From Octopus vulgaris (taxonomy: Eukaryota), in the NCBI GenBank assembly GCA_951406725.2, contig OX597822.1:43544001-43606000 (forward strand): a DNA stretch of 62,000 nucleotides. The letters are read 5' to 3'. A program made the translations under genes and the position numbers. Shown in pieces: positions 1-62,000 of the stretch. How positions within the stretch are numbered: the first letter of the stretch is position 1; each line of letters starts with the position of its first letter. The notes under the pieces were generated by a model. It was not told where the DNA came from and did not search any database. It was given only the letters and a program-made list of their open reading frames with translations.

Positions 1-111
1 ATTTGCTGCCGATAAATTTGGCGCGAGTGCGACGATTTGAAAATTTTAGGTCAGATATTGCCGAGGCAGGGATAGAGATGCCTCGTGATAATATCTGCTC
101 GGACCTGGCTG

Positions 112-216
112 TTTCTTACTGACGAATCTATCGGCCTATGGAAGATTGGCTTGATTTAATTTAATCAGGTTAGTTTACCATTAAACAATAGATGAAACGG
201 TGCATCGTATAAGAAA
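112..216 (+). ncRNA. type I hammerhead ribozyme, canonical core (copy 1)
   Basis: Helix I UUUCUUA(112-118)/UAAGAAA(210-216); core CUGACGA 119-125; helix II AUCUAU(126-131)/AUAGAU(188-193) with 56-nt loop; GAAA 194-197; helix III ACGG/UCGU with UGCA loop; GUA triplet, predicted cut after 209. Confidence 0.8.
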
Positions 217-595
217 TTACAGGGTAAATGTTTTTTTAATTTTCTCCTGGTTTGCGGAATTAATGTTATTTTGCGGTTGAAGCTTTGGCTGTTATTTCTA
301 GTGGGTGAATGGCCTATTATGGCCATTCCTTGATTGTGATGTTGAACTTATAAATGGTCTATGACTATTTAATTTTTTCCCACTAGGCCGCTGGTGGCAA
401 ATAAATTCTACGAAATTTTTTGCCACCCTATATTGATTAATTATGAATTTTCTGGTTAATTCCGTAATGAAATCGGCGGCTTATATTTGCTGCCGATAAA
501 TTTGGCGCGAGTGCGATGATTTGAAAATTTTAGGTCAGATATTGCCGAGGCAGGGATAGAGATGCCTCGTGATAATATCTGCTCGGACCTGGCTG

Positions 596-700
596 TTTCT
601 TACTGACGAATCTATCGGCCTATGGAAGATTGGCTTGATTTAATTTAATCAGGTTAGTTTACCATTAAACAATAGATGAAACTGTGCATCGTATAAGAAA
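596..700 (+). ncRNA. type I hammerhead ribozyme, canonical core (copy 2)
   Basis: Same motif shifted by 484 nt; a G>T change at 683 puts a mismatch in helix III; predicted cut after 693. Confidence 0.7.
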
Positions 701-854
701 TTACAGGGTAAATGTTTTTTTAATTTTCTCCTGGTTTGCGGAATTAATGTTATTTTGCGGTTGAAGCTTTGGCTGTTATTTCTAGTGGGTGAATGGCCTA
801 TTATGGCCATTCCTTGATTGTGATGTTGATATATATATATATATATATACATAT

Positions 855-1015
855 ATACGACAGGCTTCTTTCAGTTTCTGCCTACCAAATCCACTCACAA
901 GGCATTGGTCGGCCCGGGGCTATAGCAGAAGACACTTGCCCAAGATGCCACGCAGTGGGATTGAACCCGGAACCATGTGGTTGGTTAGCAAGCTACTTAC
1001 AACACAGCCACTCTA
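855..1015 (-). mobile_element. tRNA-derived SINE family A, head segment
   Basis: Reverse complement of GAGTGGCTGTG..TAAGTAGCTTGC..CCACATGGTTCCGGGTTCA.TCCCACTGCGTGGC...GAAAGAAGCC followed by (TA)n; A/B-box-like motifs; many copies in window. Confidence 0.85.
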
Positions 1016-1187
1016 TTTACCCCTTTCTCTCTCTTTCTCTCTCTGTTGAGTGTTTGTGAATATGTATGTATAAATATGTATATATAAATATATAAAGTAA
1101 TATTTATACGTAGGCGCATGTGCGTCGGAATAGTAAAATTTTATCGTTAGGGAATTCAAAATTCATGAAAATAATATACGCTTATAA

Positions 1188-1248
<61 letters not shown>

Positions 1249-1433
1249 TGTATATATATACAGAGAGTGAAAGAGAGAGAGAGAGGGGGTTACATTTTAT
1301 TTTAAAGAAATATGTTTACCGGACGTTTGTAGTTCACTGGCCTTTCAGTAGTTTCAAAGTTTCCCAAAATATCTCTACTTAGTAAACGTCCCCGTGGTGC
1401 TATGAAACCACTGGAAGTGCTACATGTATATAC

Positions 1434-1547
<114 letters not shown>

Positions 1548-2353
1548 ATACATGCATACAAACATATATATATGTATATATATATACACTTATATGTATA
1601 TAGATGTATGTATACATATATATTTTTTTATATATGTATGTATATATACACATACATATATGTTATATATTTATGTTTGTGTGTAGGTGTGTGTGTGTAC
1701 ATTTGTGTGTTTGTGCAAATACACAAACAATTATATGTATACATATACATATTTTTCCGTATATGTATCTAACACATTATGTGTGTTTGTGTGTGTTTGT
1801 TTGCTTTTTTGTCTGTGCGTGTGTGTGTGAATGTGTGTATTTGAAGAATAAGAGTTATAATCCACTTGTATAGAGAAATCATTTACGTTAGAGTAGTCTT
1901 TGTGAAATATGGAAATGTTGCTGGTGTTCCGAACAAACAACTAAATTCTTTATAGCCTCTAAACATTACCAGAGACAACAACAGTGAAACTACACACAGG
2001 AGACATCTTTGCCAGAAATCAGGTTTTTTAAGTTGCCATAAACGTCTGATTGTCGTCTGCTTGTGTTGTCTAATGTGTTTACGTTATATAGATTCGCTGA
2101 ATTAGAGAACATCTTTAAGAAACATAGATTTAATGCACTCACACACGAACAGACATACATGCATACACACATACACTCATGTACAGTGTCTCACGCACAT
2201 ATTTATCTATATACCGATACATATACATACATACATACATACATACATACATACATACATACATACATACACAATACAATATATGTGTGTGTGTGTGCGC
2301 GTCTGTTTCCGTTTATATGTATAGATATATAAATATATATGCGTATATATTTA

Positions 2354-2579
2354 CTGTAATCCCACGCTATATCGTGGTTCACTTATCGCGTTTCACCTAT
2401 CGCGGTTTATCATTTAAGCTTACGTCTGTTCCACCATGGTGTTGTTTTGCCCTTATGATAAAATAATATTTACAAATTATAAAAATAATTCTAAAAATCT
2501 ACAAAAGAAAAAGTACAGTGCTGTTTCTGCTTTGCGGATTTTCACCTATCGTGTGGGGTTTTGGATCGTAACAGCCACG

Positions 2580-2581
<2 letters not shown>
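2354..2581. mobile_element. possible Tigger/pogo-like non-autonomous DNA transposon remnant
   Basis: TA|CTGTAATCCCACGCTATATCGTGGTTCACTTATCGCG resembles pogo/Tigger-type termini; repeated CACCTATCG motifs; right end lost in (CT)n. Confidence 0.3.
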
Positions 2582-2662
<81 letters not shown>

Positions 2663-2715
2663 GTCTGTCTATCTGTCTGTTTGTCTGTTTGTCTGTCTGT
2701 CGGTCTGTTTATATA

Positions 2716-3235
2716 CTGGGGTTGGACAAAATAATGGAAACACCTAGCATCTTAGCATCATAAGTTTGAAATATCTATAAAACCGCCAACACCTTGTTTA
2801 TTTTTATGTTTTTGATTTATTATTAGTGTTGCTTAATATGTTTTGCTAAAATTGCCGTTTCTTTTCAGATATCATCAGAAAAGTATAATTAAAATTCATT
2901 AAAATGACAGATCCATCAGACTTTCAAAGAGATCAAAGTGTTGGTGCTCGTATGACAGGCGTTAGCGCAACGAAAACAGCCGAAATGTTTGTTGTATCAA
3001 GAAGTACTGTCTCGAAAGTAATGACAGCCTTTCAGAAAGACGGAAAACCTCGTCGAAACAAAACTCCTGAAGAAAACCAAAACTTTTAGATAGGAACCGT
3101 CGGACTGTTACGCAAATTGTTAAAAAGTATCACAAAAGTACAGCTCTCAAAATTACTGCAGAGCTTAATGATCACCCCAAGAACCTAGTTTGCACAAAAA
3201 CTATTCACCGGGAGCTGCACAAAGCCGGATACCCA
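2716..3235 (+). mobile_element. Tc1-like transposon 5' remnant (TIR plus N-terminal paired/HTH region of transposase)
   Basis: TA|CTGGGGTTGGACAAAATAATGGAAACACC terminus; ORF 2904-3089 MTDPSDFQRDQSVGARMTGVSATKTAEMFVVSRSTVSKV, continuing after a frameshift (ITAELN...TIHRELHKAG). Confidence 0.75.
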
Positions 3236-3520
3236 GCGTTGCCCGGGTTATAGAAAATGAAATTTTAAAACGCCGTCTAGATCACGTAGACCTCAACTGC
3301 TAGTAGCTGAGATACCAACTTTCTACGTAATTCTGCAACCCATGCCAATATGGAACAGAGACGTTAAGGGAAATCTGAAAGCAATGTTTTCAACTCCTAT
3401 ATGTATATAAAGTTAATACATGTTTGTAACTTATTTCGTAACCAAAAAACAGGTACAGATTATTAACAATAAAAGGCCGCGCGGAGAGTACACACACACA
3501 TACACGCACACACACACAAC

Positions 3521-3659
<139 letters not shown>

Positions 3660-5736
3660 CAGCGAGTTTTCTGGTGTAAATTTATTGAAATTTGCCTTCA
3701 TTCCTTATTTGTCACTTTCGTAGAAATCTACGGATGCATAAACGTACAAAACGGAGAAAAGGAAACGACTAGTTTCCAAGTGGGACACAGTTCTCAAAAG
3801 TAACCCCCCAATCGCTTTCTTCCCAAATTCCTATGTCCCCGGAATCTACATAGTCTGAGGTGTATTTGTGGAGAATTTCATTAAAACATATCGATTTTCT
3901 TGGAAGTTAAGACGAATTGAAATGTGCTCCGGTGGTTTTTTCCCCAACACCTCCTAAAATACTTACCCCTCAAAAATTTTGTATATTCAGAATCTACATG
4001 ATATAACACATATTCGAAGAACATTTTATTAAAAGAATATCCATTTTTCTGAAAGTTATGATCATCCAAATTCGGGTTGGGGACAGAATGCTGCATTTAT
4101 GCCGACATATTTGACACTTTTCTCATAGGTATATTTACATATGCATACAGAAATACAAGGGTGCAGAATATAGTAAACAATGAAAATAACTTGATAACGG
4201 AAATTATGTTTCTTAATACGATGGGCAGAAAGTAAATAAATTTTAACGGAAAATAAAGTATTTTACGGGTTGAAGCGAAATGTGTCACTCAGTGAACCAA
4301 AGAGCCAGTATCGAAGGAACCAGAAAGAAACCGTCGACAACAGAAAAACACAAAACCGTACGGATTATAGTGAAATTTATGAATATAATTTTGTCAGTAA
4401 ATTATGAAATTACTTACATCAGTAATTGCGAATTTCTTTCTGTCAGTAATTTGTCGTTGTTTATTTTGTAAACAGCGATTGAAAACTTAGTGAAAACAAT
4501 AACATGGAAATTAAATAATGGCGTATGAAAATTGATAGTGAAAAAAATAGCGTCTGAAAAATGAAAGTCTAAACAAAAGATATAGATAGAGAGATATGTT
4601 ATAGAGAGATAGAGATAGATGGTAGATAGATAGATAGATAGAGATGGAGAGAGAGAGAGAGAGGGAGAAAAGGATAGAGAGATATACATAACGATATATG
4701 TTACGTCACTGACACTAGAAAGCCGGAATTCAATATTTTCAAAAACTTTCAAAGATGTGAATGTAATATAAAAAGCAATATTTAAAAAAAAATCAAATGA
4801 ACAGCCTATTATTTGTCCGTTTGTCCGAGGTCTAATTATTCATGTCATGCATCACAAGTATGAAAGCAATTGGTGAAGATGTTTTCATATGAAAAGTGAA
4901 TACGTACACATCTCTATTATATATATTTCGTATATATATATGTGTGCGTGTGTCTATACAGAGAATTACATATGTATATATATGTATATGTACATATGAA
5001 TATATATATATACTGTATATACATAGAAAGTGCGAGTGAGAGTGTGAGAGAGAGATAATTGCGCATGTATTTAATGAATGTGTAAGTGTATCTCCATGTC
5101 TATATCTTTGTGTGTGCGCGTGTGTGTGTGTGTTTGTGTGTGTGTGCATGTATAAACATATAGGCACATCGTGGCCAAGTAGTTAAATGTGCTTTGGACT
5201 CAAATGGTTTGAAGGTGAACTTCACTGCGTTACATCTTACTCCCGTCATCTTTTACGAAATTCTCCACTTTATTTAAATATTTTCAATCTAATCTTTTAG
5301 ATGGAGACTAAATGAAAGCCCGGCTGGTTAATTATACTTATGCTGTCGGTGATGATCAACAAATACAGATTATTTTCTGCAGATTTCACACACACTTCAT
5401 AGCTGATGAAACCACTTCTTCCTTTTTGTCGCGATAGATACAACCTGTCGACGTCACATGGAGGTGTAGAGCTCCTTCGAGTGTCATCATTTTGCTTGTC
5501 TTTCTATCATTATTTTACCCCTGTATCGCACCAGCACTATATCTCAGAGCTGCAACGGTCCATGTATTGACAGTCAGCATCTTATTTCACCACACTTAAC
5601 TATCTTTTTAACACTAACTTCAGTCTCCGTTTACATCCATTTTATAACAATTCTTTCATTTGGTCTGTTTCCGGAATGTCTAAGTTCTTATACTCGTTGA
5701 GGTCAATTTCCTCCATAGATCGCCCGTCTCATAATA

Positions 5737-6087
5737 CGAGGGTGAGTCAAAAAAATAATGCCATTTTGTTTAGGACAGGTATAATTACCACCACAGGAAC
5801 ATGTATCATACATCAAAATGAAGCTGGTCATCTGTGGATCACATCCCTACTTCTCAATATAGTCATCGTTTCTCTCAATAACAATGTTCCACTTTCGAAT
5901 GAGAGCATGTATACCTGCTCCGTAAAATTCTGTTGACCGTTCTTTGAGCCACTTCTTCACTACTTTTTTCACTTCCTCGTCACTGGACTATCATCTCATC
6001 GGCCCCATGAAAGAGGGTTTGAGAGGCAAACTTCCAGTGACGAGGAAGTAAAAACTGTAGTGAAGAAGTGGCTCAAAGAACAGTCAA
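5737..6087. mobile_element. mariner transposon 3' remnant with internal inversion
   Basis: TA|CGAGGGTGAGTCAAAA terminus; the minus strand encodes a mariner-like C-terminus (SDEEVK..VKKWLKE...GIHALIRKWNIVIERNDDYIEK); the plus strand from 5986 encodes DYHLIGPMKEGLRGK; arms 5933-5987 and 6033-6087 are inverted. Confidence 0.8.
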
Positions 6088-6265
6088 TTAAAAATTCCAT
6101 TCTCTGAAATTACTTATTTACTAAACAAAAAAGATTTTAGAGCGTAAAGGGAGAGGGAAAAAGAGGAAGGAGGAGAAAAGGAGAGAGGAAGAAAGAGGGA
6201 GAGGGAAAGAAAGAGTGAAGGATAGAGATACAAAGTATTCAATAATTACATTCAAATCGATTTTG

Positions 6266-6565
6266 TGGTTGCGAGCTTACAGACTCGTTAGCACGACGTG
6301 CGAAATGCTTTGCAGTATTTCGTCTGCCGTTACGTTCTGAGTTCAAATTCCGCCGAGGTCGACTTTGCCTTTCATCCTTTTGGGGTCGATTAAATAAGTA
6401 CCATTTACGCACTGGAGTCGATGTAGTCGACTTAATCCGTTTGTTCTCTTTGTGTTTAGCCCCTTGTGGATAGTAAAGAAATTGGTACTTCGTCTCTCTT
6501 TACGTTCTGAGTTCAAATTCCGCCGTGGTCAGCTTTGCCTTTTATCCTTTCGGGGTAGATAAATT
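6266..6565 (+). mobile_element. Deu/Nin-domain SINE, two tandem pieces
   Basis: TTCTGAGTTCAAATTCCGCCGAGGTCGACTTTGCCTTTCATCC...GGGGTCGAT..ATAAGTACC occurs twice; the core resembles the Deu/Nin SINE domain. Confidence 0.75.
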
Positions 6566-6589
6566 TTCTACTGTAGGCACAATATCCGT

Positions 6590-6773
6590 AATTTTGGGGG
6601 ACGGGGAAGTCGATTAGATCGATCCTAGAACGCAATTAGTGCTTAATTTATCGACCCCGAAAGGATAAAGGCAGAGTCGATCTCGGCGGAATTTGAACTC
6701 AGAACGTAACAGCAGACGAAATACCGCTAAGCATTTCGCCTGGCGTGCAAACGTTTCTTCCAACTTGCCGCCT
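6590..6773 (-). mobile_element. Deu/Nin-domain SINE
   Basis: Reverse complement of the same family (ATCGACCCCGAAAGGATAAAGGCAGAGTCGATCTCGGCGGAATTTGAACTCAGAACGTAAC). Confidence 0.8.
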
Positions 6774-8072
6774 TAAATTTGAAACAAATACTAGTCCCTC
6801 GATCTGGTCTGTATTTTCCTTTAATTTATCAACCGTGTCAAAGATCAAATTAATAATTATTTTCCATCTTTAAGCCTCAGTATGTGTCTGTCTATAAAGA
6901 AGTCGATGATTTTTCAAAGAACCTTACCAAAATTCTCATAAACCTTACAAATCAATAACGAATGCAATAAGAGGATGAACAGTGAAAATTTTCCAGCACC
7001 AGCCTGTGTGTCAAAAAATTAAAAAAACGCATGTTCTTGATTGGGCTGCGGCAATGTCGTGCATTTTTTGGATGTGGAGATGAAGGGCTATTCCATTATG
7101 ACGACTGCTGCTTCGTGTCACGGTATTATTACTCGTAGACCTAACTATTGTCACCGGTGATGATCCTCGACAGGCAGGATGTGTAATCAGACTTAGGCGC
7201 AATGTTCATGAGAGAATCGCAGGCTACAGCGTACACGTGATGACACGAACAAAATTCACAACTTGCGAAGTAAACACAGAGATATCATTCGGCATACTAC
7301 CCCATGAAGGACAACCGTGTGCAGCTATCTGCTGGAGTTCTACAGAACAAGCCGTATACAAATAGCACTTTGGATTCTATGCGTCGACGAACATAGAATA
7401 TAATTGTCCTTCTAATGATAACTAAAATTCATACGAAAATATGTTTAACCAGACAACGCTGTATTTAAATGAATATCAAAACTATACATTAGCGCCCCCT
7501 CTCCGAAATTATGTGCACATAACTTTCATAATATATATTTTTAACGACATTTTCCGCTATAAAATTTTTCCAACGTCGAGATAACGATTATGAAGTTGAA
7601 ACGAAAATATACTTTATTTATTTTTGTATCCATAATGAAAGATGTTTACAAGTGTTTCACTTCCAAATACTTTGTTTTGTAATCATCTCACCCCTTCAGC
7701 ATTTTTTTTTGATTTGCGAAATTTGTCTTTTAACTTTGACAAAAAAGAAAGTGGAGTTCCGCATGCATGGCGCCGAATACCGAGTAACTCGGCTAGGATT
7801 CACAAGGTACTACATATTTGAAGAGTTGGTGTGTTCTCGGAATCGTTACAATGTTGGATAAATTCTCTTGGTTGTTGAGTTATGTCACTTTTCTTTCTCT
7901 ATTCACATATCACTGTTGTAAAGTGAATTTACATGTCTGGAAAAAATCGATAGACGTATAAATGTACAACTTATCGATAAGCAGATCGGATGAAATATGT
8001 TATTGAAGAATTTATTAATATAAGTTATTGTAGGATATAAGTAATTAACAATTACCATATTGTTCATATATG

Positions 8073-8139
<67 letters not shown>

Positions 8140-8205
8140 TATAGATATGTATGTAGTACATATGTACATATAAATAGATATATATACATATATATATATA
8201 TATAT

Positions 8206-8275
<70 letters not shown>

Positions 8276-8922
8276 TGAACAGGTATTTATATATCCAGTT
8301 TTATTCTGCAGTCGATCACGTTTCATATTTTTCTGCTGCGACTTTGTGTAGGCTGTAAACTTTTGCTTCTTGGAGTACATTTTGGTGTTAATTGCCATTT
8401 CTTTGGGGTGGTATTTGCAGTGTTTCGCTTCCTTTCTGAAGTAAATACAAGTCCAGCTCGAAAATTGCTTACACGTGGTGTTAGTATTTAAAAATAGCCT
8501 AAATTCGGACATTTTTCAACCCTCCTGGTTAGATAATATATATACATGTATATATAAATATCCAAGGAAGAATATCGATGTTGCACGGACCACGGTCAGG
8601 CCCAGAAAGAAAGAGCGAGCAGTCTGGCGGATCGGTCACGTGGGAAGAGAAGAGAGAGAAAACTAGAAGCAGAGGAACAAAAGAATTAAAGTGGGGTAAG
8701 AGAAGAGAGAGAAGTAGAGAGACAGAAGAATTAAAGAGGGGCGAGAAAAATTGACAGAGATACAGTGAAGTGAAAAGTGGAGCGATAGTGAGTAAGAAGA
8801 CAAGGCAAAGAAATGTGAGAGAGGGGGAACGAAAGAACGAAGAGTGGAATGAACGAATAAGCGTGAAAGGGTTGATAGAAATAGAATCGTCCAAGATTTT
8901 TAGAAATGTGTACTTACATATA

Positions 8923-9304
8923 GGAGCACTCCATCGGTTGTGACGATGAGGGTCCCAGCTGATACGATCAACGGAACAGCTTGCTCGTGATATTAACGTG
9001 CAAGTGGCTGAGCATTCCACATACACGTGTACCCTTAACGTAGTTCTCGGGGAGATTCAGCGTGACACACATGATGTGACAAGGCTGGCCCCTTGAAGTA
9101 CAGGTACAAGAGAAACAGGAAGAAAGAGTGAGAGAAAGTTGTGGTGAAAGAGTACAGCAGGATTCACCACCACCCCCTGCCGGAGCCTCGTGGAACTTTA
9201 GGTGTTTTCGCTCAATAAACACTCACAATGCCCGGTCTGGGAATCGAAACCGCGATCCTCCGACTGCGAGTCCGCTGCCCTAACCACTGGGCCATTGCGC
9301 CTCC
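8923..9304 (-). mobile_element. tRNA(Arg)-like-headed SINE family B, apparently full length (possibly OR-type octopus SINE)
   Basis: The minus strand reads GGAGGCGCAATGGCCCAGTGGTTAGGGCAGCGGACTCGCAGTCGGAGGATCGCGGTTTCGATTCCC: A box, TCG in anticodon-like position, B box. A second copy is at 27375. Confidence 0.75.
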
Positions 9305-9766
9305 ATACTTACATATAAGAGAACAAAGTGTACGTACGCCGCTATATATATATAATACAAAATAGGACAAGAACGCAAAACATCCGGACAACTAGATGAT
9401 ACAAAAAGGGACAACAAGACATCCAGATAGACGATACAAAAATATATATGTATATGTATATGTATAAATAAAACTTTGTGAATTTAGTACTTGTCTTTAG
9501 GAGGCTGTGTCGAGGGTTTCTATTTTGACTCAGTTGCGACTATCGATTCATGACAATACTTATAAATGTTGTGCTGTGTGGGAAGCGGCATGCCACAGAA
9601 TAGATCCAACGTTTCTTCTCCGTTGTTGTAAAAGGTGACTAAACCTATGAGTTGGAGAGTTGCCGCCTGACTGGTTCAAAGGCGCCATCTACCAGGATTA
9701 GAGAATCAACAACAAATGGTCCATGTAGCGACGCGCTGCAACAGCGCACGTCCCCATAAAACAACA

Positions 9767-9849
<83 letters not shown>

Positions 9850-10929
9850 TGCTGCTGGTGGTGGTGTTGCTGTTGCTACCGCTACTGCTGCTGCCCCTTA
9901 TAAATTTTAATGTTATTTTTAAGGTTATAAATTAAATCAATTTTCTGGCCGAAGACTGTTCATTTCCCCGTAGTAAGCTCACCATGGAGACGTTGTCTTG
10001 ATTCGTACGTATTATTCCGTTGACCGTGTGGTAATTCCAATAAATAATCAGACTTTCGCGTAGCAAAAGAATTTGTCGCTAAGTATTTCATGCTCCAGAT
10101 CTCTTTCTTCGCCTTTTAAATAGATAGACACCGTTGGCCATTTGGAAGTGTGATAGATTTAGCTGCTATGCTTAGGTATCAAAGTGCAGCCTAGAAATTT
10201 TCATATAACTGTAGCTAACATTCACGTTATGTTAATTGAAAACGATAAAAAGAATTGTGGTAATTAAGACTTAGTGGCAATTGCCTTTTTTGTATTAGCG
10301 CTCATAAATATCTTGTAATTTTCGAAATCACTGTTAACACAGCAACGGAAGATTACAGTTCTGGCGACAAGCTTGAAGTAACAGAAAAATAATCATCTTT
10401 ACAATAATTCGATACAATATTCTTTGTTTTGTTGGTAATGTAATCTTAATAGCACATACATTTACGTATATGCGTCTGTCTGTCTGTCTGCCTGTTTGTA
10501 TATAAGTATGTATGTATGTATGTATATATATTTATGCATATGTGTGTGTAACAATACATCCATTTAGTCATGTATAAATTTACGCATATATGTATGTATA
10601 TATGTATGTATGTAAGTATGTATGTATACACATGTTTTCGTATCTATAACGTTACGATACGTCTCGGTCGAATTGTACCAATAGTGTATGTTTTCTTTTT
10701 CCAATATTTTTATTAAATTATTCATAACTAACGTCAAACATGATGTTTAACAGGTAAATAATACCGAAACATAAATCATCGGCGACATTACATAATAACA
10801 TATATCTAAGACAGAACGAATGTCGTGTCTTCATTTCTTTGTTGATGTATCATCTTCTCATTTATTTGGTCACATGATAGCACATTGTCTTCTAAACATA
10901 TTGTCAAATATTTAGCGCCGCATTCCCTT

Positions 10930-10997
<68 letters not shown>

Positions 10998-11130
10998 GCA
11001 TACATACCTACACACACCCACACACACAGACACGCACACACACACAGACACACACACATATATATATATATATGCATAAATACCTACACACACCCACACA
11101 CACAGACACGCACACACACACAGACACACA

Positions 11131-11178
<48 letters not shown>

Positions 11179-11337
11179 CATACCTCTAACGCCCGTTTTA
11201 CTCGTATATTTCGATAATCTTTTCCTTCCGTGCTTTCTATAGTATGTATGACGCTTCCCTCTTTATCTCCTTCTCTCTCATTCCTCCCTCTCTCTCTTTA
11301 TAAGATATATATATTTATATATATGAAAAACGTATTC

Positions 11338-11727
11338 TAGGCGCAGGATTTTCAATAGGCGCAGGACTTTCAATAGGTGCAGGATTTGCTGTGTGTTAAG
11401 TAGCTTACTTATCAACCACATGGTTCGGGGTTCAGTCCCGCTGCGTCGTTCAGCCTTGCTTGTGGATTTGGTAGACGGAAACTGAAAGAAACCCGTCGTA
11501 TATATACATGTGTTTGTGTGTGTGTATGTTTGTGTGTCTGTGTTTGTCCTCCCATCATAGCTTGACAACCGGTGCTGGTGTATTTATGTCCCCGTAACTT
11601 AGCGGTTCGGCAAAAGAGACCGATAGAATAAGTACTAGGCTTACAAAGAATAAGTCTTGGGTCGATTTGCTCGACTAAAGGCGGTGCTCCAAATGACTGA
11701 AACAAGTAAAAGAGTAAAAGAATAAAA
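11338..11727 (+). mobile_element. SINE family A (head, TA/TG linker, tail)
   Basis: Head motif, short microsatellite linker, and tail GCTTGACAACCG..GTAACTTAGCGGTTCGGCAAAAGAGACCGATAGAATAAGTACTAGG...AAATGACTGAAACAAGTAAAAGAG. Confidence 0.85.
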
Positions 11728-12354
11728 ACTATTCATTCCTTGCACGTTCTGGCAGATTCCACCGGGAATATTCGAAGATTGTTGTTTCTCTTCGGTGAAG
11801 ACGTCCTCGTTTTAGGTGACGTGTATTTATAAGACATACGAGTGAACAATGAACAAGGTCATTGACATGCCGAGGCGTTTCGGCCTCTTTATGCGTCACC
11901 TCAGCTATAACGCCGGACCTATGAATCTGACATTAACAAGAGTCCTTGTTGTTAGGAATCAGCAAACATAATATTTGCTGATTTTTACGGATGCTCGCCA
12001 AATAGATAAGAAATCCTGAGGTGCAGGCAGAACGGTGAAAATCCAAATAATAACGTATCTATTGATACTTGACACGTTCTGACACATTAGAACGTGAATA
12101 TCTTATGACTGTTGTTTAACGCCAGTGGATAACACATCCTCCCTTTAGAGAATCTCTATGCACAATAAATAGAAACATTTTGGCGCCTAACCCTACACTG
12201 GTAAATTGTGAGTACGTCTAGAGGAATAGGTGTTCTCCGATGAAGAAAAACATCAGTAGTTAGATATTCACAGTGGGTTCTACTAGAACGTATGAAGTAT
12301 AAATACTTTACTGATTGTAATCTGTTCTCCTTTCATCATATGATCTATATATCT

Positions 12355-13422
<1,068 letters not shown>

Positions 13423-13504
<82 letters not shown>

Positions 13505-13505
13505 C

Positions 13506-13571
<66 letters not shown>

Positions 13572-13735
13572 GTCTATCTGTCTGTCTGCCTGTCTGCCTG
13601 CGTGTATGTCTGTCTGTCTGACTGACTGCCTGTCTATGTATGTATGTATGTATGTATATATGTATGTGTGTATCTATCTATCTATCTATCTATCTATATA
13701 TATATATATCTATCTATGTATATATCAATCAATCA

Positions 13736-13820
<85 letters not shown>
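13423..13820. repeat. compound (TCTA)n/(TCTG)n/(TATG)n microsatellite between Tx1 copies A and B
   Basis: Directly visible. Confidence 0.95.
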
Positions 13821-14632
13821 CGGACGTGCTGTCATTTCGGCTCCGAAGGTAATCGTTTATTTTGACTATTTATAGCCCATATTTTGTGTACATTTTTGTA
13901 AATAAGGTGTGTAAGGCACCCAACTTTCGTTTGAGTGCTTTTCCAAGGGAGGAATTCGCCCCTAGGGGCAGTTTCAACCCTATTTAATTTGTGTAATTTT
14001 CTTCTCGACATTAAAAAATGTCGAGAAATTTTATTGTAGAACGCTGGTCGCGTTCCTTTATGGACCAGCATTTAGCTCGTCTGGAAAGCTAGGAGAAAAA
14101 AAGAACTTATGCACGCAAAGTGCAAACCTGAATGACGTGGTAGTGAACGCTGCAACCACTTGCGGTAACAGCCCTGTCACCACTACCACCACCACTAACA
14201 ACAACAACAACGAGACTACTGCTGCTACCACCACCACCACCACCACCACCACCACCACCAACATAAATGATAAAAATGAAACTCACACGAATACTATTAA
14301 CAAAAACAACAACAACAAGAGCAACAATAAAATGAAATAAATATCTTACTATCTCATAGTGAAGACGTTAATATAAAAGAATCAACAACACCAGTAAATT
14401 TCGCTTACACTCTGCGTCAGAAAAAAGAAATAGTAAAATTTACGAATGAAGAGTTAATAGAAACGAGAGCACTCTTTACATCACAAGAGCAGGATTTAGT
14501 GCTGCATACACCTCAACACATAAAGGAACAAATAGAAAATAAGACAATTATACACAAAATTATAAGAAAAAACAAAAAAAACAAAATGAACAGATTACAA
14601 AAACGGACATAGAAAAGTGTTTAAAAAGCATA

Positions 14633-15244
14633 ATGAAAAAAAAAGAATATATAAACTGGGGTCCCCAGTTTAATACAGTGGTGGTCCGCTTCCATAACCA
14701 GGAAGTAGCAAAAGCTCACTCTACGGAGTCTTTGCAGAATGATGAGATCATTATGGTACCTTACTACAAAGGCCAGAGAGTGAGTAGAATTACTATTAAA
14801 AATGTACCCCCTGAGATTCCTAACAAATGGATAACAGGGGTAATCTGTTACCATTTGAAAACTATAGAGGCAGCAGTATACCAAAACGACAATTGGGGTG
14901 GAAAAACAATAGTAGTGACCATCCAGATTGAGGGGTCCTCAATCGAGAACCTACCTGATAGGATCCACTTAGAAAATGGACAAAGCCTATATGTTGTAGC
15001 AGAAGGCAAAAAGCCTAGATGCTACAACTGTGGCAGCCCAGAACATTTAATTGCCAAGTGCGCTCTGGCACAGAAAAAAAACAAGAAAGAACAAATCAGA
15101 AAACAAATAAAAAACCCTTGTTGCCAACACCAACACCAACACCAACACACTCAATTATGGAACAATGCCAAGAAAAACAACAAACCAGCAAACAAACCCC
15201 AAATACATCACCAAGAAAAAAACTACCAACACAATCGCTGTTGA
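14633..15244 (+). pseudogene. Tx1 ORF1 (gag-like) fragment with CCHC zinc knuckle
   Basis: CYNCGSPEHLIAKC fits CX2CX4HX4C; the surrounding ORF1 is broken by frameshifts and stops, and T/N/Q-rich repeats follow. Confidence 0.75.
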
Positions 15245-15975
15245 CGTCGCAACCAATTCAACATGCTGAACCAACAAAAAATAGACCAACACCAACACCA
15301 ACACCGAGGACGACAATTAAAAAGACAGAAAACAGTGACGAGAAGACAAATTCTACCCCTAACACTACAACAACACAAACACCGCACAAAACATCAAGAA
15401 TTTCTACAAGCATACATATTAACGCAAATGCTTTGCCTTTACCCCTTTCTGATTCGTCGGACGATGAAAGTTCGACGGAATGGCAAATAGCCACAGGGAG
15501 TAAAAGGAAAAGATCAAAAAAAGCCCACCAAACAAGGAAGTAAAGCAGGGAGATATTTAACTCCGGACAGCATCCCCCTAGACAATAAAAAAAATCAATG
15601 AACCCGCAAAACCACACACACAACTGACTGCAATAGACACAGACAATAAAAAATTAATGGATTACATTGCATCCAACACGGACATCTGTGAATATGACTT
15701 TAAGACAAACAATAATACGCGCACCACACCACCGAAACACATAAGAATTGTACACATAACACAAACACAACACCATACACTGAAAACAATATTTTCAAAT
15801 GCGGTAGGCGGGTTTCAACGATACCTCTCCAAAAAACTATACAAACACCTCATCAAAGACACTACAAAAGAAGAAGAAAAAAAATGAAACTTTCGAAATG
15901 AGTAAGTGACCTCCCCTCTTGCCTCTTGTCTCTTCCAATGTAGTGTGTGAAACGCAATTTTCGTAAACGTCAATT

Positions 15976-18900
15976 ATGCTTAAATTAGGTTGTGTGAATG
16001 TGCGTGGCTTGGCGTCGGCTTGGAAGCAAGGTTACCTTCTAAACGACATGAAGTCACTGAACGTGGATATAGTAGCTATCAGTGAAACTAGACTCAGCAA
16101 GCCGCGGGCCCTCGCGTCCATGTTTGGCGATCAATTTGACATTTATTTTTCTCCTTGTCTGCCGAACATGGGTGGTGGAGGTACCGCGGTGCTTTTTTGA
16201 AAGAGTCTAAATGTAAAAGTAAGAACAATATTCCTAGACCCGGAGGGTAGGCTGGTTGTCTTGGACGTGGATGGCAGAAATGGGTGTGCATTCCGTCTGA
16301 TGGCAGTTTATGCACCGCCCTTAACGGGTCGGGCGGATTTCTTCAGACGTCTAGAGGTTTCCTGGGTACGTCTAGACCTTTACTGTTAGTAGGGGATTGG
16401 AACGCTAGCTTGGACACGCATCTAGATTATGTGGGAATGGATAGGAATAGAAGGTGGTGTAAGTGCCTCAAAGACCTACTCAGACGTTTCCATTTGTCTG
16501 ACAGGTTCCGACTCGACCATCTGAACGTGCCAACGTGGACTTGGAAAAACCGCGTCGGATCGTCGAGATCTTATCTAGATAGAATTCTATGCAGGGCAGC
16601 GGATAGGGATAGTGTAGGATGTCCACAATTTAAAATAGTCAGCTACATAGATCACAAATTTGTGACGTGTACGCTCGACTTAGATAAGACACATAGACAG
16701 GGTCCCGGTTACTGGAAACTGAACACATCGCTCTTAGCGCGACAGGTTTACAGGAATCGGATTAGCGAGTTAATTAAGAGGGCGCTGACGGGAGCCGTCG
16801 TTAACAACCGCTGGTGGTACGCCCTGAAAATGGCAATAAAATCGGAATCAATTAGGTTTAGCAAGGAATTAGCGATAGATCGAAATAGGGTAGAGGGAGA
16901 CCTGGTTAAGAAACTAGAAGACGCACTTACCACTGGCAGCGCAACCAACGTGCTGGCTGCGAGGATGGCCCTCGACCAACACCTCAACGCCAAGCACGAG
17001 GGTTGGGTTGCGTCGTCAGAGCTAAAATGCGTGCCTTAAGGAACGAAGGGATCGAAGCTGCGCGAGATGCCCGGGTAGCGGAGGCGCAGCGTGGTAACAG
17101 AGCCACCATTCGGTCTCTAATAGATCAACAGGGATGCAGTTTACTCGAACCCGAAAGGATGTGTAAGGCCTTTCAACAACACTTTGCTCGACTGTTTGGC
17201 GCGAGTGGTGGGTCGGAACGCGGGATGGATTTCAGTGCCTACCTGACCGACCTGCCGCGGCTTTCGGCAAGAGAAGCGGAGTGTTGTGAAAGTCACATCA
17301 CAGCTGCTGACGTGCGGGAAGCGATGGCGGGCTGCGTGAGGGATAAGTCACCTGGATTGGATGGTTTACCCTACGAGCTGTATTTTCAAATGCCAGACTT
17401 GTTTGGCGACCTCTTGGCATCAGTCTACTGCAACTGGCAACAAAACGGGAGAATCCCCGGTTTCGTGAGCCGAGGTGCAGTGACGTTGCTGAAGAAAGAC
17501 CCAAACAAGGGGAATTTTATAGATAATTTCAGGTCTATCACTCTGCTCAACGCAGATTTGAAAATTTTGGCCAAAGTAATAGCCGAGAGGTTGGCGCTTG
17601 TCATTGGTAAACTGGTCGACAGGGCGCAAACATGCGCCGTGCCGGGCAGAACCATACATGACAACCTCCATCTGATGCGCTACATTGTGGACAGGGTAGT
17701 TAAGGATCCTGGCATGGGTGGGGCGCTGATCATTTTGGATCAGTCTAAAGGCTTCGATAGGGTCGACCATCGGTACTTGGCGGCCGTCCTCAGGGCGGCT
17801 GGCTTCGGTCCCGTCTTCCGCGGTTGGATCGCTGCCTTGTATAGCGGCATCCGATTGGTGATTCGGGTGAACGGTCACTTGTCGAAACCGTTTGACATCA
17901 CGCGTTCGGTCCGTCAGGGGTGTCCCCTGTCGGCGCTTCTGTATGTATTGACTCTCGAGCCGCTACTACGGAAGCTAATGACACTGAGGGGCATCCCACG
18001 GGAACTGGGTTGCGGGAAGAGCGTGTCGGCATATGCGGACGATGTCACCGTCATAGTGTCGAGCGACAAACACATCCAGATAATAGGCGAGACACTAAAA
18101 AAATACGAAACGGTGACGGGAGCGAAGATTAACCCGGAAAAGTCAGTGGGTTTGCTACTCGGCACCTGGAGAAGCAAGCCATGCCGTCCGACTGCGGCTC
18201 AGTAGTGGGACGCTGGACGGACAAACCGGTTAAATTGCTCGGGGTCTGGTTCAGTCCGAACCTCCAAATGGAGAAGAACTGGGACGAGATCACGAGTAGA
18301 GTGGTCGCTCTCAGCCAAACATGGGCCGAGAGAAAGCTGTCTCTAAAAGGCCGGGCGGAGGTGGCGAACGCGTACATCGCATCCGTCATCGATTACCGCC
18401 TGACCGTCGTACCTTGTCCCGACGCCACCATCACCAAACTGGAACGCATACACTTCCGCTTCCTGTGGAAGGGTGGCGTTCCGATGGTGAGGAAGTCCAT
18501 TTGCTGTTAACATCCATTGAATGGAGGACTGGGCATGCCGTGGTTGATGATGCGCAGGCATGCGCTGAGACTGCGACATCTCTGGAACTTCATCGACGAC
18601 GGTGAACAGGTGTGGGCGCCGTTTGTGAGGCACGCTTTCCCGCAGCTCGTCTCACTGACCGAACTGCAAACGTGGATCAAGAAGAGACCGAAACTGGGCG
18701 ATTGGCACCGAGAGTGTCGCCAAGCTCTACAGCAGCTATGCCGACCGGGGTCAAACTTGTGCAACTTACAAACGACTAAAGCGTTCTATAGAGGACTAGT
18801 GGAGGGGAGGTCCGACGACACACTCGGGGCAAACCTGGGCGTCGACGAGAAATTCCTAACCCGCCTGTTCATGACGACGTTCGGGCCGGGGCCTATGGAT

Positions 18901-19419
18901 AACTTCCAGAAATCCCTGGCTTGGCAGTGCTATCGAGACGCACTACCTCTTCAAGAGAAGAGCTACAGGCACGGTTCGAAAACCATCACAGGACCGACCT
19001 GCCCGAGATGCGGTCAGAGCGACGAAACCGTTCTGCACGCACTCGTGCAGTGTCCAGATATTTCGGAGCTGTGGACCTTCGTCGAACAGCTGTTGTCACG
19101 TGTAGGTCGGGCCCGCCTATCGGCCGAGTCTGTCTTGAGTATTGTTCCACCATCTTCCTTTAAACGGGAAGGGAAAACGGTTTTCGTTACGCTGATGGCT
19201 ATGGCGAAAGAATGTGTGTGGTGGACGCGTTTGAAAGGACTGCAAACAAACACCTTCCTCTCTGGTCAGTCTCTCGTCAACTTTTTCAAGTACCACTTGA
19301 AAAGGAGGATGAGAATAGAGAGGAAGGCTTTGTCGAACGAATGTTCTAATAAAAAGTGGGTAAAAGTGGCAAAAATGGTCAGTATGAAAGACGACACTAT
19401 TATAAGCATAAATCTGTAA
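15976..19419 (+). pseudogene. Tx1 ORF2 (AP endonuclease, reverse transcriptase, zf-RVT), frameshifted
   Basis: MLKLGCVNVRGL..ISET (EN); GDWNA, YLDRI, DHK (EN); KSPGLDGLPYE, QGCPLS, YADD (RT); CPRCGQSDETVLHALVQC. Split over ORFs 15976, 16284, 17003, 18181 and 18517. Confidence 0.92.
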
Positions 19420-19535
19420 CCAAAAGAGACAACGAGAAGTAAGGCGACTTACTCATGTGTTGGTTTTCGAACTGTCTGAGGCGACCTTGGTCTTTTTTGT
19501 AGGGTTTTCTTTCCAAGGCTACACCTAAACTGTGA

Positions 19536-19578
<43 letters not shown>

Positions 19579-19725
19579 CCTTTTTATACACCACACAACC
19601 CACAGATCCCTATTGATCAAACGTTTTTTTTTGTGCCCCACCCTTCCCACCTCGAAAAGAAAAAATTCTACATTGTATTTCGTCCATTTTTATTGTGTTT
19701 AGCCCTGTGTGGCTACAATAAAAAG

Positions 19726-19812
<87 letters not shown>

Positions 19813-19854
19813 GTGTGTGTGTGTGTGCGATTATATATATATAAATAAATATAA

Positions 19855-19956
<102 letters not shown>

Positions 19957-20564
19957 CACTGTGTGCTAAGAAGTTTGCTTTACAACCATATGGTTCTTGT
20001 TTCAGTCCCATTTCGTGGCATCTTCGGCGACGTGCCTACCAAAGCCTTGTCACTGTTTATGTGGAAATTATGCGTGCTTGTTGGTATTTTTCGGGTTTTC
20101 AGATCAATGCCTCGGATCTCATCAAGCGTCCAATCAAGCAACCCAAATGTTGGTATGTGTTTTGTTTTATTGGATGCAGAGACTTCTGAAGTCCAAATTT
20201 TCTTTATTCAGCTGTAATATTCTTTAGTGACATGTATTTTGTTACAGGTGCCATATGTATGATATATCTTCATCTACCCCTAGGCACTTGTAACATTCCT
20301 TGTAAAAGATAAAAAATCCATATATATATACATATATAAAAGACAGGATGTGTGTGTGTGTACGTGAATGTAATTTATGCACGTCCACAAATTAGTACGC
20401 ATGTCGCTCCAATTTTAGGAGGACATTCGTCATGAACCTTGATGTATTTTCGTCAGCGAATAGCCGTAAAAATAAATTTTCAACATAAACTTTTAACAAT
20501 TTTGAAGTCGGAAAAATCACCATTGTTTACAAACAGGAGTTAAGTCCCCTTGTAGCGACGAGTA

Positions 20565-20712
20565 AGTTTGTCTACCAAGTCCACTCACAAGGCGTTGGTC
20601 GGCCCGAGGCTATAGTAGAAGACAGTTGCCCTAGGTATCACACTGTGGGACTGAATCCAGAACCATGTGGTTGGTAAGCAAGCTACTTACCACTTTGCCA
20701 CTCCTGCGTCTG
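20565..20712 (-). mobile_element. SINE family A head
   Basis: Reverse complement of the family A head. Confidence 0.8.
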
Positions 20713-21295
20713 AATGTCAAAGCCTGCGAAGATAACTATTCACTCATGGATTACGTAGCAGCGGGAATGGAACATTTGAACATTCATTCTGGAATGATCA
20801 TATTTTTTAGTTGGAGTCTGAAGAGACGTATTTAGAATGGATGTCCAAGAAATCGATGGTATTCTTTGGTAGTGATGTGAATCCGACTTTTAAACCCGTT
20901 TTAATAGAATTTCTTGCCCCCTTGGGTGTATTTAAGAGGGCCGTCACTCTGTTGCAAACACGTTCGTAGGATAATTAGTTCACTTTGTTTCACCGGTCTC
21001 CGAGGTTTTGAAGATGATCACAAGTGGGAAAATGTCCTTCTGATTAATTCTTTGCATAAAAAAATACAAAACAAAAAAAAAACAAAAGAAAAAACAAATA
21101 AGTCAAAAACAACAAGGAAACATCTTTGTCAACAGCATCGTCACCACCAGTTCCCACATAACTAGGGAACACAACAGCAAAAACAACATTAACAATAACT
21201 TGAAAAATATAAATGTTCTTTTATACATTTCTTTCTCGGCGTTTTTTTAAATTTAAATTAATATCTTTGGTTCTCGAAAATTCTTTGACGTCATG

Positions 21296-21336
<41 letters not shown>

Positions 21337-21741
21337 TGAATTCAAGCATATATACATATATGTGTGTGTGTGCATCAAGGTGTGAGTGTGCGTGCAGGTA
21401 TTTGTGTGTGTGTCTATGGATGTGTGCTTGTCTTCATTTTCTTTACCATAATGAGATTGGCTATTTTGTATTTTCTTGTGTGGCATCCAGCAATCGCAAT
21501 TGTAATTGATGGGGCGTTTACAACTATACATCCATCATAACACGGGTTGTTGTACGTGTTTATATACATGCATATATATACATATATATACACACATATA
21601 TATACATCCATCCATATATATATACATATATATAAATACACACACAAACACACAAACACACACACATGCACACACACATATATATATATGTCTGGTTGTG
21701 TGTGTATCTGCAGATATTTTTGCACGTGCGTTTATATGTAA

Positions 21742-21821
<80 letters not shown>

Positions 21822-21903
21822 ATATATATATATGTATGCATATATATATATAAATATATATATGTATATATATACATATATATATAATATAAATATATAT
21901 ATA

Positions 21904-21963
<60 letters not shown>

Positions 21964-22078
21964 ATATATATAACGAGAGCTAGACGTGTACATGCATACA
22001 CACATACATACATCGACGGAGCGAGTGATTACTTTTGTACAAAGGTATCTACATATGTATCTATATATGTATGCATCC

Positions 22079-22119
<41 letters not shown>

Positions 22120-22276
22120 GTGTATGCAATTGCGTAAATGTTTGTGTGCTTATGGCCATCAGTGTTTCCGTCAACGCACGCATGTGTTCATTTGCATGTA
22201 CATCAATGTGTACGGATATCCATGGATCATAGTTAAATACATATATACATATACACACATACACATGCACACAGAC

Positions 22277-22355
<79 letters not shown>

Positions 22356-22453
22356 CATACACATATATACACTAAGTTATTTCCTTGTATGTGACTACTC
22401 GTATAATCACATAAAGACTGTGATACACGCACAGACAAACACACACATACACA

Positions 22454-22535
<82 letters not shown>

Positions 22536-22539
22536 TATA

Positions 22540-22583
<44 letters not shown>

Positions 22584-22894
22584 TATAGATTCATTCACTC
22601 ACACACACATTACAAAGTGAAAAGCAATATTTTGTACGACATTCGGAAGTTTATACGTTTTTTTCTTTCTTCTTTTTCTTTAGAATGTTTAAGACAAAAT
22701 TCTCCTGCTGATTATGTATCCATGGCTAGCTGACTAAAGTAATTTTGAAATGGATGTTTCCACACCTCCGCGCACATTACATACACCTCACATATTCCAC
22801 GCATTCCACGTACATTCCGAATCCTCTATCATACCTCCACATCACACCTCACGCACACGTACACATACACATGTACACAGCTCGTGGCCGCCAC

Positions 22895-23045
22895 ACACAG
22901 GCAGCGAACTTGGCACAGTTGCTTAGAGCTGGATAAAATGTTTCGCGTCATTTAGTTCCGACTTTCTCCGCTGTGTGTTCAATCCTGCTCAGGTTCGCTC
23001 TGCCTTTCATTTCATCCTCGCGGTTTCGATAAAATCCGTTCCAAA
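22895..23045 (+). mobile_element. degenerate Deu/Nin-domain SINE
   Basis: Weak match (TGCCTTTCATTTCATCC..GGTTTCGATAAAAT). Confidence 0.4.
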
Positions 23046-23114
23046 CCTCGCCGGTGTGTTAGTGGAACAGTAAGAATGTTAGGAATTTTGATTCTATTGT
23101 CTCAGCTGTATTGA

Positions 23115-23310
23115 AGGCGTGTGCTCCAGTGGCTAGATTATTGCACTCTCGATCCTATAGTCGTGGTTTCGATACCCGTGCCAGTCAGTGCTTTGTTTTC
23201 TTCAGCAAAACACTTATTTTCACGGTACTCCAATCCATTCATATATGAAAAAATTCTTGAAATACCTGGGAAATTAGATCCGCGATGGACTGGCGTCACG
23301 TTCAGGGGCG
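23115..23310 (+). mobile_element. degenerate tRNA-headed SINE of another family
   Basis: A/B-box-like head (CTCCAGTGG...GGTTTCGATACCC) and 3' motif CCGCGATGGACTGGCGTCACGTTCAGGGG. Confidence 0.4.
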
Positions 23311-23925
23311 TTAGTGTTGTAATCTTGGACACTGGGTGCAGCTTCAGCTTTTTGGAACAGTCTAAAAGTCTAAAATTCTAAATTCTCTGATTTTATTTCA
23401 AACACTGCCGAGCTTAGTTTCCTTTTCATTTCCTCCTTTCAGCATCCGAAAGATGGCGCCGGTCCGTGGTAGGGTTAGGGTTCGTGGAAGTGGAAGTTGC
23501 GCATGGTACCTTGCGGTATATGTTCCATCTCTACCTTCATACACTGAAACTCACGATTGACTACAGGAATGGTAAGTCTAATCAGTTGCTAGCTAGCTTT
23601 AAACACCGGTAAGTGGTAACTGGGGTACATGTAGCAGGAGTCACTCTCTTGCGAACCTGTCAGGCCCAGGTCTAAGTCATGAAAATACTCCAACCACTCT
23701 CTGCATCTTCCCGATTTACTAGAAAATAAATTACGCATCGTAACCCCAACATCTACGCGGACAAACCTGCTCCCCACACAACCATATATCCTTCGTTTCT
23801 TCACAGCAGTAGCATACTCTTACTCCTGCTCCTCAGTGAGATCCACCGTTGGATCTCACTCATAACTGCAGCCCAAAATTAAGACTATATAATGGTGACA
23901 ATTTACCCATCGCACCCTTGATATG

Positions 23926-23983
<58 letters not shown>

Positions 23984-24071
23984 TATATATGTATATATAT
24001 ATATATATGTGTGTGTGTGTATGCATATATATTTATATATATATATGTATATATATATATAAATAAATATG

Positions 24072-24108
<37 letters not shown>

Positions 24109-24117
<9 letters not shown>

Positions 24118-24740
24118 AAGTAAATAAATGGTACAACGAAGTACCAATATTTACTGGAAAATAGCGATCGTAATAAATACGACGCTATTGTATATCTTCA
24201 CTGCGTATATACTAGCAAAGACGTGTGTGTTCAACAAACATGAAAAAAATTTGTCTCACCTCTAGGAAGAACATCTGAAAAACCTAGAAACGGATAATAC
24301 AGGACCGGTTTCAGACTCTTCAAATACGTTTGACAACGTAGATTTGATTTGTCCACATCAGCTGCATATACCTAGACAAAATTTCAAATGTTGCCACATC
24401 TATGCTAGTACACTCGTCTGAACGCCAAAACGTTAACAGAACGAGAACAGTGAAGAAGTTTCAATGAAAATAGTAATGCAATACGAAAGTATTGCTTTCC
24501 AGTAAAATATAGCCCGTAATGGTAAAATTATACATATAAAAGTAAATAAATGGTACAACGAAGTACCGATATTTACTGGAAAATAGCGATCGTAATAAAT
24601 ACGACGCTATTGTATAGCTTCACTGCGTATACACTAACAAAGACGTGTGTGTGTAAGAAACATGAAAAAAATTTGCCTTACCTCTAGGAAGAACATCTGA
24701 AAAATGAAAAACCTAAAAACGGATAATGCAGGACCGGTTT
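24109..24740. repeat. 422-bp partial tandem repeat (about 1.5 copies) abutting (TA)n
   Basis: TACATATAAAAGTAAATAAATGGTACAACG at 24109 and 24531; similarity runs to CAGGACCGGTTT (24311 and 24740). Confidence 0.85.
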
Positions 24741-24754
24741 ATAACACATTTGCT

Positions 24755-24816
<62 letters not shown>

Positions 24817-25718
24817 TGTGTGTGTGTGTGTGTGTAACATACGTTGATTTGCTGTGGTCTTTTATCAAGGCAAGTTTACACTACGGTAATTTCTGTTTCG
24901 AGAACTCTATTTCTCACCGGGCGGTGTTGAAAGAAAAAAATCCTTATGTTCAGCAGGAATTACGTTGGTTTGAATATAGCAGGTGTCTGGAACAGATAAA
25001 TGAACCGCAAATTTTTATAACGAAATTGATGAAACTGTATTGTGAAGGAAAATCATTAATTTCATCGGAGCACAAAACACACATATATACGTACATACCT
25101 AAGAACTTACACATATACACACCTACAAATGTGTTAGTGTATGTGTCTAATATATGTGAACATATACATTAAAGCACGTATACATACGCGAATAACGCCT
25201 TCATCAGTATCGCCACTTTAATAATAAATCTCTGCATTATTTTCGAATCCGTGGTTATTTTAGTAATAAAACTAATCATCGTAATTATAATAATTATAAT
25301 GGTTATGTTTATAATTATGTATCATATATTACAAATCAATATTTGGGTTATAAAATTGTATTTTTTATTCTAATGTACATAATAATATTGCATTTGTATT
25401 CTTTATGCAATCCCCAAAATTATTGTTTTCCGCATCATGTATTAAGCCTGCTATTTACGGATGTTCCCGGCTGTCGGTTGCACTATGTGTCTGCTTCGGT
25501 GTCCCCGGGGCGACTGGAAGAAGCGTTCAGCGCACGCATCAGAGACGCAGACGTCATTAATGTTAGAGAACATGGGTAATAGTAATGTATGAACACACAC
25601 ATACACACACAAACACGCAAACAATTATATACGTTGTGAAGAAGTGCTCAATATTACATATATATATATATATATATATATGTATAGGCGCATCACTTAT
25701 AAAGTTATATATATATAT

Positions 25719-25873
25719 AGCTTGCTTACCAACCACATGGTTCCGGGTTCAGTCCCACTGCGCGGCACCTTGGGCAAGTGTTTTCTACTAGAGCTTCGGG
25801 CCGACCAAAGCCTTGTGAGTGGATTTGGTAGACGGAAACTGCAAGAACCCCGTCGTATATATATATATAAATA

Positions 25874-25915
<42 letters not shown>

Positions 25916-26146
25916 TGTTTGTGTGTGTGTCTGTGTGTATATGTTTGTGTGTCTGTGTTCGTACGCCCAACATCGCTTGACAACCGATGCAGGTATATTT
26001 ACCTCCCGGTAACTCAGCGGTTCGGCAAAATAGACCGATAGAATAGTACTAGGCTTACAAAGAATAAGTCCTGGGGTCGATTTGCTCGACTGAAGTCGGT
26101 GCTCCAGCATTGCTGCAGTCAAATGACTGAAAGAAGTAAAAGAAAA
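25719..26146 (+). mobile_element. SINE family A (head, (TA)n(TG)n linker, tail)
   Basis: Head, linker and tail motifs all present. Confidence 0.85.
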
Positions 26147-26229
26147 ACGAATATACCTGCAAAGAAATGTCCGGCACGGCCGCGGTCTGATGACCTCCAG
26201 TACGTAGTTTTTCAAAGCCTGCTACTTAC

Positions 26230-26522
26230 TGTATCGCTCTGTTATGCCGAACCAGTAAGTTACAAGGAAGTAAACGCATCAACACCAGTTGTCAAGCATC
26301 CGCACACATACACCCACATACACCCACATACACACACATACACACATACACAGACACAGACACAGACACAAATATTCAGGACGGTTTTCTTTCAGTTTCT
26401 GACAATTTTGTTCGGTCCCGAGGCTATAGTAGAAAACACTTGGCCAAGGTGCAACGCAGTGGGACTGAACTCCGGACAATGTAGTTGGAAAGCAAGCTTA
26501 TTACCACACAGCCACGCGCCTA
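26230..26522 (-). mobile_element. SINE family A, degenerate, tail-to-tail with previous copy
   Basis: Reverse complement of head and part of tail. Confidence 0.7.
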
Positions 26523-26866
26523 AGCTGGAGCAACGTATTTTTTGATGAATGTAGCGACTACATTGTTATTTTTTAAAGTTATTCTATCAGATGGAAAGAC
26601 AAGCACAACACCAAAAAACAACAGTCAACAGCACCATCACCACCATCACCCACATAAGTCGGAAACACCTCAACCACAATAACAATAACAACATCCCTTG
26701 TGAGTTACGGGGACGTGGACACCCCAGCGATGGAGGAGAAGAGAGAGGGCACTTGTGTTTCATGTTCGAGGGTGGTGGAGTTGATGGTGTTAACGTCGGG
26801 TAGTGGTCAAGGCGGTGGTAGTGTTGGTAGTAGTGATGATGTTGGGGGTGGTTTGTACTGGCTGCG

Positions 26867-26953
<87 letters not shown>

Positions 26954-27311
26954 TATATACAAACACAAGTATATTCATCTTTGTCTGTCTGTCTCAGTAC
27001 ACACACATAGACACACACACACACACACACACACATGTATATGTATGTATACGTATATTTATTACGTATAAATAATAAGCAGAAATGAATGTCTAGTTTG
27101 AATGAACACTACATGGGTTTCAACAGCGTGGTTGAATTCAAATATTGAGTCCATTACATAATTTATTAGGCAACATTATGTATATTTGTATTGTTATACG
27201 CCAGCTAGCTCATCGGGTGGTATATTCTACCGACTATTTTGACGAGCACATATACATACAAAAACTTAAACATATATATATATATATATATATATAGGTG
27301 TATATATATAT

Positions 27312-27374
<63 letters not shown>

Positions 27375-27376
<2 letters not shown>

Positions 27377-27600
27377 CAATGGCCTAGTGGTTAGGGCAGC
27401 GGACTTGCGGTTGGAGGATCGCGGTTTCGATTCCCAGACCGGGCGTTGTGTGTGTTTATTGAGCGAAAAACACCTAAAAGCTCCACGAGGCTCCGGCAGG
27501 AGGTGGTGATCCCTGCTGTACTCTTTCACCACTCTAAAGGCGGTGCTCCAGCATGGCCGCAGTCAAATGACTGAAACAAGTACAAAAAAAAAAAAAAAAA
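27375..27600 (+). mobile_element. chimeric SINE: family B head joined to family A 3' end
   Basis: 27375-27535 matches family B (compare 9130-9304); then AAAGGCGGTGCTCCAGCATGGCCGCAGTCAAATGACTGAAACAAG (family A tail end) and poly(A). Confidence 0.75.
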
Positions 27601-27731
27601 AAAAAAAATATATATATACATACATATACGCCTACATGTGTACATTCATACGTGTATCCATATATGCGGAATAATGTCCATAACTTTCAAAGTGATGCAA
27701 TACTGCATTAAGCAATATATATAACTTTATT

Positions 27732-27892
27732 CAGGCGTAGGAGTAGCTGTAGTAAGTAGCTTGCTTACCAACCAAATGTTTCCGGGTTCACTCCCACTTC
27801 GTGGCACATTGGTCAATTGCCTTCTAATATAGCCTCGGGCCGACTAAAGCATTGTGAGTGGATTTGGTAGACGGAAACTGAAAGAAGCCATC

Positions 27893-27895
<3 letters not shown>
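27732..27895 (+). mobile_element. SINE family A head (tail probably at 29740-29950)
   Basis: Head motif followed by (TA)n. Confidence 0.8.
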
Positions 27896-27956
<61 letters not shown>

Positions 27957-27961
<5 letters not shown>

Positions 27962-29175
27962 GTGAATGGAAGAAATGGAGTTGAACGAAGATTGTACAGA
28001 ATTCCTTTTATTACATTCTACACATGTTTCAAAGGCCACAATTTTCCAAATTCTGATTAAATAAGGATACCATATTGCAGCTTTCTCTTCAGGAAAAACC
28101 AGGAATTACGTTGTCAGAACAAAACAAAACAGAGGCGCAGCAAAGCAATTCGAACGTGGACGCTCCTTAAGAGCCCATGGTTAAACTGTTTATCAATGTA
28201 CGTTGAAATTGGGGGGTTGGTGGGGTCCGACAAAAGGTCCGTTGGAATAATTACAGGTCAGGCCGCGGTCAAATCTAGTAGGTGAGGAATTAATGAGAAC
28301 AAGGCACATATTGTTCGCCAGAGGCCGTTTGGTAAACGGGCTTTTACAGACGGCTTTTCGATGTCCCCATTGGCGGCGTCAAACTTATCTTACATATAAA
28401 TGATACCTAAGACAATTATCACCCTATTAAAATGAAAATAATTTTTGGAAATAATTTTTGAAAAAACTTTTAAAAAAATCTATGAATAACTCTTGCAAGG
28501 GGAAATTACTCCCATTAGGCGATTGGTCGGTTTTTTTTTAGAAGCAAACGCTGGAATTATATATACCCTTATGATTCTTTGACGATGTTAATTTTTAGAC
28601 AAGTAGGCCTAGACGAACACACGAACACAGAATTTTTTCAGCCGCCTGACAGGCCTTTTTCAGCAGTGCTCATTATCTAGCGCCCCTCGCCAACATACGG
28701 CCGCGCACACATAGGCTAGTATACACATACATGCTTTTAGTTAGGTTTTGTCTCGCCCCTAAAATACACCCCGTATTCTTAAAATATTCAGAACATTAGT
28801 TTTGGTCACACAGAACATCTCCACACCCCTTGTTCTCATTAATTCCTCACCTACTAGATTTGACCGCGACCTGACCTGTAATTATTCCAACGGTCCTATT
28901 GTCGGCCCCCACCAACCCCCCGATTTCAACGTACATTGATAAACAGTTTAACCATGGGCTCTTAAGGAGCGTCCTCGTTCGAATTGCTTTGCTGCACCTC
29001 TGTTTTGTTTTGTTCGGACAACGTAATTCCTGGTTTTTCCTGAAGAGAAAGCTGCAATATGGTATCCTTATTTAATCAGAATTTGGAAAATTGTGGCCTT
29101 TGAAACATGTGTAGAATGTAATAAAAGGAATTCTGTACAATCTTCGTTCAACTCCATTTCTTCCATTCACTAATT
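27957..29175. mobile_element. non-autonomous DNA element with 348-bp terminal inverted repeats
   Basis: 27957-28304 is the near-perfect reverse complement of 28828-29175 (AATTAGTGAATGGAAGAAATGG... / ...CCATTTCTTCCATTCACTAATT); 523-bp non-coding spacer. Confidence 0.85.
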
Positions 29176-29331
29176 ATATTAAACTTCAATTATCCGCACC
29201 AACGCACGGTTGCAACACCAAATGGTCTTATCTCCAACCGTGTTTTTTTCTGCTGTGATTTTTGCTACCCAGGTATCGGTTAAACTTTTGAATAATCTGT
29301 AACAAGAAAATTCATCTTTCCATTTCAACAA

Positions 29332-29373
<42 letters not shown>

Positions 29374-29400
29374 TTTATTTAAAGCAGCAGAAAATTCAAC

Positions 29401-29447
29401 AAAACCTATTACTCTGAGTTTCCCGTTGCCGTTCATCGGACAGTTTT
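29401..29447 (-). ncRNA. minimal type I hammerhead-like motif, CCGAUGA core variant
   Basis: AAAACUGU-CCGAUGA-A[CG GCAA CG]G-GAA-ACUCAGAGU-A-AUAGGUUUU; near-palindromic helix III; GUA triplet. Confidence 0.55.
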
Positions 29448-29455
29448 TACTAGAA

Positions 29456-29502
29456 AAAACTGTCCGATGAACGGCAACGGGAAACTCAGGGTAACAGGTT
29501 TT
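29456..29502 (+). ncRNA. minimal type I hammerhead-like motif, CCGAUGA core variant
   Basis: AAAACUGU-CCGAUGA-A[CG GCAA CG]G-GAA-ACUCAGGGU-A-ACAGGUUUU; predicted cut after 29493. Confidence 0.55.
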
Positions 29503-29599
29503 GTTGAATTTTCTGCTGCTTTAAATAAAGCATATTACTCTACCACTGGTATTTGAGTACTCTTTTTTCCACCTTGTTTCACATTTATGTGTTTACTCC

Positions 29600-29641
<42 letters not shown>

Positions 29642-29739
29642 AATGTATGTATGCATGTATGTAATGTATGTATGTATGTATGTATGCAATGTATGTATGT
29701 ATGTATGCATGTATGTATGTATGTATGTGTGTGTGTGTG

Positions 29740-29950
29740 TATGTTTGTGTGTCTGTGCTTGTCCCTGCAACATCGCTTGACAACCGATGGTGGTGAGTTT
29801 ACATCCCCGTAACTTAGCGGTTCGGCAAAAGAGACCGATAGAATAAGTACTAGGCTTACAAAGAATAAGTCCTGGAGTTGATTTGCTCGACTAAAGGCGA
29901 TGCTCCAGTATGGCCGCAATCAAATGACTGAAACAATAAAAGAAAAAGAA
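29740..29950 (+). mobile_element. SINE family A tail
   Basis: Tail motif preceded by (TA)/(TATG)/(TG) linker remnants. Confidence 0.8.
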
Positions 29951-29974
29951 ATAGCCCTGTCACAAAATTTCTTT

Positions 29975-30275
29975 CGTTTAGATGCACTGAATTCGATTCC
30001 CGGAGCGGGCTCTGTGTTGTATTCTTTAGCAAGACATTTTATTTCATATTGCTCCATTGCACTCGATTGTAGAAATGAATTGCAACGTCACTGGTGCCGA
30101 GTTGTATCGGCCTTTACCTTTCCCTTGTACAACATCAGTGGCGTGCAGAGGGAAGGTTGTATGGGCGACTGCTGGTCTTCCATAAACAATCTTGCCCGGA
30201 CCTGTGCTTCGGACGGGAACTTTCTAGGTGTAATCCTATTGTCATTCATAACCAAAAGGGTTCTTTATCCTTTTT
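29975..30275 (+). mobile_element. degenerate SINE family (Meta-domain-like), related to 35850-36175
   Basis: Shared GCAAGACA..T.ATTTCA..TTGCTCCA...GAAATGA.TTGC.ACGT.ACTGGTGCC..TGTATCGGCC motif in both copies. Confidence 0.5.
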
Positions 30276-30881
30276 ACCCTTTTAAAATGCAAGAAAGAAC
30301 AAACGTGAAGTCAGCATGGCCGGATTTGAACCTAGAGTATAAATACAGATAACTAATACAGCGTGACGTTGTCTACAGCAATCCACTGTTTGCGATGTCC
30401 CCCGATATGTACGGGTAATCCACTGGTAGTGTTAAACAATTTCGATTAGTACTGATAGGGGTAGTAAAATGTAAAAGTGGCAGTAGAAGTGTCGGTAGAG
30501 GCTATAGTAACGGAATAGCTAGTAGTAGTTGTAGTGCTAGCGATAGAGTGGAAGTATGAGTGGTAGTATTAGGGTTGTAGCTGCGGTTGTGTTGGTAATG
30601 GTAAAAGTGGTAGTAGTAATAGTGGTAGCAGCGTGTGTTTTATTACTAGTATTCATAATGGTAGTTGTAGTAGTAGCTGTCATGGGGATAATTCTTTCTA
30701 TATTCAAATCATGATATGATGGCGTTCTTTCTGCTCTCGTTCTTGCTGTTGTTGTTTTTGTTGTTGTTGTTGTTGTTTTCTGTTATTGTTGCAGTTGTCC
30801 TATCAATAGCTAGCAATTAATCTTCGGAATACTTTCTGTTGAAGACATCTTCTGATACTGCTTGTGTATACGCATGAGTCA

Positions 30882-30914
<33 letters not shown>

Positions 30915-30958
30915 CGCATATATATATATGTATGTATATATTTGTATATATGCATATA

Positions 30959-31003
<45 letters not shown>

Positions 31004-31794
31004 TGTGTATGTGTGTGTGTTGTGCGTGTTTATGGATATGTGGGTATCATCTCTCTCTTACTTGTTTCAGTCATTGGACAGCGGCCATGCTGGAGCACCG
31101 CAGTCGAGTTGAAGACATCTATCACTGCACTTCTTTTCTTCTTTTATTGTTTAGTTATGTTTAGCCTGGTAATTATTCTATTGAAATCATTTTGACAGAA
31201 GTTCTAAGTTATGAGGACGTGAACACACCAACACCGGCTGTCAAGTTGTCAAGTGGTGGTGGTAGTGAATAACTACAAAGACATGCGCGAATATCCATCT
31301 ATCTATCTATCTATCATCTATCTATCTATCTATATACAGACGACAAATTCTTTCAGTTCCTCTCTACCAAATCTTTGGTTGGCCAGGACCTTTAATAGAA
31401 AACAATTCCCCAGGGTGTTTTTCAGTGGGATTGAACCTGCAACCAGATGGAAAGGAAGCATGCTTCTTACCACAGAGCCATGAGTGCAGCGTTTATTTCT
31501 AATTTGATATTATTGTATCATTTCTTTTGCCAATCTCTCAAGCTAAAAAGACGTAAACAAACTAACACCGGTCGTCATGTAGTGAAGGTCGACAAACACA
31601 ACACACACAAACTCATATATATGATGGGCAACTGAAACATTCATGGTTTTAAGGGTATTGCAAAAAGCCTGGTTACAGGCCCAAACTTGCAACTTCTTTT
31701 TACAGGGCCTAGAAAAACTGAAGGTCCACTGCAATAAATGTGTAATTCACAGAGGGGTATATATTAAATCTTTTCTACTATAGGAACAAAACTG

Positions 31795-31980
31795 AAATTC
31801 GGGGGAGGGTTAAGTCGATTATATCGACCCCAGTACTCAAATGGTACTGAATTTATCGACCCTGAAAGAATGAAAGGTAAAGCCGACCTTGGCGGAATTT
31901 GAACTCAGAATATAGCGACAGTTGAAATGACACCAAGAATCTCGCCAGGTGTGTTAACGACTCTGCTAACTCACCGCTTG
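31795..31980 (-). mobile_element. Deu/Nin-domain SINE
   Basis: ATCGACCCTGAAAGAATGAAAGGTAAAGCCGACCTTGGCGGAATTTGAACTCAGAA. Confidence 0.75.
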
Positions 31981-32116
31981 GAGTGAGGGGTGGGGAATAT
32001 GTTGAAAAACAAAATCATTGGGGGCTGATTCGCTGGTGCAAAGGTAACACTTAGTCGCGTTAACGAATGAATGTGAGTTCGACTCCCACGCGGATAGGAA
32101 AGCCTTATTTTTAAAT

Positions 32117-32286
32117 AGGCACAGGAGTGGCTGTGTGGTTAGTAGCTTGCTTGCCCGCCACATGGTTCTGGGTTCAGTCCCACTGCGTGGCACCTTGGGA
32201 GAGTGTCTTCTACTATAGCCTCGGGCCGACCAAAGCCTTGTGAGTGGATTTGGTAGACGGAAATTAACAGAAGCCCGTCGTGTATG

Positions 32287-32363
<77 letters not shown>

Positions 32364-32565
32364 TTGTGTGTCTGTGTTTGTCCCCCCAACATCGCTTGAC
32401 AACCGATGCTGGTGTGTTTACGTCCCCGTTACTTAGAGGTTCGGCAAGAGAACCGATAGAATAAGTACTAGGGTTACAAAGAATAAGTCCTGGGGACTAT
32501 TTGCTCGACTAAAGGCGCTGTTCCATCATGGCCGCAGTCAAATGACTGAAACAAATATAAGAATA
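32117..32565 (+). mobile_element. SINE family A, complete
   Basis: Head, (TA)n(TG)n linker and tail all present. Confidence 0.9.
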
Positions 32566-32929
32566 ATTAGCTGATCCTCCTCTATTTTTTTTTGCCCAAA
32601 GTCAGCAACTTTTCAGCCTCCTCTCGTATATACAACGGGTTTCCATGCAGTTTCTGTGTACCGAATTTAATCGAAGCATTGCTTGGTCCGGGGCCATAGC
32701 CATAGACATGTACCCATGCTGAAGCACTGTGAGTTTCTACATGAAACCATGTATTAACATACTGAACCTCTTAATCACACAACCATGATTTCCACTGTTA
32801 GTTTGAATCAGCATCAAGTGTTGTGTTACTATGTATTCTTGACTGTGCGTGTCGTTATATATGTATACGTGTGTGTGTATATATATATATACACGCATAT
32901 ATCTATATATGTGTGTGTATATATGTATA

Positions 32930-33148
32930 CGCGGGGGTGCTGAAGAGTTCCTTGCGTTGGGTAAAAGAAAACACGGGAGGGTCAGTTAATTGTAAACTTT
33001 ATTCAAAATATTTCTTACTCAGATTAACACACTTATTGCAGCGGTCTTTCAGAATTTCGAAGCCCTTTAAAAAGAGCTCGGAACGTCGGTCCTCTAACCA
33101 GGCCTTTCGCGACGCCCTTAAAGCCAGAAACTTTTCAGTACTCCATCG
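32930..33148. mobile_element. 219-bp mariner-derived MITE with TA target duplication
   Basis: TA|CGCGGGGGTGCTGAAGAGTTCC ... GAAACTTTTCAGTACTCCATCG|TA imperfect TIRs; the minus strand encodes a mariner-like C-terminus (WLEDRRSELFLKGFEILKDRCNKCVNL). Confidence 0.75.
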
Positions 33149-34770
33149 TATATATATATGTTCTATCGTACTTTTGCCGGTGTTGAATACATCTGGAAGT
33201 ACTTGTATACTAAATACATCCAGATGTCGAATGACAGTAGTTATAAGTTTAGTCCTTAAAGATAAAACCATTTTGCGTAACGTATATTTCCGCAAGCAGA
33301 TTTATAATCCCAGTCTGTCTGTCTGTCTGTCTGTCTATCTGTCTGTCAGTGAATATCTTTTCGCCTGCTGTCAGATTACATATTTGTTCTCTACTTCCTC
33401 AGTATTCTAGAAATTAGCAAACACTCTTCGTCTATCTGCCTATCTCTCATACATCCATCCATCCATCTTTCTCCCCCCTCTCTCTCTCTCTCTATATCTA
33501 TCTATCAGTCTATTTGTCTGTCTGTTTAACTGTTTGTCTGCCTGTATGGATGTGCACATGGGCGTGTCTGCATATGTTAATGAGTATATATATATATACG
33601 CGCACACATACGTAACTTCACGTCCACTCCTACATAGAGGCAACTAAGTGTTGATGTATTTACATATAAGTAAACTATGTAAATATGCATACACACACAC
33701 ATACACACACACACGCTTATAAAAATGCACCCACACACGAACAGACATATACACAGAATCCGACAGTGAAACACATACACACACACACACACACATACAA
33801 ACAAACAAACTAATATATAGAAATATTGCATTGTCAAAGAATGATGACGGTTGAACGGTCCGTTGCCCGGTGCGATGTGTTGTAGTGTGATTTAATACGT
33901 TACAAAGTGACGCTTCATTCAGTCGGCCATTTGTCAATTTTACCCCACCAACGCCACACGTATATTCAGCATTCAGTCCGTCTTTTGATGTTTCAAAAAC
34001 CACTCAAAACCCCTTCCCGCATCATCCCATCCCAACCTCACATGATGAACCTAACCTTGTCGCCCTCGAACCAGCCCATAACGTATATATGTTTGAATAA
34101 ATCTAATCGGTTTATACATGAGATACAATATGTAAATATGCACTCCATCCCCGTACATAGCCATCTTCATTGAAAATCACTCTGACGTTTGGAAATACTC
34201 TATTTATTTAAAATTGAAGACTTGCATATGACTGTATCTGTGTGTATGTTTGTGCGAGTGTTTGTGTGTGTGAGTGCGTGTGCGATGTTTCCTGTGTATA
34301 TGTGACGTGTGTGGTGAGGCTAGCGTGTGTGTATACAGACAAATTAAATGCACACACACATGTGTATAAGTGTGAAATATTGATGCACATATATCATATG
34401 AATATAAAGATTTGTATATATATATATGTGTGTGTGTGTATGTTTGTACATATATATATATATATATACATATATAGGTAAATAATAGAGCATATGTATG
34501 TATATATATATATATATATACATATAATAGATGCATATGTATATATATATATATATATTTACATGTACATTTATATGAATATATGTATACACTTATATAC
34601 ACAGATGCATGTATTCATTGCATATAAAAATACAAACACACAAAGACACACACATATATGTAATCCACAAACATATAAATCCATATATACATACTTTATG
34701 TCATATATATATACATATATATATGAATATATATATATACATATATATACATATATATATATATATACAT

Positions 34771-34801
<31 letters not shown>

Positions 34802-34802
34802 C

Positions 34803-34834
<32 letters not shown>

Positions 34835-35493
34835 ATATGTGAATATACGTATGTATATATTTGTTTATTTTTCAATGTGTGTTTCTGTGTGTAAGTGTAT
34901 GTATACATATACATTTATGTCTATGTGTGCACAAGTGCGTATATGTATGAATGGGTTTGTTTGAATGTATACATATGTGAAAAAATATATAGACCATGCG
35001 TGTGTGCATGTGTATGTGTGTGTATGTGAGAGAGAGAGAGAGAGAGAGAGAGAGTGAGTGGAAGCGAGAGCGGGAGAGCATATGTTCCCATCGGCATAGC
35101 TATATCCTACAGTATCACATTCCATATCAGAGCTTTGCTATTATCTAGTCCCACAATTAAAGAGAGGAATAGATTCCCAGTATGACATTAATAGCGAAAT
35201 AATCTAATTTATTGTTAAAAATTTCTTTATAATTAGTTACATCGCAAATGCTAATTGTCATTATTTAGTACGTGGTTGGGTATATGAGTGGTTTTAAAAT
35301 CTACGTTTGAAGGTGTGTCCATATGAATGATCGTTTGATAATTGTAGTGTGAAATGAAAAGATGCATCGATATGTTATATTTCGGGGTAGGTGTTGGAAA
35401 ACCGTGTAGGAAATACTTGCTATTTCATTTTAAAAATCGGAGAAGATGAAAAGTTATATTCAAATATATACAGGAATATATATATCTATGCAG

Positions 35494-35528
<35 letters not shown>

Positions 35529-35539
35529 ACATTATATAT

Positions 35540-35792
35540 ATTTCATCTAAAAACGACAGAAACATAATAAAAACTGTGACTCAAAAGTTTCATGTTCTCG
35601 TTCGTCGGACAGTTTTGTATAGAATTTTAGGATTCTAACCAAATCTGTCCGACGAACGGGAACGCGAATCTCTGAGTAACAGTTTTTGTGATATTTCTAC
35701 TACTTTTCAATAAAGCATATTACTCTACCTCTGGTATTCGAGTACTATTTTTTCCACATTGTTTCGCATTTATGTGCTTACCCAAGTGTATC

Positions 35793-35797
<5 letters not shown>
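35540..35797. mobile_element. diverged two-arm hammerhead element, same family as 29373-29601, (TA)n both sides
   Basis: Head-to-head arms around a small central hairpin; the right arm shares AATAAAGCATATTACTCTAC..CTGGTATT.GAGTAC with the 29.4-kb copy. Confidence 0.7.
35570..35616 (-). ncRNA. minimal type I hammerhead-like motif, CCGACGA core variant
   Basis: Perfect 8-bp helix I AAAACUGU/ACAGUUUU; CCGACGA; helix II closed by A-U; GAAA; helix III ACUUUUGAGU; GUC triplet. Confidence 0.55.
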
Positions 35798-35837
<40 letters not shown>

Positions 35838-35849
35838 GTGTGCGCGTTG

Positions 35850-36175
35850 ATGAGAATAATGAATGCGCGAAGCGTCAGGCTACACTCAAGAGGTTGTGAG
35901 TTCAATTTCCAAACTGGGCTGAGTGTTCTTGAGCAAGACACTTCATGTCACGTTGTTCCATTTCATTCAGCTGTAGAACTGAGTTGCGACGTGACTGGTG
36001 CCAAACTGTATCGGCCCCTTTGCCTTTCCCTTGGACATCATTAGTGATGTAGACAGGGGGAGGCTGTTATGCATGGGAGACCGCTGGGCTTTTACAAACA
36101 ACCTTGCACAGATTTGCGTTTACGAGATAAACTGTCTGGGTTTCAATCCCATCGTACTTCGTGATGGAAAGGTGT
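35850..36175 (+). mobile_element. degenerate SINE family (Meta-domain-like), related to 29975-30275
   Basis: B-box-like GAGTTCAATTTCC and the shared central motif. Confidence 0.5.
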
Positions 36176-36417
36176 CTTAAAAGGTATGAAGAGTAACGTC
36201 TGTTTTTTACGTTATAGTTATAGTAAAAATAGTTTGACATTAAACTGAAGATTTACCATTATTTTTTGTTGAAAACATATCTATGAAACATCTACATGAA
36301 GAGTGGTGGCACTGACTTCAAACATTTTGGCATGCTAACCCTCGATGGATAGATTGCCGAAGGCTAGTAGGCTTAATATTTGGAGTTACTGTCTCCACTA
36401 TTCTTGTAAAAGAATAA

Positions 36418-36515
<98 letters not shown>
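36418..36515. repeat. (TCTA)n microsatellite, 5' flank of Tx1 copy C
   Basis: About 24 units. Confidence 0.95.
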
Positions 36516-39500
36516 CGGGCCCTAAGGTCCATGTTTGGCGGACAGTTTAACATTTATTTCGCTCCCTGTCTGCCGAGGATGGGCGGTAGTGGCACCGCGG
36601 TACTTTTTCACAAGAGCCTGGATCTCGAAGTCAAGACGATATTCGTAGACCCGGAGGGTAGACTGGTCGTTCTGGATGTTGACGGCAGCAATGGGTGCGC
36701 TTTTCGACTCGTATCAGTCTACGCACCGCCCTTAACAGGTCGGGCGGATTTCTTTCGACGTCTAGAAGTATTCTTGGGAACGTCTCGTCCTTTACTCTTA
36801 GTGGGGGATTGGAATGCTACCTTGGACACGCATGTAGACTACGTGGGTAGAGACAGAAACAGAAGGGGATGCAAATGCCTCAGAGACCTGCTCAGACGAT
36901 TCCAACTGTCTGACAGGTACCGACTCGACCACCCAAATGCACCAACGTGGACATGGAGCAACCGCAGTGGGTCGTCGAGATCGTATCTAGATAGGATACT
37001 GTGTAGGACAGTAGACAAGGATAACTTAGGATGTCCACAATTCCACACAGTCAGCTACACGGATCACAAATTGGTGACGTGTACGCTAGACTTAGATAAG
37101 GCACATAGACAGGGTCCTGGGTACTGGAAACTGAACGCATCATTCCCGTCCAGACAAGTTTTCAGAGACCGGATTAGCACACTAGTAAAGAGGGCTTTGA
37201 CGGGAGCCATCATCAACAACAAATGGTGGTTTGCCCTCAAGAGAGCAGTAAAAGCAGAAGCGATTAGGTACAGCAAAGCACTAGCCATAGATAGAAATAG
37301 AGTAGAGGGTGAGCTAGTTAAGAAGCTAGAAGAGGCAATTAGAAGCGGCATCGCATCCGACGTTTTGGCGGCGAGGTTGGCCCTCGACCAACACTTCAAC
37401 GCCAAACACGAAGGATGTGCTGTCAGAGCTAGGATGCGTGCTCTAAGGAACGAAGGTGTTGGAGCCGCGAGAGAGGCCCGGGTGGCAGAGGCGCAACAGG
37501 GCAACAAAGCCACCATTCGGTCACTGGTAGATGAACAGGGGCGCGAATTGCTCGAGCCAAGTAAAATGTGTGAGGCCTTTCAGCAGCATTTTGCCCGACT
37601 GTTCGGGACGAGTGAAGGGCAAGAACGTAGGGTGGACTTCAGTGCCTACCTACATAGCCTGCCACGACTCTCGACAAGAAAGCAGGGTGCTGCGAAGGTG
37701 CCATCACGGCGGCGGGAGTGCGGGAAGCGATAGCAGAATGCTCGAGGGACAAATCACCGGGATTGGATGGTCTACCCTACGAGTTTTACAATTGTATGCC
37801 AGACTTGTTTGGAGACGTCTTGGCAGCGGTATACTGCAACTGGCAGCAAAACGGGAGCATACCCGGTTTTGTGAGTCGAGGAGCTGTAACTCTGCTGAAG
37901 AAAGATCCAAACAAGGGAAACATTATAGATAACTTTAGACCAATCACGCTGCTCAATGCAGACCTGAAAATTTTGACAAAGGTGTTAGCCAAGAGGTTGG
38001 CGCTTGTCATCAAGAAACTGGTCGACAACGCACAAACGTGCGCCGTGCCGGGCCGGAGCATCCATGACAACCTCCATCTGATGCGCTACATCATAGACAG
38101 GGTAGTTAACGAACCTGGCATGGGTGGGGCCCTGATCAACTTGGATCAATCGAAAGCCTTTGATAGGGTAGACCATCGATACTTGGAGGCAGTCCTGAGG
38201 GCGGCTGGTTTCGGTCCCGTCTTCCGCGGCTGGATAGCTGCCATGTACAGAGGCATCCGTTCGGTAATTCGCGTAAATGGACATCTATCGAGACCTTTCG
38301 ACATTGCACGTTCGGTCCGTCAGGGATGCCCCCTCTCGGCGCTTCTATACGTATTGACTCTTGAGCCACTACTGCGGAAGCTGGCGACTCTAAGGGGCAT
38401 CCCGCGAGAATTGGGATGCGGGACGAGCGTGTCTGCATACGCGGACGACGTCACCGTCATAGTGTCAAGCCACGAGCACATCGAGCGGGTCGGCGAGACA
38501 CTGAAAGACTACGAAGCGGTGACAGGAGCAAAAATCAACCGGGAAAAGACAGTGGGCTTGCGGCTCGGCACCTGGAGAAGCAAGCCCATGCCGTCCACCA
38601 GTACCTCCGTCGTGGGACGCTGGACAGACGGCCCGGTTGAGTTGCTCGGGGTCTGGTTCGGTCCGGACCTCCAAATGGAGAAGAACTGGAACGAGATAAC
38701 GAGTAGGGTGGTCACTCTCGCCCAGCAATGGGCCGAGAGGAAACTGTCCCTAAAAGGTCGGGCGGAGGTGGTGAACGCGTACATCGCGTCCATCATCTAC
38801 TACCGCCTGACCGTCGTACCTTGTCCCGACCCTACCATCACCAAACTAGAACGCATCCTCTTCCGCTTCTTGTGGAAAGGATGCGTCCCGATGGTCAGGC
38901 GATCCATTTGCTGTCAACACCCGTTAAAAGGAGGGCTGGGCATGCCGTGGTTGATGATGCGCAGACACGCGCTGAGACTGCGACATCTCCGGCTCTATGT
39001 AGACGACGGTGAACAGGTGTGGTCGCCGTTTGTGAGGCACGCATTCCCGCAACTCGTCTCCATGACCGAACTACAGTCGTGGATCAAAAAGAGGCCGAGG
39101 AAGGGCGAATGGCACCGCGAGTGTCGCGTTGCTCTCAAGCAACTCTGCCGTCCCGGGTCGACCTTGAGTGACTTCAACACAACCAAAGCATTCTATAGGG
39201 GATTAGTGGATGGGAGGTACGACGACGAGCTCGGAGCAAACCTGGGCGCCGACGAGGAATACCTGACCCGCCTGTTTCAAACGACTTTCGGCCCGGGACC
39301 TATGGACAACTTCCAGAGATCCCTGGCCTGGCGGTGCTACCGAGAAGCGCTACCCGTTCGGGATAAGCTCTACAGGCATGACTCAAGAAACACGGGGCCG
39401 ACCTGCCCGAGATGCGGGCAGAGCGACGAAACCGCTCTGCACGCAATCGTGCAGTGTCCAGCAATTTCCCACCTGTGGGCTTATGTCGAACGACTGCTGT

Positions 39501-39739
39501 CACGTGTGGGACGTGTCGGTTTATCAGCCGAGTCTATCGTTAATATCGTCACGCCTCCTTCCTTCAAACGGGAAGGAAGAGCTATTTTTATCATACTTGT
39601 GGCTATGGCGAAAGAATGTATCTGGTGGACGCGCCTGAAAGGATTAGAGACAAACACTTTCCTCTCTGGTCAATCTCTCATCAACTTCTTCAAGTATCAC
39701 TTGAAGAGGAAAGTGAGTAGAGAGGCAAGTTTTGTCTAG
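36516..39739 (+). pseudogene. Tx1 ORF2, nearly intact (EN, RT, zf-RVT)
   Basis: ORFs 36345-37733 and 37718-39739; apparent 1-nt loss near 37680 and 2-nt loss near 39715 relative to sister copies; YADD and QGCPLS intact. Confidence 0.9.
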
Positions 39740-40171
39740 TGAATGTTTTAAAAAAAGATGGGTGAATGTAGCAAGGATGGCACGTATGAATGACGAAGCC
39801 ACCTTGACTATGATTCTATGAACCATAAAAATTAATACAGAGAGTTGCTTATTTGCAAAAAAAAAAAAAAAAAAAAGAAATATAACATGTGACTTCATTG
39901 ACCGAGGTTACCGTGGTCTTTTCCGTAGGCTTTTCTTTCCACGGGTAAACCTCACCTGTCCTCCCCTTTACACTTCATATTGACATTTCTGTGATAACGA
40001 TCCCTATTATTCATTTTTTTTCTCCCCCCCTTTTTTTTGTCCTTTTTTCTTTCCTTTTACGATCCCTTTTGATCGAAAACCACCACTCTCTTTTTTTTAC
40101 CCCCAAAAGAAAAGCTCTACCTTGTAATTTGTTCTATCTGTGTGCAGCCCTGTGTGGCTAATAAAGAAACA
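36516..40171 (+). mobile_element. Tx1-clade LINE copy C, 5'-truncated inside the endonuclease
   Basis: Begins CGGGCCCT (also present in the copy B EN region near 16105); ends AATAAAGAAACA then TATC repeats. Confidence 0.92.
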
Positions 40172-40597
40172 TATCTATCTATCTATCTATCTAACTATGT
40201 CTGTGTGTAATGTGTGTGTGTGTGTGTGTATATATACAGGCTTAACTAGATACATGTATATGTCGGTATGTGTGTGTATGTATATGCACACATGTACGTA
40301 CAAAAACACATACACACACAACGCATACACGCACTGTGAAACAGAGAAGCGTCTTGAATGTCGACGGCTCTGTATCCGAAATGTCATGAATGCATTCTCG
40401 GTTCGCACGGCAATCAAATTCAATGATACTTATAAACATTCTTGTATGTTGTTTAAAGTTGTCCATGGAAGTTAGAAACATTAGATGTGCGTAGACCGAA
40501 AGGCCGAGAATAAGAGACGGACAGAGAGAAGAACAGGAAGGGTTAGAGAGATACATAGAAAGAAAGAAATCCACACGCACACACACAGGTATTTTCA

Positions 40598-40643
<46 letters not shown>

Positions 40644-41142
40644 TAAATTGTAAGTTGAATGAGATAAAAGAAGGGGAAATCACGATATGAGAACCTTGTT
40701 GTTGAGTGTTTGAAACATTAGAAATTCAAACAGATTATTCGAGAATGTTCGAAAGTAATCGAATTCCAACTTCTCTACTTGAGATCTTTAGAAAGTTTGG
40801 CCCAAACACTGCGCCGTGTACTCATTCTCCATTTCTTTCTCGTTCCGTGAAAGTTGTTGCCAAGGTGCCAAGGTAAGAAGTGTTTGTTTGCAAACGAGAT
40901 GTTAAGAGGTCGCACAAGTTCTAATTACATCCGCAAACTTCTGCACTACTTTGGCTATACTTCACTTGACGGACACAGGAGGCCAACGAACTGTTTTGCG
41001 AGGTTGTCCTCTTGCTTCTGTGTGACTATGTGTAAGTATCTATGCGTGTATATGTGAAAGCGCGAGACAGAGTCTTCATATGTGAGTTTGTATGTCCGTA
41101 TATAATATGTGTGTGTATGCATGTATTTATGTATGTAATCAA

Positions 41143-41277
<135 letters not shown>

Positions 41278-41587
41278 AACCTGTCTGTTGTGTCTGTCTC
41301 TCTTTGCAACAGTCTGTTTATCCGTCTATCTCTTTGTCTGCCTGTCTATCTCGCTATCACTCTCTCTATATATATATGTATATAATATATATACATATAT
41401 TTTTGGCTGTGGTTGCGCGCGCGTATGGTGTTCATGCGCATGTGTGACTATGTGTATGACTTCTTGAAATATTAATTTGTGTCGAAAGAACGGAGAAGAC
41501 TTAATTCAGTACATGCTCTATTCCTTTTTAGTAATTCATGATTCAAACCAATGTGATCATGAGGATAATATATATAAGTATATATAT

Positions 41588-41627
<40 letters not shown>

Positions 41628-41694
41628 CTTGGAAATGGATGTGCGGCGTTCAATTAGATAATAATAAAATAAAAATAATATATGTATATGCATG

Positions 41695-41770
<76 letters not shown>

Positions 41771-41893
41771 CATGGGTACAGGACATCAACAACAGTAAAC
41801 AGCAAGAACTATGAAAAAAAAATGAATTAAATACGCAAACAACGAGAGTGAAATTGGAAAACAGGAGAGTATTAACATACGAGGAAACCATCA

Positions 41894-41941
<48 letters not shown>

Positions 41942-41944
41942 TGT

Positions 41945-42150
41945 ATATGCTTGTGTATCTCTGTTTGTCTTGACAACCGATAGTGGTGTGTTTACGTCCC
42001 CTTAACATAGCGGTTCGGGGCAAAAGGAACCAATAGAATAAGTACTAGGCTTACGATGAATAAGTCCTGGGGTCGATTTGCCCGACTAAAGGTGGTGTTC
42101 CAGCATGGCCGCAGTCAAGAGACTGAAACAAGTAAAAGAATAAAAGAATA
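41945..42150 (+). mobile_element. SINE family A tail
   Basis: Tail motif after (TA)n. Confidence 0.75.
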
Positions 42151-42154
42151 CAAT

Positions 42155-43098
42155 AAGACACCTACTCTAAAAACACTAACTTATGTACTCACATACAACC
42201 CCAGAAACAAAGAAACATTTAACATCTTTGCCCCAAATCTCCCAATACTCCATAAGGACCCGACGCTGAAGGCTATTTTACATACGCATAATACTATTAA
42301 AAGCAGTAGACAACCAAATACATTTGAGATCCTCACGAATGCTAAATTATTCTCAAGAATAACAGATGCAACAGTAAAACAATGTGGTCGACCTAACTGC
42401 GGAACAATCTTCTGGAAGGGCAAACATTCAAATTAAATCCAACTTCACTTGCGCCTCTGAAAACCTCCTTTATGTAATAAGATGCTCGGGCTGCTATAAA
42501 ACCTACACAGGTTCTACAAGAATGTCTATCCGACGAAGATGTAATGCTCACAGGCAACAGATATCTTCTCCACTATATGGCCAGATATATCTCAGTGAAC
42601 ACATTGACAGATGTGCAGAACAACTTCAACTACAATTCCTTATCTTCCTGTTATATCAGTTTGCTATTTGGACCTCAACTCAAGTGCGACTAAATAAAGA
42701 GACCTCGCTTATCAAAAAATATAAGCCAGATTGAAATATATTTACGAGTAAATATTTATCACGTGTATTGGATATAATATCGATATAAGCCAGACTCAAA
42801 TACAAATCAATATTAAAAATTTCAGATTAACCTCCCCTTCACTGAAAAATACCTTGTTTACCAATTATCCCTCCTAGCAAACCAAATCTCTAACTCCGAA
42901 TTGTATTCAACACTCAAACTTTGAAAAGCAATAGCGAAACCTGTTATTATGTTAGAAGAGAAAAGTCTTATTTTGTATAATATTGTATAATACTTTTGCT
43001 TTGATGATTCTTTAGTCTTGTAGAACAAATGTTTTTTTTCATTTTTTCTTTCTTTGAATATTCAACCACGTTGAATTAATAACCATCCTTTCTATCTC

Positions 43099-43105
<7 letters not shown>
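42155..43105 (+). mobile_element. Penelope-like retroelement 3' remnant (linker, Cys motif, GIY-YIG endonuclease, 3' region)
   Basis: LTYVLTYNP..., KSSRQPN, CGRPNCGT, then SNFTCASENLLYVIRCSGCYKTYTGST..RRRCNAH...KETSLIKKY, a GIY-YIG pattern typical of Penelope-like elements; ends at (TA)n. Confidence 0.8.
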
Positions 43106-43159
<54 letters not shown>

Positions 43160-43994
43160 GTCAATGGACGCAAATTAATAGTTAGGTAGCAAGTGCTCAG
43201 ATAGGTTTGTCATTAAAACTACGGCCTAGACTTCAGCTGAAAGTGTGATGTTGTGGCTGCCTATCAGAGGTGGCTAGAAGGGTTTCTTCCTTGAGCAGAT
43301 TGACATAGATTAAATTATAAACAAACAACAACAAAAACTCCATTGGGTATCACTTGAAATGAACATTTGATTTAGATAGAGAATATAAACAGAGAGTCAT
43401 GTACGGCTCTTTCTGCATCATCCAAGTATATGTATCACCCTATTGAGAAATAATTTTTTTAAGCTGCGTACACCGTCATCAAGGAAGGAGAAGCCAGGGA
43501 GATGTAAAACTACGGGAATATCCCCAATCGCGGCTATTCGTATATTCCAGTTCATTAAGAATGAAGGAAGGATCAGAATAAGATAGGTACGCGTTCGGTG
43601 GTTCCATGATGAAAGAAATAACACAATTATAGGTAATGTTCGCTAGAAGTTACAAACGAGAATGTTCGGTGGTAATCCATGGCAAGGACATGTGAAAGTT
43701 TCCAGTTCCAGTTTTAAATAGAGAATGAAGGTTGAATAGAAATATTATGCTACAGTATGAAGGAGAAGGTCACAATAAGATGCGGTAGAGTAGCTATGCA
43801 CTAGTCAGTATAGAAGGAGTATGTATGTCGAGAGAGGTTAGGGGATATATGCATACAGACAGATAGATAAAGGGATGAATCATACCAGATATAAGCTGTC
43901 CTCCATTTAAGTGATCTCCAATGTTGGTCTGAGCCGGCAAAACTGGAAAGGGAGAGGTTGTGATGGTAATAAGGCGGTTGTAAAAGATAATGAA

Positions 43995-44355
43995 GATCAA
44001 AAGCTAAATATCAAAGGGCAAAGAAGATCAAAAGCTAAAGATCAAAGGCTAAAGAGACTGAAGATCAAAAGAGAAGATCAAAAGTTAAAGATTAAAAGTT
44101 AAGGATACTGACGATCAAAAGCGAAAGAAGATCAAAAGCTAAAGATCAAAAGTTAAAGATCAAAAGCTAAAGATCAAAAGCTAAAGATCGAAAGTTAAAG
44201 ATCAAAAGTTAAGAATTCTGACGATCAAAAGCGAAAGAAGATCAAAAGCTAAAGATCAAAAGTTAAAGATTAAAAGTTAAAGATTAAAAGTTAAGGATGC
44301 TGACGATCAAAAGCGAAAGAAGATGAACTGCTAAAGATACTGAAGATCGAAAGTT
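43995..44355. repeat. 14-bp minisatellite (GATCAAAAG[C/T]TAAA) with a higher-order variant unit
   Basis: Repeated GATCAAAAGCTAAA; CTGACGATCAAAAGCGAAAGAAGAT recurs three times (about 44105, 44215, 44300). Confidence 0.8.
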
Positions 44356-44469
44356 AAAGGAGGCCTGATACTAATAGAAGTGAGTGGAGGCTTAAGGCTC
44401 GCCTGTATAAGTGGTGTTTCAAATACATTCTCATAATATGGATCTCAAACTTTGACAAAAGTGCAAGTT

Positions 44470-44645
44470 AGGGGGCAAGTCGATTCCATAGACTCCAGGG
44501 CTCAACTGGTACTTATTATATCGATCCCGAGAGGATGAAAGGCAAAGTTGACCTCGGCAGCATTTGAACTCAGAACGTAACAGCGGACGAAATGCAGCAA
44601 AGAATTTTGCCCGGTGTGCTAACGATTCTGCCAGCTCACCGCCTT
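44470..44645 (-). mobile_element. Deu/Nin-domain SINE
   Basis: ATCGATCCCGAGAGGATGAAAGGCAAAGTTGACCTCGGCAGCATTTGAACTCAGAACGTAAC. Confidence 0.75.
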
Positions 44646-44875
44646 ATAAGAGCCTATAATGTTAATTAAAAGCAAAACCAGTAGAGTGTGGATTCATTGG
44701 CAACAGAGGGATGAAAAGAAAAAATTCAAACTGACAAATAAAGAATAAGACGAAAATAAACATAAACACACGCACATATATTTGTTCGTCACTCGTTTAT
44801 TACTGTCCTTGTGCGTATGTGTGTGTGTATGCCTGTGTTTATGGATGTATGTAATCATATCTATCTATCTGTCTG

Positions 44876-44935
<60 letters not shown>

Positions 44936-44996
44936 CCATCTATCTATCTGTCTGTCTGTCTGTCTGTCTATCTCTCTATCTATCTATTTATCTATC

Positions 44997-45069
<73 letters not shown>

Positions 45070-45465
45070 TTGTCGGCCTATCTGTCTGTCTTTGTAACAG
45101 TCTGTTTGTCCGTCTATTTGTTTGCCTGTCTTCTATCTAGCTATCTCTCTCTCTATACATATATCTTTGGCTGTGTTTGTGTGTGTGCGTGTGGTGCATA
45201 TCCATTGGAGTAAGTGAAGCAAGAGCAGACACGAAAACGAAAAGTGTCGCTGAAGAGGTCACAGAGGTGTGACGAAAGACTTCCGGACAATGGAAATGAG
45301 TTAAAACAATAAAATAAGAACAGCAATATACGAATGAAAAACAAAAGGGTCATCCCAAAATAGAACAATATCTGTTTTAACACACGTTTTCACATCAGGA
45401 ATCTTGCAACAAAAATTGATAAATGTAAAAATCAATAAACAAATGAAGTCAGTTTATTTATTTAC

Positions 45466-45541
45466 GGGCATATGGCGTAGTGGTTGAGAGCGCGGGCTAC
45501 TAATTCTAAGATTTCGAGTTCGATTCCAGACAGTGAACTGA
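45466..45541 (+). mobile_element. very short tRNA-derived SINE head followed directly by (TAA)n
   Basis: A box TGGCGTAGTGG and B box GAGTTCGATTCC; no tRNA acceptor stem closure; TAA-rich tail from 45543. Confidence 0.55.
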
Positions 45542-46124
45542 GTAATAATGATATTATTAATAATAATAATAATAATAATAATTATTATTATTATTAACGT
45601 CATCGTCGTTGTTGTTAATGTTAATATTATTAGTGTTATCACAAGAGTTATTATTATAATCACTCTCATTACGATAGTTATTAGCGCTAATAATAGGACC
45701 ACTGTAACTAGTACTCTCGTAAACAAGATTGCTATGATGATTTCTGTTGCTAGGGTTAATAGTAATATCATAGTTATGATAGTTGTTGTTGTTGTTGTTG
45801 TTATTATCATTATCATCATCATCATATCTATTATTCTCCTTAGTAGTGTTTTGTTGGCGATGGCTATTAAACTTGCGCTTATTAGATGTGGCTATAATGG
45901 ATTCAATGCTCATCGCAGAACAGTAAGATAATTTGAGGATGGAACGATTGAAGAATACTCGTCTGATGGTCTCCTTACTCAATATAATGATCCACAAGCT
46001 TGGCTATGTTAGAAACAGCTGTAAGAGACAGTATATTTATACTTTCTATCTAAATTAAATGTCATTTTCAAGTGATGTACACACATTTTGCTTTTTTATT
46101 CTTGCTTTAATCTATTTATCTATC

Positions 46125-46189
<65 letters not shown>

Positions 46190-46221
46190 ATATATACATA
46201 CATATATACATACATACATAA

Positions 46222-46267
<46 letters not shown>

Positions 46268-46433
46268 CATAAGGGACTAAAGCCATCTGAATATGGCTAG
46301 GGACAGGGCAGGGTGGTGGGGGTGTTACTGTTGCATTTAGCCCCAGGCGAACATCGACGTCACCAGATAGGCCCGACACCGTCACGGTGTCCTTTAACCT
46401 GCAAAGGGAGGTAATTCCCCGATGAAGCGGAAA

Positions 46434-46482
46434 CCACACACGGACCATGGTTTCAAGGTGTATTGCCTATCGTCGGCGTGTG
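46434..46482 (-). ncRNA. type I hammerhead-like motif, CCGACGA core variant
   Basis: CACACG-CCGACGA-U[AGG CAAUACA CCU]U-GAA-ACCAUGGU-C-CGUGUG; perfectly palindromic helix III; GUC triplet. Confidence 0.6.
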
Positions 46483-46843
46483 GTAGGCTTCCGCTTCCTC
46501 GACGAATTCTCACTCTGCAGGATATTCATATATAGATTTTCAAGCAAAATACATTTGCTGATTTCGAAAATCTGTTCGAAAGCAATAATAATTCTCTAAA
46601 AGAGATATAGACAGTAACTGCTCGATAACATAAGGGACTAAAGCCATCTGAATATGGCTAGGGACAGGGCAGATTCAGATGGCTTTAGTCCCTTATGTTA
46701 TCGAGCAGTTACTGTCTATATCTCTTTTAGAGAATTATTATTGCTTTCGAACAGATTTTCGAAATCAGCAAATGTATTTTGCTTGAAAATCTATATATGA
46801 ATATCCTGCAGAGTGAGAATTCGTCGAGGAAGCGGAAGCCTAC

Positions 46844-46889
46844 CACACGCCGACGATAGGCAATACACCATGAAACCATGGTCCGTGTG
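46844..46889 (+). ncRNA. type I hammerhead-like motif, CCGACGA core variant
   Basis: As above with one helix II change; predicted cut after 46883. Confidence 0.55.
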
Positions 46890-47204
46890 TGGTTTCCGCT
46901 TCATCGGGGAATTACCTCCCTTTGCAGGTTAAAGGACACCGTGACGGTGTCGGGCCTATCTGGTGACGTCGATGTTCGCCTGGGGCTAAATGCAACAGTA
47001 ACACCCCCACCACCCTGCCCTGTCCCTAGCCATATTCAGATGGCTTTAGTCCCTTATGTTATCGAGCAGTTACTGTCTATATCTCTTTTAGAGAATTATT
47101 ATTGCTTTCGAACAGATTTTCGAAATCAGCAAATGTATTTTGCTTGAAAATCTATATATGAATATCCTGCAGAGTGAGAATTCGTCGAGGAAGCAGAAGC
47201 CTAC

Positions 47205-47250
47205 CACACGCCGACGATAGGCAATACACCTTGAAACCATGGTCCGTGTG
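47205..47250 (+). ncRNA. type I hammerhead-like motif, CCGACGA core variant
   Basis: As above; predicted cut after 47244, 361 nt from the previous site. Confidence 0.6.
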
Positions 47251-47465
47251 TGGTTTCCGCTTCATCGGGGAATTACCTCCCTTTGCAGGTTAAAGGACAC
47301 CGTGACGGTGTCGGGCCTATCTGGTGACGTCGATGTTCGCCTGGGGCTAAATGCAACAGTAACACCCCTACCAACCTGCCCTGTCCCTAGCCATATTCAG
47401 ATGGCTTTAGTCCCTTATGTTATCGAGCAGTTACTGTCTATATCTCTTTTAGAGAATTATTATTG

Positions 47466-47503
<38 letters not shown>

Positions 47504-47992
47504 TACTACTTTCAGTCATTAAACGCCAGGCATGCAGGGGCAAAGTGTTAAAGAATTTTAGTCGAATGAAGGGAGAGAGAGAGAAAAAAAAAAGGAAGAG
47601 AAAAGGACGTGATAGAAAGAGAGCGAGAGATAGAAAGGAAAGTGAAATGCAGATAAGCAGATAAACAGACATAGCGAGAGATAAACAGGGAAAGCAAATA
47701 TTAAGAATTTATTTTTGTCTTTCGAGCAAATGGCCTTAAAAATGTAAACGATTGACATTGACAGAAAAGGTTCGAGGAAAGAAAATAAACAGTGGGAAAC
47801 CTGTTAGGTGAAGCAGAAAGCCGAATAATGAAATACACAACACAGACAGACAGACAGACGGACATACACACACAGACAGATTTTATAGTAGGAAAGATGG
47901 CTGCATTTAGTGTATGACCGGAAGTAGCGAGGATCGTCGGTATTTACAGGTTTTGTTATTCTTCCTACTTCCTCTATTCCATGGCTATTATT

Positions 47993-48031
<39 letters not shown>

Positions 48032-48274
48032 AGTAGTAGTAGCAGTAACAGTAGTGGTAGAGGAGGGGTAAGGAGTCGTCTTTTGGTTGATGATGATGAT
48101 GATGACGATGATAATGATGTTTGTGATACTCCTGCTCTATTTCTCTCGTCATCTTTTCTCCATGTATACATGTTTTCATATTTTGTTGTTCGTTTCTTCT
48201 TCTTCTTCTTCTTCTTCTTCTTCTTCTTCTTCTTCTTCTTCTTCTTCTTCTTCTTCTTCTTCTTCTTCTTCTAC

Positions 48275-48318
<44 letters not shown>

Positions 48319-48758
48319 GAGTCGGAGAGCAGTGCATGCCATCAAAGTGACACTGGGGTAATATATACGAAGTTCAGTATACACATCACGACTACCTGTC
48401 TGATAAGGGTACTCTAGGCACATGCATCACAACCATATTTGCGCGATATAGTGATCCCATAGCACATGACCTTGCAGGTGGGGGCCAAGTTAGAATTTTC
48501 TTCTGGCCGAGTAACCCATCCCGCTCCAAAGGTCCCTAAATAAGAGTTGTTTAAGGATGTTGAACGAAACACCCCTGTTTCCAGAGATGAATTATTCAAA
48601 CCCCAAAGAATCCCTCTCAACACTGACAAGCAAATCTGTGGTATTGAGCAGAATATTTGCTGTAGCCCATCTTTTATACCAAGACAAAACAATATACATG
48701 ATAACACTTCCAATCAGTTAAGATCAGAAGCCACTGCCTGGTACTGCACCAGGGCATC
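48319..48758. mobile_element. 440-bp non-coding insert flanked on both sides by (ATT)n
   Basis: Unique-complexity, GC-richer block between two ATT arrays; terminal hairpin CCTGGT-ACTGC-ACCAGG; family unknown. Confidence 0.4.
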
Positions 48759-48766
48759 TATTATTA

Positions 48767-48806
<40 letters not shown>

Positions 48807-48831
48807 TTTTTTTATTATCATCATCATAATC

Positions 48832-49030
48832 AAGGCGGCGACGGGCAGAATCGTTAACACGCTGGATGAAATACTTAGCAGCCTTTCGCCCGTCTTTACA
48901 TTCTGAGTTTAAATTCTGCCTTTCATCCTTTCGGAGTCGATAAATGAGGTACCAGGGAAACACTAAGGTCGATGTAATCGACTTGCCCCCTCTCACAAAA
49001 TGTTTCGGGCCTTGCGCCTTTAGTAGAAAG
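48832..49030 (+). mobile_element. Deu/Nin-domain SINE with internal deletion
   Basis: AAGGCGGCGACGGGCAGAATCGTTAACACG...TTCTGAGTTTAAATTCTGCCTTTCATCCTTTCGGAGTCGATAAATGAGGTACC. Confidence 0.7.
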
Positions 49031-49041
49031 GATTATTATTA

Positions 49042-49129
<88 letters not shown>

Positions 49130-49524
49130 CATTATTATTATTATCATTATTATTGCCAAAACATCATATTGGAGACAATGTTGGTTTTGATTTTGCCTGG
49201 AATTGAACAAATGTGTCTGTTGATTGCAGAATATAATCCTACTAATCTTCTGATTCTTCTAGATGCATCAACGCACATTACACGCCACTCAGATAGATCT
49301 GGATAATAATGTTTTCAGGGTGTTCAATTAAGCTGTATAAATTTTAGTGTTTGTCTCAAATTATCCTTATAGCTGACCAGAGTTCTCCCTTTGCCACGGA
49401 ATCACTGTACTTGTTGATCATATTAAAGAATTCTCGGAATGCGATCAGTCCATTGCACTGAATACTCAACAGCTTGCTTTCGATATAGGAGATATCACAA
49501 CTTAAAATAAATTTGGGACTATAG

Positions 49525-49671
49525 ATGCAGGAGTGGCTGTGTGGTAAGTAGCATGGTTCTGGCGTCAGTCTTGCGGCGTGGTACCTTGGGCAAGTGTCTT
49601 CTATTATAGCTTCGGGCCGACCAAAGCCCTGTGAGTGGATTTGGTGGTCGGAAATTGAAAGAAGCCCATCG

Positions 49672-49672
<1 letters not shown>
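49525..49672 (+). mobile_element. SINE family A head (tail at 50045-50240)
   Basis: Head motif followed by (TA)n. Confidence 0.8.
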
Positions 49673-49730
<58 letters not shown>

Positions 49731-49803
49731 GTATATATATATGTATATATATATATATGTATGTATATATTTATGTATGTATATATTTATGTATGTATAT
49801 ATA

Positions 49804-50040
49804 AAGGGAGAATTCACAAAAAAAAAACAAAAGACGAAGAGAGATGGTGTAGACAACAAACAGATGTCTTAGTATAACACTAAGTGAAAAATCATTTAAC
49901 GTTTCGAGCCTACGCTCTTGCACAGAAAGGAACACAGGAAGAAACAAGGAGAGAAAATAAAGAACGTGTAGTGGCTAGCGATCTATCATGCCGAATGCCG
50001 AACAGAAGGGTCACACAGGAGAGCTAGGGAGAAGGGGAGA
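49804..50040 (-). mobile_element. insert in SINE linker carrying a degenerate minimal hammerhead-like motif
   Basis: Minus strand CCUUU-CUGUGCAA-GAGC GUAG GCUC-GAA-ACGU-U-AAA (49930 to 49895); the core is degenerate; the minus-sense end abuts (TA)n. Confidence 0.4.
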
Positions 50041-50044
50041 TGTA

Positions 50045-50240
50045 CATGATTGTTTGTCTGTGTTTGTTCCCTAATCATCACTTGACAACCGATGCTGGTG
50101 TGTTTATGCCGTAGTAACTTAGCGGTTCAACGAAAGATACCTGTAGAATAAGCACTAGGTTTACAAAGAATAAGTTCTGGGGTCGATTTATTCGACTAAA
50201 GGCGGTATACCAGCATGGCCACATCAAATGACTGAAACAA
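50045..50240 (+). mobile_element. SINE family A tail
   Basis: Tail motif. Confidence 0.75.
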
Positions 50241-50319
50241 ATAATTGGGTAAAACAGAATGTGATATCTTACTTTGCGCAGATATTAAGCAGATAGTGCA
50301 CGTGAAAGTTTTCAAGTTT

Positions 50320-50705
50320 CCTTACGTTTGTTGATGGGTGTCCATACTTCTGCGACAGAGAAATTGTGCTCAAAATACAAAATTTGTATATGCTTATTAT
50401 AGTTTTCAAACTTACATTGTATTCATCTCACAAACGATGGAAACGTTTTTCACAAGCAACTGCAGCTGTAGATATTCTAATATTGATTTCATCATCAAAA
50501 GTACTTTTAAAATCCACTGCAGTTCCAACATATTTAAATGACCTGACCCATTTGAGTGGCTTATTGTCAATCATCACATTTTTATCTTGAGTATCTGTCG
50601 TGTCCGGCTTTGGATCAAACAAAACTTCAGTCTTCTTAATTCTGATAGACAACCCAAATGCACGATCATCTGCTGCAGAAAGCCAGGCAACTGTTTCTTG
50701 AATCC
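50320..50705 (-). pseudogene. RTE-like LINE reverse transcriptase C-terminal fragment
   Basis: AFGLSIRIKKTEVLFDP...LKWVRSFKYVGTAVDFKSTFDDEINIRISTA resembles the RTE-clade RT thumb region. Confidence 0.65.
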
Positions 50706-50734
50706 CTTCAAATAATAATTTTTTGCCACAAGGG

Positions 50735-50868
50735 CAGCTTGGGGGAGGTGGGGATTAGCCGATTACACCGACCCAGTGTTTCACTGGTATTTAATTTATC
50801 GACTCCGAAAGGATGAAAGGCATAGTCGACCTCGGCGGAATTTGAACTCAGAACGTAGCGATAGGCGA

Positions 50869-50870
<2 letters not shown>
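50735..50870 (-). mobile_element. Deu/Nin-domain SINE fragment
   Basis: ATCGACTCCGAAAGGATGAAAGGCATAGTCGACCTCGGCGGAATTTGAACTCAGAACG. Confidence 0.75.
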
Positions 50871-50952
<82 letters not shown>

Positions 50953-50965
50953 TATAATAATAATA

Positions 50966-51029
<64 letters not shown>

Positions 51030-51556
51030 GAATTAAACGCCACTGTCATGGCTGGAATACCTCTCGTCATGGGTTATCTTTAATCGGTTCTTATGCACGG
51101 CAATAACAGAACAATAACAAAATAACTATAAAAGAAACAACACTAATAAAAATGTGATTTGAAAATTTCAAATCAGACAAAACTAAATATAAAACACCAG
51201 AACAAATAACAGAGAAATGTAAGATTTGCGTCCGTTTTATATTGATTTTTTTGGTCTGAGTTTCACGGAAGAACATAAAGTAAATTATAGATTTGTTTGT
51301 CTAATTTAGTAGAATAATTTTACTGTTGTATGACTTCGGTACATTTGATACAATTCGTCTTTAATTTAGTTCTCTCTCTCTCCTCTCCCTCTTTCTTTCT
51401 TCCTTTCACTCTCCACCTCCCTCTCTCTCTCCTTCTGTCTCCCCTACCCCCGCAGACCCAGTGAAGTAAACAAAACTAAGAGTATATATTAAATATTACT
51501 TTGTGGTATTTATTTTAGTTCTAATTTAGAGAGAAGCTTGGAAGTACTAATTAGAA

Positions 51557-51614
<58 letters not shown>

Positions 51615-52241
51615 AATATACATAGATACATACATGTATGTATATGTATATATACACGAGTACGTATATATATATATGTATTATATGTATACATATACAC
51701 AAGTACGTATGAATATATATGTAAATATATATATGCACATATATATACATACGTATACACACACAGACATCTATATATATTTAAATATATGTATGTATAT
51801 GTGTGTGTATGTGTATGCAAACTCTATATGACTGTGATTAAATGGCTATCTTTTAACAACTTATAGTTACCTTTCATTATTTCAACATATGAAAATTAGC
51901 AAACGCGTGTGCCATACGTAATCCCATAGTTATGCTGTTTGTATCAATACGGATGAGTCTGACAATACAGCTGCGAAATAAAAATACGGTGTTGTTCACA
52001 ATGTATAATTTCATGGGTGTGTTCCGTGAAATAAATAGATGCTTTATTGGATGTTTTGTATTTCATGATGACATATATTAACATGACAAAGCAAAGATTT
52101 ATGAAGGATTCTTTCGCGTCTAATGATGTGTCGTTGACTTATAAAGACAATTGCCAACTTTGCAAGAAATATTTTTCGTTATATTCCGGCATCTGATACA
52201 AAATGTCGTGCGGAATGTGGAACGAGGGCCATTTCAACGAT

Positions 52242-52290
<49 letters not shown>

Positions 52291-52334
52291 CAACAATAAC
52301 AGCAAACAAGCTGATGTCGTCCAGAAACACACGC

Positions 52335-53128
52335 ATCAATAGTTACGAAGCTCAGGGCTAAAAGCAGAGAGTGAAACTTTCATATTAGCTGCTGAAGACC
52401 AAAGCTTATTAACCCGGGACTACCAAGCCAATGTGATAAAAAATGGAGCTGAACTAAAATGCCGATTCTGTAACGATGAGATTGAAACTATTGACCATCT
52501 CACCTCAGGGTGTAGAGTCTTAGCAACTGTAGAATATAAAGCAAGACATGACAGAGTAGGCCAGTATTTACACTGGATAATATGTCGGCATTATAAAATC
52601 AAAACCGCTCACAAATGGTATAAACACCATCCTGAAGCTGTGGCATAGGGAGAAAATGTGTCGATTTTATGGGCTAATAAACCGGATATTGTTATAAAAG
52701 ATCAGATAAAAAAGGTGTGTTTATTAATTGAGTATTCCTTGCGGTCACAATATAGCGGCGAATGAATTTGCCAAGATCAGTAAATATAAAGACTTGCTAA
52801 TAGAAATTGAAAAAAGTGTGGCATCCCAAGGTGACTACAGTACCAGTGATTGTAGGATCTCCAGGAATGATAAAAAAAAAGGTACTGAAACCTATTTGAA
52901 AATGCTACCAGGTTTACCATCCCAATAGGAAATGCTAAAAATCATGTTACCTGGAACAACTCATGTACTGCGAAGGGTATTATCTCTGTGAAAATAATAT
53001 CCATTCGTGAATTTATATATTTATTAATTTTTTTTTAAATACATATTTTACCTGTGAATATGCGTGTGTTATCTGAGAATGCATACAATGCATACACTCG
53101 GCGAGAAATGGAAGAAAATTTGAAGAAA
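52335..53128 (+). mobile_element. RLE-type (R4/Dong-like) LINE 3' fragment 1, in (TAA)n
   Basis: GLKAESETFILAAEDQSL, CRFC..ETIDHLTSGC (CCHC), RHD, NKPDIV..LIE, KISKYKDL; (TAA)n on both sides. Confidence 0.8.
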
Positions 53129-53144
53129 TAATAATAATAAAATG

Positions 53145-53297
<153 letters not shown>

Positions 53298-53301
53298 ACA
53301 A

Positions 53302-53418
53302 TAAACCGCTCGAATACTCCGGAAGGTGACCGAAAAATAAGAGGTGTTATCTTAGTTCACTAGTGGTGAACAGCTGACACTGTACTACATCTCCAGCATC
53401 AGAAGCTATGCAAAGGCA
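53302..53418 (+). mobile_element. RLE-type LINE 3' UTR stub between (TAA)n arrays
   Basis: Similar to 54735-54850; shared GTTCAC-N5-GTGAAC hairpin. Confidence 0.6.
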
Positions 53419-53436
53419 ATAATAATAATAATAATC

Positions 53437-53481
<45 letters not shown>

Positions 53482-53497
53482 TAATAATGATAATGAC

Positions 53498-53565
<68 letters not shown>

Positions 53566-53589
53566 CAACAACAACCACAACACAATATC

Positions 53590-54225
53590 AACACTTTCTT
53601 ACAAAAAACTACCAGGCTAACGTTCTTCAAATTGGTTCTGACTCTAAAGGCAGACTCTATGATACATTTGACGACGCATTAGATCATATCGTCTAGGGGT
53701 TTCCTTTGATGCTATCACCAAACGAATACAAAAACCGGCACCATAGGGTGGGGCAATATTTACATTGAAAAAAATGTAAACACTACATAATCAGTACTCC
53801 TGCTTACTGGTATGAACATCTCCCTGAGCTTGCCTTTGAAGGTAAAAATGTCACTATCCTCTGAGATTTTCCAGTCAACCAACACCGACAGAACGATTCA
53901 GTCTAATCGACCCGACAAAATTATTAAAGATGGGCAAGAAAATACTTGTGGACTAATAAATAGATGTAAGTGTTCTCACTGATGAAAATATAATTGTAAA
54001 AGAATTTAACAAATTATGTAAATATAAGGACCTGTAAACTTAAATGCAAAAGATGTGATATATTAAAACAAGAACTGTTCCTGTTATTATAGGTACCTTA
54101 TGTATGATAAAAAAGGGAAGTAGAAACATGTAGATAACATCCCAAGCGAGCCATGTCTCAGAGAAATCCACAAGATTTCTGACAAGGACTGCCCACATCC
54201 TTAGAAAAACCTATCCATATAAATT
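53590..54225 (+). mobile_element. RLE-type LINE 3' fragment 3, decayed
   Basis: NYQANVL, EYKNRHHRVGQYLH, SNRPD, KLCKYKDL, VPVIIGTL motifs across stops. Confidence 0.7.
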
Positions 54226-54860
54226 GTGTAAGATGGAATATTGCAAAGATAAAGCACTGTACAAGCACTTGAGAGTGAATGAAACTGAAAATAGGTAGAT
54301 AAAGAAAAGAATGCATGGACAATTTTATAGGGATGCTGAACATAAGACAGAAAGAGAAAAAAGATGCATATGGATTATTAAAGTGACTTAAACAGAAAAC
54401 GGAGGCTCTAATTTTTGCTGCCCAAGAGCAAGAATTAAGAACCAATTACATCAAATGCAGAATAGATAACACATCAGGGAGTGATAAATGCAGAATTTGT
54501 GGACAAAATGGTGAAACCATACGGCGTATAACGCATCAATGTACGCCACTAGCCCAGAATGAATATAAGAGACATCATAGCAAAGGTTAGGCAGTTGTGG
54601 TCGCTGAAAAAGGTGGTAATAGTACCTATAACTGTCGGAACCCTGGTAACAGAGAATAAAAATTTTGAAAAGTACATGAAACAAATAGAGGCTGCAATAA
54701 GGGTGGGGCACTTGCAGAAAACAGCAATGCTTGGAACCGCACGAATACTCCGAAGGTGCTAAAAAAATAACGGATGTTACTTCAGTTCACTAGTAGTGAA
54801 CACCTGGCACCGTAGTACATCTGCAGCATTAGAAGCTGTGCAAAGACAACAACAGCAATA
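54226..54860 (+). mobile_element. RLE-type LINE 3' fragment 4, internally deleted
   Basis: TEALIFAAQEQELRTNYIK..KCRICGQNGET, then VPITVGTL...LQKTAMLGTARILRR, 3' UTR and an AAC/AAT tail. Confidence 0.75.
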
Positions 54861-54864
54861 ATAA

Positions 54865-55790
54865 TATGATGCACCCAGAAACATTTAAGAATCAAGATGA
54901 AGAAAGAATAATTGGATAATGAAATTCCTCAGGGAAATGGAAGGAAAAAAACAAGATCAACACTTGAGATGGCTAAGAAAAAATTGATCTGAAAAGACGC
55001 ACTGTGGCATTGATATGCAGCGCCCAGGAACAAGCTCTGAGAACTCATTACAACAAGTTCCAAATAGTTAAGAGCAGCGAATCGCCCCTTGTAGGATGTG
55101 TGGCAGGAAAAACGAAATTATCTCACATATTTTGAGTGAATGTAGGAATCCGGCCCAAAAGCAACACGAATGGAGGCACAATAACATGGCTAAGTGGCTA
55201 AGTTCGTCCACTGGAGGCTATTGAAAAGTACGGCCTGAACAGAGCACAGAAATAGTACGAACATGAACCAGAAGGAGTCACCGAGAACAATAAATATAAG
55301 ATAATGTGCGATTTTACAATCCTGTGTGACTCCCTAATTGATGGTCGGAGACTAGATATTGTTGTGGTACATAAAGGAAAAAAGGAAACCAAGATTATAG
55401 ATATTTCAGTACCTGGGAATTCACGCCTCAGTGACAAAGAACTAGAAGAGTACAGACTACTAAAAGACGAAATTGCAAGTATGAGGACTCTAAGAAGAGT
55501 GTCTATCATACCAGTAGAGGCATTCGGAGAATTGACAACCAAGTTCGAGAAATATGTCACAGAAATCAGAACTGGCATGAGAATAGAGCAAACCCTGAAA
55601 ACTACTCTGCTGGGTAAAGCTATTATTTTGAGATTGATACTTGGGTGTTGAATGTCTTCCACGATGATTCACAATCAAGTATCAAAGCATATAATATACG
55701 GAAAGAGACCGTGTGAGACCTCTGAGTGCAGACAGGTGTCCGCTCTCACAGAATCAACCAGAGAAACAGGACCTAGAACTCTGAGAAGTA
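54865..55790 (+). mobile_element. RLE-type LINE 3' fragment 5
   Basis: CSAQEQALRTHY, CRMC..EIISHILSEC, RRLDIVVV..IIDISVP, LLGKAIILR; followed by (GAT)n/(AAT)n. Confidence 0.75.
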
Positions 55791-56039
55791 AAACGATGAT
55801 GATGATGATGATGATGATGACGATGATGACGATGATGACGATGATGATGATGATAATAATGATAATGATAATAATAATAATGATAATAATAATAATAACA
55901 ATAATAAAAATAATAATGATGATGATGATAACAATAATAATAACAACAACAACAAAAACAACAACAAAAACAATAATAATATTAATAATGATAATAATAA
56001 TAATAATGATTTCAAATTTTGTCACACGGGCAGCAATTT

Positions 56040-56175
56040 TGAAGGGCGGCATGAGTCGATTAGATCGACCCCAGTAAGCAAATGGCACTTAATTTATCGA
56101 CCTTGAAAAATGGAAGGCAAAGTCAACCTTTACGGAATTTGAACTCAGAACGTAACGGCAGACGAAATGCCTCTA
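56040..56175 (-). mobile_element. Deu/Nin-domain SINE
   Basis: ATCGACCTTGAAAAATGGAAGGCAAAGTCAACC...GGAATTTGAACTCAGAACGTAACGGCAGACGAAAT. Confidence 0.7.
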
Positions 56176-56332
56176 AGTGATACATTTGACGACGCATTAG
56201 ATCACATCGTCTAGGGGTTTCCTTTGATGACATAACCAAACGAATACAAAAATCGGCACCAAATCGACTTCATGAGATATTGTCAGTTGGAATAGAGTTC
56301 ATACCGTCACGTGATAATGACCATCCATCCAC

Positions 56333-56397
<65 letters not shown>

Positions 56398-56493
56398 GGT
56401 CTGTCTATATATTCATCCATCCATCAGTTCCACTTCTTTTAAGTACATTTCGTTTTAAAATTAAACAAATACAGATACATTTGTACTCATAGC

Positions 56494-56542
<49 letters not shown>

Positions 56543-56726
56543 ATACATACTCACCCATAAACATACAAATAAAAGTGCATACATTTTCACATGCTAACGA
56601 TTCTGCCAACTCGCAACCACTTAGGCAAATTGCAAGCGCTATTGGGCGGGGCGTATAGGTGGTTAGTAAAAGCTATCGACCCCATCGGTTAGATCACTTG
56701 TGGAATAAACCACTATATTTTGTATG

Positions 56727-56791
<65 letters not shown>

Positions 56792-56799
56792 TTGTAAAG

Positions 56800-57225
56800 T
56801 AACGATTGTTTGCGAACCTGATGTGGCAGCCCTATTTTGGGGCGAATGCTACTGTTGTTTAGTCCCAGGAGACATCGACTCCAGCTGGCTATACGACACA
56901 CTATCTGTGTCTCTATATTTTCGAACAAGAGAGGTATACCCCCCACCCAGCACAAAGCAGTATCGTACGGTTTCAGACGAAAAGTTATTCAGTTCCGACG
57001 AAGAGAACACCCCCTGAAACTGTACGGTCAACAAATATTGCTTTGTTCTGGGATGGGGTGCTAATCTTCCCTTTTAGAAAATATGAGGACATAGACCATG
57101 TGTCGTATAGACAGCTGGAGACGATTTTTCGGTGGGCTAAAGAACAGTAGCAATCGCGCCAATGTAGGACTGCCACATCAGGTTGGCAATAAGGTTTGTA
57201 ACTTAATATCACTCGTTGAGAGATT
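56800..57225. mobile_element. diverged head-to-head inverted element with hammerhead-like motif
   Basis: 56810-56975 is an imperfect reverse complement of 57014-57190 (AACCTGATGTGGCAG/CTGCCACATCAGGTT, CCAGCTG, TATACGACAC). Confidence 0.7.
56992..57032 (+). ncRNA. minimal type I hammerhead-like motif, CCGACGA core variant
   Basis: GUU-CCGACGA-AG..CU-GAA-ACUGUACGGU-C-AAC; near-palindromic helix III; GUC triplet; helix I only 3 bp. Confidence 0.45.
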
Positions 57226-57233
57226 TAGGAACA

Positions 57234-59432
57234 ACCATCACTCTGCTTAATGCAGACTTGAAAATTTTGGCCAAGGTGTTAGCCAAGAGGTTGGCGCTTG
57301 TCATCGAGAAACTGGTCGACAAGGCGCAAACGTGCGCCGTGCCGGGCCGGACCATCCATGACAACCTCCACCTGATGCGCTACATCATAGACAGGGTAGT
57401 TAACGAACCTGGCATGGGTGGGGCGCTGATCAATTTGGATCAATCGAAAACTTTCGATAGGGTAGACCATCGATACTTGGAGGCAGTCCTCAGAGCGGCT
57501 GGCTTCGGTCCCGTCTTCCGCGGCTGGATAGCCGCTTTGTACAGAGGCATCCGTTCGGTAATTCGCGTAAATGGACATCTATCGAGACCTTTCGACATCG
57601 CACGTTCGGTCCGTCAGGGATGCCCCCTCTCGGCGCTTCTATACGTATTGACTCTCGAGCCACTACTGCGGAAGCTGGCGACTCTGAAGGGCATCCCGCG
57701 AGAACTGGGATGCGGGACGAGTGTGTCTGCATACGCGGACGACGTCACCGTCATAGTGTCTAGCCACGAGCAGGTCGGCAAACACTGAAAAACTACGAAG
57801 CGGTGACAGGAGCAAAAATCAACCTGGAAAAGTCAGTGGGTTTGCGACTAGGCACCTGGAGAAGCAAGCCCATGCCGTCCACCAGCGCCTCCGTTGTGGG
57901 ACGCTGGATCGACGGTCCGGTCGAGTTGCTCGGGGTCTGGTTCGGTTCGGACCTCCAAATGGAGAAGAACTGGAACGAGATAACGAGTAGGGTGGTCTCT
58001 CTCGCCCGGCAATGGGCCGAGAGGAAACTGTCCCTAAAAGGTCGGGTGAAGGTGGCGAACACGTACATCGCGTCCGTCATCTATTACTGCCTGACCGTCG
58101 TGCCTTGTCCCAACCCTACCATCACCAAACTAGAACGCATTCTCTTTTGCTTCTTGTGGAAAGGATGCGTCCCGATGGTCAGGCGATCCATTTGCTGTCA
58201 ACACCCGTTAAAAGGAGGATTGGGCATGCCGTGGTTGATGATGCGCAGACACGCGCTGAGACTGCAACATCTCAGGCTTTTCGTAGACGAAGGTGAACAG
58301 GTGTGGTCGCCGTTTGTGAGGCTCGTCTCCATGACCGAACTGCAATCGTGGATCAAAAAAAGGGCGAGGAAGGGCGAATGGCACCGCGAGTGTCGCGTTG
58401 CTCTCAAGCAACTCTGCCGTCCTGGGTCAACCTTGAGTGACTCCATCACAACCAAAGCATTCTATAGGGGATTAGTGGAGGGGAGGTACGACGACGAGCT
58501 CGGGGCGAACCTGGACGTCGACGAGGAATACCTGACCCGCCTGTTCGGGACGACTTTCGGGCCAGGGCCCATGGACAACTTCCAGAGATCCCTGGCCTGG
58601 CAGTGGTACCGAGAAGCGCTACCTGTTCGGGATAAGCTCTACAGACACGGCTCGAGAAACACGGGGCCGACCTGCCCGAGATGTGGTCAGAGCGACGAAA
58701 CCGTTCTGCACGTACCCGTGCAGTGTGCAACAATTTCCGACCTGTGGGCTTATGTCGAACAACTGCTGTCACGTGTGGGACGAGTCGGTTTAGTAGCTGA
58801 GTCTATCGTCAATATTGTCACGCCTCCTTCCTTCAAACGGGAAGGAAGAGCTATTTTCATCATCCTTGTGGCTATGGCGAAAGAATGTATCTGGTGGACG
58901 CGTCTGAAAGGATTGGAAACAAACACCTTCCTCTCTGATCACCCTCTCATCAACTTCTTCAAGTACCACTTGAAAAGGAAAGTGAGAGTAGAAAGGCAAG
59001 TTTTGTCTAGCGAATGTTTTAAAAAAAGATGGGTGAATGTAGCAAGGATGGCACGTGGATGGCAAGGATGTAACAAGAATGGTCTATTTCGTAGGCTTTT
59101 CTTCCCACGGATAAACCTTACTTGCTTTCCCCTTTACACCATACATCATGACACTGTGATACACGATCCCTATTGATCGTTTTCTTTTCCTCTTCCCCCC
59201 TTTTTTCCGCTTTTTCTTCTTTTTTCATTTTTCTCTTCCTTTGTTCCTTTTCCCTTTTTTCTTATTTTCTTTTCCTTTTTTTTTTGTTCTTTTTTCCCTT
59301 TTACGATCCCTTTTGATCGAAAACCTACGCCACCCTTTTTTTTAATTCTTTTTTTTTTCATCCCCCAACAGAAAAGCTCTACCTTGTAACTTGTCCCATG
59401 TGTGTGCAGCCCTGTGTGGCCAATAAAGAAAC

Positions 59433-59433
<1 letters not shown>
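57234..59433 (+). mobile_element. Tx1-clade LINE copy D, 5'-truncated within RT
   Basis: ORFs 57216-57788 and 57803-59176 are close to copy C; ends AATAAAGAAACT then TATC repeats; 5' junction is not in TCTA. Confidence 0.92.
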
Positions 59434-59496
<63 letters not shown>

Positions 59497-59564
59497 ATAT
59501 ATATATATATATATATATACATAACATACACACACACGCGCGCGCTCATACACGCACACATATA

Positions 59565-60000
59565 GGCGCTAGAAGGTCTGTGTGTTAAGAAGCTTGCTTT
59601 CCAACGACATGTTTCCGGGTTCAGTCCAACTGCATAGCAATTTGGGCAAGTGTCTTCTACTATACACTTGGGCCGGCCAAACCCTTGTGAATGGATTTGG
59701 GTGACGGAAACAGAAAGAAGCCCTTCGTATATATACATATGTGTGTGTGTGTGTATACATACATATATATATATATATGTATATATGTATATATATATAT
59801 ACGTATGTGTGTATCTGTGTTCCCCAACCATCGCTGGACAACCGATGTTGCTGTGTATACGTCCTCGTCACATAGCTGTTCGGCAGAAAGAGACCGACAG
59901 AATAAGTACTAAGCTCACAAAGAATAAGTCCTTGGGTGGATTTGTTCGACCAAAGGCGGTGCCCCAGCATGGCCGCAGTGAAAAACTGAAACATGTAAAA
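59565..60000 (+). mobile_element. SINE family A, complete
   Basis: Head, linker and tail motifs present. Confidence 0.8.
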
Positions 60001-60623
60001 GGATGTGTATATATATATATATATATATATATTTGCATGTATGTATATATGTATGCATGCATATATGTCTATTTATTTTATGTATAATCATATCCATGCA
60101 GATATAGAAAATTCTACTTTCACCCAAACTTCTTCTCTCATCGGCGCAGGATACTACAATTATGAATAATTGTATATTAAATTTTGTAACGAGTAGAGGA
60201 GAGCAAAGATCACAGGTTGCTAACGCGGCAAGTGATATCACAACATAGAAAAACCGTAAAATATTGACCAGTGGTCGTTGCTTTAAAACTATTTATATTA
60301 ATGATTTTTGCCTCGTGTTCGTCCCACGATACTCCCCCAGCCCATATCCAATATCTTGTCGCTAACCGTATATCGCTAAAAGCCTGCTATTAGCCATTAA
60401 CATTAAGCATTAACCTGCGTTCCAACTGCAGTCAGGCCCCTAAAGTGGTTAGCAGAATTTCCATCTAGCTATTAGAGTGGTCATCTCCGGTCAAACGTTG
60501 AAGCGTTGATCGGAGATATCGTTTTGTAACCCTTGCCTGGCTTTGATCCCATTATTGACTTCATGAAATGTTGTCAGTTGGAATAGAGTTCATACAGTCA
60601 CGTGATAATGACCATCCATCCAC

Positions 60624-60708
<85 letters not shown>

Positions 60709-60825
60709 GGTCTGTCTATCTATTCATCCATCCATCAGTTCCAAATTCGGTGTGTTGGTGAGGCAATTCCTTGTATATATGTATATATATATACGTATGT
60801 GTGTATCTGTGTTCCCCAACGATCG

Positions 60826-60922
<97 letters not shown>

Positions 60923-61006
60923 TACTCACCCATAAACATACAAATAAAAGTGCATACATGTTCACATGCTCAATCTCGGTCATTAAGTGTCTGTGTAGTA
61001 GGGCGC

Positions 61007-61051
<45 letters not shown>

Positions 61052-61084
61052 AATCTATCTATCTATCTATCTATCTATCTATAT

Positions 61085-61220
61085 TGTTCTTTTCTTCCTT
61101 TTACGATCCCTCTTGATCGAAAACCTACGCCGCCCCCCTTTTTTTTCATCCCCCAAAAGAAAAGCTCTACCTTGTAACTTGTCCCATCTGTGTGCAGCCC
61201 TGTGTGGCCAATAAAGAAAC

Positions 61221-61221
<1 letters not shown>
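61085..61221 (+). mobile_element. Tx1 3' UTR stub E, (TCTA)n both sides
   Basis: Very similar to 59290-59433; same AATAAAGAAACT end. Confidence 0.85.
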
Positions 61222-61297
<76 letters not shown>

Positions 61298-61298
61298 A

Positions 61299-61387
<89 letters not shown>

Positions 61388-61414
61388 ACTATCTATCTAT
61401 CTATCTATCTATCT

Positions 61415-61601
61415 CAAAAAAAAAAGGAAAAAAGAGAGCCACTTACTGTAATGTTTTTTTTTACATGACACTATTGCCCAAGGTTCCCGTGGTCTTTTTT
61501 CTTTTTTCTTTCTTTCATTTTTCTCTTCTTCCCAAGGAGAAAAGCTCTACTTTGTATTTTGTCCCTTCTGTGTTAGGCCCTGCGTGTCCAATAAAGAAAC
61601 A
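61415..61601 (+). mobile_element. Tx1 3' UTR stub F, (TCTA)n both sides
   Basis: Similar to the copy A 3' UTR (13141-13422) with an internal deletion; same AATAAAGAAACA end. Confidence 0.8.
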
Positions 61602-61711
<110 letters not shown>

Positions 61712-62000
61712 ACTATCCTTCGACCATTCTATCTGTTTCTCTATCTGTCTATCTCTGTATTTTGTCTGTCTATTTGTCTATCTCGATTTGTACATTTGTA
61801 CACGCATATATCTCTACATATATATGCGTTTCTATAAATAGGCATACACACATGCACGCACACATACACCCATACACACACATACATACACACACACACA
61901 CACGTTTGGGGCTTCGTGTCTCAGCTAGAGACTATTACGTAATTATTTGTAATCCAATTATCAGTGAATTATTATCAAATTTAATTGTCTCCTCGCAAAG

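What the first reader, a model, noticed from the sequence alone, without database searches (positions are those of the whole stretch)
1..829. 484-bp tandem repeat in which every unit carries a complete canonical hammerhead ribozyme (candidate retrozyme/circRNA element)
Seen in sequence: each unit has helix I (7 bp), CUGACGA, helix II (6 bp) with an unusually long 56-nt structured loop, GAAA, helix III (4 bp) and a GUA site in exact type I order. Predicted cuts after 209 and 693 release one 484-nt monomer. The unit also contains many other hairpins and no credible ORF. Established: tandem 170-400 nt type I hammerhead repeats in metazoans (non-LTR retrozymes, de la Pena lab) self-cleave and yield circRNAs. 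Inference: this is a cephalopod retrozyme-like element, larger than typical, copied from a circular or multimeric RNA into a (TA)n tract.
Basis: partly seen in the sequence, partly recalled or inferred. Interest (0 to 1): 0.88.

Follow-up and report, generated by a model that had tools for sequence, protein, structure and literature searches.

The report
Hammerhead-ribozyme tandem repeat (retrozyme) in octopod DNA
The window starts inside a head-to-tail 484-bp repeat in which each unit carries a self-cleaving hammerhead RNA motif, so it is best read as one more member, with an unusually long arm, of the known animal "retrozyme" class of small circular-RNA retroelements.

Summary
Window 1-829 is a 484-bp direct tandem repeat of 1.71 units, 343/345 identical, cut off by the window start. 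Each unit carries a type I hammerhead on the + strand. It has helix I (8 bp), CUGACGA, helix II (6 bp plus a 56-nt insert), GAAA, helix III (4 bp, palindromic UGCA loop) and a GUA cleavage site. Cuts after 209 and 693 would release a 484-nt RNA.

A motif this good did not occur in 200 shuffles of the window or in 120 Mb of simulated sequence.

"Complete canonical" is overstated:
- the 10.1-11.1 pair is A-U, not G-C;
- copy 2 has a broken helix III pair;
- no Rfam model and no generic covariance model detects the motif.

The unit is non-coding, 37% GC and strongly self-paired. It fits every sequence-level criterion of metazoan non-LTR retrozymes, and 484 bp is inside the published size range.

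A second, unrelated 361-bp array with a hammerhead-like motif lies at 46264-47467. It sits inside (TA)n and has a Penelope-like insertion architecture.

Copy number, covariation, expression and cleavage could not be tested.

Verdict: new member of a known kind; moderate interest.

The parts
1..484 (+). Repeat unit 1 (484 bp). The array may continue to the left of the window.
485..829 (+). Repeat unit 2, truncated at unit position 345. It differs from unit 1 at 2 positions (517 T, 683 T).
104..224 (+). Hammerhead domain of unit 1, including the closing stem 104-107/220-223 and the internal loop 108-110/218-219.
   Evidence: MFE -37.5 kcal/mol, z = -5.6
111..118 (+). Helix I, 5' strand. It pairs with 210-217 (8 pairs, the outermost a G.U).
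119..125 (+). Catalytic core C3-A9, CUGACGA.
126..193 (+). Helix II. The basal 6 bp are 126-131/188-193 (the first pair is A10.1-U11.1). The 56-nt insert 132-187 extends it as an imperfect rod hairpin.
   Evidence: -22.8 kcal/mol for the arm alone
194..209 (+). GAAA (194-197), helix III 197-200/205-208 with the palindromic loop UGCA, then G207-U208-A209. The predicted cut is between 209 and 210.
210..693 (+). Predicted 484-nt monomer released by cuts at both hammerheads. As a circle its MFE is -148.3 kcal/mol, with helices I and II of the hammerhead retained.
595..701 (+). Hammerhead of unit 2. The core is 603-609, GAAA is 678-681 and the cut is after 693. T683 breaks the middle pair of helix III.
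830..857 (.). (TA)n tract abutting the sense-3' end of the array. It is the tail microsatellite of the neighbouring SINE.
858..1016 (-). tRNA-derived SINE copy whose tail end faces the array. This is flanking context, not part of the element.
46264..47467 (.). Separate element used as a comparator. It has a 361-bp tandem unit. The + array is 46673-47467 and an inverted 5'-truncated array is 46264-46672, joined head to head. Both outer ends lie in (TA)n. Hammerhead-like motifs lie at 46437-46482 (-), 46844-46889 (+) and 47205-47250 (+).

Best explanation
The locus is an array of a non-autonomous, hammerhead-bearing retroelement of the metazoan non-LTR retrozyme type, in an octopod-like cephalopod genome.

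Proposed working (only the sequence anatomy is shown here; every activity step is inferred from the family):
1. The array is transcribed on the + strand as a multimer.
2. The type I hammerhead in each unit cuts after A209 and A693, giving 484-nt monomers.
3. Cutting probably works best in multimers. Helix III is marginal as a hairpin (-1.2 kcal/mol), but with its palindromic loop it forms a 12-bp inter-unit duplex (-19.5 kcal/mol), the classic double-hammerhead arrangement.
4. [quoted passage not shown]
5. A reverse transcriptase supplied in trans, most likely from a Penelope-like element whose endonuclease nicks AT-rich or (TA)n DNA, primes on the target and copies the circular or multimeric RNA more than once round. 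This leaves a head-to-tail array whose sense-3' end sits at an internal unit position (345) against (TA)n.
For: - Tandem 484-bp unit, 99.4% identical copies.
- Full hammerhead core and three helices in type I order on one strand only. It is unique in the window, absent from 200 shuffles and from 120 Mb of simulated sequence at comparable stringency.
- Helices I and II, the rod-like extension of helix II and a closing stem beyond an internal loop all appear unprompted in the MFE fold. The hammerhead-constrained fold is only 2.1 kcal/mol worse.
- Helices I and II are retained in the MFE of the 484-nt circle, -148.3 kcal/mol, z = -7.2.
- Helix I (8 bp) and helix II (6 bp) up to their internal loops equal the canonical 6 and 4 bp plus 2 each, which keeps the two loops in register (PMC4209133; inference).
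- Short helix III with a palindromic loop is the metazoan type I hallmark (energies).
- No ORF over 60 aa and no Pfam hit. GC is 37%.
- Family criteria are taken from PMC7229834.
- The sense-3' end lies on (TA)n.
- An unrelated 361-bp array with a hammerhead-like motif in the same window has both sense-3' ends in (TA)n, an inverted 5'-truncated twin and a 44-nt one-sided extension. That is the published Penelope-like insertion signature (PMC8557442; PMC11167929).
- Cephalopods carry PLEs, and the giant squid genome has 235 Rfam hammerhead hits.
Against: - Only one locus with two near-identical copies, so there is no covariation. One of the two substitutions damages helix III in copy 2.
- A10.1-U11.1 replaces the highly conserved G10.1-C11.1.
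- No Rfam hammerhead model and no generic covariance model reports the motif. Detection rests on my own descriptor, which allows a long loop II.
- My extrapolation suggests on the order of one equally good chance motif per few Gb.
- A strongly negative folding z-score is not rare in this repeat-rich window.
- No Penelope-like ORF lies in the window; the RT-bearing ORFs scanned are AP-endonuclease LINEs.
- No dispersed copies, target-site duplication, transcript or circle could be examined.
Confidence: 0.7

Rival explanations
1. It is the terminal (pseudo-LTR) part of a larger Penelope-like element, or of a complex Penelope-type insertion that lies mostly to the left of the window. It would then not be a free-standing retrozyme array.
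For: - PLEs carry type I hammerheads in their pLTRs, occur as partial tandems and favour AT-rich or (TA)n targets.
- Retrozymes are reported as close relatives of pLTRs.
- The array is cut by the window start.
Against: - Units abut directly at 484/485 with no ORF between them, and no frame exceeds 60 aa.
- PLE hammerheads are typically minimal, lacking helix III, whereas this one has a 4-bp helix III and a closing stem.
- No RT plus GIY-YIG ORF is present in the 62 kb.
Confidence: 0.13
2. It is an ordinary structured tandem duplication or satellite made at the DNA level, in which a hammerhead-like arrangement occurs by chance or as a dead relic. No ribozyme activity or RNA circle would be involved.
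For: - No covariance model detects the motif.
- The conserved G10.1-C11.1 pair is non-consensus, and copy 2 has a damaged helix III.
- Other segments of this window also fold far better than shuffles.
- Genome-wide, about one chance motif of this quality is conceivable (extrapolation).
Against: - The expected number in this window is about 5e-5.
- All 13 invariant core positions are present.
- The insert is not a random loop but a coaxial rod continuing helix II.
- A closing stem and matched internal loops are present.
- Loop 3 is palindromic.
- The motif sits in exactly the genomic context (tandem unit, non-coding, AT-rich) in which real metazoan hammerheads occur.
Confidence: 0.12
3. It is a DNA copy of an exogenous viroid-like or delta-like circular RNA replicon captured by a cellular reverse transcriptase.
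For: The size (484 nt), the hammerhead, the compact fold and the more-than-unit-length tandem copy are also what such a capture would look like.
Against: - There is a ribozyme on one polarity only. Nothing was found on the - strand by the descriptor or by Rfam at E<=10.
- There is no ORF.
- A second, unrelated array with the same insertion behaviour in the same 62 kb points to an endogenous element class.
Confidence: 0.04

Closest known systems
Metazoan non-LTR retrozymes (Acropora about 225-245 bp, Mytilus about 350-390 bp, axolotl; Cervera & de la Pena 2020, PMC7229834)
   Same: Head-to-tail tandem units. One type I hammerhead per unit on one strand. No LTR, PBS or PPT and no ORF. GC below 50%. 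The monomer is predicted to be highly self-paired with the hammerhead free to form. Helix III is weak with a palindromic loop.
   Different: The unit is 484 bp, above the 170-400 nt of that paper but inside the 51-972 bp of the 2026 survey. Helix II carries a 56-nt rod-like extension. The 10.1-11.1 pair is A-U. The motif is invisible to Rfam models. Expression, circles and copy number are unknown here. Within the library searched, I found no paper describing a cephalopod retrozyme.
pDo500 satellite of Dolichopoda cave crickets (about 500-bp unit with a hammerhead; PMC2837043)
   Same: A tandem unit of about 500 bp with a single embedded hammerhead. A G.U pair in stem III. Dimeric (double-hammerhead) processing has been proposed.
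   Different: pDo500 is a high-copy satellite (about 5% of the genome) with a compact 49-nt hammerhead. Here there is one short array and a 107-nt hammerhead with a long helix II.
Penelope-like element pLTR hammerheads (Cervera & de la Pena 2014, PMC4209133; Craig et al. 2021, PMC8557442; Frangieh et al. 2024, PMC11167929)
   Same: Type I topology, dimer-prone helix III, tandem organisation, insertion at AT-rich or (TA)n DNA, and the element's 3' end at an internal RNA position.
   Different: PLE hammerheads are minimal (no helix III, short helix I) and flank a roughly 3-kb RT/GIY-YIG ORF. This unit has no ORF and a fuller hammerhead.
Newt satellite 2 and Schistosoma Sm-alpha hammerhead repeats
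   Same: Genomic tandem or SINE-like repeats with type I hammerheads. Weak helix III, and cleavage favoured in multimers.
   Different: There is no sequence relation. Those have G10.1-C11.1 and short helix II loops with defined loop-loop contacts.
Plant LTR retrozymes (PMC4918200)
   Same: Non-autonomous retroelements that give hammerhead-processed circular RNAs.
   Different: They have type III hammerheads inside LTRs, PBS and PPT motifs, 4-bp TSDs and Gypsy-dependent mobilisation. None of these features is present here.

Membership tests
Hammerhead ribozyme, type I | Invariant core C3 U4 G5 A6 N7 G8 A9, G12 A13 A14, A15.1-U16.1, and H17 not G | tested here: met
   CUGACGA at 119-125, GAAA at 194-197, U208, A209. 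The same holds in copy 2.
Hammerhead ribozyme, type I | Three helices in the order I-core-II-GAAA-III-site-I, with helices II and III capped and helix I open | tested here: met
   Helices of 8, 6 and 4 pairs. Helices I and II are recovered in unconstrained MFE folds.
Hammerhead ribozyme, type I | G10.1-C11.1 closing pair of helix II (highly conserved; PMC4209133) | tested here: not met
   A126-U193 occupies 10.1-11.1 in both copies.
Hammerhead ribozyme, type I | Match to curated covariance models (Rfam hammerhead families) | tested here: not met
   No hit at the gathering score or at E<=10 on 1-900 or on 100-230. A generic 50-position model also fails to span the 107-nt motif. The likely cause is the 56-nt insert, but that cause was not tested directly.
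Hammerhead ribozyme, type I | Loop 1 / loop 2 tertiary contact | tested here: inconclusive
   Internal loops follow 8 bp of helix I and 6 bp of helix II, the canonical 6 and 4 plus 2 each. The canonical loop nucleotides are not recognisable.
Hammerhead ribozyme, type I | Compensatory changes in the helices across homologues | not testable with these tools
   Only two copies exist, with 2 differences, one of which breaks a helix III pair. No further copies were reachable.
Hammerhead ribozyme, type I | Site-specific self-cleavage | not testable with these tools
   This needs in vitro transcription.
Metazoan non-LTR retrozyme | [quoted passage not shown] | tested here: met
   484-bp period, at least 1.71 units. 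Published ranges are 150-450 bp and 51-972 bp.
Metazoan non-LTR retrozyme | A type I hammerhead in each unit, on one polarity only | tested here: met
   Both units carry it on the + strand and none lies on the - strand. Helix III of copy 2 is weakened.
Metazoan non-LTR retrozyme | No LTR/PBS/PPT, no coding capacity, GC below 50% | tested here: met
   Units abut directly. The longest open frame is 60 aa with no Pfam hit. GC is 37.4%.
Metazoan non-LTR retrozyme | Monomer predicted as a stable, highly self-paired circle with the hammerhead able to form | tested here: met
   -148.3 kcal/mol, 62% of bases paired, z = -7.2, helices I and II retained. Caveat: 9 of 11 microsatellite-free control segments scored between -0.2 and -4.8, but two, both with inverted repeats, were lower.
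Metazoan non-LTR retrozyme | Many dispersed genomic arrays (mobility), with TSDs when present | not testable with these tools
   There is no second copy in the 62 kb. The left end lies outside the window, and no cephalopod genome collection was available.
Metazoan non-LTR retrozyme | Expression as linear and circular monomer RNA | not testable with these tools
   No transcriptome access.
Metazoan non-LTR retrozyme | Co-occurrence with Penelope-like elements in the genome | tested here: inconclusive
   No PLE ORF lies in the window. The literature reports PLEs in cephalopods. The neighbouring 361-bp array shows a PLE-type insertion signature.
Autonomous Penelope-like element (pLTR-ORF-pLTR) | RT plus GIY-YIG ORF between the repeats | tested here: not met
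   Units abut with no ORF. The scanned RT-bearing ORFs of two of the three LINE copies carry Exo_endo_phos endonuclease and RVT_1 domains, so they are LINEs.
Viroid-like / delta-like circular RNA replicon | Ribozymes in both polarities, or an encoded antigen | tested here: not met
   No ribozyme on the - strand and no ORF.

The most novel reading that the evidence does not exclude
Octopod genomes may harbour retrozyme families whose hammerheads carry a long rod-like helix II and an A10.1-U11.1 pair, and which therefore escape covariance-model censuses. These arrays would be integrated into (TA)n microsatellites by Penelope-like machinery. The 361-bp array at 46264-47467 (inverted 5'-truncated twin, one-sided 44-nt 'tail', both ends in (TA)n) would then be a direct structural footprint linking retrozymes to PLE target-primed reverse transcription. 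That link has so far been argued mainly from co-occurrence and pLTR sequence similarity.
Probability: 0.3. Interest if true: 0.55.

Novelty: new member of a known kind. Interest (0 to 1): 0.38.

Why it matters
If active, this would extend ribozyme-made circular RNAs to cephalopods. It would also show that hammerheads with large helix II insertions are missed by the standard Rfam screen, so published counts (for example 235 hits in the giant squid genome) would understate them. Together with the neighbouring 361-bp array, it offers testable junctions for how retrozymes are integrated: (TA)n targets, internal start of reverse transcription and twin inverted copies. It does not change the current picture of what retrozymes are.

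Tried and rejected
- Rfam at the gathering score on the whole window, and at E<=10 on 1-900 and on 100-230, gave no hammerhead hit. Only weak chance hits to miRNA, CRISPR-repeat and similar models appeared.
- A generic type I hammerhead covariance model, built from 40 simulated sequences, did not report the locus with filters off, either on the whole window or on 90-240. It aligned only fragments, because the 107-nt motif is too long for a 50-position model. It did reveal the second element.
- Exact-protein look-ups of ORFs in the unit, at its junction, in the LINE and in the second array all returned nothing on record.
- Homologue searches with the 53-aa unit ORF and the 89-aa ORF of the second array found no candidates.
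- Two metagenome DNA scans found nothing useful. The first gave no match. The second gave 19 matches confined to the pattern plus or minus 5 nt, which are chance hits.
- The folding z-score is not a stand-alone argument. Many (TA)n-bearing or inverted-repeat segments of this window score -5 to -10 or lower.
- Strand asymmetry favours the + strand: 20 G.U pairs on + against 6 on -, and the mirrored + structure scores -122 against -148 kcal/mol. I judge this to be probably largely compositional, so it is only weak support.
- A SINE insertion into a longer array is rejected, because no unit sequence resumes beyond the SINE.
- The unit and the 361-bp unit share no significant similarity.

Full report
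WHAT IS THERE

Window 1-829 is a direct tandem repeat with a 484-bp period. Unit 1 is 1-484 and unit 2 is 485-829. They differ at 2 of 345 positions: 33 C>T and 199 G>T. The window starts inside the array, so 1.71 units is a minimum. The unit occurs nowhere else in the 62 kb. TRF does not list the array, presumably because it holds fewer than two copies. GC is 37.4%, against 38.3% for the window.

THE HAMMERHEAD

Read directly, the + strand carries the following parts:
- a closing stem CCUG/CAGG (104-107/220-223)
- an internal loop (108-110/218-219)
- helix I (111-118/210-217; 7 Watson-Crick pairs plus 1 G.U)
- CUGACGA (119-125)
- helix II (126-131/188-193)
- a 56-nt insert (132-187)
- GAAA (194-197)
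- helix III (A197-U208, C198-G207, G199-C206, G200.U205) capped by UGCA
- G207-U208-A209, with the predicted cut between 209 and 210

Copy 2 repeats this 484 nt further on, with the cut after 693. The released monomer is 210-693, 484 nt.

IS IT MORE THAN CHANCE?

I wrote a descriptor requiring CUGANGA, helix II with a loop of up to 80 nt, GAAA, helix III, UH and helix I.
- It hits only this locus, on either strand of the window.
- It gives 0 hits in 200 dinucleotide-preserving shuffles at I>=5, II>=4, III>=3. At the most relaxed setting it gives 0.01 hits per shuffled window.
- In 120 Mb of first-order Markov sequence with the window's composition there were 15 relaxed hits. None reached (5,4,3), and the best had 15 total pairs against 18 observed.
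- Extrapolating geometrically (my inference), the expectation is about 5e-5 per window and of order one per few Gb of genome.

The motif alone is therefore highly significant here but not absolutely unique at genome scale. The context has to carry the rest of the argument.

SUPPORTING ANATOMY

- Unconstrained folding of 104-224 gives the closing stem, helix I and helix II. The insert forms a coaxial imperfect rod of 4 + 14 bp with a hexaloop. The MFE is -37.5 kcal/mol, z = -5.6, and no shuffle of 200 does as well.
- The only departure from the hammerhead fold is an alternative ACGA/UCGU pairing that replaces helix III. Enforcing the three hammerhead helices costs 2.1 kcal/mol.
- The arm 126-193 alone folds at -22.8 kcal/mol.
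- Helix III is marginal as a hairpin, at -1.2 kcal/mol for copy 1 and 0 for copy 2. ACGGUGCAUCGU is self-complementary, though, and forms a 12-bp duplex between two units. The duplex scores -19.5 kcal/mol for copy 1 with copy 1 and -14.4 for copy 1 with copy 2.
- A short helix III with a small palindromic loop that favours dimeric cleavage in tandem transcripts is the stated hallmark of canonical metazoan type I hammerheads (PMC4209133).
- The same source gives helix I as 6 bp and helix II as 4 bp up to the interacting loops. Here the values are 8 and 6, so both are two pairs longer and the loops stay in register (inference).

WHERE 'COMPLETE CANONICAL' FAILS

- The 10.1-11.1 pair is A-U, whereas G10.1-C11.1 is described as highly conserved.
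- In copy 2, G683U converts the central G-C pair of helix III into U.C.
- No Rfam family matches at the gathering score, nor at E<=10 on 1-900 or on 100-230.
- A generic hammerhead covariance model that I built from simulated consensus sequences also cannot span the motif. The likely reason is the 56-nt insert, which makes the motif 107 nt long, but I could not test a deletion version.

THE REST OF THE UNIT

- The longest open frame in a concatenated unit is 60 aa, and none has a Pfam match.
- As a circle, the 484-nt monomer folds to -148.3 kcal/mol with 62% of bases paired. Shuffles average -109.8 +/- 5.3, giving z = -7.2. Hammerhead helices I and II are retained.
- Caveat: this window is full of (TA)n tracts and inverted repeats, and many control segments reach z of -5 to -10. 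Of 11 microsatellite-free controls, nine lie between -0.2 and -4.8. The two lower ones contain inverted repeats. The value is supportive, not diagnostic.
- The + strand fold has 20 G.U pairs against 6 on the - strand. The mirrored + structure is 26 kcal/mol worse on the - strand. I judge this to be probably largely compositional.

CONTEXT

- The array's sense-3' end is at unit position 345, which is the 3' base of a small predicted hairpin at 330-345. It abuts (TA)n at 830-857.
- That tract is the normal tail of the tRNA-derived SINE at 858-1016 on the - strand. All 8 copies in the window whose match reaches that end have a TA/CA-type microsatellite there.
- No unit sequence resumes beyond the SINE. 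The array therefore ends in, or was inserted into, that tail.
- The window's three reverse-transcriptase elements are LINEs, not Penelope-like elements. ORFs from two of the three copies were scanned and carry AP-endonuclease (Exo_endo_phos) and RVT_1 domains.
- The best named homologue of one of their RTs is a protein of the octopod Argonauta hians at 65% identity. Unnamed hits reach 72%. This supports 'cephalopod' without fixing the species.

A SECOND ELEMENT

The generic model flagged three copies of a hammerhead-like motif at 46437-46482 (-), 46844-46889 (+) and 47205-47250 (+), at 17.1, 13.2 and 17.1 bits, with a rough E of 0.02 for the two best-scoring copies and 0.3 for the third. They lie in a 361-bp tandem repeat.
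- The + array is 46673-47467, 2.2 units with 4 differences between units.
- An inverted, 5'-truncated array of 409 nt lies at 46264-46672.
- The two are joined head to head, and both outer (sense-3') ends lie in (TA)n, at 46130-46263 and 47468-47503.
- The + array runs 44 nt further along the unit than the inverted one.

An inverted 5'-truncated copy, a 30-40-bp 'tail' at one end, and insertion into (TA)n or AT-rich DNA with an internal start of reverse transcription are the published signatures of Penelope-like elements (PMC8557442; PMC11167929).

The motif has a 6-bp helix I, an internal loop and a 9-bp closing stem. Helix III is the palindrome ACCAUGGU with no loop. The core, however, reads CCGACGA, with C at position 4, and 10.1/11.1 is U.U. 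Activity is therefore doubtful. Its circular monomer folds at z = -6.5. It shares no sequence with the 484-bp unit.

I use it only as a comparator. It shows that arrays carrying hammerhead-type motifs whose sense-3' ends lie in (TA)n are a recurrent kind of insertion in this genome.

COMPARISON WITH WHAT IS KNOWN

- Metazoan non-LTR retrozymes are defined as short tandem repeats with a type I hammerhead. They lack LTR, PBS and PPT motifs, have GC below 50%, and are expressed as highly self-paired linear and circular RNAs. Penelope-like elements are their probable mobilisers (PMC7229834; PMC7761336).
- All the sequence-level criteria are met here. Mobility, expression and cleavage are untestable with these tools.
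- The size is not exceptional. Consensus lengths of 51-972 bp are reported, and the cricket pDo500 hammerhead satellite is about 500 bp.
- Hammerheads are known in cephalopods only as 235 Rfam hits in the giant squid genome.
- I found no paper in the searched library describing a cephalopod retrozyme.

WHAT COULD NOT BE DONE

No cephalopod genome or transcriptome was reachable. Exact-protein look-ups, two ORF-based homologue searches and two metagenome scans gave nothing usable. Copy number, covariation, the left junction and expression remain open.

VERDICT

- The best explanation is a non-LTR retrozyme array whose hammerhead variant has a long helix II and an A10.1-U11.1 pair (confidence 0.7).
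- The rivals are a fragment of a larger Penelope-type insertion (0.13), an inactive or chance motif in an ordinary tandem duplication (0.12), and a captured exogenous circular RNA (0.04).
- It is a new member of a known kind, of moderate interest.

Noticed in passing
window 46264-47467 (flanks 46130-46263 and 47468-47503): A second, unrelated array with a 361-bp tandem unit. A + array and an inverted 5'-truncated array are joined head to head, and both outer ends lie in (TA)n. One end extends 44 nt further along the unit, like a PLE 'tail'. Each unit carries a hammerhead-like motif with the non-consensus core CCGACGA, a U.U pair at 10.1/11.1 and a palindromic helix III with no loop. The circular monomer folds at z = -6.5. 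The architecture matches published Penelope-like insertions.
   Followed up: partly
window 858-1016 and 7 further copies (e.g. 25718-25855, 27748-27889, 32125-32280, 49531-49666, 59570-59722): A tRNA-derived SINE family. Its tail end carries a TA/CA-type microsatellite in all 8 copies whose match reaches that end. Many (TA)n tracts of this window, including the one next to the finding, are therefore SINE tails.
   Followed up: partly
window 27953-29179: An element bounded by 352-nt terminal inverted repeats that are 97.7% complementary. It starts right after a SINE (TA)n tail and is flanked by TA on both sides. It looks like a foldback or DNA-transposon-type element. Weak covariance-model hits inside the arms are not hammerheads.
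   Followed up: no
window 29368-29535: A 168-nt near-perfect palindrome (95%) next to (A)n and (TA)n. It has weak 36-nt similarity to unit positions 220-253 of the finding (E = 0.007), which is probably T-rich chance similarity.
   Followed up: no
window 16284-19419, 36345-39739, 57216-59176: Three copies of an AP-endonuclease plus RVT_1 plus zf-RVT LINE, partly frameshifted. The closest named homologue is from the octopod Argonauta hians (65% identity). Pfam was run on ORFs of the first two copies only.
   Followed up: partly
one search hit list (P0010, P0003, P0004): A protein annotated as coming from a 'MAG: Herbaspirillum sp.' is 62% identical to this LINE over 59% of the query. JGI metagenome 3300045642 holds a 72%-identical copy. 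This is probably cephalopod-like host DNA in a bacterial bin and in a metagenome.
   Followed up: no
window 6300-6740: Direct and inverted copies of another tRNA-like SINE (GTTCAAATTCCGCCG box) form a strong foldback. This explains the z = -10 control segment.
   Followed up: no
window 822-829 vs 46264-46271 (- strand): The array junction of the finding and that of the inverted 361-bp array are both preceded by ATGTT(G/A)(A/T) directly before (TA)n (GATGTTGA|TATA and TATGTTAT|ATAT). Two cases are too few to tell a start-site motif from coincidence.
   Followed up: no
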